A stretch of 64,000 nucleotides of DNA, taken from sequence record ON568341.1; one strand, given 5' to 3'. The notes under the pieces are model-generated. The model saw only the letters and a program-made list of their open reading frames with translations. It made no database searches and was not told the DNA's origin. Below, piece by piece: positions 1 through 64,000 of this stretch. The position numbers and the translations under genes were made by a program. Numbering within the stretch: position 1 is the stretch's first letter; each line of letters opens with the position of its first letter.

Positions 1-2
1 AT

Positions 3-674
3 TTCCGTGATCTCTGGAAAGTATGGGCTAAAGATAATGATTATGATTACAAAGAAAAGAACTTCTATGATGATTTTGTACCTAATGAAGACCGTGGTGC
101 AGATGTTCATGAATTCTTTAAGATTAAAGAGTTCGTAAAACTTTGTAAGAAATATAACCGCCAGCGTGAGCGTTCAGTACAAGATAATATCATTGATACG
201 ATGGCAGATACTTACTATTATAGTAAAGCAATGCACATTGGTTACTATGGTAATTCAAGAGAAGCCTCTGTTATCGTTGATATCGACGGAACTCTTGCTC
301 ATAAATGGGGTCGTAATCCTTACGATGAAAGTACTGTACTACAAGATACACCAGATGAAGAAGTTATTTTGTCTATTATCGCTGAAGCAGTTTTCCATAA
401 ACGTAAGATTATTGTAATGAGTGGGCGTACTGAAGGGTGTCGTGCAGACACAGAACAGTGGCTTAAGAATTGGGGTGTTCCTTACGATGCATTGTTTATG
501 CGAGGCATCGATGATAAACGACCCGATGATGTGGTAAAATATGAGTTGTATATGAATAACGTCGTGCATCATTACGATGTTAAAAAAGTATACGATGACA
601 GATCACAAGTCGTATTCATGTGGCGTAAACTACTTGGATTAAAAGTGATGCAAGTTGCAGAAGGAAATTTCTGA
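3..674 (+). CDS. pseT: Polynucleotide kinase/3'-phosphatase (PNKP), 5'-truncated by the window edge
   Basis: The frame is open from position 3 and continues in frame into the listed ORF 201..674. It has the HAD motif DIDGTLA, SGR, RPDDVVK and the DDRSQVVFMWR...QVAEGNF ending typical of T4 PseT. Confidence 0.85.
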   Translation, partial: FRDLWKVWAKDNDYDYKEKNFYDDFVPNEDRGADVHEFFKIKEFVKLCKKYNRQRERSVQDNIIDTMADTYYYSKAMHIGYYGNSREASVIVDIDGTLAHKWGRNPYDESTVLQDTPDEEVILSIIAEAVFHKRKIIVMSGRTEGCRADTEQWLKNWGVPYDALFMRGIDDKRPDDVVKYELYMNNVVHHYDVKKVYDDRSQVVFMWRKLLGLKVMQVAEGNF

Positions 675-677
675 CAC

Positions 678-706
678 AAAAGGGATCAATGTATGATCCC
701 TTTTTC
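678..706 (+). terminator. Rho-independent terminator
   Basis: aaagggatca/tgatcccttt stem followed by a T-run. Confidence 0.8.
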
Positions 707-723
707 TTTTAAGGTATATTATA

Positions 724-900
724 ATGAATGTAAAAACACAGATGTTATTACAAAAAGAATACTTAGAAAATATAGAAATGTTCTATAGATTGTCTTTATA
801 CGAAAATAAACATAAAAAATATAACTTTTCTAAACAACTAACCACAAGTACTAATGATTATCTATTTTCATCAATGTTTTATGTGAGAGGTTTATTATAA
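724..900 (+). CDS. Hypothetical protein (58 aa, below ORF-track cutoff)
   Basis: ATG at 724; the TAA overlaps the next start at 900. Confidence 0.45.
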   Translation: MNVKTQMLLQKEYLENIEMFYRLSLYENKHKKYNFSKQLTTSTNDYLFSSMFYVRGLL

Positions 901-1157
901 TGGATAAATTTCACACAGATATAACACAGATAGGTAATCTTATCAATAGTCTAATTACTGATTTAGAAGAAAAGTACTTAGGTCGAAATGTATACGTTGA
1001 AATGTATGAAACATATGGTGTTATTGATATGATTTATTACAGTGCATTGAAGTGTGAAATACGTTTAACAGTATGTTTGTTTGAAAAAGATACATTCAAC
1101 AGAAGTACTGCAATTCGTCAGGTTGGTGTAGATGACATTGAATTATATGAGGAATAA
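900..1157 (+). CDS. Hypothetical small protein (family A)
   Basis: Coupled ORF; helix followed by DLEEKYLGRNVYV. Confidence 0.7.
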   Translation: MDKFHTDITQIGNLINSLITDLEEKYLGRNVYVEMYETYGVIDMIYYSALKCEIRLTVCLFEKDTFNRSTAIRQVGVDDIELYEE

Positions 1158-1411
1158 TGATGTTTGAACAGGACGTAGAGCTATTCAAAAGACATATTGA
1201 ATATTTGACTGTTTTAGAGAATGATTTAACCACAAAATACAAAGGAATTAGAGTCCAGTGTTGGTATGATGACTGGGATTATAAAAGGGAACTTACTATT
1301 GACCGAATTTATTTCAGTGATGGTGTACTGAATGTACATGGTGTAAATGATTTTGGTCATTCATATACATATTCTAATAATGCTAAATTTAAAAGGATCT
1401 GCAATGAATGA
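1157..1411 (+). CDS. Hypothetical small protein (family A)
   Basis: Coupled ORF; NDLTTKYKGIRVQC. Confidence 0.7.
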   Translation: MMFEQDVELFKRHIEYLTVLENDLTTKYKGIRVQCWYDDWDYKRELTIDRIYFSDGVLNVHGVNDFGHSYTYSNNAKFKRICNE

Positions 1412-1706
1412 ATATTATCATAATTTATTCGATTACATAAAACTAATAGATGATCTTTCTTTTGAATTTCTCAGTACTGAAAAAGTTGATGAACCTCTCT
1501 ATTATGATTGTATTAGTTCACTGTGTTTAGATGAAAAAGAGATATTAGCAAATAACTTACCATCCACGGTCTGTGTAATCAATGGTTCCAAGGCTGTGGT
1601 GTCTGAGGTTAATTTTCATAAATCACTTAATACAATTGTTTACAAGTTCGATAACACTTGGTTTAATCACGTAACTAGTAATATTAAATCTGTGAGATTT
1701 TTATGA
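1404..1706 (+). CDS. Hypothetical protein
   Basis: AAGGA RBS before ATG 1404; coupled to neighbours. Confidence 0.65.
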   Translation: MNEYYHNLFDYIKLIDDLSFEFLSTEKVDEPLYYDCISSLCLDEKEILANNLPSTVCVINGSKAVVSEVNFHKSLNTIVYKFDNTWFNHVTSNIKSVRFL

Positions 1707-1999
1707 ATATAAAAAAATTATTTGAACAAGTAAATTTATTGTACTTGTGTTCAGACGGCTCAGATAAGGAATATAGTGAAGTTTATTTAGAACTATTTAG
1801 AACTGAAATACATCTAATTCGAAGATACCTAATTGATAACAAAACTGAAGTAAAAGTTAGATACCATAATGGTACTTTAAAGAATGGTATAATTATTGGA
1901 TTGATAGTTACAAGAATGTCCAGTAATATTAAAGTTGCAGTAAGATTAATGACTGATGATGGTGTCTACACAATAGAAGCTAATGAGATTATATATTAA
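1703..1999 (+). CDS. Hypothetical protein
   Basis: ATGA overlap with the upstream gene. Confidence 0.7.
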   Translation: MNIKKLFEQVNLLYLCSDGSDKEYSEVYLELFRTEIHLIRRYLIDNKTEVKVRYHNGTLKNGIIIGLIVTRMSSNIKVAVRLMTDDGVYTIEANEIIY

Positions 2000-2305
2000 A
2001 TGGATATACAAACATTCAATAAACTAAAGTACTATGATAATGGTTTTGTATTAATAATTAACGAACTTGATAGTATACCATACGAATATCATAATCAAGT
2101 AATGAATATAGTAAAAAATATATGTGAAGAACTAAAAAGTATATTTAAAAATGAATATGTTTATGATTTAGGTAATAATAGAACAAAACTATACATAAAG
2201 AAATTCTGGGGAACACATTGTGGTTTGATGGTCGATTTGGGTTTAAGTTTAGACAATAATTTCGAATCATGTTCATTATATTTGGACGAAATGAGAATCT
2301 CATGA
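2000..2305 (+). CDS. Hypothetical protein
   Basis: Abuts the upstream stop codon. Confidence 0.7.
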   Translation: MDIQTFNKLKYYDNGFVLIINELDSIPYEYHNQVMNIVKNICEELKSIFKNEYVYDLGNNRTKLYIKKFWGTHCGLMVDLGLSLDNNFESCSLYLDEMRIS

Positions 2306-2362
2306 GACATAAGGACATTCGGTGATATAATTTGATTATATCATTAATAAGGAGAGGTTGAA

Positions 2363-2689
2363 GTGAATGGGTCGTTTTTAGAAATACTAGAAAAGACAAC
2401 TGGGATGCTTTCAAGTTCACTAATGCACATTTTCAGTACTAGTAATTTTTACGATTCGCGTGTGTTAGATGTAATTTGTAATAGCTATGTTGAATGTGTG
2501 TCTAATACAATATGTCCATTTAACGCTTATTCAAATGATGGTGTTGAAAAGTTTATTATATCCAAGATTCAATGTGGTTTTGGTGATTGGATAGTTCTAT
2601 GTGAACGTAGTGGTGTGTCTTTATACATCGAAGAAATTGGAAAATTTATATACAAAGGAGTAGAATATGTTAGTCCCAATTATTATTAG
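2363..2689 (+). CDS. Hypothetical protein
   Basis: GTG start after AAGGAGAGG. Confidence 0.65.
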   Translation: MNGSFLEILEKTTGMLSSSLMHIFSTSNFYDSRVLDVICNSYVECVSNTICPFNAYSNDGVEKFIISKIQCGFGDWIVLCERSGVSLYIEEIGKFIYKGVEYVSPNYY

Positions 2690-3314
2690 TAGTGCATATG
2701 TCATCGGTATTATTATTTCTGGTATGCTTGCATATAACTATAACAGAAGTATTCTAGGTTATGCAGTACTTGGTGCAGTTCTAAGCCCAGTAATTGCAAT
2801 TGGTGTTCTTATCATCTTAGGTGAGAAAAACACAAAATATTTTATTACTGAAGAACTTGATAAAATCACTCCAGCACCGGAGACGGTTATTCCAGAAGTT
2901 GAAGAAGAAGTAAAAGAAGTTGAAGTTCAAATGCAAGTTAAAGTACATAATACACTCGAAGAAACTGATCCTAAAGTTGTGGTGAATGTAGTTCCTGTCG
3001 TTGAAGATGTAAAACCAAAAGCCCAAAGATCCAAAAAAACCACTAAAACACAGAAAAATACTAAAACTGCAAAAAAATCACGTAACACTAAAGGTAAGAA
3101 TAAAGGGAAATCGACGGATGAACAACAACTAGGTGTTCATAACCATACTGCACAAATTACATCGGCAGCGGCAGCGGGGGCAATCGTAACATCACCAATC
3201 TACAACAATGATGATTACAGTGATTATAGTCGTCACAGTAGTTCCCCTTCTGATTCTTGTTCTTATGATAGTTCTAGCTCTGATTCAAGTTCATCTTCTG
3301 GAAGTTGTGATTAA
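2667..3314 (+). CDS. Membrane protein with Lys-rich linker and Ser/Asp-rich tail
   Basis: Two N-terminal hydrophobic helices; C-terminal DSSSSDSSSSSGSCD. Confidence 0.7.
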   Translation: MLVPIIISSAYVIGIIISGMLAYNYNRSILGYAVLGAVLSPVIAIGVLIILGEKNTKYFITEELDKITPAPETVIPEVEEEVKEVEVQMQVKVHNTLEETDPKVVVNVVPVVEDVKPKAQRSKKTTKTQKNTKTAKKSRNTKGKNKGKSTDEQQLGVHNHTAQITSAAAAGAIVTSPIYNNDDYSDYSRHSSSPSDSCSYDSSSSDSSSSSGSCD

Positions 3315-3643
3315 TGTCAATGAAACCACTAATTCAACATAATATTTTTTATAGTTCATTATTCAAAATACAAGATGATTTTTATCAGACGTTGAGTAAT
3401 GATCTTATAGGTAAAACTGTACGATATTCAGACCAATACATCAAACGTATGACAAGTCAGTATATTGACCCTGAATACGAATACGACATTGAACACATTA
3501 ATCCCAATACTAGAATGAAAATCATTGAGATATTTAAGAATGGGAGAACTATAGGTGCTGAAATTGAGTACTTGAATTGTGATTGTTACATAGATACTGA
3601 GTTGAGTTTAGATTATCTTGTTTTAGTGGATGATGAGGAATAA
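3314..3643 (+). CDS. Hypothetical small protein (family A)
   Basis: SNDLIGKTVRY motif; coupled. Confidence 0.7.
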   Translation: MSMKPLIQHNIFYSSLFKIQDDFYQTLSNDLIGKTVRYSDQYIKRMTSQYIDPEYEYDIEHINPNTRMKIIEIFKNGRTIGAEIEYLNCDCYIDTELSLDYLVLVDDEE

Positions 3644-3645
3644 TT

Positions 3646-3861
3646 ATGATAACATTTTTCGCAATATATGGATTTGTAACATTTGTTACATTTATAACCA
3701 ACTTTTTAGTACTTAATTGGGGTTGTTTTAAAGATGAAATCATGATTGCCATGAATCTCCAAACAGCAGCACTAATGGCTATTATTTGGCCTGTAACGTT
3801 AGTATACCTTTTTATTTCACTTACTCAAGATATTATTAACAAATATAAGAGAAAGAACTAA
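3646..3861 (+). CDS. Small membrane protein
   Basis: Two hydrophobic segments and an IIWPVTL motif. Confidence 0.7.
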   Translation: MITFFAIYGFVTFVTFITNFLVLNWGCFKDEIMIAMNLQTAALMAIIWPVTLVYLFISLTQDIINKYKRKN

Positions 3862-4118
3862 TGTTCAAAACCGACTTATCACATTTTCGATATCTTAGGT
3901 CTTTGGCTGATGATTTTATAAATGATCTTAAGCCAAAATATATTGGTCAAGAAGTACGATTAATAAACTCCAGAGGGTATGGAAAGTATATTATAACGGA
4001 TATGTATATTAGTGCTGGTGAGTGGTGTTTTAAAATTAACACTTATCTTAAAGATGGTTCTTTTGCTGGAACACAAGTTACTAAACATACTAATATTATA
4101 TGGTTGGAGCAACAATGA
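3861..4118 (+). CDS. Hypothetical small protein (family A)
   Basis: NDLKPKYIGQEVRL. Confidence 0.7.
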   Translation: MFKTDLSHFRYLRSLADDFINDLKPKYIGQEVRLINSRGYGKYIITDMYISAGEWCFKINTYLKDGSFAGTQVTKHTNIIWLEQQ

Positions 4119-4858
4119 AACACTTTTTAGAAGTAACCGTGCCTGATGATAAAGATTTATATATTGTAGGTGATTTGCATGGTAATGGTAAACTATGGGA
4201 TGCTACAGTAAAAGAATTTGGTATTACACACAATGATTATGTTTTCAGTGTAGGTGATGTTATCGACCGTGGAGAACAAAATTCAAAGCTCCTTTTTGAA
4301 TTTTTGTTCGGTGAAAATCGTTACATGATTGCTGGTAATCATGAGATGATGTGTGTTGATTCTGAAACACTTCGAGATTGGTATCATTGTTGGATAAGTA
4401 ATGGTGGTGATAAATTCCTTGATGAAGTTGGAGGGACAGGTATTCAATTCTTTCGTCAGTACTTGAAAGATTTACCTATGATTATCCAAATCAACCATAG
4501 AGGCTTGAAGATCGGGTTAGTTCATGCTGGAGTTCCTTTGGAATATACAACATGGGAACGATTTGTTAATGGGACAAAATCACTTAGTGCTGATATAGTT
4601 GATAAGTGCTTGTGGGATAGGAAAACATTCGATTATTGTAGGACAAATAATACTTATTATGCACCTAAGTTAGATGGAGTGCATTGTGTCTTTAGTGGAC
4701 ATACAGCAGTTACTGAACCACTCATTTATGGCAATCGCATTTGGATTGATAGTCAGTTCTTGACGGGTGACTTAACTCTCGCTACTCCACAAAGTGGTGG
4801 GATGAGATACTTACGTAAAGAAAAAGATGAGTACTCATTCAGTCGTTTCAAAAGGTAA
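4115..4858 (+). CDS. Ser/Thr protein phosphatase-type metallophosphoesterase (NinI/PphA-like)
   Basis: GDLHG, GDVIDRG, GNHE, HAG and SGHT motifs. Confidence 0.9.
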   Translation: MKHFLEVTVPDDKDLYIVGDLHGNGKLWDATVKEFGITHNDYVFSVGDVIDRGEQNSKLLFEFLFGENRYMIAGNHEMMCVDSETLRDWYHCWISNGGDKFLDEVGGTGIQFFRQYLKDLPMIIQINHRGLKIGLVHAGVPLEYTTWERFVNGTKSLSADIVDKCLWDRKTFDYCRTNNTYYAPKLDGVHCVFSGHTAVTEPLIYGNRIWIDSQFLTGDLTLATPQSGGMRYLRKEKDEYSFSRFKR

Positions 4859-4863
4859 TAATT

Positions 4864-5133
4864 ATGCATGATGTAGTTAAAAAATATTTGAATGATAGAT
4901 ATATCATGGAAAAATCTATTAATTCTATCCTAAAAGATCATGATAATCAAATACGTGAGATTCTATCAAATAAACTTATTGGTTGTTCAGTTGAGTTCAA
5001 CTACAAAAAGAATGTAGTGAAGATTGGAGTTATTAAACGTGTAGTTGCTGTTTATGACCAAAATGTATATGTTGAAATTGAATATGATGGTAAATTATCA
5101 CAATTAAGTACTGAAGATTTAACATTTTTATAA
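4864..5133 (+). CDS. Hypothetical small protein (family A, SH3-like)
   Basis: SNKLIGCSVEF...GVIKRVV. Confidence 0.7.
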   Translation: MHDVVKKYLNDRYIMEKSINSILKDHDNQIREILSNKLIGCSVEFNYKKNVVKIGVIKRVVAVYDQNVYVEIEYDGKLSQLSTEDLTFL

Positions 5134-5143
5134 GGAAATAGAA

Positions 5144-5371
5144 ATGAAAGTAATTCAAGTTATGGTAGAAAAATACCAAACTGAAGATGGTCGTATTTTT
5201 GATTCAGCTAAACAAGCTGAACATCATGAACGTATTATTTCGGGTACACGTAAAGTGTGTCCTACATGTAATGGAACACAACAAGTGCCGTCAGAAGATT
5301 ACCGCAGCTTTTATGCTTGTCCATACTGTGATGGGAAAGGCTATGTAGAAAAACAAGAGGTATGGAAATGA
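5144..5371 (+). CDS. DnaJ-type zinc-finger small protein
   Basis: CPTCNGT and CPYCDGKG (CxxCxGxG) repeats. Confidence 0.7.
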   Translation: MKVIQVMVEKYQTEDGRIFDSAKQAEHHERIISGTRKVCPTCNGTQQVPSEDYRSFYACPYCDGKGYVEKQEVWK

Positions 5372-5781
5372 AATTGTATTGCTTAACTAATATGTACTGT
5401 CAAGGTGTCCAAGCTGGTATTCAAGCATTTCATGCTGGTGTTAAACTAATCAAAGAATATGAAGGTACTGCTTTCAGTACTATGATTGATGAATGGTATA
5501 ATGAGCACGAAACTATTGTAGTACTAAATGCGGGTGGACATGATAAATTAAATTCTTATTATAAAGACCTTAACAAACAGGGAACAGTTCCGTTTGCCAA
5601 ATTCAATGAAGCTGGATTGAATGATGCTATTACATGTATCGCAGTACTGTGTACATCTGAAATGATTGAAGACATGGCTGTTATGCGTATGAATCTTCCT
5701 GCTGGTGATCAGCTAATGCAAGTGAAATATGGTGCATTGTTTGACACACTTAAAGCAATCAGTACGATGAGGACAATTTGA
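5368..5781 (+). CDS. Peptidyl-tRNA hydrolase type 2 (Pth2)-like protein
   Basis: GIQAFHA resembles the Pth2 AQxxHA motif; EW...TIVVL; PFAKFNEAG...ITCIAV. Confidence 0.55.
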   Translation: MKLYCLTNMYCQGVQAGIQAFHAGVKLIKEYEGTAFSTMIDEWYNEHETIVVLNAGGHDKLNSYYKDLNKQGTVPFAKFNEAGLNDAITCIAVLCTSEMIEDMAVMRMNLPAGDQLMQVKYGALFDTLKAISTMRTI

Positions 5782-6980
5782 TGGATTTTCCAGAGAAGTT
5801 ATTTGTTGCACGTTCCTATGTAAACCACAACCAAGTTGATGGTTTTATCATTGATGCAACCAAATCACACACAAAAGCATTTGAAACAAAGAAAGAAAGA
5901 GCAGAGTATTGGGCAAAGAAGAACAATCTTCCATCGTTGTTTATTGACAACGTTCCAACCACTGGATTTTGTGTAGTTGATAAATTAACAATTCATGCAC
6001 GAGAAACATATTTCACAATCCGTCACCCAGAAGGATTTGAATTTATGATTAGTGCAAAAAACATGAATGATTTAATTATCAATAATGATATCATTAAAGG
6101 TGTTTTTGTAGACCCAATGTTTTTTAACAATAACTTAGAATTGATTAATGGTAAAACAAAAACATTTGCTAAGTTAGTTGAAAAACAAAATAAAAAAGAA
6201 CAACAAAAAGAAACTGTGGCAAGTCTTAAAGTTGGTGATGGTTTCACTTATCTTAAAGAAGATTACTATTACTGCGGTAAAGTACATGCAATTTGTATCA
6301 AGAAAACTAAAGAATTTGCATATCCAGATAAAAGTTCAATATATCATTTAGTTTTTAATAGTACTCGTGGAACTTATGCATTGAATCAACGTTTGGATAA
6401 TTACAATCTGGAACCTCGTGCACTCTTGAATAAGAAGACTACGACAGATGAAGAAATTAAACTTGCTAATGAATTTTGGCAAAGCTATAGAATAAACAGA
6501 CATAACCCATTAGGTGAATCTAACATTCCAGTACTGGTACACAATAAATCATTTAAAGCAAAAGACCTTAAAATTAAATACGAAGAAATAAATGTTGATG
6601 ATCTTATGAACAATGGACGTTTCAACGAAAACGTACCATTCATGACTAAAGATAATGAACAATCTTATCGCGTATTTTTTGGTGTAAGTGATAATACGAC
6701 ACGTAGTTATTATGGACGTAGCGGGGATTATACTATTCATTATATTGATAAATTTGAACGCTTTAGTGCATACCCAGTTCAAATTGATGATAATGGAATT
6801 ATGTCAATGGATGTTGATATTAATGAGCACACATCATTTAGTACATGGAATGGTTATCGTTCTCCATTCTTTCCACCAAATGAACGCAAAACATCAAGTA
6901 CTCGTTACTATCAGGATAAACCATGTCACGTCCAATTATCAATTAGCAATCCACTTTTTATTGGAAAGTATTATCTATAA
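5781..6980 (+). CDS. Hypothetical protein (about 400 aa)
   Basis: Long coupled ORF; no motif recognised. Confidence 0.8.
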   Translation: MDFPEKLFVARSYVNHNQVDGFIIDATKSHTKAFETKKERAEYWAKKNNLPSLFIDNVPTTGFCVVDKLTIHARETYFTIRHPEGFEFMISAKNMNDLIINNDIIKGVFVDPMFFNNNLELINGKTKTFAKLVEKQNKKEQQKETVASLKVGDGFTYLKEDYYYCGKVHAICIKKTKEFAYPDKSSIYHLVFNSTRGTYALNQRLDNYNLEPRALLNKKTTTDEEIKLANEFWQSYRINRHNPLGESNIPVLVHNKSFKAKDLKIKYEEINVDDLMNNGRFNENVPFMTKDNEQSYRVFFGVSDNTTRSYYGRSGDYTIHYIDKFERFSAYPVQIDDNGIMSMDVDINEHTSFSTWNGYRSPFFPPNERKTSSTRYYQDKPCHVQLSISNPLFIGKYYL

Positions 6981-6991
6981 AGGAATATACA

Positions 6992-8413
6992 ATGAGCATT
7001 TTAGCAATTCTTGAAAGCATTAAAAATACTAGCAGTACTCTGGGTAAAAAAGCTATCCTTGAACAAAACAAAGATAACCAAACATTACAAAAAGTACTGA
7101 AATATACACTAGACCCTTCAATTGTAAGTGGGTATAAAAAGCTACCACAAGCTGATGATGTCTACCAACATATGACATTAGATGAAGCAATTGATAAGCT
7201 AGAATGCATTTACAAACGTGGTGTAACCGGAAATGCTGGACGTGACTTTATTGCTTCAGTACTGGGTTCTGTATCTGAAGATGATCAGGAAGTTCTACGA
7301 AGAATGCTCACTAAGAACCTTGATTGTGGTATTCAAGAAAAGAACTGCAATGATGTGTTCGGGAAAGGTTTTATCAAAGACGAACCATACATGCGTTGTT
7401 CTTTGATTGACAAAAAGACTGCAAAGAACATTAACTTCAAAGATTATGGTTATGCTATATCAGAAGTGAAAATGGATGGTCAGTACTTGAACCACGTTGT
7501 CATTAATGGTTCATTAACTTCTACATCCCGTAATGGTAAACTATACGACTTCCTGGGTTGTCGTGATGGTGAGATGGCAGGTCTTGCTCACATCATCCAA
7601 AGTAAAGATGAACGTTTTAGTAGTGGTGTAGTCTTTATGGGTGAAGGTGTAGTACTGGACAATGATGGAGAAACCATTCTCCCACGCACTACTGGCAATG
7701 GTATAATTCAGAAAGCTGGAAAAGATAGTATCAGTCAGAATGAAGCAATGCGTACTGTATTTGTTCTATGGGATGTTGTTCCATATGATGCATTTTGTGA
7801 AGGTGTATGGGATGTAAAACGTAAAGAACGTCGCGAGATCTTAGTAGATGCAATTAACGAACTCAGTAGTGATTTTGTTCGTATGGTTGGATTCCGTAAA
7901 GTTCTAAACATCAAAGAAGCATTTGAGTACAATAGTGAACTAATGAACGAAGGTGAAGAGGGTTCAGTACTGAAATGTGAAGATGGTATCTGGAAATCTC
8001 ACACTTCTCCTAAGCAATTGAAAATGAAACTTAAAATGCAATTGGACTTGCGTATTGTTGGTTTCAATGAAGGTGAAGGTAAGCGTAAAGGTAGCCTTGG
8101 TTCTTTACAACTGGAAAGTGCTTGTGGTACATTGAAAGTTAATGTAGGTACTGGAATTAAAGAGAAAGACGCAGAATGGACGTTTAAAACCATTTGGGAA
8201 AGAATGCAAGAACTCATTGGTCAAGTAGTAACCGTGCAGTGCAATGATATAGTGTATGATCAGCGTACTGGCGAACCATCACTATTTTTACCTGTGTTTA
8301 TTGAATTTAGATTTGACAAAAACACTTGTGACGACTATACTCGTATCTTAGAAATTCGTGATAGTGCTGTTGAAGTTTTTAGTAATGCTATCATAAAATC
8401 GTTAACTAACTAA
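6992..8413 (+). CDS. lig: ATP-dependent DNA ligase
   Basis: EVKMDG adenylation motif, EGEG, EEGSVLK, and a C-terminal OB fold (LFLPVFIEFR). Confidence 0.93.
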   Translation: MSILAILESIKNTSSTLGKKAILEQNKDNQTLQKVLKYTLDPSIVSGYKKLPQADDVYQHMTLDEAIDKLECIYKRGVTGNAGRDFIASVLGSVSEDDQEVLRRMLTKNLDCGIQEKNCNDVFGKGFIKDEPYMRCSLIDKKTAKNINFKDYGYAISEVKMDGQYLNHVVINGSLTSTSRNGKLYDFLGCRDGEMAGLAHIIQSKDERFSSGVVFMGEGVVLDNDGETILPRTTGNGIIQKAGKDSISQNEAMRTVFVLWDVVPYDAFCEGVWDVKRKERREILVDAINELSSDFVRMVGFRKVLNIKEAFEYNSELMNEGEEGSVLKCEDGIWKSHTSPKQLKMKLKMQLDLRIVGFNEGEGKRKGSLGSLQLESACGTLKVNVGTGIKEKDAEWTFKTIWERMQELIGQVVTVQCNDIVYDQRTGEPSLFLPVFIEFRFDKNTCDDYTRILEIRDSAVEVFSNAIIKSLTN

Positions 8414-8424
8414 AAAAGAATAAT

Positions 8425-9495
8425 ATGTATACTATTGATGATGAAATAATTAATAATAAATTTATTTCTGATACATACAATGCATATGATATATCTAAAA
8501 TAATTCTCAAGGAAAAGTATCCTCAATTTGATTGGGATACTATTGACCTTGAGAATTTAAAAACTGATGATTATTGTAAAAATGACATTATTGGATATAT
8601 ACAAGATAAAAAAAATATAAAATTGTATGGCATTAAATGTGAAAAATGCTCCCAAAATTACAAACTAAATGGTCTAGGGATATATTTTTCATATAAAGGA
8701 AATTTAGTTAAGGGTAAGTGTCCATGTAATTGTAGTAAGCATAAATTCTACACAAAATATCAAAATATTTTTTTGATTAATGAAAAAGCAAAAACGTTAA
8801 ATTATATTTTTTGTGGTTTTGTTGATGAGTATAAAGGTAAAAATAAAACAAAAATAAAATTATATTGTCCAAATAACAAACATGGTATATGGGATACAAC
8901 ATTAATATATAGTTTTATAGAATCAAACAATGGATGTATTAAATGTGCACATGAATCAGTCGGGTTAAGTAATAGTATAACTTTCGCAGATCATATAAAA
9001 GATTTTTTATCAACTGGTAAGTATAATAAAAATACAAAATTTTGGAAATCTAATAAGATTGACAGTAGAGGATATAATAATTATTGGTTTTGCCAATGTC
9101 CAATATGTAAAACTACAGTTGAGGCATCTACTACAAATCTTAAAAGTGGGAAAGTATCATGTTTATGTAACGGGAACACCCAGCAACAGGGATATATAAA
9201 TTTAGTACTTGACAATGATATACCAATTGCATTAAAATATGGAATAACATCTAATACAGAAGTCAGAGAAAAAACACAAAATCGCAATTCAATCTATGAT
9301 ATTGTAAACTGTGGTGTCTGGGAGTTTGAATCTTCTTTGTTATGTAAATCAGCAGAAGCGGAATGTAAAAGAACTTTCTCACCAGTACTTGAAGCTCGTG
9401 AAATGAAAGATGGATATACTGAAACTACATCACCATTAGATATTGACAAAATCATTGAAATATATGAAAATTGGGGTGGTGTGCGAATAAAATAA
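8425..9495 (+). mobile_element. Free-standing homing endonuclease (GIY-YIG-like C-terminus, Zn-ribbon repeats)
   Basis: Very AT-rich; several CxxC pairs; C-terminal GYINL...KYGIT...E...E...DGYTET; inserted directly after the ligase. Confidence 0.65.
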
Positions 9496-9507
9496 CCGGA
9501 GGTAATT

Positions 9508-10299
9508 ATGAAATTTGTTGTAACGTCAGACGTACACGGTGGCACTGATTACCTCCATAGTGGTGATTACAGTGATACAGTACTGTTCATTGCTGGAGAC
9601 TTCGATGAAGTTAAACGCAGTCGTTACCGTACTGGTATCGAATCACTATGTAAGCAGTTCAAAAATGTAGTGCTGGTTCCTGGCAATCACGAATACTATG
9701 GTTCTAATATCCACAAAACGCATAAAGTTCTATCTGACATGCAAGATGAGATTCCCAATTTCATCTTTTTGCAAAACAAATTTGTATGGCTGGATGGGGT
9801 ACTTCTTGTTGGTAGTACTCTGTGGACAGACTTCGATAAAGGTAACTCTTTGACTAAGTTTGATGCTCGTCAAAAGATGAATGATTATAAACATATCCGT
9901 CATGGAACAACATCCGAGCCTTGGCGTAAGAAGTTGACACCAGATGATACGGAGTTCATGCATTATAAAGATAAACAATTTATTAAAAATTCTATTGACA
10001 CGGCTCGCTTTATGCATGATAATGATTTCAAGGTAATTGTGATTACACATCACGCACCAAGTTATCAAAGTGTTTCACCAAAATATAAAAATGATTCCCT
10101 GAATGGCTGTTACTGTTCAGATATGGATCAGTACATTGAAGATTTGGGTGCTGATATTTGGATTCATGGTCATGTTCATAGTAGCTTTGACTACCACATT
10201 GGTAAGACACGTATCATTTGTAATCCACGAGGCTATGAATCGTACAGTGGTGCTTGTGAGAATTTTGATTACAATCCTAAATTAGTATTTGAAATTTAA
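9508..10299 (+). CDS. Calcineurin-like metallophosphoesterase
   Basis: SDVH, AGD, GNHEYY, HHAP and HGHVH motifs. Confidence 0.9.
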   Translation: MKFVVTSDVHGGTDYLHSGDYSDTVLFIAGDFDEVKRSRYRTGIESLCKQFKNVVLVPGNHEYYGSNIHKTHKVLSDMQDEIPNFIFLQNKFVWLDGVLLVGSTLWTDFDKGNSLTKFDARQKMNDYKHIRHGTTSEPWRKKLTPDDTEFMHYKDKQFIKNSIDTARFMHDNDFKVIVITHHAPSYQSVSPKYKNDSLNGCYCSDMDQYIEDLGADIWIHGHVHSSFDYHIGKTRIICNPRGYESYSGACENFDYNPKLVFEI

Positions 10300-10311
10300 T
10301 AAGAGGATATT

Positions 10312-10695
10312 GTGTCATTAATTTATTTTGAACTACCCGAATATACCAATTATCCAAGCCGAGTTATTTGCTCAATATATAGTAATGCATACCATCACTT
10401 GTTAGTGAATAGTAATAAAGCTGTGCATTATTATCGAGATAAAGAACCAATTATATTAAAGAATCGTTATGGATTTAACTCAACTGATCCTGAAGTTAAA
10501 CTCTGTGATTTATCAGGGGAAGTGTTGGTTGTAATGAAATGTGATACTAATCTTTTCCATACATACAAACTTAATCAGTACTTTATGGAAACACTTTCTA
10601 TACGTTCCCATGCTCCGATGATTAAAGTTGATTTGAATTATGTTGATGATAAATTAAAATACGATCTCATAAATTCACTTGTTTATTTGGAGTAA
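10312..10695 (+). CDS. Hypothetical protein
   Basis: GTG start after GAGG. Confidence 0.65.
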   Translation: MSLIYFELPEYTNYPSRVICSIYSNAYHHLLVNSNKAVHYYRDKEPIILKNRYGFNSTDPEVKLCDLSGEVLVVMKCDTNLFHTYKLNQYFMETLSIRSHAPMIKVDLNYVDDKLKYDLINSLVYLE

Positions 10696-10696
10696 T

Positions 10697-11101
10697 ATGA
10701 ATATACGTTCAGTACGAATATTTTCATTTGTTGATAAGAATGAAAAACACTCTTATGTGTTTGAAAATGTCAATAAGTTAAATCCTCATACAGCAAAAAT
10801 GATTGAAACAATGAAAATCTTTAGCTGGAAGATAGAAGTGTTCCATCTTAATGACGATTCTGTTTTTATATATGATGATGGATGGTATGACGGTGTGTTT
10901 TATGAGGACATTAGCACAACCTCAGATTACTACTTTCTAGTGAGTAATCCACTTTTCAGTACTAACACGTTGTTTGACATTACCATTTCAAACGCGTATG
11001 AAACAAGTCATGTTGAGTTACTTAAGTTTGATCCCGTATTATTCAATAAAGAAACAGCTTACTGGATGACTGATTTCTTTTCAAATATTCCAGTAAAATA
11101 G
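10697..11101 (+). CDS. Hypothetical protein
   Basis: GGAG RBS before ATG 10697. Confidence 0.65.
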   Translation: MNIRSVRIFSFVDKNEKHSYVFENVNKLNPHTAKMIETMKIFSWKIEVFHLNDDSVFIYDDGWYDGVFYEDISTTSDYYFLVSNPLFSTNTLFDITISNAYETSHVELLKFDPVLFNKETAYWMTDFFSNIPVK

Positions 11102-11103
11102 TT

Positions 11104-11131
11104 TGGACATTTTAAATCTTAGTGATATAAT
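11104..11131 (+). promoter_or_regulatory. Sigma70-type extended -10 promoter
   Basis: TGGACA-16-TATAAT with TG at -15/-14, upstream of clpP. Confidence 0.65.
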
Positions 11132-11165
11132 ACTCACAACAACGAAATAATAGAGGAAATTAATA

Positions 11166-11861
11166 ATGGTTGAACAATTCAATTTTGGTGGTTATGCTAA
11201 TGGTGAAGTAAGTAACATTTCTATTCCGTATGTAGTTGAAAAAGTTAATGGTTCAGAGCGTACATATGATCTAGCATCTCGTATGATGCAAGACCGTATC
11301 ATTTTCCTTGATACTGATTTCAATGACCAGATGGCACATATCATCAAACAACAATTGGTGTGGTTAGACTCACAAGGTGATTCCCCTATTACATTCTATA
11401 TTAGTTCACCAGGTGGTTCAGTACATGCAGGTTTGGGCATCGCTGATATTGCTAAATCTTGTGTATCACCAATCCGTACTGTAGTAATGGGTTATGCAGC
11501 ATCAATGGGGTGTTATACACAATCTGTTATTGGGACTAAAGGCTTCCGTTTGGGTGGTAAACGTTCCTACTTCATGTGTCACCAAGTAAGTTCTGGTACG
11601 AAAGGTCTAATTACTGACCAGAAAATTTCACTTAAACATTCTGATGAACTGAACACGTTGCTGACGAAAGAAATCGCTGAAGCTGTTGGTGTTTCTCATG
11701 AACAACTACTGAAAGATGCAGACCGTGATTTGTGGTTGAATGCTGAAGAAGCACTCGAATATGGTGAAAAAGGATTTATCGATGGTATTATCCTTGGACC
11801 ACGCAACGAGAAAGGTCAATACCTAGTCAAGCGTCGTGGTGGTGTTGAAGAGTGGGTGTGA
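11166..11861 (+). CDS. clpP: ClpP protease proteolytic subunit
   Basis: ERTYDLASRMMQDRIIFL, ISSPGGSV, catalytic Ser (AASMG), His (MCHQ) and Asp (DRDLWL). Confidence 0.93.
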   Translation: MVEQFNFGGYANGEVSNISIPYVVEKVNGSERTYDLASRMMQDRIIFLDTDFNDQMAHIIKQQLVWLDSQGDSPITFYISSPGGSVHAGLGIADIAKSCVSPIRTVVMGYAASMGCYTQSVIGTKGFRLGGKRSYFMCHQVSSGTKGLITDQKISLKHSDELNTLLTKEIAEAVGVSHEQLLKDADRDLWLNAEEALEYGEKGFIDGIILGPRNEKGQYLVKRRGGVEEWV

Positions 11862-11916
11862 TTTAGTGATGATTACACTTTATACCCACATTGTGTGGTA
11901 TTTCTAAGGAGCAAAA

Positions 11917-12213
11917 ATGACAAAAACTTTAGTTCGTAATAATTCAGCACAAGAGGCTGATGTTCTTGAAGATTCAGAATTCATCACTGTTGCCCTGGAA
12001 CAAATTAGTACTCAAGCATTGGCACTAAAAGATACTACACAGTCAGAAGACCTATTGGTAGGGATGGCTAATATCCTTGAACTAATGCAGGAAGTTCTAG
12101 TAAAGAACAATATTACACCAATTGATGCAGTACAATATGCTGCAAATCTACGAGCAGAATTCGGTTCATTCTGTGATAAGAAATATATCAGTACTGAAGA
12201 GGAAAAAGAATAA
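11917..12213 (+). CDS. Hypothetical protein
   Basis: AAGGAG RBS. Confidence 0.7.
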   Translation: MTKTLVRNNSAQEADVLEDSEFITVALEQISTQALALKDTTQSEDLLVGMANILELMQEVLVKNNITPIDAVQYAANLRAEFGSFCDKKYISTEEEKE

Positions 12214-12214
12214 T

Positions 12215-12661
12215 ATGTCTAATGCACAACACAAAGAAGGTTATGACGCGTTTAAAAACAAAGTAGTTTTTAACAATGAACAGCTAAAATCACAGCACCC
12301 ACTATTCCGTCAAGGTTATCGTGCTGCACAAGCTGAAGCTATGAAGAAAAACAACGTAACATTCCCAACAACTCTGTATGATATTCCTAAACGTCCATCA
12401 GTGTTTAAAGCAGAATGGACTGACATTATGGCAGCAACTAAACGTCCTCGTTTTGCTAAACTTCACACTGATGAAGGTCGCTGGATGTTGATGGGTATTA
12501 TGAAAGCAGTCGAAAATCAATCACATAAGATTACTCGATATAAAGATGTTATTGCTATGGTTGATAAAGCATTTGATCTTGTTCTACAATATGGTTATGA
12601 CGAAGGTGTTCTAACTATTGCTGATTGTGAGCAATATCAGTACACCCCATATCAAAAATAA
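12215..12661 (+). CDS. Hypothetical protein
   Basis: GAGG RBS before ATG 12215; followed by a terminator. Confidence 0.7.
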   Translation: MSNAQHKEGYDAFKNKVVFNNEQLKSQHPLFRQGYRAAQAEAMKKNNVTFPTTLYDIPKRPSVFKAEWTDIMAATKRPRFAKLHTDEGRWMLMGIMKAVENQSHKITRYKDVIAMVDKAFDLVLQYGYDEGVLTIADCEQYQYTPYQK

Positions 12662-12667
12662 TATAAC

Positions 12668-12700
12668 AAATAGGAATCCTAGTATGGGATTCCTATTTTT
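12668..12700 (+). terminator. Rho-independent terminator
   Basis: ataggaatcc/ggattcctat stem and T-run. Confidence 0.8.
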
Positions 12701-12765
12701 ATTACTGCACGTCATCTTTTGATATAAATTTGAATACATTGTTGTTTATAATCTAGAGGGACATA

Positions 12766-13290
12766 ATGAAATACACACACCTAAGTATAGATGATACTAA
12801 TATCTGGTTAGATAACATAATCAAGACATTAGAATTAATTAAACTTACATTACAGAAATCAATTGATATTGAAACTAATATTAAACACGAAATATTAAAT
12901 TATTATCACAGAAACAAATATTGTACGTTTTTCTCTAAATTAATTTATGGATTATATGATAGTGAAGATATTTGTATCGGTTACAGTACTGGTATTTGCT
13001 TTACAATTAATGGTTTTATGAATGATTTAAATTTCCGTCTTTCAGAAGAACAGCAAAAGTTTCGTATATTTTGTGAGAATATTATCGATAAAGATGAAAT
13101 ATCATTTGTTATTGAATTAAATAGAACATGGTCTACATATGCAGATAAACCATTTGAAATTAATGAAACAGATGTGTTAAACTATATTCGAGTCATGAAA
13201 ATTCATGATTTGTGTAAAAATGCATTGTTAAGTATTGGAGCTTATAATGAAACATACGACTTGGTTGAAGATAGCAGAAGTAGTTGCTGA
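12766..13290 (+). CDS. Hypothetical protein
   Basis: GAGGG RBS, 174 aa. Confidence 0.7.
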   Translation: MKYTHLSIDDTNIWLDNIIKTLELIKLTLQKSIDIETNIKHEILNYYHRNKYCTFFSKLIYGLYDSEDICIGYSTGICFTINGFMNDLNFRLSEEQQKFRIFCENIIDKDEISFVIELNRTWSTYADKPFEINETDVLNYIRVMKIHDLCKNALLSIGAYNETYDLVEDSRSSC

Positions 13291-13726
13291 GGAAAGTAAA
13301 TGTATTTCACAAAAAGTTGGTTGTGTTATTGTTAAAAATAATCGAGTATTGAGTACTGGATATAACGGTACACCATCAAAGCAACCTAACTGTTGTGATG
13401 TTAATAAACATCTCGTAAACAATGGTCAATTTCAAAATTGGATTGATGAAGATGCAAAACACTTACATCACGAGTGGAGCAACATTCATGAGATTCATGC
13501 GGAAATGAATGCATTACTATATAGTTCACCACTAGAACGTCAGGGTGCAACACTTTACACCACACTTCAACCGTGCTATACTTGTTCTAAGTTAATCGCT
13601 GGTAGTGGTATTTCTCGTGTAATTTACGAAAAATCTTATCCTCGCACTCCACCAGAAGCTATTAAAGTACTGGAAGATGCTGGGATTATTGTTAATTGCA
13701 TTTATGATAAGGGTCTTGATAAATGA
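13247..13726 (+). CDS. cd: dCMP deaminase
   Basis: SKC...VGCVIV...STGYNGTP, HAEMNA and PCYTC zinc motifs. Confidence 0.92.
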   Translation: MKHTTWLKIAEVVAEESKCISQKVGCVIVKNNRVLSTGYNGTPSKQPNCCDVNKHLVNNGQFQNWIDEDAKHLHHEWSNIHEIHAEMNALLYSSPLERQGATLYTTLQPCYTCSKLIAGSGISRVIYEKSYPRTPPEAIKVLEDAGIIVNCIYDKGLDK

Positions 13727-13980
13727 CAGTAATGGTGATTATTGGTTTTTTAGTAATATTGTTATTCATTTTTATTTTATCAATGGTTGTCATTGATGAA
13801 CCTAATAGTTCTGTTAGAAATTATGAAGTTCGTTTTTCGGCACAAAACAATAAGTACTATATTGTAAACTGTGTGCATCGTAGTGAGAAAAAGGTAACTG
13901 GTAGGTTTGGATTTACAATTTATTATAAAGATCGAGTAGAAGCTGATATGATTTGTCAGAAACTTAATACAGTAGAATAA
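13723..13980 (+). CDS. Membrane-anchored hypothetical protein
   Basis: N-terminal transmembrane helix. Confidence 0.65.
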   Translation: MTVMVIIGFLVILLFIFILSMVVIDEPNSSVRNYEVRFSAQNNKYYIVNCVHRSEKKVTGRFGFTIYYKDRVEADMICQKLNTVE

Positions 13981-14007
13981 AAAAAGGAGCCACATGGCTC
14001 CTTTTTT
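13981..14007. terminator. Bidirectional terminator
   Basis: aaaaaggagcc-acat-ggctccttttt between convergent transcription units. Confidence 0.8.
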
Positions 14008-14281
14008 ATGTTTTTACGTAATATGTATAGACAATTATGTAGTTTGATTTTGCGAATCATATACATAGTACAAAAACCTTCAACACTTGCTTCTTCATCT
14101 TTCAATTTAATGAAGAACGTATCATCTCTTAGATTATTAAAATATATAGTTTACAGAAAATAACTTCTCACTATTAATTTTAGCACCTGTAATTTCGATA
14201 CCATCAATAGAAAAAGGTTAATGCAATTATACTTCACGAAGGAAAGTGCATGAAAATTATCATGCACTATATTATTAAAAT

Positions 14282-16183
14282 TTACGCACTGATTGTTACA
14301 GTTGCAGTATCTGTTTTATTACCATCAGCAGTAGCCACTGTAATGACTACAGAACCTTCTTCTAGAGCAGTTACTAATCCCTCATCACTAATAGATACTT
14401 TAGTAGGTTCATCTGCACTATAAGTTACTGATTTGTTAGTTGCGTTAGATGGAAGAACTTCTGGAACTAGTTGAACTGTTTTAGTACCTGATAGTGAAAG
14501 TTCAGTAGTTTTAGGTGTTAAACTAACACTGGATACAGGAACTGGAATATTAACAGTAATAACACCTTGACCTGTTTTACCACTTCCATCAGCAGCAGTT
14601 GCGATAATGTTTGCAGTACCATTAGTTAGTGCAGTTACAATACCAGTACTAGCATCAACTTTTGCTACAGCAGGTTCACTAGAAGACCATGTTACAGATT
14701 TATTAGTTGCGTTAGATGGAAGAACTTCAGCAGCCATTGCTTGAGTTGCTTTAACAGCAGTCAATGTTTTAGTTGCTGGAGTAACATTAATAGATGCTAC
14801 AGGAACTGGAATATTAACAGTTACCACGCAAACTTTAGTAAATCCACCATCAGATGTGGTTGCTGTAATATTTGCAGTACCGTTTGCAACAGCAGTGATT
14901 AACCCAGTTGGACTTACCGTTGCGACACCCTCAGCAGAAGTAGTGTATGAAATATCTTTACGACGAGCGTTATCTGGAATAACAGATGCAGTTAATTGTT
15001 GAGTAGCACCTACCGAAGTTAGGGTTGCGGTCAACGGAGTCATATTAATACCAGTTACTGGGATCGTTACATCAATCACTGATTCAGCAGTTTTAGCACC
15101 ATCATCAGTGGTAACAGTAATAGTTGTAGTACCGTTATCAACCGAAGTTACTAGACCAGTATTACTAACTTTTGCTACGTCTGGATATGAAGAAACATAT
15201 GAAACTGCTTTATTGGATGCAGTTGCAGGAGCAACGGTTGTTTCTAATTGTTTAGTATCACCTAATGTTGAGAATGTATAAGTACTAGGAGTCATAGTGA
15301 CACCAGATACCGGTGTTTTCACAGTGATAGTAGTAGTATCAGTTTTAGCACCATCTTCGGTTGTTGCTGTAATCACCACTGTACCGTTAGCAACACCAGT
15401 TACTAGACCAGAAGTAGGGTTAACGGTTGCTACATCAGGTGTTGCTGAAGACCATGTAACGTTTTTATTAGTTGCATCATCAGGAGATACTGTAGCCGTT
15501 AATTGTTGAGTACCGCCAACGTTAATTGTTGCAGTTTTAGGAGAAACAATAACACCACTAACTGGAGTTGTTACGGTAAATGCACAAACATCGGTGAAAC
15601 CACCATCATGAGTAGTAACTGTTACATTTGCATTACCATTAGCACGGGCAATTGCTAAACCAGTTTCAGCATCAACTTCAACTATTGTTGGAGCAGAGGA
15701 ACTATAACTTACTGTTTTATCATTTGCATAATCTGGATCAATTGTAGCTGATAGCTGTTGTGTACTACCAACTTTAAGTGCTACAACTTTAGGTGAAATA
15801 ATAACACCATCAACTGGAGTAGTATAATCACGTTTAACCACACGACCATTGTTCAATTTAATAATACGACCCATATAAAGAGTAGTATATCCCTTACTAA
15901 TCCCATCATCTACATAAATCATGAATGAATTGTCTTGAACCATATTAATTGCGTCTACTGGTTTAACGGAATTTGGAATGTCGATACCACGGGTATCATA
16001 CCAACACATGGAAACTTTGTAATAGATATCACCATTATCATTTATGAGATCATAAACGTTACTGGAACGTTGACGGTTAATATATAAAGTTTCGGTTAAC
16101 ACCTTACCATCGATTTTAGCGACAGAAACTTTAATACCACCAATACCAAATGGCAATTTACCTTCACTAGATATTGCTTTCAT
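14282..16183 (-). CDS. Virion Ig-like (Big_2) repeat protein, Hoc/decoration- or tail-associated
   Basis: Six tandem repeats of about 85 aa (PV.GV..SP...QL.A.V.P..A.NK.V.WSS...VA.V...GLVT....G...IT.TT.DG); preceded by a TATAAATA late promoter. Confidence 0.85.
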   Translation of the reverse strand: MKAISSEGKLPFGIGGIKVSVAKIDGKVLTETLYINRQRSSNVYDLINDNGDIYYKVSMCWYDTRGIDIPNSVKPVDAINMVQDNSFMIYVDDGISKGYTTLYMGRIIKLNNGRVVKRDYTTPVDGVIISPKVVALKVGSTQQLSATIDPDYANDKTVSYSSSAPTIVEVDAETGLAIARANGNANVTVTTHDGGFTDVCAFTVTTPVSGVIVSPKTATINVGGTQQLTATVSPDDATNKNVTWSSATPDVATVNPTSGLVTGVANGTVVITATTEDGAKTDTTTITVKTPVSGVTMTPSTYTFSTLGDTKQLETTVAPATASNKAVSYVSSYPDVAKVSNTGLVTSVDNGTTTITVTTDDGAKTAESVIDVTIPVTGINMTPLTATLTSVGATQQLTASVIPDNARRKDISYTTSAEGVATVSPTGLITAVANGTANITATTSDGGFTKVCVVTVNIPVPVASINVTPATKTLTAVKATQAMAAEVLPSNATNKSVTWSSSEPAVAKVDASTGIVTALTNGTANIIATAADGSGKTGQGVITVNIPVPVSSVSLTPKTTELSLSGTKTVQLVPEVLPSNATNKSVTYSADEPTKVSISDEGLVTALEEGSVVITVATADGNKTDTATVTISA

Positions 16184-16219
16184 ATACTTTCCTTTATAAA
16201 TTGTATTGTATTGTTATAT

Positions 16220-16227
16220 TATTTATA
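16220..16227 (-). promoter_or_regulatory. T4-like late promoter TATAAATA
   Basis: Exact TATAAATA on the - strand, 37 nt upstream of the Ig-protein start. Confidence 0.75.
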
Positions 16228-16251
16228 TTATAACAAAATTATTTTAGTATT

Positions 16252-16276
16252 AAAAAAGGAGTTCTAATGCTCCTTT
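16252..16276 (-). terminator. Terminator for leftward transcription
   Basis: aaaggag/ctccttt stem with the U-run on the - strand. Confidence 0.55.
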
Positions 16277-16493
16277 AAAATATAAAGGAACATACTGTGT
16301 AAATCTGGTTTGGTCAGGTTAATCTTTCAGAGAGAAGGAAGTAGTGAATGACATTTTATCATTAAAATCATCTCCTTATCTTTAAAATGGAATTGTAAAC
16401 TGCCTCTTAATATGATACCATAGTTCAAATGGTAAATCAATGAACTTAACAAAAAAAACTTGATACTACAGTCATAATTGTTCAGTTTTGTGC

Positions 16494-16522
16494 TTGACAT
16501 AATTAATCAATTATTGTACTAT
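16494..16522 (+). promoter_or_regulatory. Sigma70 promoter
   Basis: TTGACA-17-TACTAT. Confidence 0.75.
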
Positions 16523-16557
16523 TAATAATGTTCCTTAACTCAAATCCGAGGTAATTA

Positions 16558-17163
16558 ATGAAACGATTATTGAAAGAGATTATACAAACCGTTGTTATAA
16601 TTGCTGCATTAAACTTTCCTGCGGCGGCAGAAGTTTCAAAAAAAGCATCTGTTTTTCTATTAAATGATCATGTTGGGTCAATTGATGGTGAACTAAATGA
16701 TAAAACTGTACAAGATGTGGAGCAGTTGTGGAAAGAAAAAAAATTTAAAATTTTAACAATTACATCACCTGGTGGTGATTTTGATGCTGGTATTAAAATG
16801 GGAAATTTTGTTAGAGACAATGGTATAAATTTAATTGTTTCTAGATATTGCAATTCAGCATGTACTGTGGTATTCTTTAGTGTGCCCCCTGAAAAGCGAT
16901 ATATGACAAATCAATCAGTACTGGGATTACATAACATTTCGATCAAAAGTAACGTTAGAGATAGGGATAATACCTTTGTATCTGTTAGACAATTATCAAC
17001 ATTTACTGAAGAAATGGCAACAAAAGTAGGATTTTTATTTACACTATATTCAGCTAATGGAATTCCACCTAGCGTTCTATATAGAGTTAGTCGTGCACGT
17101 GGTGAAGATGTTGTTATCTTAACAAAAAAAGACCTAATTCATTACGGTTCGGTAAATCCATAA
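16558..17163 (+). CDS. Exported ClpP/crotonase-fold protein
   Basis: Signal peptide; ITSPGG...G..MG..VR...CNSAC...F....R......LGLH pattern. Confidence 0.7.
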   Translation: MKRLLKEIIQTVVIIAALNFPAAAEVSKKASVFLLNDHVGSIDGELNDKTVQDVEQLWKEKKFKILTITSPGGDFDAGIKMGNFVRDNGINLIVSRYCNSACTVVFFSVPPEKRYMTNQSVLGLHNISIKSNVRDRDNTFVSVRQLSTFTEEMATKVGFLFTLYSANGIPPSVLYRVSRARGEDVVILTKKDLIHYGSVNP

Positions 17164-17231
17164 AAATAATTATAATAACAGGATGATTATGTTGTTCTTC
17201 CTTTGTTATTAACTATATCGGAAATATAACT

Positions 17232-17492
17232 ATGACAAACATCCAGAATTTGACGTCTATTATTTTTTATGCTACAGTGGTGATGTATACTATTGTACTT
17301 ATTTTAACAGTTTTTATTTACAAAGATTACAAAAAAGGCTTTATTAATAGCTCAACAATGAAGTTCAATTCTAAATTTGAAGCAATTATATTTTATGTTT
17401 TGACAACATCATATTTGTTGTGTATAATGTTATTAGGGTCATTGATTTATATTTTATATACAACATTATTTGCAATTGGAGCTATTTTATGA
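17232..17492 (+). CDS. Small membrane protein
   Basis: Two transmembrane helices. Confidence 0.65.
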   Translation: MTNIQNLTSIIFYATVVMYTIVLILTVFIYKDYKKGFINSSTMKFNSKFEAIIFYVLTTSYLLCIMLLGSLIYILYTTLFAIGAIL

Positions 17493-18085
17493 CATGTATT
17501 ATTGCACACACTGATGGTGTAACTTCATTTATTGCAGGGGACAAGATGGGGAGTGATGGTTTTACGAAATCAATCCAAACAGAGCCTAAAGTGTTTGAGA
17601 AAGAATTTGTAAAGATTAGTGGTGATGACGGCTTGACTCGTACAAAAGATGTTATGACAATTGGATTCACTACATCATTTCGTATGGGTCAACTGCTAAC
17701 TTATAATTTAAATTTACCAGACCAAAATTCAAATGAGACGTTTCTACAGTATTTAGTACTGAAAGTTATTCCTATTATTCGTCAAATGTTTAAAGACGAA
17801 TGGGGTGCACGTGATACAACACAAGATGTTGGTGGTGGTCAATTTATTATTTTGCACAATCATAAGATTTATGAAATTCAGGAAGATTTTTCAGTTCTCC
17901 AGGCAAAATCAAGAGTTGCATCAGTTGGTAGTGGTACATATCATGCAATTGCAGCGATGCAAGCATACATTGATCTTGAGAAAGAAACTAACGTACAACT
18001 ACATGAACGTATCAAATCCATTTTCAAAATTGTCAGTGATAATGTGTCGAGTGTAAGCGAAGAGTTTGATGTATTAAAATATTAA
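17489..18085 (+). CDS. Ntn-hydrolase (HslV/proteasome beta-like) protein
   Basis: The likely start is the ATG of MTCIIAH (coupled ATGA overlap), leaving an N-terminal Thr; AGD..GS, PKVF, SFRMGQLL, SVGSG motifs. Confidence 0.7.
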   Translation: MTCIIAHTDGVTSFIAGDKMGSDGFTKSIQTEPKVFEKEFVKISGDDGLTRTKDVMTIGFTTSFRMGQLLTYNLNLPDQNSNETFLQYLVLKVIPIIRQMFKDEWGARDTTQDVGGGQFIILHNHKIYEIQEDFSVLQAKSRVASVGSGTYHAIAAMQAYIDLEKETNVQLHERIKSIFKIVSDNVSSVSEEFDVLKY

Positions 18086-18100
18086 AATTATAAGAGAGAA

Positions 18101-18295
18101 ATGATGGCATACACAATTTATGAATGGATTTTGAGTTTTATTATAGTATTTTTTATGGTTGTAATTTACAATAATGCTACATGCTTATATAGAGATTTAA
18201 AATCCAATGGTTATCATGCAAACAATAATTTAATGTATGCCTATCATATTGGAATCATTCTATTATTATCAATATATTTAATTGGTTTTATATAA
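18101..18295 (+). CDS. Small membrane protein
   Basis: Two hydrophobic segments. Confidence 0.6.
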   Translation: MMAYTIYEWILSFIIVFFMVVIYNNATCLYRDLKSNGYHANNNLMYAYHIGIILLLSIYLIGFI

Positions 18296-18304
18296 GGATT
18301 GCGT

Positions 18305-19057
18305 ATGATATCAGAAAAATTTATAAGTAATGAAGGAAACAAGAGATTACTTATCATCTCAGGAGCAGGTCTTTCCGTTGAAAGTGGGATGGAGCCATTT
18401 CGATTTGATGATGGCTTATGGGATACATTTAAAATTAATGACGTATGTAATATTGCAAATTTAGATACAAAATATCATGTTGTTCATTCGTTTTATAACA
18501 CACTGCGTGTTAAACTGGGTCAATGTGAACCAAATGCAATGCATTATTTTATCAAATCCTTAGAGGATCAATATGGTGATTGTTTCCTTCATATGACCTC
18601 CAACATGGATGATCTTTATACACGTATTGGTGGTAAAGAACTCAAACTTCATGGTAATTTGTGTGAAGTGATAGAAAATTATAGTATTAATGGTGATGAT
18701 TATAACATTGTTAACTGTGGTTATGAGCCATATATACCAAAACATGATGTTTTTGCTAAACCAAATGTAGTGATGATTGGTGAATATCACCGTTACGTTG
18801 ATGGTGTTCGTTTGCCAATATACGAAGAAAGAAATAATGTTTTAAAAACACTTACCGAAAACGATACTGTGATTGTTATTGGAAGTAGCGATACAGTGCT
18901 TGTGTGGTCCAGATTAGCTGCGGCATTGCCCTGTTATAGCGTTAATGTTAACATTCGCAAAAATGATAATGATTTTCTGTTCAATGAAAAAATTATCAAA
19001 CCAGCTACCAAAGCAATACATCAATTAGAGACTATAATTAAGGAACGTATGAAATGA
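18305..19057 (+). CDS. Sirtuin (Sir2/CobB-like NAD-dependent deacylase)
   Basis: ISGAGLSVESG..FR, TSNMDDL, LHG, KPNVVMIGE, IVIGSS. Confidence 0.85.
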   Translation: MISEKFISNEGNKRLLIISGAGLSVESGMEPFRFDDGLWDTFKINDVCNIANLDTKYHVVHSFYNTLRVKLGQCEPNAMHYFIKSLEDQYGDCFLHMTSNMDDLYTRIGGKELKLHGNLCEVIENYSINGDDYNIVNCGYEPYIPKHDVFAKPNVVMIGEYHRYVDGVRLPIYEERNNVLKTLTENDTVIVIGSSDTVLVWSRLAAALPCYSVNVNIRKNDNDFLFNEKIIKPATKAIHQLETIIKERMK

Positions 19058-19605
19058 GTGTTAAAGAAGTTCCTTTTGGTGAATATGGTTCACGTGCCAA
19101 TTTTGTATTTTGCTATTTCTTTGCAAGAAAATGTAACCCTTACGAAAATTACGAATTGAATGATATACCAGAAGTAAATTTAGTATTACTCCAATTACGA
19201 TGGGATGGCCTTCTAGGGGGATGTGGTGGGACAGTTGAAAGTACTGATATCTCACTAGAAGATGCGTTACGTCGTGAAATTCAAGAAGAGATGGATTACA
19301 ATATTTTTGTTTCCCATCTTCGACCACTTAAAACTTTTGAAATTTATCCAGGTGCAAACAGTCATAGTTTTAGCTATGAAGTAACCTATGATGAGTTGAA
19401 ACACATTAGAGATGGATACACTAATGCTAAACATGCGAGTGCTGAAGTGGCTGGTGTAAATTTATGTCATATTTCTCGTTATTCTAAGGGACAAAATCGA
19501 GAAGCGGGATATAATAATCTTATGACTCAGAACTTCATTGGTACAGCAAAACAAGAATTGGAGTATCTGGTTCAAAAAGAAAACTTACTAATTAGTTATC
19601 TATAG
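19054..19605 (+). CDS. Nudix hydrolase resembling NUDT16
   Basis: LQLRWDGLLGGCGG.VE..D.SLEDALRREIQEE Nudix box; C-terminal NFIGTAKQEL. Confidence 0.75.
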   Translation: MSVKEVPFGEYGSRANFVFCYFFARKCNPYENYELNDIPEVNLVLLQLRWDGLLGGCGGTVESTDISLEDALRREIQEEMDYNIFVSHLRPLKTFEIYPGANSHSFSYEVTYDELKHIRDGYTNAKHASAEVAGVNLCHISRYSKGQNREAGYNNLMTQNFIGTAKQELEYLVQKENLLISYL

Positions 19606-19614
19606 GAGTTTAAC

Positions 19615-19935
19615 ATGTCTTACTCAATGTTTTTGGATGATATCCGTGATGCAAATCTATATTATCCAAACCAAGATATGGTGGTATGTCGTGACTTTAA
19701 AAGTGCATGTGAATATGTTATTGAAAATGGAATTCCAGCATTTGTATCATTTGACCATGACTTGGGTGATGTGAGCGAAGACGAAAAGACTGGATATTCT
19801 TTTGCTAAGTTTCTTATTGATTATATGTTTGATAATAATATTAAAGAACCGTTTGAGTACTTTGTTCACAGTAGTAATCCTGTTGGTAAAATTAATATTG
19901 AAACATACTTAAACAATGGGTTTAACGCATTATGA
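19615..19935 (+). CDS. Cyclic-phosphate-processing receiver domain protein
   Basis: FLDDIR, SFDHDLG, TGY.FAK.L, VHSSNPVG. Confidence 0.8.
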   Translation: MSYSMFLDDIRDANLYYPNQDMVVCRDFKSACEYVIENGIPAFVSFDHDLGDVSEDEKTGYSFAKFLIDYMFDNNIKEPFEYFVHSSNPVGKINIETYLNNGFNAL

Positions 19936-20234
19936 TTCAAACACACATCAAAAGTCTTATTTGTACTATTCTGTTGGGCACGGGAGTGTTTTTGTTCGGA
20001 CAATATCACGAGAATACTAAGCGTACCAACATTCACTACAATACCGCAGAAGTTGTTAGTTTAGGGCAATGTAGTGAGTCAAAATGTTCGTTTATGTACA
20101 AAACCAGCAATGGTGAAGTACGTAATGGACTATCAAGAGAACCAGTTTCAATTGGTCAACTTGTTTACCAGGAGTGCTGGGAAGAAAAGGTTCGAGGTTC
20201 CCGTTGCTATGTTGAATACGAACCAAATATGTAA
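19932..20234 (+). CDS. Membrane-anchored exported hypothetical protein
   Basis: N-terminal transmembrane helix; two Cys pairs. Confidence 0.65.
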   Translation: MIQTHIKSLICTILLGTGVFLFGQYHENTKRTNIHYNTAEVVSLGQCSESKCSFMYKTSNGEVRNGLSREPVSIGQLVYQECWEEKVRGSRCYVEYEPNM

Positions 20235-20294
20235 TAATCCGAGTCAATAACATTAGTCGAGTACAAGGATGTACTCATAACTCAAGGATGTTTT

Positions 20295-21734
20295 ATGAAA
20301 AAATATACAATTGACACAAACGTACTTCTATCTGACCCTAATGCATCTATTGCGTTTGATGGTGCTGCAATCATTCTACCATTTACTGTTCTAGAAGAAT
20401 TGGATTCAATTAAGAGTCGTAGTGTGGATGTTTCACGAGATGCTCGCGTTGCTATTCGTAACATTGAAGCAATTATTGCAAATGCATCTCATGATGAAAT
20501 TAGTAGTTCTGGTGTTAATATTGCTGATGTTCATACCAATATGAATCCTGACAGCAAATTGTTTGTTATTACAAACGAAGAAGCTGAAGCACTAATTCGT
20601 ACTAAAGGTTCAAACGACAAAGTTCAAACCCTTCTCAAAAGCACTGTACCTGATGATAAAATTATTCTGGTAGCTTTAGCAACCGAATCAGTACTGGTAA
20701 CTCGTGATATCAACATGCGTATCAAAGCACTAAGTTATGGTGTCGAGGTACAAGACTATCGTCATGATATTGTTATTGGTGATAGTGATTTGATTCACAT
20801 TGGTCAACATCATATGGAAATTAATTTTTGGGATGTATATAGCAATTTAACAAATACAAATATTAAAACTGAACAAATCGGTCGTCGATTGTATCATTAC
20901 ATCCCTAAAAGCTTGATTGAGCATTTGCTTCCACAAAATCTATGTATTGGTGATTATCTATATGATGATGCTGATGTATTATTTGTATACGAAGGTCAAT
21001 CAGCCATTGAGGAAGATGATGGTACACTAACACCAGAAGATATTTTGGTATTCCAAGATATTGGTCAATCAGTAGCGTTGCGTACTAAAGTATGGGATAT
21101 TAAAGCAAAGAATATTCAGCAAGCACTTGCCATCAACAGTATTCTCGATCCTGATGTACATCTAACAGTACTACTAGGTTCGGCTGGAACTGGCAAAACA
21201 TTAGTGACGATTGCTACTGCACTAGAGTTAGTACTGGAAAAACGCAAATATGACCGTGTTGTGTTCTCAAAACCACAAGATTCACAATGGGCTGAAATTG
21301 GTTTCTTACCAGGTTCCGAAATGGAAAAAATGCTACCACATTGTGGCCCTGCACTGGATGCATTAGAATTTTTACACAAAGATGATGCCTCACCACAAGG
21401 TAGTATCGAAGAGATTCTTAAACGTAACGTGATGCAATTTAAAGCACTAAACTTTGTGCGTGGACGCTCATTCACTAATACGATTCTTGTAGTTGATGAA
21501 TTCCAAAACATTACACCTGCACAAGCAAAAACTATCTTGACACGAGCAGGATTAAACTGTAAAGTAGTGATTATGGGAAACTTAGCACAGATTGATAGCA
21601 AATTTATCAGTCCAGTAAACAGTGGTTTGACATATGTAACTGAAAAATTCAAAGATTGGAGTGGTTGCCGTATCATTGAATTAGAAGGTGTTGTTCGTTC
21701 ACCACTTGCTGAATTTGCTGAAGAAAATATGTAA
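20295..21734 (+). CDS. phoH: PhoH family protein (PIN + PhoH ATPase)
   Basis: PIN motif IDTNVLL; GSAGTGKT Walker A; RGRS, VDEFQN, GNLAQID, RSPLA. Confidence 0.92.
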   Translation: MKKYTIDTNVLLSDPNASIAFDGAAIILPFTVLEELDSIKSRSVDVSRDARVAIRNIEAIIANASHDEISSSGVNIADVHTNMNPDSKLFVITNEEAEALIRTKGSNDKVQTLLKSTVPDDKIILVALATESVLVTRDINMRIKALSYGVEVQDYRHDIVIGDSDLIHIGQHHMEINFWDVYSNLTNTNIKTEQIGRRLYHYIPKSLIEHLLPQNLCIGDYLYDDADVLFVYEGQSAIEEDDGTLTPEDILVFQDIGQSVALRTKVWDIKAKNIQQALAINSILDPDVHLTVLLGSAGTGKTLVTIATALELVLEKRKYDRVVFSKPQDSQWAEIGFLPGSEMEKMLPHCGPALDALEFLHKDDASPQGSIEEILKRNVMQFKALNFVRGRSFTNTILVVDEFQNITPAQAKTILTRAGLNCKVVIMGNLAQIDSKFISPVNSGLTYVTEKFKDWSGCRIIELEGVVRSPLAEFAEENM

Positions 21735-21742
21735 TATAGTAT

Positions 21743-21771
21743 GGGACGTACTGTCCCATACATGATATAAT
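21743..21771 (+). promoter_or_regulatory. Extended -10 promoter overlapping a hairpin
   Basis: GGGACG-17-TATAAT with TG; the -35 lies inside the tatgggac/gtcccata stem. Confidence 0.6.
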
Positions 21772-21802
21772 GTTGATATCATAATACAAAAGGAGATATA
21801 AA

Positions 21803-21991
21803 ATGGCTAAACAACCTAAGAAAAAAGAACCAGTAGCTAAAGTTAAAAAAGAAAAAGTTATTCAATCCAAAGAACAACGTCTGTACGAACAACGTAAGAG
21901 TGAAACACTATCTGGACTACAAGCTCTACGTAAACAAGGTATTCTAACTCGTGCACAATATCGTGAACTAGTATCTATGAAAGGCTTTTGA
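21803..21991 (+). CDS. Small basic protein
   Basis: AAGGAG RBS; Lys-rich, 62 aa. Confidence 0.75.
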   Translation: MAKQPKKKEPVAKVKKEKVIQSKEQRLYEQRKSETLSGLQALRKQGILTRAQYRELVSMKGF

Positions 21992-22095
21992 TTCATTTGA
22001 AGCAATATTATGGAGTTCTTAATAAATACTTTTATAAGAATAATAATACTTTTTATTAAATTAAAAAGAACTCCATGTGTTATTTCAGTTTTTTA

Positions 22096-22121
22096 TCCCT
22101 GTCAATTGGCAGGGATTTTTT
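22096..22121 (+). terminator. Rho-independent terminator
   Basis: atccctg/cagggat stem with T-runs on both sides. Confidence 0.7.
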
Positions 22122-22217
22122 CTATCTCTATCTTGACAAAAGGTTTAAAACATGAGAACATACATTAAAGGTAGAATGACATTCCATTAGGTTATTTTTA
22201 ACTTAAAGGAGATATAT

Positions 22218-22775
22218 ATGTTTTTTGACCAAACATTTACGTTGTATCACGATTCTGGTAAAGTTGAGATTATTGATAATCTGCTACTGTACATTTCTGA
22301 GCATGAAGGGATAGACCGTTTTCATAGTAAGATGAAATTCGATTTAGCTGAATTCAACAAAAAGAATCGTGAAACTTTTTGGAAGAACCGATTCTATTAT
22401 GAAATGTTCCCAGAAAGGTTTGTTGGTTATTATCTTTGTACTGAGAAAGGTTTATTAGTATCTCCAGATTTACTTATGGGTGAATACATGGTTCTCTATA
22501 ATGAGTACTGGAAAAATAAACGCAACGCTCGTGACATTGAATGGAGACACAAGCGTTCTTATATGTACAAACACAACCACTCCCGATACAAACGTCCTAA
22601 AACTCAACAAGAGCGTCGTATGGCGTGTGCGGTACTGAAGGATGAGGGAGAACCTGATATACGTGGAAGACGTAAGATGCGTTCACTACCATCGTATTGG
22701 GACGATACCAGAACAAGACACAGTACTGGCTGGAAATACAGTACTAAGCGTAAAAAACAATACAAAGGGAGCTAA
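22218..22775 (+). CDS. Conserved phage hypothetical protein with basic C-terminus
   Basis: AAGGAG RBS; RPKTQQERR...LPSYWDD...WK..TKRKKQYK. Confidence 0.75.
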   Translation: MFFDQTFTLYHDSGKVEIIDNLLLYISEHEGIDRFHSKMKFDLAEFNKKNRETFWKNRFYYEMFPERFVGYYLCTEKGLLVSPDLLMGEYMVLYNEYWKNKRNARDIEWRHKRSYMYKHNHSRYKRPKTQQERRMACAVLKDEGEPDIRGRRKMRSLPSYWDDTRTRHSTGWKYSTKRKKQYKGS

Positions 22776-22789
22776 TGCTCCCTATTTTA
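22768..22789 (+). terminator. Terminator hairpin
   Basis: gggagc-taat-gctccc followed by tatttt. Confidence 0.6.
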
Positions 22790-22802
22790 TAGGTTAAACT
22801 TT

Positions 22803-23972
22803 ATGAGCAAAATTAATGTTGATGTAGTTATTGGTTATATTGAAATTGAACCGTGTAGTATTGATACAATGATTGACACTCTTAATAAGTATCGTTTAGA
22901 GTACAGGGGACATATTAGTATTTCGCCCGACGGTGGTTACGGTGGATTCCATGGATACAATGTAATTTGGACCAGAGAAGAAACTGACGAAGAATATAAT
23001 ACACGAATTGAAGCTGAATCTAAAAGACGTGAAGAAATTGATCGTCAAGAAATGAAACACTTAATGAACAAGAAAATCATTAAGTTCCGAAGAGAAAGAA
23101 AAACTTCTAACATACATCAAGGATTACATGTAATGAAAAATGTAACTCAAGAAAAGATTCTGTACCTTGCAAAGTACAATGGTGGTTTCAATATCATTAG
23201 CCGTGAGTATCGTGGTAATTTGGCTAAGTTGATTGACAGCTTGTTAGAATTCGATTTCATTAAATGGGAAACTAATGAACTTTGGTATGAATATGCTGGT
23301 CAGAAATGGGAAAGTGATTATGATAATGCAACACATACCTATACTATCACCAAAGCAGGTGAAGTTCGTCTATTGATTTATCGTCTAGCATATGCTTATA
23401 AGAATCATAAAGATACTGATAAGCACCAACGTAGGATTGATGAATTACAGCAAGCACTTCAACAATATGATTTAGATATTAATAATTTCAAAGATTGTTG
23501 TTCTAAGAATGAACTTAAAGCAATTAATGATTTCAATAGTAAGACCACAAATGTTGAATTAACTGATTCTGTTGACTTAGAACTTTCACCATACAATACC
23601 AATCCTACTTGGGGAAGAACTCTTACTAATATCAATGATATTGATTTCAGCCAACCAGCACTGAATAATATGTTCCAAATGAGTTCAATGCTGGGTGCTA
23701 AAGGTTTTGATGCGTCAAGAACTGATGATTATGTTCTTCGTAAAATAAATGAAGAACTTGGTGAAATGACACTTGAAATGAACATCCGTGATGGGTTATC
23801 ATATAAAGAAGCAGGTAAAGATGGTGTCAAAGGTGAAGCTGTAGATCTTTGCATTTGTGCACTTGACATGTTCGCTTTGCAATGCGATAATATGAGTCCA
23901 GAAGAGATGGAACGTGAGTTCCTTACTTACATGAATGTTAAACTAGCCAAATGGCGTAAATCAATTCAATAG
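22803..23972 (+). CDS. Multi-part protein with a C-terminal MazG-like NTP pyrophosphohydrolase domain
   Basis: C-terminal RKINEELGE...KGEAVDLCICALD matches the MazG EExGE...ExxD pattern. Confidence 0.65.
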   Translation: MSKINVDVVIGYIEIEPCSIDTMIDTLNKYRLEYRGHISISPDGGYGGFHGYNVIWTREETDEEYNTRIEAESKRREEIDRQEMKHLMNKKIIKFRRERKTSNIHQGLHVMKNVTQEKILYLAKYNGGFNIISREYRGNLAKLIDSLLEFDFIKWETNELWYEYAGQKWESDYDNATHTYTITKAGEVRLLIYRLAYAYKNHKDTDKHQRRIDELQQALQQYDLDINNFKDCCSKNELKAINDFNSKTTNVELTDSVDLELSPYNTNPTWGRTLTNINDIDFSQPALNNMFQMSSMLGAKGFDASRTDDYVLRKINEELGEMTLEMNIRDGLSYKEAGKDGVKGEAVDLCICALDMFALQCDNMSPEEMEREFLTYMNVKLAKWRKSIQ

Positions 23973-23980
23973 GTTTTTTA

Positions 23981-24952
23981 ATGAAAACTAAAATTATTTC
24001 TGAACAAAAAATCGGCAATACTACAGTACTGAATATTGAAGTTCAAGATCTTAGTAATGTTCGTTCTCTTACTGTTTGTACTCAGAGAGATGATTTGACT
24101 GATTTTTATAACTCCGAATACATGTCAGAAGAACATTGGGATATGGGATGGTTAGACGGTAGTAGTTATATCAGTTCTCGTTATAGTTTTGGTTCTCATG
24201 AAAATATTGAACAAGTAAAAAATGAGTATATTAAACTCAGTGATACTATTGAAATGAAAGAAGAAGATTGTGTAGAACTTTTCATTTTTGAATTCGATGC
24301 AGGAAATGGTAATTCATTACTAGTAAGTAATATTGAAGAACATTTAATGTATCATGATATTGAAGATGTAGATTTTAAAAGTATTAAAAATGTTGTTCAT
24401 ATGGTTGGTGGTAGTATTACTGATGATTCAGATATCGGTCATAATATTTCACTGTGCTTAATTTCTCATCCAAAAACTCGTGGTTTTAAAGTTCCACAAG
24501 ATGAAACTTACGTGTTTGAAACTGCTGATGAAGGAATTTATCCTTGGAATGATTATGTAGAATACTATGGTCATTTCTGTTCTGATATAAAAGAACTGAA
24601 AAAAGGCGAACGATATTTTGATATGTTCCGTGCAGCACAGCGTTTAGTACTGAATAATACTGAACTATTTCCTGATCGCGGTGAAGAAAATATGATTGAT
24701 ATTATCTTCAAGAACTATGATTATGTGCAGAACATTCCTGATAATGTACATTTGGAATATGTTCACGGTTCTTCAAACAAATTCTATAATATTGAATTGA
24801 ATGTTTCAGTGTGTGAAGTAATCATTGAGTACGGTGCTATTGGTAAAACCAGTACTACCGATGGTGAAGAATTCGAAACTATTGAAGAAGCACGTAAGTT
24901 CTTCGAGAAGAAAGTAATTTCCAAAATTAAAAGTGGTTATATCCCAAAATGA
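23981..24952 (+). CDS. Protein with a C-terminal WGR domain
   Basis: HLEYVHGSSNKFY...EYGAIG......F...EEA.KFFEKK...K.KSGY. Confidence 0.7.
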   Translation: MKTKIISEQKIGNTTVLNIEVQDLSNVRSLTVCTQRDDLTDFYNSEYMSEEHWDMGWLDGSSYISSRYSFGSHENIEQVKNEYIKLSDTIEMKEEDCVELFIFEFDAGNGNSLLVSNIEEHLMYHDIEDVDFKSIKNVVHMVGGSITDDSDIGHNISLCLISHPKTRGFKVPQDETYVFETADEGIYPWNDYVEYYGHFCSDIKELKKGERYFDMFRAAQRLVLNNTELFPDRGEENMIDIIFKNYDYVQNIPDNVHLEYVHGSSNKFYNIELNVSVCEVIIEYGAIGKTSTTDGEEFETIEEARKFFEKKVISKIKSGYIPK

Positions 24953-24962
24953 GAAAAATATC

Positions 24963-25196
24963 ATGAAAAATATATTCATTACATTAACAATATTTGTATC
25001 CATTATTCTCTGTGGTTGTGCTCCTAAAGTTGATGAGATGGATGCTGAAATCATCCGTCAAGGTTTAACAAAACTAAATCACCAAGGAACACTATACGCA
25101 TGTCATACTATGCGTCATGGGCAAGATCTTAATCTCATGTGCAGGAAGATTGTGAACCGCAAACGTCTTAATACTATTCCGAAGGATGCACAATGA
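24963..25196 (+). CDS. Putative lipoprotein
   Basis: MKNIFITLTIFVSIILCGC: signal peptide plus lipobox. Confidence 0.7.
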   Translation: MKNIFITLTIFVSIILCGCAPKVDEMDAEIIRQGLTKLNHQGTLYACHTMRHGQDLNLMCRKIVNRKRLNTIPKDAQ

Positions 25197-25363
25197 AAGA
25201 AGTAATTGGCTACAAATGCAAAAATTGTGGCAAAGATATGGGTAAGCATTCAGTACAAGGTATGGCTTGTCCAAATCCAGGACGTGGTAATTTCAGAGGG
25301 TTCAGTACTGAAAAGTTTTATGAACCTGATTATTCAAAACCAGTAATGGGTTATAAATTATGA
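25193..25363 (+). CDS. Small Cys/His zinc-binding protein (56 aa, not in ORF track)
   Basis: MKEVIGYKCKNCGKDMGKH...C; ATGA-coupled at both ends. Confidence 0.7.
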   Translation: MKEVIGYKCKNCGKDMGKHSVQGMACPNPGRGNFRGFSTEKFYEPDYSKPVMGYKL

Positions 25364-25719
25364 GTGATTATGTGGCATTTCTTCATCGCTTTGGTGAAGC
25401 TAAAGAAAAACATATTATTCGTATGCCCGTATATGGTGAAAAAGACTGGTACAAAAGCACTATCAGTGTTGGTGCATTTCGTGACCGTGAAGCTGAATTC
25501 TTTCTGGGTAAGCAGCATGAACGAGAAGTACTTTGCTCACTTTGGCGTTTAGATGAGTGGGATAGTGAAAATTCCAGAACGGCTGAATCAATGATGGCTA
25601 TTGTTGGTATTGCGAACTATCAGCACCCATATAATCTATTACCTACATTTGAACATGCTTCTTTGTTTGACTTTTACAAAGCTGTAGGGTATGATTATAA
25701 AAAGAAACGTTACGTTTAA
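25360..25719 (+). CDS. Hypothetical protein
   Basis: Coupled ORF. Confidence 0.7.
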   Translation: MSDYVAFLHRFGEAKEKHIIRMPVYGEKDWYKSTISVGAFRDREAEFFLGKQHEREVLCSLWRLDEWDSENSRTAESMMAIVGIANYQHPYNLLPTFEHASLFDFYKAVGYDYKKKRYV

Positions 25720-25752
25720 CATCAGTAATGTTCTTTTAAATTGGAGATTATT

Positions 25753-26367
25753 ATGACTACATCGGAAAAGTACTGGTGGATTTTGGGTCATCCTAAATTC
25801 ATAAACAAAGATATGGTTCCAGCTAGGATTGAGATAGAACCCCATGATGTGTGTCCAATGACAAATCGAATTGAAGATTTCAAAGCATTAAATACAAAGA
25901 CTCAATTTTGGGTAGAATTTCTTTCACCAATGTATATTGAGCAAGACGATGAATGGGTACAAGCACATGATTACCAATTAGATTGTGGTGGTGATACGTA
26001 TGAAGAGGCCATTGATGAATTATACAAAAATGTGCTAAAAACATATGGTGATTATACCCAACAAGAAGCTGACGATAAATTTAATAAGACCCATGCATTC
26101 AAATCTACTCAATCAATTTTTAATCCCACTAAAACTGTTTGGGAGGAACGACATAGTTGGAGTTCATGTGTAATCGATGAAGAAACCAAAGAAACAATTA
26201 TCGATGACATAAAAAATGTAAAAAATACAATAGAAGCCTTGCGTGAATTCATAAAGTCTTGTACAATAGAACAACAGAAAGAGGCAAAGATACATTTGGA
26301 GAGTGAAGAATGTAAACTTTGGGTTCTAGAGAAATCGATTGAAAAGGGTATAGACTTAGACATATGA
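25753..26367 (+). CDS. Hypothetical protein
   Basis: GGAG RBS before ATG 25753. Confidence 0.7.
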   Translation: MTTSEKYWWILGHPKFINKDMVPARIEIEPHDVCPMTNRIEDFKALNTKTQFWVEFLSPMYIEQDDEWVQAHDYQLDCGGDTYEEAIDELYKNVLKTYGDYTQQEADDKFNKTHAFKSTQSIFNPTKTVWEERHSWSSCVIDEETKETIIDDIKNVKNTIEALREFIKSCTIEQQKEAKIHLESEECKLWVLEKSIEKGIDLDI

Positions 26368-26732
26368 ATAGTAAATTGGCGAAACTAATCGAAGATTTAC
26401 GCCAGATGCCGCCTATTGAACAAGTAGGAAATTACAAACGGTATCGTGTTATTGCTCGTGCACTTGATAAAAAAGGTCGAGTACTGGCAACTCGTACCAA
26501 TTCTTATACACAGACTCACCCAGTACAGAAGGGTTTCGCCATTCGTGCTGGGCGACCGCAAGGTGAGTTTCTTCATGCTGAAATTTCATGCTTACTGGCT
26601 GCTCGTGCTGATGTTCATACTTTACTGATTGCACGGATAAGTAAAGATGGAATTCCTGTTCCAGCCAAGCCTTGTGAGATTTGTACGTTGGCAATTATGG
26701 AATATGGGGTCAAAGAAATTATTCACACATGA
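26364..26732 (+). CDS. Zinc-dependent deaminase-fold protein (second deaminase)
   Basis: HAEIS and AKPCEIC motifs. Confidence 0.8.
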   Translation: MNSKLAKLIEDLRQMPPIEQVGNYKRYRVIARALDKKGRVLATRTNSYTQTHPVQKGFAIRAGRPQGEFLHAEISCLLAARADVHTLLIARISKDGIPVPAKPCEICTLAIMEYGVKEIIHT

Positions 26733-26956
26733 AAAAAATTGAACGCTACAAAAACCATACAGTTGTGGCTGAAGATGATATATTTTATTATTATATTTTC
26801 AGACCCACACACTGTTTACAAATAACGACATTTGATAATGATAATAATTTCAAAGATGTCAACTTCCATATAACAGATTTAGCTAAATATTCCAGTACTG
26901 AACACTTTAGTAATCTAGTATTTGTGTACTGTATACCAAACCCAAATAATAAGTAG
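26729..26956 (+). CDS. Hypothetical protein
   Basis: ATGA-coupled start at 26729. Confidence 0.6.
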   Translation: MKKIERYKNHTVVAEDDIFYYYIFRPTHCLQITTFDNDNNFKDVNFHITDLAKYSSTEHFSNLVFVYCIPNPNNK

Positions 26957-26965
26957 GAGATTCAA

Positions 26966-27325
26966 ATGGCTAAAACAATTTCTTTAAAAAATGAAAAGGT
27001 AGGACAACGAAAAGATGGTTTCTATGGTTTTTCTTGGACTACATTATTTTTTGGACCTTTCCCTGCATTGTTCCGTGGTGACTTTATTACGTTCATCGGT
27101 GCATTTGTAATTTACTTTATCCTAAACGCAGTGTCTTTTTGGATTGTAGGTTCTATTGCCATGATCGTATGGGCATTTCTTTATAATAAGTACTACACAG
27201 TGAATCTCATCAAGAATGGGTATAAATTCAATGGTACACATGAAGAAAATGCTGAAGCTGCAATGGCTTTGCAAATTGATTTGAATAAAAACAACACAGT
27301 TGATAAAAATAAAGATCCTGAATAA
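26966..27325 (+). CDS. Membrane protein
   Basis: GFSWTTLFFGPFPALFRGD, transmembrane helices, YNK.Y...LIKNGY. Confidence 0.75.
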   Translation: MAKTISLKNEKVGQRKDGFYGFSWTTLFFGPFPALFRGDFITFIGAFVIYFILNAVSFWIVGSIAMIVWAFLYNKYYTVNLIKNGYKFNGTHEENAEAAMALQIDLNKNNTVDKNKDPE

Positions 27326-27544
27326 ATGGAAAAATACGATATAATTTACGATTATTATGGTAAGGCTTATATGAAGTGTGGGCGTTATGTTGAACTATCT
27401 AATAGAGATTCAATAGATCCTCACACTATTATAACAATTCACAACTCTTACTATAAAAAAGTTACAATAGCTAATTTTGCAACATACGTAAATAATCCTT
27501 TATTTCCTTACATTATTCAGTACTACTGTCGAGTTATAAAATAA
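27326..27544 (+). CDS. Hypothetical protein
   Basis: Abuts the upstream stop codon. Confidence 0.55.
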   Translation: MEKYDIIYDYYGKAYMKCGRYVELSNRDSIDPHTIITIHNSYYKKVTIANFATYVNNPLFPYIIQYYCRVIK

Positions 27545-27555
27545 GGTAAAAAGAC

Positions 27556-27966
27556 ATGTTAGCCGATGATTTTATGTCTCTAAGTACCAAAATATTTGAT
27601 ATATTAGGAGATGAAATCGATTTTCATCTAAATGATGCAACTATACCGTTAGAAGATGGTGGTTATTTTTTCGCAATTGGTTATAAGTACAATGTTGATT
27701 TTTCAATTCCGATTCCTGATGGAAGTGATTACACATCATCAACATATTTTGAATTTCAGTTCAGAGGACACAAAGAGCGTTTACTAACGTACAGACGTAA
27801 AGGTAATTTCAGTAGACCAGAGATTATATTAATGGATATTGAAAAACGCATAGAAATTGCAAAGAATAATCCATTCTTCAGTTCTTATGCATTAAACCAA
27901 CTTATTGAACTATTTGATGGCTATCCAGACAGAATACGAGGGTCGTTACGTATAAATGCAGAATGA
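27556..27966 (+). CDS. Hypothetical protein
   Basis: AAGG RBS. Confidence 0.65.
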   Translation: MLADDFMSLSTKIFDILGDEIDFHLNDATIPLEDGGYFFAIGYKYNVDFSIPIPDGSDYTSSTYFEFQFRGHKERLLTYRRKGNFSRPEIILMDIEKRIEIAKNNPFFSSYALNQLIELFDGYPDRIRGSLRINAE

Positions 27967-28141
27967 AATCTTCAAAAAAGAATACGATGGTGAAAGTCTC
28001 TATGATATTCAAAGAGACGTACATGAAGCCTTCGATTCAAGATTTAACCCATTAGCTGAACAAATCCCACAAGATGAATTTGGTTTTCAGGAAGGCACTT
28101 TCACAGTGACTATTACATGGAGTCCAGATGAGACTAGCTAA
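27956..28141 (+). CDS. Small acidic conserved phage protein
   Basis: GAGG RBS; KEYDGESL.D..RD..EAFD..FNP...IP.DE.GF..G.F.V. Confidence 0.7.
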   Translation: MQNEIFKKEYDGESLYDIQRDVHEAFDSRFNPLAEQIPQDEFGFQEGTFTVTITWSPDETS

Positions 28142-28244
28142 ACTTGTCATAGGGTGTAGTGCAATTGCTGCATATATGATTTTTTCACCTCCAACCAATG
28201 TATTACTGCTAATTTGGGCGGTTGTTATATTAGCAGTACTTTAA
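28128..28244 (+). CDS. Small membrane peptide (38 aa, not in ORF track)
   Basis: MRLAKLVIGCSAIAAYMIFSPPTNVLLLIWAVVILAVL; GGAG RBS; ends at the terminator. Confidence 0.55.
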   Translation: MRLAKLVIGCSAIAAYMIFSPPTNVLLLIWAVVILAVL

Positions 28245-28266
28245 AAGCACCTTAGTGGTGCTTTTT
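28243..28266 (+). terminator. Rho-independent terminator
   Basis: aaaagcacc/ggtgctttt stem. Confidence 0.8.
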
Positions 28267-28301
28267 ATATTTGTGCAAATAAAAACCAATGTGACTTTTC
28301 C

Positions 28302-28343
28302 TTGATATATATCAAGAGAAATAGCCTGTTCTGACGCTATAAT
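28302..28343 (+). promoter_or_regulatory. FNR-dependent class II promoter
   Basis: Perfect TTGAT-atat-ATCAA at 28302-28315 and TATAAT at 28338-28343; box centre at -41.5 if +1 is 28350. Confidence 0.85.
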
Positions 28344-28404
28344 ATTGTCTGGTGATATTAAATATCTTCACCCCCAGATGATTTCAAAATACAAGGAATG
28401 TACA

Positions 28405-30210
28405 ATGCAGCTAGATAAATTATATAATGACGTAACGAATTTCCTAAATCAGAGTAATACAGATCTCACAAATGAAAATGCGAACAAAGATGCGAAGTGC
28501 GTCAATACACACAGGGATTTACTTGCAGGTATCCTATCTAAACATTATTCACAAGATGTTATCCCAAATGAACTAATGCAGTGGCATAATGATGGTTATG
28601 GACATATTCATGATTTAGACTACTATATCAGTCCATTAACCAACTGTTGCTTAGTCAACTACCCAGATATGCTAAAAAATGGATTTACTATTGGCTGTGC
28701 TAAAATTGAAGAACCAAAAAGTTTTAGTGTTGCATGTACAGTACTAACACAGATTGTACAAGCTGTAGCTAGTTCACAATACGGAGGTCAATCGTTGGCT
28801 CACATTGATGTCGGGTTGGAACCTTACGTTAAAAAGTCATGGGATAAACTATTAGAAAAACAAAAGAAATATAATCTAAGTGATGAATACATTGAAGAAG
28901 AATTACGAAAAGAAGTATACGATGGATGTCAAACATTACTTTATCAAACTAATTCAATGATTAGTACTAATGGTCAAGCTGCATTTATTTCTCTTAGTTT
29001 AGGTTTGAATACTTCCAAATTTGGTAAATTAATCACCGAACAGTACTTAAAAGTTCATGAGAATGGTTTAGGTAAAGATAAGATTACTCCAGTGTTTCCT
29101 AAAGTGATTTTCTTTTTACAAGATGGTATAAACATGAATACCAATGATTGTAATTATGACCTTAAACAGTTAGCTATGCGTTGTGCATCAAAACGAATCT
29201 ACCCAGACTTTGTTTCAGTTCCATTAAATCACAAAGTGACGGGAAGTAGTGGCACTGCTGTAACACCGATGGGCTGTCGTTCATTCTTAGGAAAATGGGA
29301 AGATTCAAATGGAAATGAACAATATAACGGTCGCTTCAATTTAGGTGTAGTTTCTATCAATTTACCACTAATTGCTCTTGAAAGTGCTACAGATGGAGAG
29401 TTTTTTGATAAGATAGATGAGCATATGAATATTGCATATCGTGCTCAGATGAACCGCGTAGAGCGTTTAAAAGGTACAAAAGCGAAACAGAATCCAATTT
29501 TGTTTATGGAAGGTGCATTAGCACGTTTAGATGCAGAAGAGACTATTGACAAGCTATTTTACAATGGTTATGCTAGTATTAGTATTGGTTATGTTGGACT
29601 TGTTGAATGTTCGGAAATCCTCACTGGTTCTATCAGTAAGGAGTTTTGTATGTCAGTACTGAATTATATGAAAGTAAAATGCGATGAGTTTAAAAAAGAA
29701 AGTAATATTGCTTTTAGTTTATATGGAACTCCAGCAGAGTCACTTTGTTATAAATTTGCACGTTGCATTGAAGCAAAGTATCCGTCTGTTCTAAAACGTA
29801 ATTATATTACAAATTCATTCCATCAACCAGTATGGGTTGAAAGTTCTGCTTTTGAAAAGTGGGATTATGAGGAAAACTTTGCTTATCTAAGCAATGGTGG
29901 TAATATTAGCTATGTCGAAACACCAAACTTAACAAACAACATTCAAGCACTTGAAACATTAATCAATTATGCCTATAAAAAAATTCCATATTTTGGAATA
30001 AACCAGCCTATAGATCATTGTCATAAATGTAATTTTGAAGGTGAATTCAGCGTCGATAAAAACGGTTTCCACTGTCCAGTTTGTAATAATAGAGATGAAA
30101 AATCTATGTCAGTTATTCGAAGAGTTAGCGGATATCTTAGTGCACCAAATAGTCGCCCATTCAATAAAGGAAAGCAAGATGAAGTGATTCAGAGAATTCG
30201 CCATTTATAA
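28405..30210 (+). CDS. nrdD: Anaerobic (class III) ribonucleoside-triphosphate reductase
   Basis: NENANKD, HIHDLDY, TNCC, PMGCRSFL, GRFNLGVVSINLP, CxxC..CxxC, RRVSGYL glycyl-radical motif; start moved to ATG 28405 (AAGGAA RBS). Confidence 0.95.
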   Translation: MQLDKLYNDVTNFLNQSNTDLTNENANKDAKCVNTHRDLLAGILSKHYSQDVIPNELMQWHNDGYGHIHDLDYYISPLTNCCLVNYPDMLKNGFTIGCAKIEEPKSFSVACTVLTQIVQAVASSQYGGQSLAHIDVGLEPYVKKSWDKLLEKQKKYNLSDEYIEEELRKEVYDGCQTLLYQTNSMISTNGQAAFISLSLGLNTSKFGKLITEQYLKVHENGLGKDKITPVFPKVIFFLQDGINMNTNDCNYDLKQLAMRCASKRIYPDFVSVPLNHKVTGSSGTAVTPMGCRSFLGKWEDSNGNEQYNGRFNLGVVSINLPLIALESATDGEFFDKIDEHMNIAYRAQMNRVERLKGTKAKQNPILFMEGALARLDAEETIDKLFYNGYASISIGYVGLVECSEILTGSISKEFCMSVLNYMKVKCDEFKKESNIAFSLYGTPAESLCYKFARCIEAKYPSVLKRNYITNSFHQPVWVESSAFEKWDYEENFAYLSNGGNISYVETPNLTNNIQALETLINYAYKKIPYFGINQPIDHCHKCNFEGEFSVDKNGFHCPVCNNRDEKSMSVIRRVSGYLSAPNSRPFNKGKQDEVIQRIRHL

Positions 30211-30384
30211 TATAGTATAACATGATTACCTCGATTTAACATAAATATTTAAAATTAAATCGAGTAAACTAATTATGAAATGAAAAATGAACAAAGAATC
30301 TAATTTTTTGTTCATTTGTTTATGAAATATCGTTTGATGATAGAATATTAAAAAAAACACTGAAATAAAATTAAGGAGAAATAT

Positions 30385-30744
30385 ATGTTAGAAGCTAAAC
30401 AGGTAATGTCAGGTGAACATCGTGGAACTATTTTTCTAAAAGAAGATGATGTTGTAAAAATTGTAGTATCTAAAACTTTTTCCGAAGATGATGAAGTACT
30501 ATTGAGTACTTTTGATGGTGAGGTTCTACGTGATGTACAGATCAAACATGAACCAGTAATTGAAGGTGGTCAGCATTTAAATGTAAATGTCTTATCTAAA
30601 GAACAACTCATTGATGCACAAAATAATCCAGAAAAATATCCGCAACTTACCATTCGTGTCAGTGGTTATGCTGTTCGTTTCAATTCACTAACAAAAGAAC
30701 AACAAGATGATGTAATTTCTCGTACCTTTACAAAGGAAATTTGA
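30385..30744 (+). CDS. grcA: Autonomous glycyl radical cofactor
   Basis: [10 protein letters not shown]...[34 protein letters not shown]. Confidence 0.93.
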
Positions 30745-31070
30745 TGGATTTAAAGCCAATTGTGGTTAACAAATACAAAGAACCGTATGATGTGTACATT
30801 GGTCGTGGGTCTAAATGGGGTAACCCATTTACCCATATCAATGATAAACAGACGAAAGCCGAGTTCATTGTTGCTACAAGGGAAGAATCAATCGAAAAGT
30901 TCAGAGAATACATAATTGAACGTATTTCTAATGGCGAAGTTAAAATTGATGATTTACTTGAATTAGCAGGGAAACGTCTTGGTTGTTTCTGTAAACCAAA
31001 ATCATGTCATGGTGATGTTCTCGTTGAAATAGTGAGTGCAATACTAGATGAATTACCAGACGATAATTAA
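30744..31070 (+). CDS. DUF4326-like protein
   Basis: YDVYIGRGSKWGNPF...GKRLGCFCKPKSCHGDVL. Confidence 0.8.
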   Translation: MDLKPIVVNKYKEPYDVYIGRGSKWGNPFTHINDKQTKAEFIVATREESIEKFREYIIERISNGEVKIDDLLELAGKRLGCFCKPKSCHGDVLVEIVSAILDELPDDN

Positions 31071-31518
31071 AGATGACCTTATTAATGGTGAGGGGGTGAG
31101 ATGTTCCCTCTTTGTTAGTGGGTGCAGTCATGGGTGTCCTGGATGCTTTAACGAAGTTGCATGGGATTACCGAAGTGGACAAGAGTTCAGTACTGAAACA
31201 ATTGATATAATTTTAGCTGAACTCAGTAAACCGTACATTAGTGGGTTATCACTACTTGGTGGAGATCCACTAATGAAAAAGAACATCGAAACAATTTTAG
31301 AACTATGTAAAATTGTAAAAGATACTTATCCAAATAAAACTATTTGGTGCTGGAGTGGGTATACTTTACAAGAGATTATGGTCAATCATGCCTCTCCAAT
31401 ACTGGAGTACATAGATGTATTGGTTGATGGTAAATTCATAGAAGCAGAAAAGAATTTAAAATTACCTTTTCGTGGTTCTAACAACCAACGAATTTTATAT
31501 AAAAATAAAGATTTTTAG
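31048..31518 (+). CDS. nrdG: Anaerobic RNR activating enzyme (radical SAM)
   Basis: NGEGVRCSLFVSGCSHGCPGCFN, LGGDP, DVLVDG.F, FRGS.NQR. Confidence 0.95.
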   Translation: MNYQTIIKDDLINGEGVRCSLFVSGCSHGCPGCFNEVAWDYRSGQEFSTETIDIILAELSKPYISGLSLLGGDPLMKKNIETILELCKIVKDTYPNKTIWCWSGYTLQEIMVNHASPILEYIDVLVDGKFIEAEKNLKLPFRGSNNQRILYKNKDF

Positions 31519-31521
31519 TAC

Positions 31522-31546
31522 AAAAGCACCCGTCGGGTGCTTTTTT
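31522..31546 (+). terminator. Rho-independent terminator
   Basis: aaaagcaccc/gggtgctttt stem. Confidence 0.85.
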
Positions 31547-31554
31547 GTTATGTA

Positions 31555-31562
31555 TATAAATA
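31555..31562 (+). promoter_or_regulatory. T4-like late promoter TATAAATA
   Basis: Exact motif 32 nt upstream of the tail-fibre-like operon. Confidence 0.75.
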
Positions 31563-31593
31563 CATTAACTAATATCTAATTTATAAGGGATAT

Positions 31594-34293
31594 ATGATGT
31601 CAAAGAAAATATATGGTGGATTAGATGTCACACATAATGTGACAGTTAATGGAAAAAGAACAATACAAGGTATTAACAAACAAGTGTTTGACGAAAATGG
31701 TAATATGGTGTTGGATACATATTCAAAAAATGAAATGAATGATATCATTGGTATGTTACCAATTTCACATTATGGTTCCATGAACTATCTACCTGCTGGG
31801 GTCGGTGGGGATTTCAATGGTGCATCAGAAAATCAGGCATATCGCAGGAATAAGGTATTATTGGAAAATGATGGAACACTCGTTCTTTTGCGTAGTGGTA
31901 CAAACGGTAGTGTTGAAGGTTTATATTATTCTTATTTGTCTAATGCATTAGCAGTTACTGATATGAGTCGTACAATTAACACAAGTCGTCAATACAAACC
32001 AGGATTCTTCGGTCCAAATCGTGTTGCACTTGGTTTATTTAACACTGATCAAAATATTATAATGGGGAGATATAAAGATATTTCAAACAACACAATTGGT
32101 ACATTCATTTCTATTACTAATGGTACACTTAATGATACATTACACACAGGTTTTTTTGTAAATCAAACTGATATATCACCTGAAGGTGGTGTTGAATATG
32201 CTATGATGGCAGAAGACGGTTCAATATATGTTTTTAATGTAATTAATGAAAATAATAAATTTGAAATAGCCATTGTTAAAGTTGTATTTAATGTGGATAA
32301 TGGTTCTTACACAGCAACCCGCATCACAGGGTGGACTACAAAAACATTTTATAATACTACTTATTCTGGGCAAAATAATATTGTGATAACTAATGCAATG
32401 ACGTCAACTAATATTGCGGATAAGCCTTATGTATTTGTTCCTCCGAATTTGTATGGTATGGGGATTTATATGACATCTATTGATTTATATGTTGCACAAC
32501 AACCAGGAACACAAAATTTTCGTTTCAGGATGAATGGTGACGCTTATTTCGCCATGCCAACATATAGTTCGCGTCCACAACACAATTATAGTTTCACGTT
32601 CGATATGAACTCAAAGCAATGTACATTAGATGCAGGTAACGATATTGGCTCCTTCCAAGCACCGTTGGTTATAACAAATACAGGTTCTGACTTAGTTGCA
32701 TCTGGTAATGTGTTGAATTTAGACCCACTATATGACCACAATGGATATAGAAACATTTATAGTTCATATTTTTATTTAAATTCTGGTGACGTGTTTTGTA
32801 CTGCATGTCCAAACTTAGCAGAGCCACTCGCTATGCAAAAAGCAAAGTTTCCTGTGCAAATAGTATATAACATGTTAAATGTTCGTGCTGTTATATCATC
32901 AAACTTCATAGGTGGTATCGTCCGACCATCATTTGGTTCAGCGGTTGGTTCATATATTAATGGCGTTGAACTACTTCCAGATAACAGTACTAAACAATAT
33001 TCACGAGCATCTGGTTCAGGTGGTTTTAGTCCGTCATATGCAGTTCATAAAAGTACTCCGAATTTTACATTTCAATCGTTATCATTGGGAACAATTCAAG
33101 GTTATGAACCCACCACTGAGCGTAAAAATGTAAGTGAAAATAACAACAATAGAATTTTCATTAGTACTGTGTCTGGGTCAACAGTTACAACTAATGGTGG
33201 TATTTTTATGGTCGGACAACGTTATTCACAATCACTGTCTTTTGATAAAAACTTAAATGGTACAGGTAGTATTAGTGTTTCGCAATCAGTTCTTGATGGG
33301 TTCAGAGACTCTGAATATGCTAAAGTTTTAAGTGATTGGAATTTATCTCCGCAAGCGGGTAAAGATATGACATTGTTTGTACCGCAACAAGCGGATATTC
33401 CAGCATTTGTCATGCTCAGTACAATAACTAATGATTTTAAAAACTACATTAGAATTGCTGAAGTTAATGTAAACACCAGAGTAGGTGAAATCAAATCGAT
33501 AACATTCAAGCGTTTAGTTCTTGAAAATAGATATGGTGATAGTTTCACACCGAATGTTGGCGGTTATATTGCACCATCATCTGTTGGTTTAACAATTTAT
33601 GATGGTGGTTCTTTTTATTTCATTGGCGGTTCAGATCCATTAACACATCCAACAATTGGTAATACAGCAACACACATATTTCGTGCATACGTAAACAAAT
33701 CATCTGCACAATTTGAGAGTTTTATTATTGATGGTATCCATGCGTACTATAATCAAGGCCGTCAATTCACTGCATTACCTGATATTGGATTTGGATATTT
33801 TGATACAATAGACTATGATAACAAAATGATTTTCCGCAAATGTGGAACTACTATTGAAGAATATAATAACTGGAAAGAACAAGGTAATCCAATCAACGTT
33901 GTTTCACAAGATGTTGCACAAGGATTTGTTGTTTATTTTACAGAAGAAACTCCAGTTATTCTTTCTGGTAAATCATTTACCTTACCAGTGTCAAATATTG
34001 ATTTAAGAACAATAAAGCCAAACCCAGCCAATACAACATTTCATGTATATGTTAAGTTAAAACAAGGATTAGTAACTTATCATATAACTACCGATGTTAT
34101 TTCAGAAACTGGGACAATTGCATATAATATATTGTGGATAGGAACAATTAGAACTAACGATATTCAAATTGTATCAATTGATATACAAAAACGTTCACGA
34201 TTGGATATTTTTGGTGCTTCACTTGAAGCGGCAGGGGTTTCGTTCCCAGTCAGCTACGGTCTACCATCACAAACAGGAACCATAAACTGGTAA
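31594..34293 (+). CDS. Putative tail-fibre/baseplate structural protein (paralogue 1, long)
   Basis: Late promoter; beta-rich; shares N-terminal LPIS.YG and C-terminal VSQDVAQGF...G..P.S.G.PS.G...W modules with the next two genes. Confidence 0.6.
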   Translation: MMSKKIYGGLDVTHNVTVNGKRTIQGINKQVFDENGNMVLDTYSKNEMNDIIGMLPISHYGSMNYLPAGVGGDFNGASENQAYRRNKVLLENDGTLVLLRSGTNGSVEGLYYSYLSNALAVTDMSRTINTSRQYKPGFFGPNRVALGLFNTDQNIIMGRYKDISNNTIGTFISITNGTLNDTLHTGFFVNQTDISPEGGVEYAMMAEDGSIYVFNVINENNKFEIAIVKVVFNVDNGSYTATRITGWTTKTFYNTTYSGQNNIVITNAMTSTNIADKPYVFVPPNLYGMGIYMTSIDLYVAQQPGTQNFRFRMNGDAYFAMPTYSSRPQHNYSFTFDMNSKQCTLDAGNDIGSFQAPLVITNTGSDLVASGNVLNLDPLYDHNGYRNIYSSYFYLNSGDVFCTACPNLAEPLAMQKAKFPVQIVYNMLNVRAVISSNFIGGIVRPSFGSAVGSYINGVELLPDNSTKQYSRASGSGGFSPSYAVHKSTPNFTFQSLSLGTIQGYEPTTERKNVSENNNNRIFISTVSGSTVTTNGGIFMVGQRYSQSLSFDKNLNGTGSISVSQSVLDGFRDSEYAKVLSDWNLSPQAGKDMTLFVPQQADIPAFVMLSTITNDFKNYIRIAEVNVNTRVGEIKSITFKRLVLENRYGDSFTPNVGGYIAPSSVGLTIYDGGSFYFIGGSDPLTHPTIGNTATHIFRAYVNKSSAQFESFIIDGIHAYYNQGRQFTALPDIGFGYFDTIDYDNKMIFRKCGTTIEEYNNWKEQGNPINVVSQDVAQGFVVYFTEETPVILSGKSFTLPVSNIDLRTIKPNPANTTFHVYVKLKQGLVTYHITTDVISETGTIAYNILWIGTIRTNDIQIVSIDIQKRSRLDIFGASLEAAGVSFPVSYGLPSQTGTINW

Positions 34294-34304
34294 AGGATTA
34301 TACA

Positions 34305-34892
34305 ATGGCATATAAAATAAGAGCAGATCTTAAAGCAATGGAACAGGTTACAGTACAAGGTAAAAGAACTGGACTTGGTGTGTTAGGTAATAATATGACG
34401 TATTATCCAACAAATTCAGATGGGGAATGTACTTTCCCATCTATTACAAAAGATGATATTGATTTTATTGTAAATGGTTTTCCCATTACACAATATGGTG
34501 AATTATATGATAATGAAAATCTAAATATTACATCATCTGGTAACAAACTTACATTTAATAGAGAGATACCATCATTTATTGGTGGTTATCTATACAAGTT
34601 TCCGGCAGTTTCTGTTTTTGCATCACCAGTTACATCGGGAACACAGACTCAATATGTATATGCAACATTGGTTCTAGGTGAACCAATTTATAAAGTATCT
34701 CCGATACAAATGCAAGAATCTGAAATTATAATGTTTATTGGTACTATTATTGTTGGAACAAGTGGTATTACAAATATAAACATCGATAAGGTGTCAAGAT
34801 TTAGTACGTTTAGACCTAACGTTACACAAAAAGGTTCGTCATTCCCAGTTAGTTCTGGAAAACCATCCGAAACCGGTTCGATTAGTTGGTAA
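34305..34892 (+). CDS. Putative structural protein (paralogue 2, core modules only)
   Basis: FPITQYG joined directly to the shared C-terminal module (...GSSFPVSSGKPSETGSISW). Confidence 0.6.
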   Translation: MAYKIRADLKAMEQVTVQGKRTGLGVLGNNMTYYPTNSDGECTFPSITKDDIDFIVNGFPITQYGELYDNENLNITSSGNKLTFNREIPSFIGGYLYKFPAVSVFASPVTSGTQTQYVYATLVLGEPIYKVSPIQMQESEIIMFIGTIIVGTSGITNINIDKVSRFSTFRPNVTQKGSSFPVSSGKPSETGSISW

Positions 34893-34910
34893 ATTAAGGA
34901 AAAGAAAAAA

Positions 34911-37643
34911 ATGTCATCAAAACGAATTATAGGAAGTGCTGAGATCCTTGGAAACTTAGCGATTGGTGGAAAATATGCAATGCGTACATTTAACGGAACT
35001 TCCCCCGATGCAAACACTGGAATAGTTAATTATCCAATATATAATAGGTCGGAAGTACAACGTATTTTAGACATGCTACCAATATCACGTATAGGAGAAA
35101 TGGATTATCTTCCATTAAACGTGAATGGCTCATATGAAGGGGCAACATCAAATTCAGATATATATCGCGTTCAACCGACTATCATTGAAGATGATGGAAC
35201 TGGTGTGGTATTACGTGCAGGTACTAATGGTAGTGAAAAAGGTTTCTATTATTCTTTCATACGAGATTTAAGAAATGTTTCTTCTTTAACTCAAGATATG
35301 GTCATTTCAACCACAAGTAAATATAAACCATCCATTCTCAGTGCTGGGGAAAGTGTTACTAGATTTATTGGTTCTAATGGGTATGAGCTTTTAGTTTCAT
35401 ATACATCGAACTTAAATTATATTTTTACGTTAACAAATGGTACATTCAATGAAACATCCCATATCCATGCTAAATTGGTTGGTACACAATTTAATACGGA
35501 TAAACCATTATATGCACATATAGTTGGGGCAAATATATTCATTTGGTGTAAAGATACAACAGTAACTAATGGTGGCATGGCATATACATTATACACCGTA
35601 TCAAAAAGTGATGTGATTAATGGCACGATGACATCTTTTGCTAAAGTTACAGGATTTTCTGGACAAACAGTTAGAAATACAAGCTATAGTTCATCAAACA
35701 ACATTCGTGTATTTGATAGTTATTTTTCCACAAATTCTGACTCGGACTCTCTATTTGTTATTAACAGTCCCGTGAATAGTGTAGAGTATATTGATTATAA
35801 TGACTATAATATCCAAGCGAATGCCAGTTCTGATAACTCTAGAATACGAGTTACTTTATATATAACACCACGTTTCAGTACACCATTGATTGTATCTCCT
35901 GTATTCGCAACAGGTATAAGTTTTGTTTATACTATTAGCTCAAAATCTATGTCATTGGACGGTAGTGCCAGAGCACCAGTTACAGTATCGTATACTAATA
36001 ATAAGTTTGTGGTTTCTAACCAGTTTGAAATTTCAATGAGTAATTTTACTGGTTCAAAGAACAGTTTATCTTCATTAGGTGATTGTGGCTCAATATGTCA
36101 AACAACAGATGGTCTAGTTTTCACTTCAAAATCCAGATGGGTTTCTGATGAGACATATGGCTTACAACTATATAAAGTTCAAGGTACACCATACGATAGT
36201 TGGGTTGCTAGTTCCCGTAAAGCAAGTGATTTAATAAACGTAAATGTTAAACCAACATACGGTTCGGCTGTAGGTGAAAACTTACTTGGTGTTAGATTCA
36301 TTGATACCAGAAAGATACTTCTTGCATGTTCAAGTACTAGCAATGGTGTAACTTATGGTTATGATAGTACTGTGTATTCTCAAATTGGGGAAAATCCAAC
36401 ACATACATATAATAGTGTTACTACTGGAAAATCTATAGAAGGGTTTGCACCTGAATCAGAACGTAAATATCTAGGTAATAGTTATGATTACAGTGCTATG
36501 ATTTCGTTAATCGCAGAAGACGGTACAGTAAGGTCTTATGGTTCATCATTTATTGAAGGAATTACCAAAGATGCAACTGGGTTACTAGATCCAGTTACAA
36601 TGACATTCTCTGGAAAATATACAATATCTGATGCTACTTTAATGGAGTTAAAACAATCTATCATTACTAGCTCTAAAATTTCTGGTACTAGTACTTCTAG
36701 AATATGCTTTTATTATGTACCTGACACTACATTCTCAAGATCTATGGCAGTCGTTTGTACATACAGCCCAACTAATAACCAAGGGTATGCTATTTTTGCT
36801 GAAGTTGATGTTGTACTTAGTGGTTCTGAAATCACAAGTGCATCAGTATATTCAACTAGATACGAAGTTGAAGATAATGTTTCTGGTATACAAAGCAATG
36901 CAATATTAAAGCGTTGCACGGGAATGACAGTTGCGAAATACACAGGGTTCAATTATCTTGGAATTGATACAATTCACCAGTTCACTGTACCTGGCGATGT
37001 TCATCAAAAAATGATGATAGCTAAAGTTAAAAATGGAGATATTAGTAGTAATCGTTATTTCACAACTTATCATGTTAATGCTAATAATAGCTTTGCTTTC
37101 CAACATGGTGCAATTCCCAATGTTGGGTTTGGGTATTATAACTTCAACATTTCAGATTTACAGACAAAAGCAGTTTTTTCTGTATTTGGTACAACTGAAG
37201 CACAAATGGATGGTTTGATTGCGGGGACTGGAGCAGTGCTGAATAATTATGTCATTGTGTCACAGGACGTTGCACAGGGTTTTAACGTATACTTCACTCG
37301 TGATGTACCAGTGTTTTTGGGTGGAATGTTTGACAGACTACCAGTTCAAAGTATAGATTTGAAAACTATTAAAACTAATCCTGCTAACAGTACTTTTTAT
37401 ATTTACATTCAAATGGATCGCAACACTGGAAAAGCGGCATACGTTATTAGTACTACCCTTCTCGATGAGACATTGACAAATGTTTATATTGGTAATATCA
37501 TCACTGGAAGTACAAGTATCACGTCGATTGATACTGAAAAGGTAACTCGCTTCTTGACCTACCGACCTAGTACCACAAAACGTGGGTCCGCAATACCTGC
37601 CAGTACTGGTGTACCATCTGGGCCTGGCTCCCGTTGGAAATAA
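34911..37643 (+). CDS. Putative tail-fibre/baseplate structural protein (paralogue 3, long)
   Basis: LPISRIG.MDYLP, VLRAGTNG, VSQDVAQGF...GSAIPASTGVPSGPGSRWK. Confidence 0.6.
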   Translation: MSSKRIIGSAEILGNLAIGGKYAMRTFNGTSPDANTGIVNYPIYNRSEVQRILDMLPISRIGEMDYLPLNVNGSYEGATSNSDIYRVQPTIIEDDGTGVVLRAGTNGSEKGFYYSFIRDLRNVSSLTQDMVISTTSKYKPSILSAGESVTRFIGSNGYELLVSYTSNLNYIFTLTNGTFNETSHIHAKLVGTQFNTDKPLYAHIVGANIFIWCKDTTVTNGGMAYTLYTVSKSDVINGTMTSFAKVTGFSGQTVRNTSYSSSNNIRVFDSYFSTNSDSDSLFVINSPVNSVEYIDYNDYNIQANASSDNSRIRVTLYITPRFSTPLIVSPVFATGISFVYTISSKSMSLDGSARAPVTVSYTNNKFVVSNQFEISMSNFTGSKNSLSSLGDCGSICQTTDGLVFTSKSRWVSDETYGLQLYKVQGTPYDSWVASSRKASDLINVNVKPTYGSAVGENLLGVRFIDTRKILLACSSTSNGVTYGYDSTVYSQIGENPTHTYNSVTTGKSIEGFAPESERKYLGNSYDYSAMISLIAEDGTVRSYGSSFIEGITKDATGLLDPVTMTFSGKYTISDATLMELKQSIITSSKISGTSTSRICFYYVPDTTFSRSMAVVCTYSPTNNQGYAIFAEVDVVLSGSEITSASVYSTRYEVEDNVSGIQSNAILKRCTGMTVAKYTGFNYLGIDTIHQFTVPGDVHQKMMIAKVKNGDISSNRYFTTYHVNANNSFAFQHGAIPNVGFGYYNFNISDLQTKAVFSVFGTTEAQMDGLIAGTGAVLNNYVIVSQDVAQGFNVYFTRDVPVFLGGMFDRLPVQSIDLKTIKTNPANSTFYIYIQMDRNTGKAAYVISTTLLDETLTNVYIGNIITGSTSITSIDTEKVTRFLTYRPSTTKRGSAIPASTGVPSGPGSRWK

Positions 37644-37647
37644 TTTT

Positions 37648-37677
37648 AAAGCTCGTCTATTGACGGGCTTTTCTTTT
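37648..37677 (+). terminator. Rho-independent terminator
   Basis: aaagctcgtc/gacgggcttt stem and T-run. Confidence 0.8.
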
Positions 37678-37688
37678 GTGTGTATAAT
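37660..37688 (+). promoter_or_regulatory. Sigma70 promoter overlapping the terminator
   Basis: TTGACG-17-TATAAT. Confidence 0.7.
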
Positions 37689-37711
37689 ACAAAGAAATAT
37701 AGGAGGAAATT

Positions 37712-38278
37712 ATGGTCAAATCATTACTACCACCACCAAAACGACATAAAATCAAAGAAATGAAAGAACAACGCACATTAAAGATGTACAACAACTTAGT
37801 TAAGTTACTTTGCAAAAGCCCATCACTCAAAGAAGTATTCACAACAGATGATGATCGTAATGCACTTATTGAGATGAAATATATGCTCAGTAAAATGTCC
37901 TTTTACAAATTTGTCAAAGAATACTCAACTGAACCATTCAGTCCTCGTTGGCGAGTCAAACCAAGAGAGTATTTTTTCGGTGGTTCATATACTGATATCA
38001 TTCAAGATACGGTGATAGGCGTAGAGTTCGAGATTGATTATGAGCCTAATGGTGTGGAAAACTGGCAGATTGACAAACATTTACCAAGTGAAGATGAAAT
38101 TTATGTTTATGCAAGAAAACAGACAACCTTCAGTTCAAGAATTGCTCTTAATAATTTAGATTCATTTATTATTTTCTATACACGTGTAGGTGTAGATAAA
38201 ATGGTAACTAAACTCAATGAATTATCATTACAACAAAAACAGATTAATGCATACAAAGACATTACAGATTTATACTAA
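37712..38278 (+). CDS. Hypothetical protein (family B, copy 1)
   Basis: KSPSLKE...DDDRNALIEMKYMLSK. Confidence 0.75.
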   Translation: MVKSLLPPPKRHKIKEMKEQRTLKMYNNLVKLLCKSPSLKEVFTTDDDRNALIEMKYMLSKMSFYKFVKEYSTEPFSPRWRVKPREYFFGGSYTDIIQDTVIGVEFEIDYEPNGVENWQIDKHLPSEDEIYVYARKQTTFSSRIALNNLDSFIIFYTRVGVDKMVTKLNELSLQQKQINAYKDITDLY

Positions 38279-38290
38279 TGAGGATTGGAT

Positions 38291-38806
38291 ATGTTTTTTG
38301 GACAGTTAAAAAAACCTAACAGTACTTTAATTTGGCATGAAATCATCTTTAAAATTATATCTAAAAGCTACTCACTAAAAGATATTATCAAAACAGATCA
38401 TGATCGACATGTTCTGTTAGAAGCAAAATATAAATTGAGCAAACACCCGTTACTTTCGTTAATCATTGATTACGTTAATGATTATGAATCCAGTCGTTGG
38501 CAGTGGGAAGACGGAGGTTTATTTCGTGGAAAAACATTCTACGGTGCCGAACGATATGTATTCAGTGATACAGCAAATGATGTTAAGTTTGCTATTAGAA
38601 ACTTTAACTCCAAAGAAAATGATTATCTTGAAAGTGGAGTTAAGGTGTATATAGATAATAATAGCAATGTACTTACATATGACGAATCACTAATTATGTT
38701 ACAAATAATGCGTGGAGTTGAAAGTGTAAGACACAATCTTACTAAGTTGAAAATCCAGCAAAATGATATACATAATAGACAGAAAATTAAGGGTTTATAT
38801 AAATGA
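38291..38806 (+). CDS. Hypothetical protein (family B, copy 2)
   Basis: KSYSLKD...DHDRHVLLEAKYKLSK. Confidence 0.75.
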   Translation: MFFGQLKKPNSTLIWHEIIFKIISKSYSLKDIIKTDHDRHVLLEAKYKLSKHPLLSLIIDYVNDYESSRWQWEDGGLFRGKTFYGAERYVFSDTANDVKFAIRNFNSKENDYLESGVKVYIDNNSNVLTYDESLIMLQIMRGVESVRHNLTKLKIQQNDIHNRQKIKGLYK

Positions 38807-39312
38807 TTTCATTTTTCAAAAAGAAAGAAAAAGTTGATGAAACTGGATTAGAATCGTTTCTATGGACTCTTATCATTAAAAAAAGTCCATTGATGAAAGA
38901 ATATGCTATCAATGATGCTAATAGAAAAACTATCATTGAATACAAATATGAATTATCAAAATGTGATCCAATTGTTTATCACTTTGCGAAGTACTGTTCT
39001 AACAATTTATCGGATATCACTATTGAACACGAGTCAGTACCAATGAGTTTTCCTTATGGTGATTGGGTAGATACTTTTGATATTTTTGATGGTTCAAATG
39101 GTTTCAGTTTCTTTTACTCGTCAAATAAAGCAAATGTTCGTATTAAAACAGAGATAGGTTGGACACAGCATAGCTCAAATAAAGAAGATTATAATTTACT
39201 AGCTGACGTATACCGAAGTGTGAAGAATTCAAAGGATATTGATGAAAGAATTAAAAAGCAAAATCGTATTTCTTTATCACTTGAAACATACAAGTCAAAG
39301 TATGGTGGTTAA
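38803..39312 (+). CDS. Hypothetical protein (family B, copy 3)
   Basis: KSPLMKE...DANRKTIIEYKYELSK. Confidence 0.75.
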   Translation: MISFFKKKEKVDETGLESFLWTLIIKKSPLMKEYAINDANRKTIIEYKYELSKCDPIVYHFAKYCSNNLSDITIEHESVPMSFPYGDWVDTFDIFDGSNGFSFFYSSNKANVRIKTEIGWTQHSSNKEDYNLLADVYRSVKNSKDIDERIKKQNRISLSLETYKSKYGG

Positions 39313-39314
39313 CT

Positions 39315-39716
39315 ATGACTACAGTTGATGATATCTATAGTACTATACGAAATATGAGTACAGATAGAAAAGTATTTGGTGATAAAGAAAAATCTAAGTG
39401 TTATGGTATTGATTCTTTTGATATAATTTCGTATGAGTACAACACGAATGGAAATAGTTCACTGAATATCGTCTGCCCTCGTGACCCAGAAAATAATTTT
39501 ATGTATGTTGAAATTAATAATGATGGGATGTTTTTTACAAAAGTTTTCAAAGGTGGTATTAATTACGAACCTATTGAATGTATGAATGAAGAAACTTTCT
39601 TTCAAGAAGATACAATTATCAATTTAGGTTTTAGTTTTGCGGATTATAAAACATTAGAACATGACTTTAATCGTTATTATAACGGTTTCTTAAAGGAGTT
39701 AACAATTTATCTATGA
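39315..39716 (+). CDS. Hypothetical protein (family C)
   Basis: C-terminal NEETFFQEDTI...Y...Y motif. Confidence 0.7.
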   Translation: MTTVDDIYSTIRNMSTDRKVFGDKEKSKCYGIDSFDIISYEYNTNGNSSLNIVCPRDPENNFMYVEINNDGMFFTKVFKGGINYEPIECMNEETFFQEDTIINLGFSFADYKTLEHDFNRYYNGFLKELTIYL

Positions 39717-40945
39717 ATAACCAATATGTTGAACAAACAATAGTGAAACACTTGGCTGGGTCACAAGCCTACGGAACCAGTACGCCTGAAAGTGATACTG
39801 ATTATCGTGGTATTTTTCTTGCTAATAAAGAATTTATTCTTACGCCATTCTATAAGGTTAAAGAAGTAGCTGATAAAAATGAAGAAGATACCAAATTCTA
39901 TGAGTTAAATCAGTATTTAAAATTATACACTGAAGCCAACCCTAATATTCTGGAATCACTATGGGTTGAACCAGAACACATTGTAGAAAGTACTGAGATT
40001 TATGACTATCTTCGTTCATTTAACCAAAAACTTCTTAGTTCTAAGATTGCATTTTCATATACTGGATATGCATATAATCAGATTAAGCGTATGACAAATC
40101 ATCACGGTTGGATGGATAAAGAGCGAATTGCTGAAAAACGTTTAAATGAGATTTTAGAAGAACACCCTGTCGATGAGGTTCTTGCGTGGATGTATGATTC
40201 ATTCCCACAATATCTTGTTGAACGTTTAGATACATCTAACTTACATCCATTTAATACTAAAAAGATTGATTTTGAAAAATATATGCGTGATACGTCATTG
40301 CAGTTAGTTTCGAAAAATCCATTAAAGCAATATCATTTTGTAAGATTAGTGCATAACTACACTACTGACAAAATTCTAGATCGTGATTTCAATTTATTGA
40401 ATTTTAATAATGGCTATGAACTAATTCATTACGGAGAAAACATTTTTGCGATTATTAAAAATCCAAATGAAAGCACTATCAACGGTGATGGATCATTGCG
40501 TTATTTTTCTAAAGAGCGTAGTACTGAAGAATTGAAAACTAAACCAGAACTAATTGTCAAATTTAACGAAAAAGAATATCAGGAAAATAGTGAGAATAGA
40601 AAAAGTTATCATAAATGGAAAGAAAATCGTAATGCCAAACGTGCTATTTTAGAATCACAACACGGATACGATTGTAAACATGCTATGCACACAATCCGAC
40701 TTTTGAATAGTGCAGAAGAAGCATTACAAAGTGGAATTATTCAAGTTAAACGACCAGATGCACAAATGTTGATGGATATTCGTAATGGTAAATGGAAGTA
40801 TGAAGAAGTCTTAGAATATTTCGATGATAAAGTACAATACATTCGTGATGTTCTATATAAGAAATCAGTACTTCCCAAAAAACCTAACATCAAGTTAGCA
40901 TCGAAAATTATAATTGATATTCGAGAAATGCAATGGTATAAGTAA
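39713..40945 (+). CDS. Pol-beta superfamily nucleotidyltransferase (RlaP/NrdC.11-like)
   Basis: AGSQAYGTSTPESDTDYRGIF, NPNILESLW, GYDCKHAMHTIRLL. Confidence 0.85.
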   Translation: MNNQYVEQTIVKHLAGSQAYGTSTPESDTDYRGIFLANKEFILTPFYKVKEVADKNEEDTKFYELNQYLKLYTEANPNILESLWVEPEHIVESTEIYDYLRSFNQKLLSSKIAFSYTGYAYNQIKRMTNHHGWMDKERIAEKRLNEILEEHPVDEVLAWMYDSFPQYLVERLDTSNLHPFNTKKIDFEKYMRDTSLQLVSKNPLKQYHFVRLVHNYTTDKILDRDFNLLNFNNGYELIHYGENIFAIIKNPNESTINGDGSLRYFSKERSTEELKTKPELIVKFNEKEYQENSENRKSYHKWKENRNAKRAILESQHGYDCKHAMHTIRLLNSAEEALQSGIIQVKRPDAQMLMDIRNGKWKYEEVLEYFDDKVQYIRDVLYKKSVLPKKPNIKLASKIIIDIREMQWYK

Positions 40946-41007
40946 TATATGGGTGTAATAGTTATAAAAATTCCATTACACACCAAATCACTTCAGTGAT
41001 TTATAAC

Positions 41008-41035
41008 TTGACATTGAAAAATAATTATGTATAAT
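41008..41035 (+). promoter_or_regulatory. Sigma70 promoter
   Basis: TTGACA-16-TATAAT. Confidence 0.8.
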
Positions 41036-41079
41036 TAGAGAACTTCATATGGAGTTCTCTTTTTTATAAGGGTGATAAA

Positions 41080-41481
41080 ATGTTAAATGAACGTATTAAA
41101 AATGCACTATATGTATTGAACCAAGAAGTTAATTCTATTCATAAAAGTACTGAGCGATATAAAGTATTACATGAAATTAGACAAGAATTGGAATCCATTA
41201 ATAAGGGAAAATGGGTTCTTGAACGCGAACGAACTATTGTTGAAAAAGCAATTGCAAAATTCATCTCGGAACGTTATGGTAAAATTTCAGAGGAAGATGT
41301 ACTAATGAACTTACATCTTTCACAAACGGAAGTGATGGAGAAATTTCATTTTGATTCATTAGACTGGTTAGAAATGATCATGGAATTGGAAGAAGAATTC
41401 AATGTAGAAGTAGATTTATATTATGAAAAACAAGAAACCAAACTATATGAACTAGCAGAACACATTAAACTAATGATGTAA
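41080..41481 (+). CDS. Acyl carrier protein homologue with N-terminal extension
   Basis: FDSLDWLEMIMELEEEFNVEV closely parallels the ACP motif [20 protein letters not shown]. Confidence 0.8.
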   Translation: MLNERIKNALYVLNQEVNSIHKSTERYKVLHEIRQELESINKGKWVLERERTIVEKAIAKFISERYGKISEEDVLMNLHLSQTEVMEKFHFDSLDWLEMIMELEEEFNVEVDLYYEKQETKLYELAEHIKLMM

Positions 41482-41500
41482 ACATATACCATTATATACT

Positions 41501-41507
41501 CTAAATA
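41501..41507 (+). promoter_or_regulatory. Late promoter variant CTAAATA
   Basis: Upstream of the spanins; the same variant precedes the Dps-like and neck genes. Confidence 0.55.
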
Positions 41508-41534
41508 ATATCATCAACCACAGGAGATATTATT

Positions 41535-41909
41535 ATGAGTATACTAGAAATAATAGTTTCAAACATTCTTATTCCATATTGGAAACCAATTTCTTTTGCA
41601 TTATTAATTAGTGGTTCAGCAATTGCGGGTTGGAAAGCTAATACTTATTATACTGGTTATCAAGAAAGTATAGAGCAACAAATAGCCAAAAAAGTTGATA
41701 TAGCACTTGATAAAATGCAACAAGAAAATACAAAAAGCTATCTTGAAACAAAAAAAATTATGGAAGATAATACAAAAGTCATTGAAACAAAGGTTCCTTA
41801 TATAGTAGAACGTGAAGTTTATAAAAATGTTTGTTTAGATGAAGATGGTGTGAAAGTACTGAATGAACTTAAACAAAATTCTAAAGCGGCAAGGAATAAA
41901 TTCAAATGA
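41535..41909 (+). CDS. Inner-membrane spanin (Rz-like)
   Basis: N-terminal transmembrane helix, coiled coil, C-terminal VYKNVCLDEDG; overlaps a lipoprotein gene. Confidence 0.75.
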   Translation: MSILEIIVSNILIPYWKPISFALLISGSAIAGWKANTYYTGYQESIEQQIAKKVDIALDKMQQENTKSYLETKKIMEDNTKVIETKVPYIVEREVYKNVCLDEDGVKVLNELKQNSKAARNKFK

Positions 41910-42214
41910 AAAAAATGTTAGTACCGTTTATTTCTTTTTTAATTATAAGTGGATGTGCAGAACAAGTAAAAGTACAATCCCCTGCACCAATTAAACAAGA
42001 AATTCTGTTAGAAAGATGTGATGATGACACACCACTACCACAAAAAATTATGATTGACCAAAACGGATTTAAAGGGTATAGTGGGAGTGAAATTCTCAAA
42101 GTTCTTACCCGTTGGGATGCAATCTATAACGAATGTGCATTGAAACATGATGCATTGATCAAAACCATTCGTGATTTACAAGGTAAAGATATTAAAATAA
42201 ATATCAAGGATTAA
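41906..42214 (+). CDS. Outer-membrane spanin lipoprotein (Rz1-like)
   Basis: MKKMLVPFISFLIISGC lipobox, Pro-rich segment, C..KHDALI. Confidence 0.75.
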   Translation: MKKMLVPFISFLIISGCAEQVKVQSPAPIKQEILLERCDDDTPLPQKIMIDQNGFKGYSGSEILKVLTRWDAIYNECALKHDALIKTIRDLQGKDIKINIKD

Positions 42215-42215
42215 A

Positions 42216-42827
42216 ATGAACAAATATCATGTTTATTATACAACAAAGTTATCCCTTCTTGATGAATTAAATCACCGAAGTACTAAGATGAAACGTTATA
42301 CTTTAAATGGTATTACTTTTCGATATTTCCCACAAAAAGTCCTTACTTTTGTCAAGAATCCAAAATGCGTGGCATGTGGGATTGAAGCCACTGAAGTACG
42401 CATTGAACGTACATTTAGTTCTGATCCAGTTTATGGTAAACCACATTTAAATGTATATGCGGTATGTGGTCTTTATGAAGTGTTGATGACAGTTGATCAC
42501 AACCATCTGGCATCGAAGGGTGGTTGTGATTTAGAGTCAAACTTTAATACTATGTGCTCCAAATGCAATCAACTACGTTCTAATAAAACCGAAACAGTTG
42601 ATGAGTTTCTTGAGAAAGTTAAAGATCGTAATCTTCTCCAAGAACATATGAATAAATTCTTTAACGTACAAAAAAAGAAAAATAACATTGACAAGTCGAA
42701 ACTACTAGAAGAACGTAGGTTACGTCAAGAATTATGGGAAACAGACCATCTATGGCATGTTCGAGAATTTGGTCGTCATATGAAAGCTTTGAAAAAAGAA
42801 CAGAAGAAATTGAATAAACATGATTGA
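42216..42827 (+). CDS. HNH endonuclease
   Basis: CVACG...TVDH....SKGG....N...MCSKCN. Confidence 0.8.
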   Translation: MNKYHVYYTTKLSLLDELNHRSTKMKRYTLNGITFRYFPQKVLTFVKNPKCVACGIEATEVRIERTFSSDPVYGKPHLNVYAVCGLYEVLMTVDHNHLASKGGCDLESNFNTMCSKCNQLRSNKTETVDEFLEKVKDRNLLQEHMNKFFNVQKKKNNIDKSKLLEERRLRQELWETDHLWHVREFGRHMKALKKEQKKLNKHD

Positions 42828-42839
42828 TATGATATTATA

Positions 42840-42868
42840 GGGACTTGAGTATTCAAGTCCTTTTTTTT
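42840..42868 (+). terminator. Rho-independent terminator
   Basis: ggacttga/tcaagtcc stem and T8. Confidence 0.85.
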
Positions 42869-42879
42869 GGAGAAGATAA

Positions 42880-43236
42880 ATGAAATCTAAAATATTTTTA
42901 CCACAATTAATGTGGCATCTGGCAGAGTTAGATGAAGATGATGAATATACTGACTATGGTGCATGGGATGACAGTACTGAAACTTTTAAATCAGATGTAA
43001 AATATAAAATCATCTGCAATGAAAGCAAAGGGCACAGAAGGTGGACTGAAGAATTTGATCTCGTATTTCTTGACATGAGTACAAATAAGTTTTATCATTG
43101 TACTTATGAACGAGGTTTAACAGAAGATAGACCAGTACAACCATTCAGTAATGAAACGGATGGTGTTAAGTGCAATGAAGTTTCTGTAACCAGAGAAGAA
43201 ATTATTACTTATCGAACTTTGTGGAAATATTTGTAA
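42880..43236 (+). CDS. Hypothetical protein
   Basis: GGAG RBS. Confidence 0.7.
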   Translation: MKSKIFLPQLMWHLAELDEDDEYTDYGAWDDSTETFKSDVKYKIICNESKGHRRWTEEFDLVFLDMSTNKFYHCTYERGLTEDRPVQPFSNETDGVKCNEVSVTREEIITYRTLWKYL

Positions 43237-43237
43237 A

Positions 43238-43636
43238 ATGCTTAAAGAATTAGATTTTTCAAACTTAGAAATTATCAGTGCTGTAAAAAACATTTCCGAT
43301 ATGGGTGATGAGAAAGCAGTTCTTGTTACTATTACTTTTGTAAAAGAAAAAGATAGCTATAGCCATTTAACGGGTATTGAAGAACTAATTCATAAAACCA
43401 ATCTTGAGAATGATGGTAAACTCATCAAGCTTCAGGCTTCCTATACGCAAAAAACGTCAAATTTTATAGACCTAAATAATGTAGTCAAGGTGGTATACAA
43501 TCATCCTGAACACACATATAGGAATACGTCAAGAAATGAAAATGTTGCTAACGATTCGAATATTATCGAAGATGTTGAATTCATAAACACAATTTTTGAT
43601 CGTTGTTCTAAGGATTTAAAAAAAGTATACATGTAA
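43238..43636 (+). CDS. Hypothetical protein
   Basis: Abuts the upstream stop codon. Confidence 0.65.
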   Translation: MLKELDFSNLEIISAVKNISDMGDEKAVLVTITFVKEKDSYSHLTGIEELIHKTNLENDGKLIKLQASYTQKTSNFIDLNNVVKVVYNHPEHTYRNTSRNENVANDSNIIEDVEFINTIFDRCSKDLKKVYM

Positions 43637-43637
43637 T

Positions 43638-43665
43638 GGGACATTATATGTTCCAATGATATAAT
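43638..43665 (+). promoter_or_regulatory. Extended -10 promoter overlapping a hairpin
   Basis: GGGACA-16-TATAAT with TG at 43657-43658. Confidence 0.65.
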
Positions 43666-43941
43666 GTATATAGAAAATGACAACGGACATTGAAAAATGG
43701 ACACTGAGAACCTACTTCTCTTGAAAATGTAAAGGATAGATGAGCTTTACCGTTGTAGCGAACAGCAGAAGAAACCTGTTAGAGTACTGGCATTCAAACA
43801 AACACGATATAAGACCACGAATCACGGCGACACGGCTGTATAAAGAACTCCGATAAGCATACAGAGAGTTCCTAGATAGATGTATAAGGTTCGCACCTTA
43901 CCAGATTTGCTAAGGGAGTTCAAGAATTGCGGACGCATTTT

Positions 43942-44123
43942 TACAAGAAAGTTGCGTCCAAAATTTGAGAACAAGTACTACTTTGATCGAATAGAGTTAG
44001 TACTGAGTGCTGTTGATGAAAAGACCAGCGACCGTTGCATATGACTGCGATAGAGAGAAACCGAGCAACCCGCTTTCGCTCTCTAATTTTTGGTACAAGA
44101 AAGATCCGTCCAAAATTTGAGAA
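43942..44123 (+). repeat. 30-nt direct repeat pair (28/30 identical)
   Basis: tacaagaaagttgcgtccaaaatttgagaa (43942-43971) and tacaagaaagatccgtccaaaatttgagaa (44094-44123). Confidence 0.9.
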
Positions 44124-44160
44124 ATTCGCAATTCGATAATATCCGATGCCATCATCGTCA

Positions 44161-44185
44161 AGAGAGACTTAATTGTCTCTTTTTT
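44161..44185 (+). terminator. Rho-independent terminator
   Basis: agagac-ttaatt-gtctct followed by a T-run. Confidence 0.7.
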
Positions 44186-44325
44186 ATTACCTTCATTCCC
44201 CTGCGGGGGGATGTAATAGTCCTCAACAAATCCCGTCAAGTTTTTAAAGTACATTATCATTTTTAGAAGGAACTAGTTTACGAAGTAAACGCAGTGACTT
44301 CTTGAGTTACGAGAGAACGAAGTGA

Positions 44326-44754
44326 ATGAGTAACACAACGAAAATATCCGATAAATCTGAATTAACACAAATGTTATTCAAAGAATATTTTGAGTTTCAG
44401 ATAAAAGACGAACATCAATTACCACAGCAATATTTGAAAAGAATTAAAGATCCGTCAATAATTACTAAAGAAACAAATTTTTATAATAGTATTTTTGATT
44501 TCGTTAAATCAGTTCATACAACAAGACCTATTGTAGTTTTGTTTTTTGATAAATCTATTCCTTTAGTAGTTCCTGAAAATGTATTTTTTATTTCAGAAAC
44601 TGATTTAAATAACCAAAGTACTGTAAGTAGATTAAGAAATTGCTTACTTGTAGTATGTGATTCTTCATTATATAATAACAGAATACTATGGGATAGAAGT
44701 AAACGCAATGCAATTGCAGAAATGAATCCTGAAGTTACATTTATTATTAACTAA
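44326..44754 (+). CDS. Hypothetical protein
   Basis: 142-aa ORF. Confidence 0.65.
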   Translation: MSNTTKISDKSELTQMLFKEYFEFQIKDEHQLPQQYLKRIKDPSIITKETNFYNSIFDFVKSVHTTRPIVVLFFDKSIPLVVPENVFFISETDLNNQSTVSRLRNCLLVVCDSSLYNNRILWDRSKRNAIAEMNPEVTFIIN

Positions 44755-44757
44755 ATA
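44751..44757 (+). promoter_or_regulatory. Late promoter variant CTAAATA
   Basis: 29 nt upstream of the Dps-like gene. Confidence 0.45.
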
Positions 44758-44785
44758 CCATATAATAACTCTAAGGAGAGATTTT

Positions 44786-45226
44786 ATGGAAAATATTGAA
44801 AATTTAAGACATGTTATGGATTTTATCATTGATACTGAAGAAGATAATGCTTATGATGAAATCTTACTAACTTTTATTGAAAATAGTTTGTTTTTAAGTT
44901 CTGCTGCACATAGCTGGCATTTACAAAGCCGTTTCTACACAAAGCATCTTCAATTGGATGAACTATACAAAGAGTTACCAGAGTACGTTGATGCATTTGT
45001 TGAGGGTATAATGAATACTCGTGGGGCATTACAGGTAGGTACTGGTAACAGTTATCGATTTACCCACATTGAGGATTGTGTTCCAATTCTTGAAGAGTAT
45101 TCTAGCCAATGTAAAGCAATTCATGCTATGCTCGAAGAGGCAGAAGACTATGGCAGTACTAACACACTAGAAGATATTATGAGTTTTGTTGATGGTGTGC
45201 TTTACAAACTTAAAGTTTTACAATAA
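44786..45226 (+). CDS. Dps/ferritin-like protein
   Basis: AHSWHLQS.FYTKHLQLDELY..L....DAFVE ferroxidase-centre pattern. Confidence 0.75.
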   Translation: MENIENLRHVMDFIIDTEEDNAYDEILLTFIENSLFLSSAAHSWHLQSRFYTKHLQLDELYKELPEYVDAFVEGIMNTRGALQVGTGNSYRFTHIEDCVPILEEYSSQCKAIHAMLEEAEDYGSTNTLEDIMSFVDGVLYKLKVLQ

Positions 45227-45233
45227 ACTATAT

Positions 45234-45262
45234 GGAGAGTCATAGTGACTCTCCTTTTCTTT
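45234..45262 (+). terminator. Rho-independent terminator
   Basis: ggagagtca/tgactctcc stem. Confidence 0.8.
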
Positions 45263-45272
45263 TGGAGAATAT

Positions 45273-45626
45273 ATGAGTGACTACCGAGTAACATCTGGAC
45301 TAATGGCACGTCTTACTGAAGCAGTTCCTGAAGATGATTATGAAGCTATTTCAGATCGTCTTTTTGACGCAGATTCTAAACTCCATATTACATATGATGG
45401 TGCATTGATTTACAGTACTGATATTGATATCCCTAGCTATGAATTTGAGATTTCTTTTGGTAGTAAATTAACCACTGAAGAATTCGCTCGAAAATGTGAG
45501 CGTGAAGGGTTGTGTATTGATATTAGTTCAGTTCAGCCATATACATCACTGTGGTATGATGGTGCTGATAGTCCAATGTCTACTACATCTTTAAAGGATT
45601 TTCTAAATGCAAATCAAAAAGATTAA
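45273..45626 (+). CDS. Hypothetical protein
   Basis: GGAG RBS. Confidence 0.7.
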   Translation: MSDYRVTSGLMARLTEAVPEDDYEAISDRLFDADSKLHITYDGALIYSTDIDIPSYEFEISFGSKLTTEEFARKCEREGLCIDISSVQPYTSLWYDGADSPMSTTSLKDFLNANQKD

Positions 45627-45999
45627 ATTCCACCAGCATTGTTCTATACATGAATGTGATGATTGTGGTATGAACATGAGTAACATTTATACAGTTTCCT
45701 GTAAAGGATTTAAATTCACTCACGGTGAACCTGCTTATTGTTATGGCACAGAAGAAGGTGATATCGAGGTAGTTCTGAAAGAATTATTCCAATACTTGCA
45801 AAGTACTGGACATGATGTTACAATGCCCACATATTACGAAGATGATTATGACTCACATATAGAAGAAAATACATATTATAATCAATTCGTTCATGGTAAT
45901 GGTTTTATCACATACCTTCATGAGAATGGCATTGAGGTAAAAACTAAGTACACTAGTGATGATTATGAAGGTGATGACTCTATGGAGATTGAAGATTGA
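45607..45999 (+). CDS. Hypothetical acidic protein
   Basis: Coupled ORF, CDDC motif. Confidence 0.7.
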   Translation: MQIKKIKFHQHCSIHECDDCGMNMSNIYTVSCKGFKFTHGEPAYCYGTEEGDIEVVLKELFQYLQSTGHDVTMPTYYEDDYDSHIEENTYYNQFVHGNGFITYLHENGIEVKTKYTSDDYEGDDSMEIED

Positions 46000-46577
46000 A
46001 AGCAAAAGACTTAGCAGCACTGTTGATGCAGAATCCTGAAATGGAAGTGTATCATGAGCACATGCATATTAATGATATGTGTGAATCGTACTATTCACCA
46101 GAAAATGTGTCTGGAATTGAAATCACACCAAGTGGTGTATTCATCAGTACTGAATATATTGATTTCGATGACCGTCAAGAAATCAAAACTCCACACAATA
46201 AGCCCAGAATCGGAACTATCGATCTGGTATTCCATCAGGAACGTTTAGTTGAGTACGATGAAGACGATGGTTCTATGGTAACTGATGTTGAAAATGTCGT
46301 TTTTCCTTTTTATAACGCATATGAAGACCCAACTACTGGAGAAGATTTCTTCCGTGAGCTATTCGAGGATGGTCAAGTTTATGGTCAGGATGGTACTGTT
46401 TTTGTACTGGACCCTAACTATGTGCCAGATCACAATACATGGCAATTCTATACACCACAAGATGTAATGGAAGTTAAAGTACTTACGGACATTGACGAAA
46501 AATGGAATCCGGTATATACTACAATGACATATGAAGAGGCTAAAAAATACTTCATTTCTAAATTAAACATTACATAA
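45996..46577 (+). CDS. Hypothetical acidic protein
   Basis: TTG start overlapping the upstream stop. Confidence 0.7.
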   Translation: MKAKDLAALLMQNPEMEVYHEHMHINDMCESYYSPENVSGIEITPSGVFISTEYIDFDDRQEIKTPHNKPRIGTIDLVFHQERLVEYDEDDGSMVTDVENVVFPFYNAYEDPTTGEDFFRELFEDGQVYGQDGTVFVLDPNYVPDHNTWQFYTPQDVMEVKVLTDIDEKWNPVYTTMTYEEAKKYFISKLNIT

Positions 46578-46597
46578 TAGTAAGGATTCATAAATTT

Positions 46598-46879
46598 ATG
46601 AAAATTGTTGCAAGTGCATGGATGAAACTGACAGATGGTACAACTGCTTTTGAAGATTATGGTTTTGTTGAAAGTGTTGATGATTTAAAGCGTTTTAAAC
46701 GTGATAACAGTGATAATGTATTTGAAATTGTATTTACATATCATCACATTTCAAACGATACTGATTATGAACATTATTACTATCATCCTGAGTTATTGGA
46801 AATCCTTGTATGTGATAATCATCATGAAATTGATGAAAATACAGCTTTGATTATGTTGAGTACCGTATCTCCGGTATAA
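46598..46879 (+). CDS. Hypothetical protein
   Basis: AAGGA RBS. Confidence 0.65.
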   Translation: MKIVASAWMKLTDGTTAFEDYGFVESVDDLKRFKRDNSDNVFEIVFTYHHISNDTDYEHYYYHPELLEILVCDNHHEIDENTALIMLSTVSPV

Positions 46880-46887
46880 GGAGTAAT

Positions 46888-47367
46888 ATGTATAATCTTA
46901 TAATTATCCGAGAGCCACATTATAGTGGTGATGAATCAGTAGAGGGTGAGGTTTTAGTATATCAAAGTTATGAATACAGTGGGATTGAAACTGAATTAAT
47001 GGTTTATTTACGTGAGCATTTGTATCTGTATCGCACAGAACCCCATAAACAGTATGGGGATATAATGTTTATCGTAACGCATAATGGTACAGTTATTGAA
47101 CATGTTAATATGACAAATAACATGGATTTTCATAATTACACACAACCTACTAAACCCATAAGTAATAAATTCATTGATGTTTATAATGAATTACGTAAGA
47201 ATGTTTCCAAAAATGATGCATTCTGTACTAATATTAGGATAGAAGAAAGTAAAACAAAAAGGAATCTTATTAAAAAGTATGAGGAAGAACGTAAAAAAGA
47301 TCAGGAGATTAAACGTTTACATGAGTTAATGAAGAAATATCCAGATGAGGTTAAAAGTGGCACTTAG
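46888..47367 (+). CDS. Hypothetical protein
   Basis: AAGGAG RBS. Confidence 0.7.
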   Translation: MYNLIIIREPHYSGDESVEGEVLVYQSYEYSGIETELMVYLREHLYLYRTEPHKQYGDIMFIVTHNGTVIEHVNMTNNMDFHNYTQPTKPISNKFIDVYNELRKNVSKNDAFCTNIRIEESKTKRNLIKKYEEERKKDQEIKRLHELMKKYPDEVKSGT

Positions 47368-47695
47368 AGGTTCAACTCAATATAAATGCATTACTGAGAT
47401 CAGGAAGAAAGACGGAACACTAATTGACAGGCAATTAAAACAGGAGTATAAAGACCTAATAGATGTTCTACGAAATGAAAGTTTTGGTGGTAAGCGTAGA
47501 CAGAAGATTTATGAATTCATGAAGAATGGTTTGGAAATTCAAGTTAATGGTATTCATTGTACACAAACCAAAAATGATCCAGATATTTTACGTCTTTTAA
47601 AAGAGGGTAAAATAGAAATGTTTAATGTCCCTATTTCATCCTACGGCAATAGACTAAAATGTAAGCACACATACTTAAGGATGAAAAATGGGTAA
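47345..47695 (+). CDS. Hypothetical basic protein
   Basis: Coupled; QTKNDPDI..LLK.GK. Confidence 0.65.
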   Translation: MRLKVALRGSTQYKCITEIRKKDGTLIDRQLKQEYKDLIDVLRNESFGGKRRQKIYEFMKNGLEIQVNGIHCTQTKNDPDILRLLKEGKIEMFNVPISSYGNRLKCKHTYLRMKNG

Positions 47696-48272
47696 ATTAG
47701 TATATTACTATGGTAGTATGTCCAGTGGTAAAAGCACTCATCTTTTACAAAACGCATATAACCATAAGAAAAATGGAATGAAGGTAATTTACTTAACCAG
47801 TGCACTTGATGATCGTTATGGAACCGGAAAGATCACTTCAAGAATTGGTATTGAAGCTGATGCTGAAGTAATTCCAAAAAATGACATTAGTGTTCTTCTT
47901 AAAGTTAAAGAAACACTCAATAATGATGTTGACATTAACAGCATTTATGTTGATGAATGTCAATTTTTAAACAGAGAGCAGATTGACCATTTGGCTGATA
48001 TTGCCGATAATTATGGTGTTGATGTTTCCTGTTATGGTATTCGAACAGATTTTGAATCTAATCTATTTGAAGGTTCCCACCGACTTTTTGAAATAGCTGA
48101 TGATATACATGAACTTAAGAATGTGTGTGAGAATCAGAAGTGTGGGAAAGAAGCTACCATGAATGCACGTATTGTAGACAGTACTGAAAAAGTTTTCATT
48201 GGTGGTAACGAATCCTATAAAAGTTTGTGTAGAAAATGTTATAAAGAATATATGAGGAATAAAAATGGTTGA
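47688..48272 (+). CDS. tk: Thymidine kinase
   Basis: YGSMSSGKST, ITSRIG, VDECQF, YGIRTDF...LFEGS, C...C, YKSLCRKC. Confidence 0.95.
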   Translation: MGKLVYYYGSMSSGKSTHLLQNAYNHKKNGMKVIYLTSALDDRYGTGKITSRIGIEADAEVIPKNDISVLLKVKETLNNDVDINSIYVDECQFLNREQIDHLADIADNYGVDVSCYGIRTDFESNLFEGSHRLFEIADDIHELKNVCENQKCGKEATMNARIVDSTEKVFIGGNESYKSLCRKCYKEYMRNKNG

Positions 48273-48486
48273 TTCATTCATGAAACGAGTTTTAACAGAT
48301 GTTCTATCTGGATTTAAAAAAGCAACTAATATTATTTTCAGTTCAATTGTGATGGTTATTACTGTATTGACATTTTCTCTAGTGTTACATTTTGTGCCAT
48401 TCTGGTTAATCTTTATTGTATTAATTGGTCTTCTATGTGCACATGTTTATCATGTTTACAGTGAAATGTTGGATAATGACGATTAA
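48265..48486 (+). CDS. Small membrane protein
   Basis: Two transmembrane helices. Confidence 0.65.
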   Translation: MVDSFMKRVLTDVLSGFKKATNIIFSSIVMVITVLTFSLVLHFVPFWLIFIVLIGLLCAHVYHVYSEMLDNDD

Positions 48487-48494
48487 ATATATTT

Positions 48495-48518
48495 GACCCC
48501 ACTATGTGGGGTCTTTTT
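48495..48518 (+). terminator. Rho-independent terminator
   Basis: gaccccac/gtggggtc stem and T5. Confidence 0.8.
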
Positions 48519-48531
48519 GAAGGTAAATTTT

Positions 48532-48975
48532 ATGTACATTGAAGTTGAAACATTCAAACGATTTATTGACATTTGTCGTCATACTAATCTTATATATTTG
48601 GGTCCAGGAGCAAACTTCAGAACTTTATCTTCAATTTTAGGATATACTGAACCATCATGCTTATATTGCGATGGGAACATGATTCATCTCACTGATGGTG
48701 ATTACAATGTTCAGTACATTTCTCAATGTGATTTGTATGTATTAAATACTCCAGAATATAATATTATTATTGAAGAACGTACTAAAGATAATTACCCAAC
48801 CCAATATGTAAGTTGGGATAGAACAGATTGCGTATATGCCACTGGTCCAGTACAGAAACCTATGAACTATCCTACTATTCATTTGAATGTTATCCATGAT
48901 GAATTGAAAGATTACTGTAACAGTATTTCAGATTCGGAAACAAAATACTTTCCTATTATATTTTATAAGGTTTAA
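48532..48975 (+). CDS. Hypothetical protein
   Basis: Start moved past the terminator to ATG 48532. Confidence 0.65.
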   Translation: MYIEVETFKRFIDICRHTNLIYLGPGANFRTLSSILGYTEPSCLYCDGNMIHLTDGDYNVQYISQCDLYVLNTPEYNIIIEERTKDNYPTQYVSWDRTDCVYATGPVQKPMNYPTIHLNVIHDELKDYCNSISDSETKYFPIIFYKV

Positions 48976-48977
48976 TT

Positions 48978-49367
48978 ATGAGATGGCGTAAACGACATAC
49001 TAAAAGATTTAATACTATAATTAAGAAATATTATTCCCATAAGTTGGATTCAATGATTCTTCAATTAAGAAGTAGTATTTTTGACAGGCGTTATCCACAG
49101 TGTTTAGAATCGTACAGTAGGAGGCGTTCAAAGAATGAGTATCAAATATATCGTTATGATCTATCTGAATTATTTTTGAATACCCGTGTTTCTGTACCAA
49201 TTAGACTGTATTCAAGGTCTAAACGAAGTAGAATTCAAGATATTACATATGGATATCTCATGCTTGATATTGACGAATTGAATGAAAAAATGGATAGAAA
49301 CTTCAGTGCTTTATGTCTGGAAAACAATAATACCATTAAACATATCATAAAAAATTTGGATAAGTAG
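48978..49367 (+). CDS. Hypothetical basic protein
   Basis: AAGG RBS. Confidence 0.55.
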   Translation: MRWRKRHTKRFNTIIKKYYSHKLDSMILQLRSSIFDRRYPQCLESYSRRRSKNEYQIYRYDLSELFLNTRVSVPIRLYSRSKRSRIQDITYGYLMLDIDELNEKMDRNFSALCLENNNTIKHIIKNLDK

Positions 49368-49384
49368 AAGTTTTAGTGATATAA

Positions 49385-49741
49385 TTGGAGATGAGTATGA
49401 AATATATAGATAAAGGTACAGTGGAGACACAGTACTGGAATATTCATATTGCGGGTGATATTAACACCGCAAGAGAGTACACAAGAAAGTTTGCGTTTAA
49501 AAATGGGTTTTGTGTACAATTGATTCCATGTGAATATATCTATACTGGTGGTCTTGAAAGTGGAATCTGTGCTCGTATTATTCAGTACCCACGCTTTCCT
49601 AAAGAAGAAGTGTACCTAAATCGAGATGTACTAAATTACGCTAAGGGATTAGCTGAAGAGTTGTGTCAGAAGAGTTTCACTATTGAGAGAAATAATGATA
49701 CAATTTATTATGAAAGTGATGACCCTTTACACAAGAAATAA
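49385..49741 (+). CDS. Conserved phage hypothetical protein
   Basis: EYIYTGGLESG...IIQYPRFP. Confidence 0.7.
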   Translation: MEMSMKYIDKGTVETQYWNIHIAGDINTAREYTRKFAFKNGFCVQLIPCEYIYTGGLESGICARIIQYPRFPKEEVYLNRDVLNYAKGLAEELCQKSFTIERNNDTIYYESDDPLHKK

Positions 49742-49752
49742 AAGGAAACTAT

Positions 49753-49884
49753 ATGAATGGACTAAAAAAGTTTGGTAAAGATTTTCTACAGTGCATCAAA
49801 TATACATATGATGCAAATCCAGAAATGACTGCGATTGTAGGTGTATTTATTGCATTAGTTGTATTAAGTTTCATTATGGGGTAA
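49753..49884 (+). CDS. Small membrane peptide (43 aa, not in ORF track)
   Basis: AAGGAA RBS; C-terminal transmembrane helix. Confidence 0.6.
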   Translation: MNGLKKFGKDFLQCIKYTYDANPEMTAIVGVFIALVVLSFIMG

Positions 49885-49887
49885 CAT

Positions 49888-50091
49888 ATGATTGAAATTA
49901 ATGCTGATATCTACTGTAGTGCTTTTCCAAATTACTTCATTTATGCATTAAGTACATTTGGTGAAACAGAAGGTGAGACGTTTGTTTTAGTAGATAATAC
50001 TACTTGGTATAAAACAAGTAATAAAATTTCTGAAGATGTTTTTGAAACATATGTTCGTATTGAAAATAAAAACATATATGTAAATTTATAG
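49888..50091 (+). CDS. Hypothetical protein
   Basis: Packed ORF. Confidence 0.6.
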   Translation: MIEINADIYCSAFPNYFIYALSTFGETEGETFVLVDNTTWYKTSNKISEDVFETYVRIENKNIYVNL

Positions 50092-50098
50092 GTAAAAT

Positions 50099-50509
50099 AT
50101 GATTGAAATGGAAGGCATTCTGGTGTATGATCCAGATCGTGGAGCTATGAAAAAGAAGAAGGATTTCTGGTTAGTCCTACAACTTCCATTACAGTTGGTT
50201 AGATACTACCAGTACTTCATTCGAACTGACTTACATATTGACATTAAAGACCCACAATGGGGTGCACACGTCAGTATTGTTCGTGGGGAAGTGCCACCAA
50301 ATCCAGAGTACTGGAAGAAGTACCATGGTAAAAAAATCAAAATAAAATTTAATCCTGATATCATACAAGTGAAAGACAAAAAGAATCCAGGTTCGTTCTT
50401 TATTATAGAGTTTGATGATGAATTTATTGGTCATATTCGAAATGAATTAGGATTACAATCGAAGTTCTTACGTTATCACATTACAGTTGGTAGAACGTAC
50501 TACGATTAG
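50099..50509 (+). CDS. 2H phosphoesterase-like protein
   Basis: Two Hx(S/T) motifs, AHVSIV and YHITVG, about 70 aa apart. Confidence 0.7.
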   Translation: MIEMEGILVYDPDRGAMKKKKDFWLVLQLPLQLVRYYQYFIRTDLHIDIKDPQWGAHVSIVRGEVPPNPEYWKKYHGKKIKIKFNPDIIQVKDKKNPGSFFIIEFDDEFIGHIRNELGLQSKFLRYHITVGRTYYD

Positions 50510-50527
50510 TTTAGTGGTAAATATATC

Positions 50528-50555
50528 TTGACTGAAAATAAAAATATGCTATAAT
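50528..50555 (+). promoter_or_regulatory. Sigma70 promoter
   Basis: TTGACT-16-TATAAT with TG. Confidence 0.75.
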
Positions 50556-50673
50556 ACTTAAACACTTGAAAATAACGTTTTAGTACTGTAGAAAGTCCGA
50601 TGAGGCTTTTGCAAAATGGCCTCTTTGCCATCTTTGTGATTGCCCCGTCTTAACAATCAACAAAGGAGGCGTT

Positions 50674-51600
50674 TTGAAACAAGCGAAAAAAGCACTGAAA
50701 ACTAAAATTGCCGTAGGCGTATTAGTTTCATCAGCCCTATTCGCTGCTATTGGATTTTATGGTTTTTCACGACATGATCATGTACCATCATTAGACGAAA
50801 GTCAGGTGCATAATTTAAAACCACAGTTTACTCAAATTCAAAAGCAGGAACTTCCAGTGGTGTCAATACCGAAAGAAGTTTCAAGCAGCGAGAAACATTA
50901 TACGGTTCAACCAGGTGATAGTTATTATTCTATTGCTAAAAAGTTTAAGCCTAAAAATGTACAACTTGAAGAGTATGTTATTTTGTTGAAAAATATCAAT
51001 TTAAATGCTACACTTCATACTTCTCAGGGTATCTTTATCCCAACAAAAGAGGATTTGAAAAACATATTATTACCAGATGTGACTGTACTGTTTGATTATA
51101 CTGATCCTGAAATTGTCAATCACATCAAAGAAGCTGAAGGTTCAATTGAATTTCAGTCTAAAAATAAACGCCGTTTACTTGGTGGGCAAGTTGGTGTATC
51201 ATATCGTAATTCTAAATTTTATCCATATCGTGATGTAAAAGGTAACTACACAATTGGGTACGGACATTACCTTGGAAGGAATGCTTCAGATGCAAGTAAA
51301 TATCGCAATGGAATTACTAAATCGCAAGCACATGAACTTTTATTGTCTGATATGGAACGAATTAATAATGATTTAATTTTATTATTGAAGAAAAGAAATG
51401 CAACAAACCTTACGGTTGAACAACAAAGAATTTTATTTGAGATGGCATTTACTTTAGGTGTTGATAAATTAAACACTTTCAACAAACTATGGAAAAGTGT
51501 TGAAAATCAAAATTACAACAAGTTCAAAAAAGAAATTAAGAATTCTCTATGGTATCGACAAGTTGGAAACCGTGCAGAATTGTTGTTAAGTTCACTCTAA
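50674..51600 (+). CDS. Membrane-anchored LysM + T4-lysozyme-like muramidase
   Basis: TTG start after AGGAGG; N-terminal transmembrane helix; LysM YTVQPGDSYYSIAKKF; IKEAEG...YRDVKGNYTIGYGH. Confidence 0.85.
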   Translation: MKQAKKALKTKIAVGVLVSSALFAAIGFYGFSRHDHVPSLDESQVHNLKPQFTQIQKQELPVVSIPKEVSSSEKHYTVQPGDSYYSIAKKFKPKNVQLEEYVILLKNINLNATLHTSQGIFIPTKEDLKNILLPDVTVLFDYTDPEIVNHIKEAEGSIEFQSKNKRRLLGGQVGVSYRNSKFYPYRDVKGNYTIGYGHYLGRNASDASKYRNGITKSQAHELLLSDMERINNDLILLLKKRNATNLTVEQQRILFEMAFTLGVDKLNTFNKLWKSVENQNYNKFKKEIKNSLWYRQVGNRAELLLSSL

Positions 51601-51617
51601 AAAAAGGAAGGTGAAAT

Positions 51618-51950
51618 ATGCTAAATCTAAATATTCAAGGCAACGTTGATATCACTCCAGCAATCCAAGATGCTATTTATAATGAAGCAAAAAGTCTGGA
51701 TAAGTACCGTACTTCTTCAGTACTAGACATTGGTGTTCATGTTAAGAAAGAGCATAAAACTCAATATGCTGTAACTTTAACTGCTGGTAGTAAATCAGTA
51801 ACTGCTGATGATGCTGATTTGTATAAAGCAATTGTTGAATCTTTTGATAAGATGGAAACTGTATTCAGTAAAGACAAAAGCATTAAATTACACCGCCGAA
51901 ACCATCCAGAACACCCCGTTCTTGATGATTTGACAGAAAACGAAGAGTAA
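51618..51950 (+). CDS. hpf: Ribosome hibernation promoting factor (HPF/RaiA family)
   Basis: LNIQGNVDITPAI...DLYKAIVESFDKME matches the HPF pattern (LNITG.NVEIT.AL...DMYAAID...DKL). Confidence 0.8.
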   Translation: MLNLNIQGNVDITPAIQDAIYNEAKSLDKYRTSSVLDIGVHVKKEHKTQYAVTLTAGSKSVTADDADLYKAIVESFDKMETVFSKDKSIKLHRRNHPEHPVLDDLTENEE

Positions 51951-51958
51951 GATAGACT

Positions 51959-51988
51959 AAAGGGACAGATTAATTCTGTCCCTTTTCT
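51959..51988 (+). terminator. Rho-independent terminator
   Basis: aagggacaga/tctgtccctt stem. Confidence 0.85.
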
Positions 51989-52003
51989 TATGGAGTTTTA
52001 ATT

Positions 52004-52399
52004 ATGAATTATTCCTGGATGGAAATTGTAAAATCTCTAATATCAACACATGATATGGACTTACCTGAACACTTAGTTATTAATAGATGGTACTATCCAT
52101 ATCCAGATAACCGTTGTGTTGGGATTGGATTTTTTATTAATGAAAAATCTCAATATATTGGATTAATTGAAGATTATACAAAAACCAACATTGCGTTCTC
52201 AATTGAGTTGAATGTAGATCACATAAAATACTACACTAATAAAATGGACGAAGACGATGGTGATGTTATAATTCCAGCAGAAATAGATGAAGCTTCATTT
52301 TTTCAGTTATCATTAATTCATGATGTATCTGATATTACTTATGATAATGTGAAAGACCTTTTTATATTGTACAATAAACTGTATAATTACTTTTTATAA
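52004..52399 (+). CDS. Hypothetical protein (family C)
   Basis: DEASFFQLSLIHD...Y motif. Confidence 0.7.
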   Translation: MNYSWMEIVKSLISTHDMDLPEHLVINRWYYPYPDNRCVGIGFFINEKSQYIGLIEDYTKTNIAFSIELNVDHIKYYTNKMDEDDGDVIIPAEIDEASFFQLSLIHDVSDITYDNVKDLFILYNKLYNYFL

Positions 52400-52412
52400 C
52401 AGAGGAATTGTA

Positions 52413-52598
52413 ATGGAATATACCATATGTGTAATTGTATGTATCGTAGCCTTACTTGCAGGAGTTGGTGTGATGATTTACTGTGATGCGGAACCCAGTA
52501 CAGAAACAGGAACAACTATTGAACTTAAGCCTGGTGTTAAGGTAAATGATTCATATTGTTACGATCCACATAGTAATAAGTATGTGATTTGTCTATGA
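52413..52598 (+). CDS. Small membrane protein
   Basis: N-terminal transmembrane helix. Confidence 0.65.
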   Translation: MEYTICVIVCIVALLAGVGVMIYCDAEPSTETGTTIELKPGVKVNDSYCYDPHSNKYVICL

Positions 52599-53005
52599 AA
52601 AAGTTTGATATTAAACCTATGATCGATGCTATCGAAATTAAATTAAAAAATACTAAAAAGACAGATAGTACATGTTTGTTCTTTAGCTTAGATAAAATGT
52701 ATTATGAAACACACGTGTCAAGTTATGATAGAACAGGAAATCTCTTCATCCGTACTTATAACATATTTTATAGTGACGATGTTTTTATGATAGATATAAA
52801 TCTGGATGAAAGTATAGTGTTGATGTATATTGAGGATGTTCAATCAACAGAACAACGAAACGGGACTCTTCCTATTGCTGCTACAGAGGAAGAGTTTATG
52901 CAATATCAGTTCATTGATGATACCTTTGGCATTGACTTTGACACATATCAGAGTATAATGAGGGTATACGAACTTTATGAGGATTATGTGATTGGACGTT
53001 ACTAA
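52595..53005 (+). CDS. Hypothetical protein (family C)
   Basis: EEEFMQYQFIDDTFGID. Confidence 0.7.
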   Translation: MKKFDIKPMIDAIEIKLKNTKKTDSTCLFFSLDKMYYETHVSSYDRTGNLFIRTYNIFYSDDVFMIDINLDESIVLMYIEDVQSTEQRNGTLPIAATEEEFMQYQFIDDTFGIDFDTYQSIMRVYELYEDYVIGRY

Positions 53006-53414
53006 AATTTCAAAATTTAATGAAACTTTAAAGTACTTTGCTGAACACGAAATCAGTACTGAAAGACGCGGTTTAATTTCATACAATCCACATCGTGTTC
53101 TGTACACTAATAATTTTCAGGGTACAGTTCGTATTAAATTTCGTAATGCACTCGAAGACAATGATGAATTGTTAATTTTACTACGAAAAAGTAAGATTGA
53201 ATTAACATACGTAACTCACGATATTGAAAGTGAGTTGATGTGGCACACGCTGTCAAAAAAAGAAGGTTCATTGCCAGTTGTTGATAATGGCCCTGAAACA
53301 CTTGATCAGTACATGTTCATTGATGATACATTTGGCATTGACTATTCTGCGTATCAATGTATACTAGCTATATACGAAAAATATTACGACCGTCTACGTG
53401 ACAGATTAATTTAA
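52992..53414 (+). CDS. Hypothetical protein (family C)
   Basis: ETLDQYMFIDDTFGID. Confidence 0.7.
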   Translation: MDVTKISKFNETLKYFAEHEISTERRGLISYNPHRVLYTNNFQGTVRIKFRNALEDNDELLILLRKSKIELTYVTHDIESELMWHTLSKKEGSLPVVDNGPETLDQYMFIDDTFGIDYSAYQCILAIYEKYYDRLRDRLI

Positions 53415-53425
53415 TTGGAGGCATT

Positions 53426-53548
53426 GTGATTACAGTATTAGAAGAGGATTGGGGTGTTTCAGAGCAAGGAACTGACGAATATGAATACCCAGAATATAAG
53501 ACTAAAGGCTTTTGGGAACGTTTTCGTGATTGGTTGATGGGGGAATAA
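53426..53548 (+). CDS. Small acidic peptide (40 aa, not in ORF track)
   Basis: GGAGG RBS, GTG start; stop abuts the cca start. Confidence 0.55.
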   Translation: MITVLEEDWGVSEQGTDEYEYPEYKTKGFWERFRDWLMGE

Positions 53549-53549
53549 T

Positions 53550-54662
53550 ATGAAAAAGTATTTGGTTGGCGGTTACGTCCGTGACCGTTTAATGGGTCTT
53601 CGTGCAAAAGACAAAGATTATGTCATTGTTGGTGCATCCGAATCTGATCTTAAGTACTTGCAAAGTATTGGCTATAAGCAAGTAGGTAAGGATTTCCCAG
53701 TATATCTAAGTCCAGAAGGTAATGAACACGCATTAGCCCGTACTGAGCGTAAAACTGGTACTGGATATGGTGGATTTGAAGTGGATACAAAAGGCGTAAC
53801 ACTAGAACAAGATTTGTATCGCCGTGACCTTACAATAAACAGTATCGCGTATGATCCAGTACTGCAAATTCACATCGACCCATACGGTGGAAAAGCTGAT
53901 ATCAAGAATAAAGTTCTACGCCATGTATCCGAACACTTCAAAGAAGATCCATTGCGTGTATTACGCCTGTGTCGCTTTGCAACGCGTTATTCTGATTTCT
54001 CTATACACGAGACTACTGAAGCACTTGTCATCGATATGGTAGCGTCTGGTGAGCTAAATCATCTTGTTCCAGACCGTGTTTTTGTGGAATTTGAAAAAGC
54101 ACTGTCGGAAGAAAAGCCAGCTAAGTTCCTTAAGACTCTAAGTCATTTTGGTTATTACGAAAATGTGTTTAAAACACCATTGACCAAAAAGAATTTGGAT
54201 CTCATTGATTATATTTCAGATAACTGTACTGATGTATATAAACCATATTTTCTGTGGTCTATTCTTCTAGAAAATGAAGAAGTAAATAATGACTCAGAAA
54301 TTAACGGTGCTATTAAAGTTCCTGTTAAATATGTCAAATTTAGTAATTACATCAAACTTTTCCGTGATGATATCAAAACATTCCGTAAAAAGACCCCAAA
54401 TGAAATGGGACAGTTATTACTGGATATGAATATTAAAAATAATGGAGGTGAAGAATTCCTTTATAAAGTGTTGGAATACTTCATTTTGCGAAAAGAAATT
54501 GATTTAGAACTTGAAGATCTAATTATTAAAGTTTATGATCGTTATACTGATGTTGAATTACCTGATATTCAGCAAATGGTTAAAGATGGTGAACTTGAAA
54601 CGTCAGAAATTCGTGATTTTGTTTGTGAACTCCGATGTGAAGCAATCAAGAAACTATTCTAA
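53550..54662 (+). CDS. cca: tRNA nucleotidyltransferase (CCA-adding, class II)
   Basis: YLVGGYVRD...DKDY, ARTERKTG.GYGGF, DL.RRDLTIN, EDPLRVLR; no HD domain. Confidence 0.93.
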   Translation: MKKYLVGGYVRDRLMGLRAKDKDYVIVGASESDLKYLQSIGYKQVGKDFPVYLSPEGNEHALARTERKTGTGYGGFEVDTKGVTLEQDLYRRDLTINSIAYDPVLQIHIDPYGGKADIKNKVLRHVSEHFKEDPLRVLRLCRFATRYSDFSIHETTEALVIDMVASGELNHLVPDRVFVEFEKALSEEKPAKFLKTLSHFGYYENVFKTPLTKKNLDLIDYISDNCTDVYKPYFLWSILLENEEVNNDSEINGAIKVPVKYVKFSNYIKLFRDDIKTFRKKTPNEMGQLLLDMNIKNNGGEEFLYKVLEYFILRKEIDLELEDLIIKVYDRYTDVELPDIQQMVKDGELETSEIRDFVCELRCEAIKKLF

Positions 54663-54670
54663 AAAACAGT

Positions 54671-54698
54671 GGGACAGAATACCAATAACTGATATAAT
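54671..54698 (+). promoter_or_regulatory. Extended -10 promoter
   Basis: GGGACA-16-TATAAT with TG. Confidence 0.6.
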
Positions 54699-54739
54699 TA
54701 TTAGTATCTGAACATCGATTGATGAAAAAGAGATAAGAT

Positions 54740-55172
54740 ATGCGTTATAGTTGTGGTATAATATTTTATCGTGATGGTCAGATACTTATCGGACATACAA
54801 CACGGACAGAAACATTGGGATTTACCTAAAGGGAAAGCAGAGGGTGAAGAAACATTCAAAGAAGCTGCTGTGCGTGAATGTTTTGAAGAGACAGGATACG
54901 AAATCGATGAAGATGATCTTCTGTTTCTTGGTGATGTATCCTATAGAAAGGGAAAAAGGTTGGTTCTTTTCTTTTATACTGCTAAAGACAAGCCTGTACC
55001 AGATGAATTAGTATGTAAAAGTACATATACTAATAGATATGGTAAGAGTCATCCAGAATTGGATAAGTTCATGTACATTGATGTGCGAGAATGTCAAAAG
55101 TATTTGACTGAACGAATGTGTAACAGTATAATAAAAGCGGTTAAAGCTTTTCAAAGAAATAAAAGGAAATAA
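54740..55172 (+). pseudogene. nudE: NudE-like Nudix hydrolase split by a +1 frameshift near 54803
   Basis: The frame from ATG 54740 gives MRYSCGIIFYRDGQILIGHTT; the adjacent frame continues GQKHWDLPKG...AAVRECFEETG. Confidence 0.7.
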
Positions 55173-55173
55173 T

Positions 55174-55422
55174 ATGAAAGTTAAAATTTATGGTCGCACG
55201 ACTGGTTGTAAATTTTGCGATACTGCAAAAGCTGTATGTGAGCAAAATAAATTTGACATGGAATTTGTAGATATTGTTACTGAAGGTATTGATGGTGCAA
55301 AGCTATCAGAAATTTGTGGTGAGCCAGTACGTCAGGTTCCTCAAATTTTTGTAAATGACATTTATGTACCTGGGGGTTGTACTGGATTTATTGAAGGACT
55401 TAAAGAAGGTCGTTGGAAATAA
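55174..55422 (+). CDS. nrdC: Glutaredoxin
   Basis: GCKFC active site, VPQIFV, GG. Confidence 0.9.
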   Translation: MKVKIYGRTTGCKFCDTAKAVCEQNKFDMEFVDIVTEGIDGAKLSEICGEPVRQVPQIFVNDIYVPGGCTGFIEGLKEGRWK

Positions 55423-55664
55423 TGGATATTGAAAAAGTATCATCTCGTGCAAAACAACTAGCTGACACGTTGGGAGTAGAGTTCAAAATTCCTGATATCA
55501 CCATCGCTAAAGAAAAAGCACAGAATAAAATTAATAAGATGAAAGAATATCTATCTAAACAGGAGCAATATGATTCTGCTGTAGAATTTATTATGAAATC
55601 ATTTAGTAAAGATGATATTTTGGCATTCATCAAATATGTGAAGGTTTCTGGTAACCCTAAATAA
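55422..55664 (+). CDS. Hypothetical protein
   Basis: Coupled ORF. Confidence 0.65.
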   Translation: MDIEKVSSRAKQLADTLGVEFKIPDITIAKEKAQNKINKMKEYLSKQEQYDSAVEFIMKSFSKDDILAFIKYVKVSGNPK

Positions 55665-55709
55665 CAATGAAGAACAAAAGTTCTTCTTAACAATTTGGGA
55701 GATACTATT

Positions 55710-55949
55710 ATGCTCAGTTTTCGTGAACAATTAGCAAAAGGTCAAATTAAGACTCAAGCTCAAACTAATATTCCTAAAAAATCTGCATTTTTGGGAACAA
55801 TTACGGAAGATGGATATTGTGACTATGATGCACCAGAAGATTCATGGTATATTACAAAAGACACAAAACGTAGTAATAGACTTCACAAAAGTACAATAGC
55901 TAGAAAGCATCGAAAAGAATTGAAAAAAATTCGTTTCGGTGAAGAATAA
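55710..55949 (+). CDS. Hypothetical basic protein
   Basis: GGGAG RBS before ATG 55710. Confidence 0.65.
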   Translation: MLSFREQLAKGQIKTQAQTNIPKKSAFLGTITEDGYCDYDAPEDSWYITKDTKRSNRLHKSTIARKHRKELKKIRFGEE

Positions 55950-55962
55950 TAAAATATAAATT

Positions 55963-55992
55963 AAGGACTCTGTGTTTGGAGTCCTTTCTTTT
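55963..55992 (+). terminator. Rho-independent terminator
   Basis: aaggactc/gagtcctt stem. Confidence 0.75.
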
Positions 55993-56003
55993 CGGAGAAC
56001 ATA

Positions 56004-56480
56004 ATGATACATGAGCACCGAGGTAATCTGTTTGAATTGTTCAGTACTGTAACCGATGATGAAACTGCATTGCATATTATTGCACATGGTTGCAACGCCC
56101 AAGGTAAAATGGGTTCTGGTTTTGCAAAAGAACTAAGAAATCGTTACCCAATGGCATATGATGATTATAAAGCATATGAAAAGGAAATGGGATTTCTAAG
56201 AACTGGAAAAATTGCATATTCTTCGGTAAGTGATGATTTACTTATTGCAAACTGTATTACCCAACAATTCTACGGGAATGATGGTAAAAAATATGTAAGT
56301 TATGATGCAATTGATGATATTTTCAAAGAGATAAATTACTTATGTAATATTGAACGTAGTGTTTATGTACACTTTCCGAAAATTGGAGCCGATTTGGGTG
56401 GTGGTAACTGGAACGTTATCAAAGAAATTATTGATCACAGACTGGTCAATGCAGAAAAACACTTATATATTCTAAAATAA
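56004..56480 (+). CDS. Macrodomain protein (Poa1p/T4 Tk.4-like)
   Basis: GNLF...IAHGCNAQGKMGSGFAK...HFPKIGADLGGGNW. Confidence 0.88.
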   Translation: MIHEHRGNLFELFSTVTDDETALHIIAHGCNAQGKMGSGFAKELRNRYPMAYDDYKAYEKEMGFLRTGKIAYSSVSDDLLIANCITQQFYGNDGKKYVSYDAIDDIFKEINYLCNIERSVYVHFPKIGADLGGGNWNVIKEIIDHRLVNAEKHLYILK

Positions 56481-56491
56481 TCAAAAAGGAC

Positions 56492-56809
56492 TTGACAAAA
56501 ATGACTATGACCGTTAAACTACTAAACATCAATAACATTGGCCCAGTACTAGCTGTTCTTCAAACTGATTCTGCTGAAGCAGTGGTAGTTAACTACCCAG
56601 CACAATTAGGTACTGATGAAAATGGTGAAATCATTCTTCGTGATTATCTAGAGTTTGTTAGTATGGAGAAAAATGTTATTTTTTATAAATCCAACATTAT
56701 TAGTGTTAGTGATGCAAACCCTGCATTAGTTGATGCTTATGTTGATGCTATTAAAGCAATCGAAGACACTCCAAAAGTTTTTGTTCCTGAGAATAAAATT
56801 ATTCTATAA
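56492..56809 (+). CDS. Hypothetical protein
   Basis: AAGGA RBS; beta-rich; ends in PENKIIL. Confidence 0.7.
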   Translation: MTKMTMTVKLLNINNIGPVLAVLQTDSAEAVVVNYPAQLGTDENGEIILRDYLEFVSMEKNVIFYKSNIISVSDANPALVDAYVDAIKAIEDTPKVFVPENKIIL

Positions 56810-56823
56810 TAGAGGTATATAAA

Positions 56824-57201
56824 ATGGCTGTTAATGACGTTAAAGTAAAAACTATTCAAGCTATCGTAGTACTGAAAGATTCAACTCCATCTCCAAAAGA
56901 ATTGGTAATGGCTGGGATGACAATGCTTCATCAATACAATCCTGAATCACCAAATTATGTTCAAGAATACGAAGCAAAGCAGTTTAAAGAACATTGGCAG
57001 TCATGGATTAAAGATAATGAAATGGAGCAAGTTGTTTATGCTGCTGATGACATTTTCGAATTAGAACAAATTGAATATCTAGCAGGTCAACAATCTGTGC
57101 CGTTGAGTATCTTCGGTAATGGTGAAGAAGTCTTAGTTCTAGGACCATTCACTGCCGATGTAATTACACACTTACTAAGTAATTGTGAAAAAATTGGCTA
57201 A
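56824..57201 (+). CDS. Possible degenerate Pth2-fold protein
   Basis: IVVLKD..PS.K...W......VVY.....EL......A....P.....E.LVLGP follows Pth2 topology but lacks the AQxxHA motif. Confidence 0.4.
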   Translation: MAVNDVKVKTIQAIVVLKDSTPSPKELVMAGMTMLHQYNPESPNYVQEYEAKQFKEHWQSWIKDNEMEQVVYAADDIFELEQIEYLAGQQSVPLSIFGNGEEVLVLGPFTADVITHLLSNCEKIG

Positions 57202-57412
57202 ATGCTTAAAATTATCAGGATACCGAAACAATACATTGATGTTAAATAATATAAAGTATTGGGTTGATCCATACTTTAATAATTCATTGTTAATGTACAG
57301 AGATAAAAGTCGAGATTTATACGGAATATATGTTACACAGTTAATATATGCTATAGATTCAGAACATTTTACTCCGTTGGTATACCTGTACTGTTTGTAT
57401 AATTCAGAATAA
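57185..57412 (+). CDS. Hypothetical protein
   Basis: Packed ORF. Confidence 0.45.
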   Translation: MKKLAKCLKLSGYRNNTLMLNNIKYWVDPYFNNSLLMYRDKSRDLYGIYVTQLIYAIDSEHFTPLVYLYCLYNSE

Positions 57413-57424
57413 GTATTAGCACCT

Positions 57425-57431
57425 CTAAATA
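57425..57431 (+). promoter_or_regulatory. Late promoter variant CTAAATA
   Basis: Upstream of the neck gene. Confidence 0.55.
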
Positions 57432-57464
57432 ATGTATATATAAACATTAATGAGGTGCTTTTTT

Positions 57465-58256
57465 ATGTCTTACAATTATATGGGTGGAAATCCAGATGCT
57501 CCTAACTTTGATCATCGTGAAAAACTGAAAGATGTTATCACTCAAATGTTGGGAGCAGGTGCAGTTGAGGTAGAAATTACTGATGGTCAATTAGAAATTG
57601 CAATTGATAATGCTGTATCAAATTACAGAGCGTGGAGTTCTGCTTCTAAAGAAGAAGCTTTTTTAAATATGAAATTTTATGATTCACAATCTGTATATAT
57701 GCTCCCAACTGAAGTTGAAATAGTTAAAAAGATTTACCGCTATGGTAATGGTTATTTAAGTTCTGGGTCAGGTAACAGCGTAGACCCATTCTCATTGGCA
57801 TTCACGAATACATATCTATTGACGTCGGCTAGGAATGCAGGTGGATATGATCTAACAACTTATGATTTCAGCTTTCAATTTCAAGAATTGGTTGGTCGTA
57901 TGTTTGGACGTGAAATTATATTCCAATTTAACCCAATGACTAAGAAACTTATTATTGATCGTGATATTCGCGGTACAGAAGAAGTATTACTACATGTGTA
58001 TCATAATATTCCAGAACCATTATTGTTCCAACGTCAGCAAAGCTACCCGTGGCTTCGTGATTGGGCATTGTCTGAAGCAATGATTATGCTTGGTCGTAAC
58101 CGTGCTAAGTTTGCTAGTTTGCCTGGACCACAAGGGACATTTTCAATGGATGGTGATACATTAAGAAATGAAGGTATCCAATTACAAGAACAACTAAAAG
58201 AACAGTTGAAGCGATATAAAGATGGTGGAGAACCACTTGGAATGATTATCGGGTAA
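57465..58256 (+). CDS. Neck/head-completion protein (T4 gp13-like)
   Basis: KLKDVI..MLGA..VEVEITD.Q+..AI..A; WLRDWALSEA..MLG.NRAKF..LPG.GT..MDG. Confidence 0.8.
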   Translation: MSYNYMGGNPDAPNFDHREKLKDVITQMLGAGAVEVEITDGQLEIAIDNAVSNYRAWSSASKEEAFLNMKFYDSQSVYMLPTEVEIVKKIYRYGNGYLSSGSGNSVDPFSLAFTNTYLLTSARNAGGYDLTTYDFSFQFQELVGRMFGREIIFQFNPMTKKLIIDRDIRGTEEVLLHVYHNIPEPLLFQRQQSYPWLRDWALSEAMIMLGRNRAKFASLPGPQGTFSMDGDTLRNEGIQLQEQLKEQLKRYKDGGEPLGMIIG

Positions 58257-58284
58257 ATTTTAAACATTAAAAAAAGAGTACTAT

Positions 58285-60279
58285 ATGAATAATGAAGAAT
58301 TGAAAAAACTTTTGTTGTCAAAACATATTAATTCATGGGTACATTTATACAAAGGGGACTCTCATGTGAGAGATCTCCTTTCTGTTTTTGGAATAGAACC
58401 AAAAACTGATTTCGAAATATATAAAATTCTATATATGTTCATGAATGATATAACAACAGTTCCAACTGCATATTGTGGAAAAAAAGCAAGATACAAAAAT
58501 TTTCAAAAAGGATTTTATAAATTTTGTGATGATTATGTAATTAATAAGAAAAATACGTGTAATGTATGCCATGAGATGTATTATAAAAATCGAACTAATA
58601 AAACAAAATCAACATTAATGAATATGTATGGTGTATCTAATGTATCCCAGATCCAAGAAGTAAAACAAAAGAAAGAAAAAACTAACATTGAACGTTATGG
58701 TGTCTCTACTAATTTACAGACAACAGAATCTAAAGAGAAAATCAAACAAACTAATATAGAGCGATATGGATGTGAATATCCAAATCAAAACCCTGAAATA
58801 TTCAATAAAGTAAAAGAAACAAATTTAAAAAAGTATGGTGTTGAATTCCAAAGTAAAAGAAATGAAGTAAAAGAGAAAGCCAAAAATACAAATATATTAA
58901 GATACGGAACTGAGTATTCTTTATCATCACCGACTATTCGCGAAAAAATCAATAAAACAAATCTTGAACGATATGGTGGAAACCCACTATCAAATAAAAT
59001 TATCCAAGATAAAATAAAAAACACCAACACATTGAAGTATAATTCATTTTATCCAATGAGCAATATGAGTATTCAGGAAAAAGTTCATAATACCAATGTG
59101 GAACGATATGGTGTAAAATACCCAGCCCAAAATAATTCTATCATTGAAAAAATGAAAGAAACCACAAAAAATAGATATGGTTCAGAACACTACTCACAAA
59201 CAGATGAGTATAAAGATAAAATATCACTTGCCCGTCTAGACGAAAGATATAATATAATTGTTGCAAATATTGATAAAAACTATATTCCATTATTTGAAAA
59301 TACCGATCTGATTATGAAAGTTAATACAGACGAATACCCATTTTGGTGTGAGTATTGTGATGATTTGTTTTATAGTAAGTATAAAAATCATAAAGTGAAA
59401 TGTAAGTGTCAGAAAAATAATGGTCATTCCTTGAAAGAGAAAGATTTAGTTGATTATATAAAATCATTAATACCAAATACCGAAATCATAGAAAATGACC
59501 GTTCAGTACTGAAACCTAAAGAGTTGGATGTGTATATCCCTGACCGAAATCTAGCTATTGAATTTAATGGTGTGTATTGGCATAATGATGAAAATGTCAA
59601 TTCTACTAAACACCAAGATAAGGTATTGGATTGTTTAAAACATGGGGTGAATCTTATTCACATTTATGAAGATGAATGGGATAACCCATTAACAAATAAA
59701 ATAATCAAGGAACGTTTAAAGAATAAACTTCTAGTGTCAAATAGAATTTATGCTAGAAAATGTACTGTTAGAAATATAGACAAACAAGTAAGTAATATGT
59801 TTACTAAATCACACCATATTCAAGGTGTTGCACAAGCAAGTATTCACATTGGACTTTACTATGGAAGTGAGTTGGTTGCAGTTATGACCTTTGGTAAATC
59901 AAGGTTTGATAAAAACTATGAATATGAATTAATCAGATACTGTTCATCCGGTACAGTTGTTGGTGGTGCATCAAAATTACTAAAATATTTTGAAACAGTA
60001 TATAATCCACAATCATTATTGACATATGCGGATATGGATTGGAGTAGTGGTGATCTTTATACAGTTCTAGGCTTTGAGTTTGATAGTTATACAGAACCAG
60101 GATATTTTTATTATGACCCACAAACACATGAGAGGATTTCACGTCAGAAATGTCAAAAACATAAATTGGTCAAGAAAGGTTATGATATTAACTTAACCGA
60201 GAGACAAATTTGCTGTGATGTGTTGGGATATTATAAGATTTACAACTCTGGTAATATAAAATACACAAAAAAATATTAA
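58285..60279 (+). mobile_element. Hef-like homing endonuclease with TNxERYG repeats
   Basis: About nine repeats of 22-23 aa; ELDVYIP...AIEFNGVYWH nuclease motif; C-terminal ARKC...HIQG...GGASKLL...YAD..WS.G.Y..LGF. Confidence 0.75.
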
Positions 60280-60280
60280 T

Positions 60281-60309
60281 AAAAAAGACTCCTATGTGGG
60301 GTCTTTTTT
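60281..60309 (+). terminator. Rho-independent terminator
   Basis: aaaaaagactcc/ggggtctttttt stem. Confidence 0.8.
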
Positions 60310-60354
60310 CTTTATCTGTGATATAATGATAATATTAATAGAAGAGAATATAAC

Positions 60355-60624
60355 ATGAATGATAATATAAATGTAATGTATAACAGATATCGTTGCGGGA
60401 AACCAACGCTTGATTATGAATCTACGGAAAAGTATTGGAAATTTATAAAAGATTCAATTGTTGATGTATTCGGTCGAGATCGTATAAATGCGTGGGCCAG
60501 TATATATCGTGATGAGCATGGAGAAACATTTTTCATTACTTATGTTTCTGTTTATAATAGTAACGAATCAATAGTTAAATTGCTTCAATGTTTGGTGGGG
60601 AAGGATTTTGTTGTATTGGAATAA
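60355..60624 (+). CDS. Hypothetical protein
   Basis: Downstream of TGATATAAT. Confidence 0.6.
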   Translation: MNDNINVMYNRYRCGKPTLDYESTEKYWKFIKDSIVDVFGRDRINAWASIYRDEHGETFFITYVSVYNSNESIVKLLQCLVGKDFVVLE

Positions 60625-60641
60625 TTTCATGGAGAAATATT

Positions 60642-61268
60642 ATGGAAAGACAAATAATCGCAATTAATGGAACAATAGGAAGTGGAAAAGATACTTTTGC
60701 AAAAACATTTATTGAAAATGGATATACAAAAATGTCATTTGCTACCAATTTAAAAGACTCAGTATCTTCTATTTTTGGGTGGGATCGTGAAATGCTTGAA
60801 GGAACGACTAAGGAAAGCCGCATGATTCGTGAAAAACCGGATAAGTACTGGTGTGAAAAATTGGGGCGTGATGATGTATCCCCTCGATGGGTATTACAAA
60901 ATTATGGTACTAATATACTACGTAAGTATTTTCATAATGATATTTGGGTATTCAGTTTAGAAAAATCTATGCAAGAAGTAAATGGAAATATCATCATCAC
61001 TGATTGTCGTTTTCCTAATGAATTAAAAATGATTAGATCTCAACATGGTACGATTATTGAAGTGCAACGTGTACTTCCACATTGGTATGGATTGGCTGCA
61101 TCTTATAATAAAGGAAATATTAAAATTAAACCAGTAGAACTTGAATCAGTACATGAATCAGAGTGGGCTTGGATTGGAATAAACAAACCTGATATAATTA
61201 TTCATAATAGCAGCACATTAGATGACTTACATCAAAAAGCAATGGCGATTATTTATTCTAATATGTAA
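60642..61268 (+). CDS. Deoxynucleoside monophosphate kinase (T4 gp1-like)
   Basis: AINGTIGSGKDT P-loop, SFA..LKD, SPRWVLQNYGT, ITDCRFPNE, HESE; GGAG RBS before ATG 60642. Confidence 0.88.
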   Translation: MERQIIAINGTIGSGKDTFAKTFIENGYTKMSFATNLKDSVSSIFGWDREMLEGTTKESRMIREKPDKYWCEKLGRDDVSPRWVLQNYGTNILRKYFHNDIWVFSLEKSMQEVNGNIIITDCRFPNELKMIRSQHGTIIEVQRVLPHWYGLAASYNKGNIKIKPVELESVHESEWAWIGINKPDIIIHNSSTLDDLHQKAMAIIYSNM

Positions 61269-61365
61269 AATATAAACAATAAAGACTTGTCATTTAGATC
61301 CTTCAATAAATAAGATTATACGAATATATAATTCGAACAACCAATTATTTTTGGAGGATTTTAAT

Positions 61366-64000
61366 ATGGCAGGAGATCTACTCTCACCTGGCGTGTCTAT
61401 CTCAGTAACTGATAACAGTATGAGTACTGCTGCTGCTCCAGGCACAGTACCACTATTTGTAATTGCTACTGCTGAAGACAAACTTGTTCCTGGTAGCAAT
61501 GCAATTGCTGTAGGAACTACTAAAGCAAATGCTGGAAAACTACAGCTTTTGACATCACAAAAAAGCTCACTTGATACCTATGGTACACCAATTTTCCAAA
61601 CGAATAACGGTTCTGTTGTTCAGGGGGATGAACTAAACGAATATGGTCTACATGCAGTATATTCTTATCTAGGGATTACTAATCGTGCATATGTAATTCG
61701 TGCTGACATTGATCTAGCACAATTAGCACCAAGTGCACAAGCCCCAACTGGTCCAGTTTCAAATGGCACTTTGTGGTTTGATACTGCACAATCACAAGTT
61801 GAGGCATATGTAGCTAAGAAAGACAGCCCTAGTAGTTTTTATGATTGGCAGCTTAAACCAGTCACTATTGTAAGTGCAGAAGAAGTTGAGGATGTAAGTT
61901 TAGTTGGTTTGAATGTTGATGATTTGGTTCTACGTTATAAACCAAGTAATGGTCAGATGCTAATGTATAAACGTTCCGCTTCTGGTTTGGTGCAAATGGA
62001 AACTTACCTATCCCCTATCAACAAAGTTCCAGTAGGCTCCACTGTGGAGAAAGGAAACATTTGGATTCGTGATGGTTATACCCAAAATGGGTCAAACTAT
62101 TTTGGCACTCGTTTTGTTATTAAACGTTATGCATCTTTAACTCAAGTTTGGAATATTGTGCCAGCATTTACTGGTAATTCATTCCAAGAAATTGAAGCGA
62201 AAAGTGGTGTTCTAAATAATAGTTATATCGCATCTCGCTTTGATGATGATAGCAAAAGTTTCTCTTTTTATATTCAAAGTGCAAAACTATCAACAATTAG
62301 TGCTCCTGCTTTGCCATTAGGTGAAACCATTATTGAACAAGCAGGTGATGATAGTTATATGATTTTCACTTATTTGAACAAATCTGTTAAAGTTCTAGCA
62401 GTACCTAATGGTGGTGTTATCAATACACAAACTATCATCAATAATCTAAATTCTAATGCTGAAGTAATTAACGATGGTTTCAAATTCAAACGTGAAACTA
62501 ATGGAGGTTTGGTTATCACCAATACTAAAGGGTATAGTTTCAAAATTACCCAAAGTGGTGATGATATTTTTGCAGCAGATGAACTACAAAAACTAACTGT
62601 AAACAGTAACAACTACTCCCAAATCAATCTTAAAAACTTCCGTGTTAGTTATGAAGTACCACGTAATATCGCAAAAGATGGTACATTATGGTATAATTTT
62701 GGAAACTCTGATAATTTAAATGTTACTTTGTATGTAGCTGATGTAGCAAACGACAAATGGGAGCTTGTTCAAGACGAAAACAAATATGTACAAGTCGATG
62801 AGCCAGCAGCAGATCGTACAATTTGGGTATGCCCTCTTTCACAAGGTATCGATGGATACGAATTCTATCGTAATGTCGATGGTGAATGGGTTAAACTTGA
62901 CAATACAGATCAAAGCACATTAAATGGTATGGTTTTCCATGACTTTAATACTCCATCAAAAGTTCCCGCTGCTGCATTGTATCAAAATGGTATGTTGGCA
63001 GTAGACTTAGGCAATACTGAAGGTGTTGTTAAGAAAATGGTTAATGGAAAATGGGAAGTTGTTAGTGGTGTAAGTATTGATGGTGCTGGTTTGTTTGGTC
63101 GTGCTGCACAACGTCAACTTGTCGTCGAAGCACTGGCAGCAGTTATTGTTGGTAATGATGAAATTCGTTCCGAATTTATTGATTTCAATCTAATTTGTGT
63201 ACCTGGTTATGTTGAAACTCTAGCTGAATGTGTAACTTTAAATACAGATCGTAAAGAAACTGCATTTATCGTAACTGACGTTCCTGCACGATTGGACCCA
63301 ACTGGTAATGGTAGTGCTGTTCAGAAATGGGCTACTAATGCTAATAATGCACCAAGTAATGGCCCAGTTGGTAGAACAACTGCATATGATTATGCAGCCC
63401 AGTATATGGGGTGGTGTCTAAGTACAAACGTAGATGGTATGGAAGTTGCTGTACCAGGAAGCACTATTGCAATGCGTACTTATGCATATAGTGATAGCGT
63501 TAGTTATGTGTGGTATCCACCTGCTGGTACAACTCGTGGCGTTGTGACTAATGCTGCAAGTACTGGTTTCATTAATAGTGAAGGTGAATATCAACCAGTT
63601 GTATACAATCAAGGCCAACGTGATGTTATGTATACAAACAACATTAACCCAATTGCAATGCGTCCGAATCGTGGCTTACTTGTGTATGGAGATAAAACGC
63701 TATCTGCTAATCAAACATCAGCACTAAGCCGCGTTAACGTCGCACGTTTAGTTGTTTATATTCGTCGTCAACTTGAAATTATTTCTGAACCATTCCTATT
63801 CCGTTTGAATACCCCAAGTACTCGTCAGGAATTCAGTGGTGTAGTTAATAGTTTTTTGGCAGAAATTGTTCAACAACAAGGTCTATATAATTTCGCAGTA
63901 GTTTGTGACGAAAGTAACAACACTTCTGAACGTATTGACCGTAATGAACTTTGGATGGATATTGCAATCCAACCAACCAAGTCTATTAACTTCATATACG
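61366..64000 (+). CDS. Contractile tail sheath protein, 3'-truncated by the window edge (absent from the ORF track)
   Basis: GGAGG RBS; LSPGVSISVTD; WYPPAG..RG; NINPI...G..VYGDKT...RVNVARL...CDESNNT..RIDRNEL..DIAIQPTKSINFIY. Confidence 0.93.
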   Translation, partial: MAGDLLSPGVSISVTDNSMSTAAAPGTVPLFVIATAEDKLVPGSNAIAVGTTKANAGKLQLLTSQKSSLDTYGTPIFQTNNGSVVQGDELNEYGLHAVYSYLGITNRAYVIRADIDLAQLAPSAQAPTGPVSNGTLWFDTAQSQVEAYVAKKDSPSSFYDWQLKPVTIVSAEEVEDVSLVGLNVDDLVLRYKPSNGQMLMYKRSASGLVQMETYLSPINKVPVGSTVEKGNIWIRDGYTQNGSNYFGTRFVIKRYASLTQVWNIVPAFTGNSFQEIEAKSGVLNNSYIASRFDDDSKSFSFYIQSAKLSTISAPALPLGETIIEQAGDDSYMIFTYLNKSVKVLAVPNGGVINTQTIINNLNSNAEVINDGFKFKRETNGGLVITNTKGYSFKITQSGDDIFAADELQKLTVNSNNYSQINLKNFRVSYEVPRNIAKDGTLWYNFGNSDNLNVTLYVADVANDKWELVQDENKYVQVDEPAADRTIWVCPLSQGIDGYEFYRNVDGEWVKLDNTDQSTLNGMVFHDFNTPSKVPAAALYQNGMLAVDLGNTEGVVKKMVNGKWEVVSGVSIDGAGLFGRAAQRQLVVEALAAVIVGNDEIRSEFIDFNLICVPGYVETLAECVTLNTDRKETAFIVTDVPARLDPTGNGSAVQKWATNANNAPSNGPVGRTTAYDYAAQYMGWCLSTNVDGMEVAVPGSTIAMRTYAYSDSVSYVWYPPAGTTRGVVTNAASTGFINSEGEYQPVVYNQGQRDVMYTNNINPIAMRPNRGLLVYGDKTLSANQTSALSRVNVARLVVYIRRQLEIISEPFLFRLNTPSTRQEFSGVVNSFLAEIVQQQGLYNFAVVCDESNNTSERIDRNELWMDIAIQPTKSINFIY

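Follow-up and report, generated by a model that had tools for sequence, protein, structure and literature searches.

What is encoded by the 689 nt between positions 43637 and 44325 of the 64,000-nt stretch of DNA analysed here (the window), which comes from Escherichia phage UE-S1 (Asteriusvirus; ON568341.1), if + strand ORFs of 60 aa or more are absent from them? A preliminary description of the window, made from the letters alone, had proposed a large structured phage non-coding RNA, and this proposal is borne out by covariation in 64 relatives, by a + strand G-U bias, by a conserved promoter and by the lack of any conserved ORF: the segment is almost certainly a structured non-coding RNA gene. 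What that reading did not see is that the gene is one of four copies in the genome and that it has relatives in bacterial chromosomes. To our knowledge, only about a dozen classes of large (>400 nt), intricately folded RNAs are known in bacteria and phages, and such RNAs have brought either new biochemistry, as in RNase P, the group I/II introns and the HEARO/IscB guides, or a puzzle, as in GOLLD, ROOL, OLE and raiA. Here, we describe the structure, the distribution and the possible functions of the family to which the UE-S1 RNA belongs.

The transcription unit (43637-44325, + strand) is made up of a conserved sigma-70-type promoter followed by the structured RNA. The promoter (43637-43665) contains the –35-like box TGGGAC (43637-42), TG (43657-58) and the –10 TATAAT (43660-65), in agreement with the extended –10 element noticed previously; TGnTATAAT occurs in 60 of the 64 family members, with a TGAAAC or TGGGAC box about 17 nt further upstream, and the family consensus reads TGaAAC, ~17 nt, then TGTGnTATAAT. 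This promoter belongs to the same class as the ‘TGAAACG’ promoters described in phages CBB and GAP32, upstream of DNA-synthesis genes (PMC5259590). The transcription of the unit, the ends of the RNA and its stability are predicted from sequence: the host sigma-70 RNA polymerase would use the TGAAAC-box/extended –10 promoter, transcription would start near 43672, and the RNA would be ~570 nt long up to the repeat R2 and ~650 nt long including a 3′ extension. The unit of about 515 nt proposed earlier, the 3′ boundary of which was misplaced, is therefore too short. The local enrichment in GC is real, but amounts to 0.40–0.42 vs. 0.24–0.33 in the flanks instead of ~45% vs. ~30%, and the region is not, as had been stated, the largest stretch of the window without a long + strand ORF, since 13981-16557, where a 633-aa gene lies on the minus strand, is larger. 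An HNH endonuclease gene is found 800 nt upstream of the unit.

The evidence that the region acts as RNA comes from its relatives. A curated structure model of 81 proposed pairs was scored on 64 distinct relatives, with scripted counts and controls: 95% of the cells are canonical, compensatory double changes occur in 57 of the 81 pairs, and 51 pairs are both covarying and more than 85% canonical, compared with 1–2 in six controls in which the partners were shifted by 1–3 nt. The consensus computed by RNAalifold from 34 members contains 67 pairs (compensatory changes in 42), and a mutual-information (MI) scan independently recovered helices and the pseudoknots PKA to PKD, four of the pairings in the model being pseudoknotted or long-range. 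In the 34-member alignment, in which pairwise identity goes down to ~51% with a mean of ~65%, about 80 positions are invariant and are mostly located in junctions and loops. G-U cells (365) outnumber A-C cells (37), which indicates that the RNA strand is the + strand; compared with shuffled sequences, the folding of 43637-44325 gave z = –3.4 on the + strand and –2.9 on the – strand.

A protein-coding role, in which the + strand ORFs of 34–58 aa or the minus-strand UES1_463 would be translated and a 30-nt direct repeat would represent a peptide motif, is effectively refuted by the same comparisons. Small ORFs do exist on the + strand (43740-43856, 43880-44044, 44035-44139, 44090-44266) and on the – strand (43997-44260), one of them carries a GenBank annotation, and both repeat copies would read ...RK(L/I)RPKFE... 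in frame; however, all six small ORFs hit stops or frameshifts in orthologues at roughly 80–87% identity, indel lengths are not multiples of three, the variation in helices is compensatory, and substitutions counted modulo 3 (20/26/38 and 32/41/42) display no clear codon periodicity. UES1_463, annotated as a CDS for a hypothetical protein of 87 aa (43997..44260, – strand), shows an interrupted frame in the nearest orthologues (L003, L002) and is most likely a mis-called ORF within the RNA gene. The check that had been suggested for the proposal, namely conservation and covariation in relatives with a pattern of conservation that is not codon-like, has thus come out in its favor.

The RNA opens with a variable 5′ leader (43672-43709) containing a small hairpin (CAUU 43688-91 : AAUG 43696-99), which differs in length and sequence among members and is missing from one prophage subgroup; consistent pairing of this leader with the 3′ end was not found across the family. 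A closing helix between the two ends is suggested by RNAalifold (a 3-bp GAC:GUC) and by a 29-nt imperfect inverted repeat in the window, but is regarded as unsupported, the energies of leader-R2 duplexes across the family being no better than those of shuffles (mean z –0.3). The 5′ domain (43710-43916) follows, with helices H1 (43712-22/43732-39, with the conserved loop GAAAAUGUA), H2 (43744-46/43757-59, with tandem G-A at its flanks), H3 (43762-66/43835-39), H4 (43776-79/43824-27), H5 (43845-50/43866-71) and H6 (43886-89/43896-99), and the pseudoknots PKA (43856-59/43908-11) and PKB (43830-32/43881-83). Most of these pairs are 94–100% canonical with 2–4 pair types each, and the domain leads into the invariant AAGGGAG (43912-18). 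The succession GAUGAG...CGAA around H1, H2 and H3 recalls a hammerhead ribozyme, a candidate that was discarded: a hammerhead has CUGANGA and GAAA core strands in a closed three-way junction, whereas the strands found here are AUGA (4 nt) and GA (2 nt), no such junction is closed by the three helices and Rfam gives no match; the tandem G-A beside H2 would rather resemble a k-turn or k-junction.

Helix H7 (43918-21/43969-72), which covaries (MI 0.8–1.0 in the aligned columns of 43919-22), encloses the optional module 1 within the segment 43917-43973. This module contains a GGACGC/GCGTCC stem (43931-36/43954-59) and the first copy of the 30-nt repeat (43942-43971), and is missing in several members (e.g., L004-L006). 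The core domain (43974-44137), which includes the near-invariant GACCGUUG and CAACCCGC, is built from the AGUACU stems (43974-79/43999-44004), H9 (43980-85/43992-97), H10 (44008-12/44026-30) and three helices with strong covariation, H11 (44046-50/44126-30), H12 (44053-57/44073-77) and H13 (44080-83/44119-22), the last of which encloses optional module 2 with the second repeat copy (44094-44123). Two long-range pairings, PKC (43986-91/44132-37) and PKD (44034-38/44065-69), complete the core. All six pairs of PKC are 100% canonical and five of them show 24–42 double changes; this AUCGAA:UUCGAU pairing could be intramolecular or intermolecular, both being compatible with the covariation. Several elements had been recognized by eye in the preliminary description: the ggacgca/tgcgtcc stem, the direct repeat at 43942 and 44094 (28 of 30 positions identical) and, further downstream, the hairpins CCCC/GGGG (44197-44210) and GTTTAC/GTAAAC (44276-44290) are all present. 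On the other hand, the tagagag/ctctcta stem is confined to this copy, and the pairings that covariation supports in its place are 44053-57:44073-77 and 44080-83:44119-22; the ‘guide-like repeat unit’ turns out to be a structural module, not present in all members, that is inserted in the loops of two hairpins. The sequence fits neither a CsrB-like GGA sponge nor a T-loop or tRNA-like 3′ end.

Downstream of the core, the hairpin X:R1 (44138-44161) has as its 3′ strand R1 (44150-44161), the first copy of a co-varying direct repeat AYC(A)NCGUCAR; its pairing is GACG:CGUC in the main family and becomes UUCG:CGAA in a divergent subfamily. It is followed by a terminator-like hairpin (44162-44185; 7 bp, –9.4 kcal/mol, then U6) that a consensus scan did not report. 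According to a length-and-T-run test, a comparable insert is found in 27 of the 64 members, with stem sequences that vary while their complementarity is kept. This hairpin had been taken as the end of the unit; it is instead optional and internal, since conserved sequence and RNA-level pairing continue beyond it, and the RNA is predicted to extend past 44185. Unless the polymerase reads through the hairpin, transcripts of the many copies that carry it would lack the conserved 3′ tail.

The 3′ tail (44186-44240) contains H16 (44197-201/44206-10), an invariant G-run with AUG (44206-44214), CCUCAAC and the second repeat copy R2 (44229-44239). H16 undergoes only C-to-U changes, opposite an invariant G, a pattern that, as read from the alignment, is a signature of constraint at the RNA level and on the + strand. 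Without exception, the 64 members have the run of five to six G with the A-rich tract behind it, and in all 64 R2 matches R1 at every variable position. X, R1 and R2 change in concert; the R1-R2 spacing varies by ~30 nt and the half-sites differ by 1 nt. A leader peptide after the G-run was rejected, given that the length (1 to 28 or more codons), the frame and the presence of the ORF all vary. In UE-S1, the 3′ extension (44241-44325) consists of a helix formed by AGAAG (44265-69) and CUUCU (44298-302) around a hairpin (44276-81/44285-90) and of the motif AACGAAGUGA (44316-25), which immediately precedes the ATG of the ORF 44326-44754. Related extensions in other members contain the motifs GAAUUGAG and ACGAAGUGA and a covarying UUGAC-hairpin-GGCAA, and stop either at the start codon of the next gene or, as in the second UE-S1 copy, at a bidirectional terminator. 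A pairing of CCUCAAC with the GAAUUGAG motif was also considered, but the variants, inspected by eye, do not compensate.

None of these features leads to a known family. Rfam 15, which covers GOLLD, ROOL, OLE, HEARO, raiA, RNase P, tmRNA, 6S and CsrB as well as group I and II introns, riboswitches and T-box, gave no match that reached a gathering threshold anywhere in the 64-kb window, only snoRNA/miRNA noise at E ≤ 10 in 43500-44400 (14–22 bits vs. cut-offs of 45–65) and, at E ≤ 0.1 on eight bacterial loci, only an unrelated TPP riboswitch and STnc450. ARAGORN detected 0 tRNA/tmRNA genes in the window, and the opinion that the RNA is not a tRNA, tmRNA or RNase P therefore holds. As we could not find any description of this RNA in the literature, nor a match in Rfam 15, we regard the family as previously undescribed.

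The family was collected with a 23-base pattern (a looser first pattern gave 120 stretches, mostly chance matches). In a collection of 50,697 phage records, matches are confined to roughly 71 jumbo phages, and no match was found in the plasmid collection. All of the RaK2-like jumbo phages examined carry the RNA, with 4–5 copies in the fully examined genomes and two in RaK2 itself under a strict motif scan. In the Asteriusvirus genome four copies are dispersed ~53–110 kb apart, all on one strand (self-BLAST and profile searches revealed no second copy inside the window, nor any in UE-S1 1–50 kb), and other genera have four or five per genome. In a tree of the copies, orthologous clades are well supported and the copies of one genome never cluster (4 label changes per 4 copies, in every genome); the copies are ancient paralogues that have kept their position across genera without concerted evolution. 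The gene context differs among the jumbo phage loci, different genes lie downstream in every paralogue group, and a consistently adjacent partner protein gene was not found; the one neighbour that recurred, an ADP-ribosylglycohydrolase gene downstream of one paralogue group and also, in an unrelated case, in a host chromosome, was judged coincidental. Certain paralogues have a terminator of their own and are followed by no co-directional gene, as is the case for the copy between endonuclease VII and baseplate hub, where a bidirectional terminator is followed by convergent genes. In several others the start codon of the following gene comes immediately after the RNA, so a leader function is conceivable for these, and in one paralogue group a covarying hairpin holding GGAG ends 3–4 nt before the start codon.

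Outside the phages, single copies are found in enterobacterial integrated elements in the order recombinase, RNA, cI-like repressor, the recombinases being of tyrosine or serine type; one E. coli copy sits in an island adjoining ffs. PHROG and Pfam scans of the elements identified only recombinase, ParB-like, cI and cro-like proteins and unknowns, and the contigs of the divergent subfamily gave no clue to the element type. The unrelated contexts in phages and bacteria imply that the cassette moves as promoter plus RNA. Copy number increases with the replicon, from one in elements of at most a few tens of kb to 4–5 in 350 kb.

The best overall explanation, which in our judgment has about an even chance of being correct, is that the locus is a self-contained gene for a large trans-acting folded RNA that would work through its three-dimensional fold and not as a message. 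Stable, and produced early in large amounts, the RNA would either bind or sequester a partner, be it a protein or a nucleic acid, or act as a catalyst, after the manner of the large ‘ornate’ phage-associated RNAs GOLLD and ROOL; R1 and R2 might be sites of partner recognition or switching, and the optional hairpin modules peripheral stabilisers. The trans-acting mode is the weakest step and falls slightly short of even odds: the lack of concerted evolution, the fixed positions and the scaling of copy number fit a cis role at least as well. Comparison with GOLLD and ROOL illustrates both sides. They share with the UE-S1 RNA a size of 500–800 nt, many helices and pseudoknots, highly conserved junction nucleotides and the status of stand-alone phage or prophage genes without a consistently linked protein gene; they differ in that Rfam 15 detects no sequence or structure match between them and this family, in their hosts (Firmicutes or rumen phages vs. 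jumbo phages of Enterobacterales, and Xanthomonas, here), and in the tRNA genes nearby, which the UE-S1 RNA lacks, whereas 4–5 diverged paralogues per genome and the identity-covarying 3′ repeat pair are peculiar to the present family. GOLLD and ROOL are described as self-assembling into cages (bioRxiv 10.1101/2024.12.08.627333). PA5oct, a jumbo-phage relative of the RaK2 group, also has long non-coding RNAs: its ncRNA001-004 are untranslated, RNA-seq-supported and 236–619 nt long, and two are highly expressed throughout infection (PMC7318152). By nhmmer, ncRNA001 and ncRNA002 have no detectable similarity to the UE-S1 family.

A different function, which we consider unlikely, would be that of an RNA-primed replication origin at each copy, like ColE1 RNA II or the T4 oriF/oriG/oriE transcripts: the invariant G-run would seed a persistent RNA-DNA hybrid on the template C-run, which, once processed by RNase H, would be extended by the phage replisome; R1/R2 would serve, like iterons, as sites for a phage factor that co-evolves with them, and a copy in an integrated element would let the jumbo phage replicate that element. 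Much in the distribution is in keeping with this idea, from the dispersed one-strand copies (four in Asteriusvirus, 4–5 in other genera) that are ancient, position-bound and not homogenised, to their larger number in larger replicons, a promoter of the class that is reported to precede DNA-synthesis genes in CBB and GAP32 (PMC5259590), and the RNase HI encoded by the phage. T4 offers a precedent, with at least five dispersed transcript-primed origins, of which oriE needs an early sigma-70 promoter (PMC3016281), and the UE-S1 RNA resembles both systems in its predicted transcript of ~550 nt, its constitutive or early promoter and its G-rich segment near the 3′ end, as UE-S1 resembles T4 in having several dispersed copies in a T4-related genome. 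The G5-6 and A-rich tract invariant in 64/64 members and the identity covariation of R1 and R2, as in iterons, point the same way. However, the T4 origins have no common sequence motif, whereas the UE-S1 copies are homologous; no antisense unit like RNA I is present; and at least four pseudoknots and ~80 invariant residues make a fold far more elaborate and conserved than known priming needs. Moreover, RNA-level constraint (C-to-U only, opposite G) spans the 3′ tail, past the putative hybrid site, with covarying hairpins in the extension; the spacing and half-site differences of R1 and R2 are unlike iterons; and a position between recombinase and cI would be unusual for an origin. A turn in GC skew at only one of the four copies also fails to favor origins, but skew follows the direction of transcription and is therefore uninformative.

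It is quite improbable, in our assessment, that the RNA is a cis-acting leader, whether a giant riboswitch-like attenuator acting at the internal terminator, a processive antitermination element (like HK022 put) or an immunity circuit of the P4 CI/P1 C4 type in which X would pair alternately with R1 and R2 on the same transcript. The succession of promoter, large fold, X:R1, terminator hairpin with U6, Shine-Dalgarno-like G-run with AUG, and R2 does resemble an expression platform, the RNA abuts the ATG at 44326 in the window, the GGAG hairpin of one paralogue group lies just before a start codon, and in integrated elements the RNA occupies the immunity region beside cI. Yet each paralogue group has different genes downstream, the copy located between endonuclease VII and baseplate hub has no gene to regulate, the length-and-T-run test detects no terminator hairpin in more than half of the members, the short ORF after the G-run is inconstant, and no ligand or tRNA-type signature was found; a constant co-directional target gene and an expression platform in all members, as expected of riboswitches and attenuators, are not observed. 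The P4 CI and P1-P7 C4 RNAs are ~70–80 nt long, are processed from leaders and have the order R-X-R, with one segment complementary to two repeats on the same transcript. The concerted change of X, R1 and R2 may parallel that of the repeated targets in those systems, in which the segment and its two repeats co-change between lineages, and location beside a repressor region in integrated elements is common to both; the UE-S1 RNA differs in its ~600 nt, its large independent fold, its order X-R1-R2 and the absence of a common downstream operon. Finally, a mobile element or intron (an ORF-less group I/II intron, an IS-derived guide RNA or a MITE-like repeat) is very improbable. Multiple copies, the HNH gene upstream, the recombinases adjoining the bacterial copies and the direct repeats R1 and R2 might suggest it, but no intron, HEARO or other Rfam model matches even at E ≤ 10, every copy is intergenic, interrupts no gene and comes with a promoter of its own, the copies are ancient syntenic paralogues and not recent insertions, and the neighbouring recombinases, of two unrelated classes, are absent beside the phage copies.

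The trans-acting folded RNA, or the primer, might in addition represent a class of large functional RNA that is new and has a biochemistry of its own, a reading that we advance tentatively and regard as doubtful: a ribozyme or self-assembling machine in several specialised copies, or the primer RNA of multi-origin replication, of which integrated elements would have captured a copy to parasitise or block the jumbo phage, with R1/R2 as the specificity determinant. If this were true, the family would reveal an RNA-level arms race between jumbo phages and integrated elements. More generally, the ancient position-bound paralogues and the capture of the RNA by integrated elements point to a central role in the biology of jumbo phages and, possibly, to an RNA-based conflict between phages and islands. 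Phages with this RNA infect laboratory hosts of the E. coli K-12 type, the listed host of phage Sharanji being MG1655, which makes the family unusually accessible to deletion, complementation, probing and cryo-EM. For annotation, the result concerns ~70 sequenced jumbo phages, in which four loci each of ~700 nt are left blank or are mis-annotated as hypothetical proteins.

The interval 43637-44325 (+) of the window carries a gene for a large RNA that is conserved far beyond Escherichia phage UE-S1. The 72 phage records in which blastn matched it all belong to RaK2-like jumbo phages, whose host genera are Escherichia, Salmonella, Klebsiella, Cronobacter, Erwinia, Yersinia, Serratia, Pectobacterium and Xanthomonas; each genome has 3-5 matching places, and identity is still about 70% across genera. 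Every match lies in a gap of 700-900 nt that is either unannotated or filled with tiny dubious ORFs, and at each locus examined a profile search recovered a homologue of full length (500-560 nt). Further members were collected with a pattern of 23 conserved bases, GACCGTTG ... CAACCCGC, which retrieved 58 stretches in IMG/VR, 89 in metagenomes and 8 in bacterial genomes, nearly all verified as full or partial members of the family. In a divergent subfamily on other large-phage contigs (metagenomic loci L206, L210, L218, L239, L244, L255 and L256) the similarity is confined to the 3' half, from AAGGGAG onward, and the 5' half is different; one of its contigs encodes a tRNA-His guanylyltransferase-like protein.

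Compensatory changes among these relatives define the fold. RNAalifold, applied to 34 distinct members with a mean column identity of 57%, gave 67 pairs with compensatory double changes in 42, and a mutual-information scan with average-product correction, performed on an alignment of 64 distinct members, found these helices again together with four long-range pairings. The curated model (helices H1-H16 and the pseudoknot or long-range pairings PKA-PKD) comprises 81 pairs with 95% canonical cells and double changes in 57 pairs over the 64 members; 51 pairs are both covarying and >85% canonical, far above controls in which the 3' partner was moved by 1-3 nt (38-43% canonical cells, only 1-2 pairs qualifying). 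In particular, PKC joins the loop AUCGAA (43986-91) to UUCGAU (44132-37) through six pairs that are all 100% canonical, five of them with 24-42 double changes; PKD is a pseudoknot between GUUGC (44034-38) and GCAAC (44065-69), and PKA and PKB are further pseudoknots. Since G-U cells (365) far outnumber A-C cells (37), it is the + strand that is under selection. Judged from these alignments, the predicted product is a + strand RNA with a conserved multi-pseudoknot fold.

The gene begins with a promoter whose consensus across the family is TGaAAC, about 17 nt, TGTGnTATAAT; in the window the extended -10 noted in the preliminary description (TG-a-TATAAT, 43657-65) is accompanied by a -35-like GGGACA 16 nt upstream. 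The consensus matches the "TGAAACG" class, which the authors of the CBB genome paper reported chiefly in front of DNA-synthesis genes (PMC5259590). A variable 5' leader follows, and then a 5' domain (H1-H6, PKA, PKB) with an invariant AAGGGAG and a core domain organised around the near-invariant GACCGUUG and CAACCCGC. The 3' tail opens with the X:R1 hairpin (44138-44161); a terminator-like hairpin, which is optional, comes next, then H16, an invariant G-run with AUG behind it, and finally R2. A 3' extension of 85-130 nt, in which further hairpins covary and the motifs GAAUUGAG and ACGAAGUGA occur, runs up to the start codon of the following gene (ATG 44326 in the window) or to a bidirectional terminator.

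This anatomy modifies the preliminary description in several respects. The terminator that was thought to close the unit does exist as a 7-bp hairpin with U6 (-9.4 kcal/mol), although a consensus terminator scan did not report it, but it is not the 3' boundary: conservation goes on beyond it, and in H16 (44197-201/44206-10), which lies 3' of it, the changes opposite invariant Gs are all C-to-U, an RNA-level signature from which it follows that the functional RNA runs beyond 44185. The 30-nt direct repeat at 43942 and 44094 (28/30 identity) is likewise real; it is a portion of an optional module, consensus UACAAUAUAGAUCCGUCCAAAAUUUGA, of which members have 0, 1 or 2, located in the terminal loops of two separate hairpins, H7 and H13, and is therefore a peripheral structural insertion rather than the guide-like repeat proposed earlier. 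All the hairpins listed previously are present, but one stem (tagagag...ctctcta, 44051-44085) differs from the conserved pairing. The stretch folds more stably than shuffled sequences (z = -3.4), and its GC content is raised, at 0.40-0.42 against 0.24-0.33 on either side, where about 45% and 30% had first been estimated. It spans 689 nt without a + strand ORF of at least 60 aa, a long interval but not the largest in the window, as had been claimed: 13981-16557 is the largest, because a 633-aa minus-strand gene (14282-16183) occupies that part of an otherwise + strand region.

No conserved frame was found among the + strand ORFs of 38, 54, 34 and 58 aa or the minus-strand ORFs (50 aa; the annotated UES1_463), all of which meet stops or frameshifts in orthologues at about 80-87% identity. 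Indels among orthologues are not multiples of three, substitutions give no clear signal of codon periodicity, and the short ORF 3' of the G-run is missing in some members and otherwise ranges from a single codon to 28 or more; a protein-coding reading is thus essentially excluded. Between UES1_462 and UES1_464, GenBank annotates only UES1_463, a minus-strand "hypothetical protein" of 87 aa (43997-44260) wholly within the RNA gene, which is probably a mis-annotation, since the closest orthologues do not keep its frame intact. In several related records the same gap is filled with 2-6 tiny "hypothetical proteins".

Rfam 15 gave no match at gathering thresholds over the whole window, nothing credible for the RNA region at E up to 10, and no match to the RNA in the bacterial copies; ARAGORN found no tRNA or tmRNA, in keeping with the first impression that this is none of tRNA, tmRNA or RNase P. 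The RNA-seq-defined lncRNAs of the related phage PA5oct (ncRNA001 and ncRNA002) have no detectable similarity to the family, which is mentioned neither in the full-text literature searched nor in the genome papers on UE-S1, fEgEco12, RaK2 and CBB. With its conserved promoter, its covarying + strand fold and no coding capacity, the large structured phage ncRNA first suspected here is strongly supported as a new family.

UE-S1 (genus Asteriusvirus, 358 kb, a RaK2-like jumbo myovirus), to which 43600-44330 is 100% identical, has one copy in the window, whose coordinates are those of ON568341.1 minus 186000, and a second at 311318-311874 of the record (L175:2501-3057), between endonuclease VII and baseplate hub. 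Part of the latter (311350-311507) is labelled "repeat_region" without explanation, and an annotated terminator at 312028-312055 would end its transcript at about 720 nt. The unannotated genome of phage EC22.5-2, 99% identical at the window locus, has four full-length copies by profile search, all on the + strand, at 89.9, 143.3 (the window copy), 223.1 and 333.2 kb. Four or five copies occur in GAP32, CBB, BF and several metagenomic jumbo contigs of 355-371 kb, and a strict motif scan gave two for RaK2 and three for Yen9-04. Copies from the same genome never cluster in a maximum-likelihood tree (4 label changes per 4 copies in each of nine genomes), and each well-supported clade is one copy from several genera; the paralogues are therefore older than the split of the genera and, as judged from the tree, are kept at conserved positions without homogenisation. 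The sister of the window copy is the Asteriusvirus endonuclease VII/hub copy. In one paralogue group (L165:6819-7811 and the orthologous L144, L148 and L089) an ADP-ribosylglycohydrolase gene (PF03747, E = 3e-70) lies directly 3' of the RNA. The RaK2 copy L012 (NC_019526.1, about 191.3 kb) follows immediately on ORF244, which encodes the phage's sigma factor for RNA polymerase, and ORF245 is annotated across this copy.

Eight bacterial assemblies have one full-length copy each: Serratia fonticola, a second Serratia species, Enterobacter chinensis, Silvania, Buttiauxella, two Enterobacteriaceae and a MAG labelled Clostridium (2.8-kb contig). Among 5,426 complete E. coli genomes, only two have a copy, one each, and it matches in part (64% of the query); that of LR-29-1 (L174, NZ_AP027515.1 about 3479142-3479515) belongs to a roughly 10-kb island inserted next to ffs, whose other genes include a resolvase, an integrase disrupted by IS3, and the DUF4326, DUF488 and dual-OB genes. 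Usually a recombinase (a tyrosine integrase in some elements, a large serine recombinase in others) precedes the RNA, which is followed by a convergent cI-like repressor, a cro-like gene and the gene of a 286-aa protein. The bacterial copies form a single clade in the maximum-likelihood tree, and their closest phage kin are of one paralogue type, L038 and the copy of Xanthomonas phage XaC1 (77% identity). As the RNA was absent from isolated temperate phages and from plasmids, the promoter and RNA moved as a cassette between jumbo phages and the integrated elements of their hosts.

The analysis shows a conserved promoter, a conserved + strand multi-pseudoknot fold, a lack of coding capacity, several copies retained since ancient times and capture by horizontal transfer. 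The RNA would be transcribed by host RNA polymerase and probably acts through its fold, and we rank first, at slightly less than an even chance, a trans-acting structured RNA of the GOLLD and ROOL kind, serving as a binder, decoy, scaffold or ribozyme, because the unit is self-contained, its contexts are unrelated, it sometimes has its own terminator with nothing downstream, and its elaboration far exceeds that of known cis elements. An RNA-primed replication origin, for which there is a precedent in T4 (PMC3016281), is ranked second and considered rather unlikely; the paralogues bound to position, the copy number increasing with genome size, the promoter class and the invariant G-run speak for it. 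Less probable still is a cis regulator, whether an attenuator, an antiterminator or an RNA immunity circuit like those of P4 and P1; a mobile intron is essentially excluded. The family is experimentally tractable and merits follow-up.

The direct repeats R1 (44150-44161) and R2 (44229-44239), of the form AYC(A)NCGUCAR, are the same at every variable position in 64/64 members. Positions 44152 and 44231 are T in 44 members and C in 20, and 44156 and 44234 are C or T, always alike in the two repeats. Lineage-specific changes strike both jointly in five lineages: CUUCAAG in RaK2, UUGUCAG in locus L146, GUGUCA in loci L100, L105 and L141, CGACAA in one Serratia element, and ACGAAG in the divergent subfamily, in which both read ACC(A)ACGAAG. 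R1 pairs locally with X, the 5' strand of its hairpin; no complementary partner was found for R2. This covariation by identity, not complementarity, points to a common partner of both repeats, to competition between R2 and R1 for X, or to a need for R1-R2 homology.

In the window, the RNA gene is flanked by a DUF7325 gene (132 aa, 43238-43636, +) and a DUF5856/ferritin-like gene (146 aa, 44786-45226, +), for which the annotation of phages A4 and 121Q gives "structural protein". A 203-aa HNH endonuclease (42216-42827, +) with weak Pfam HNH/HNH_5 matches, encoded two genes before the RNA, labelled HNH in phage A4 and without a link to the remaining RNA copies, may be a homing endonuclease.
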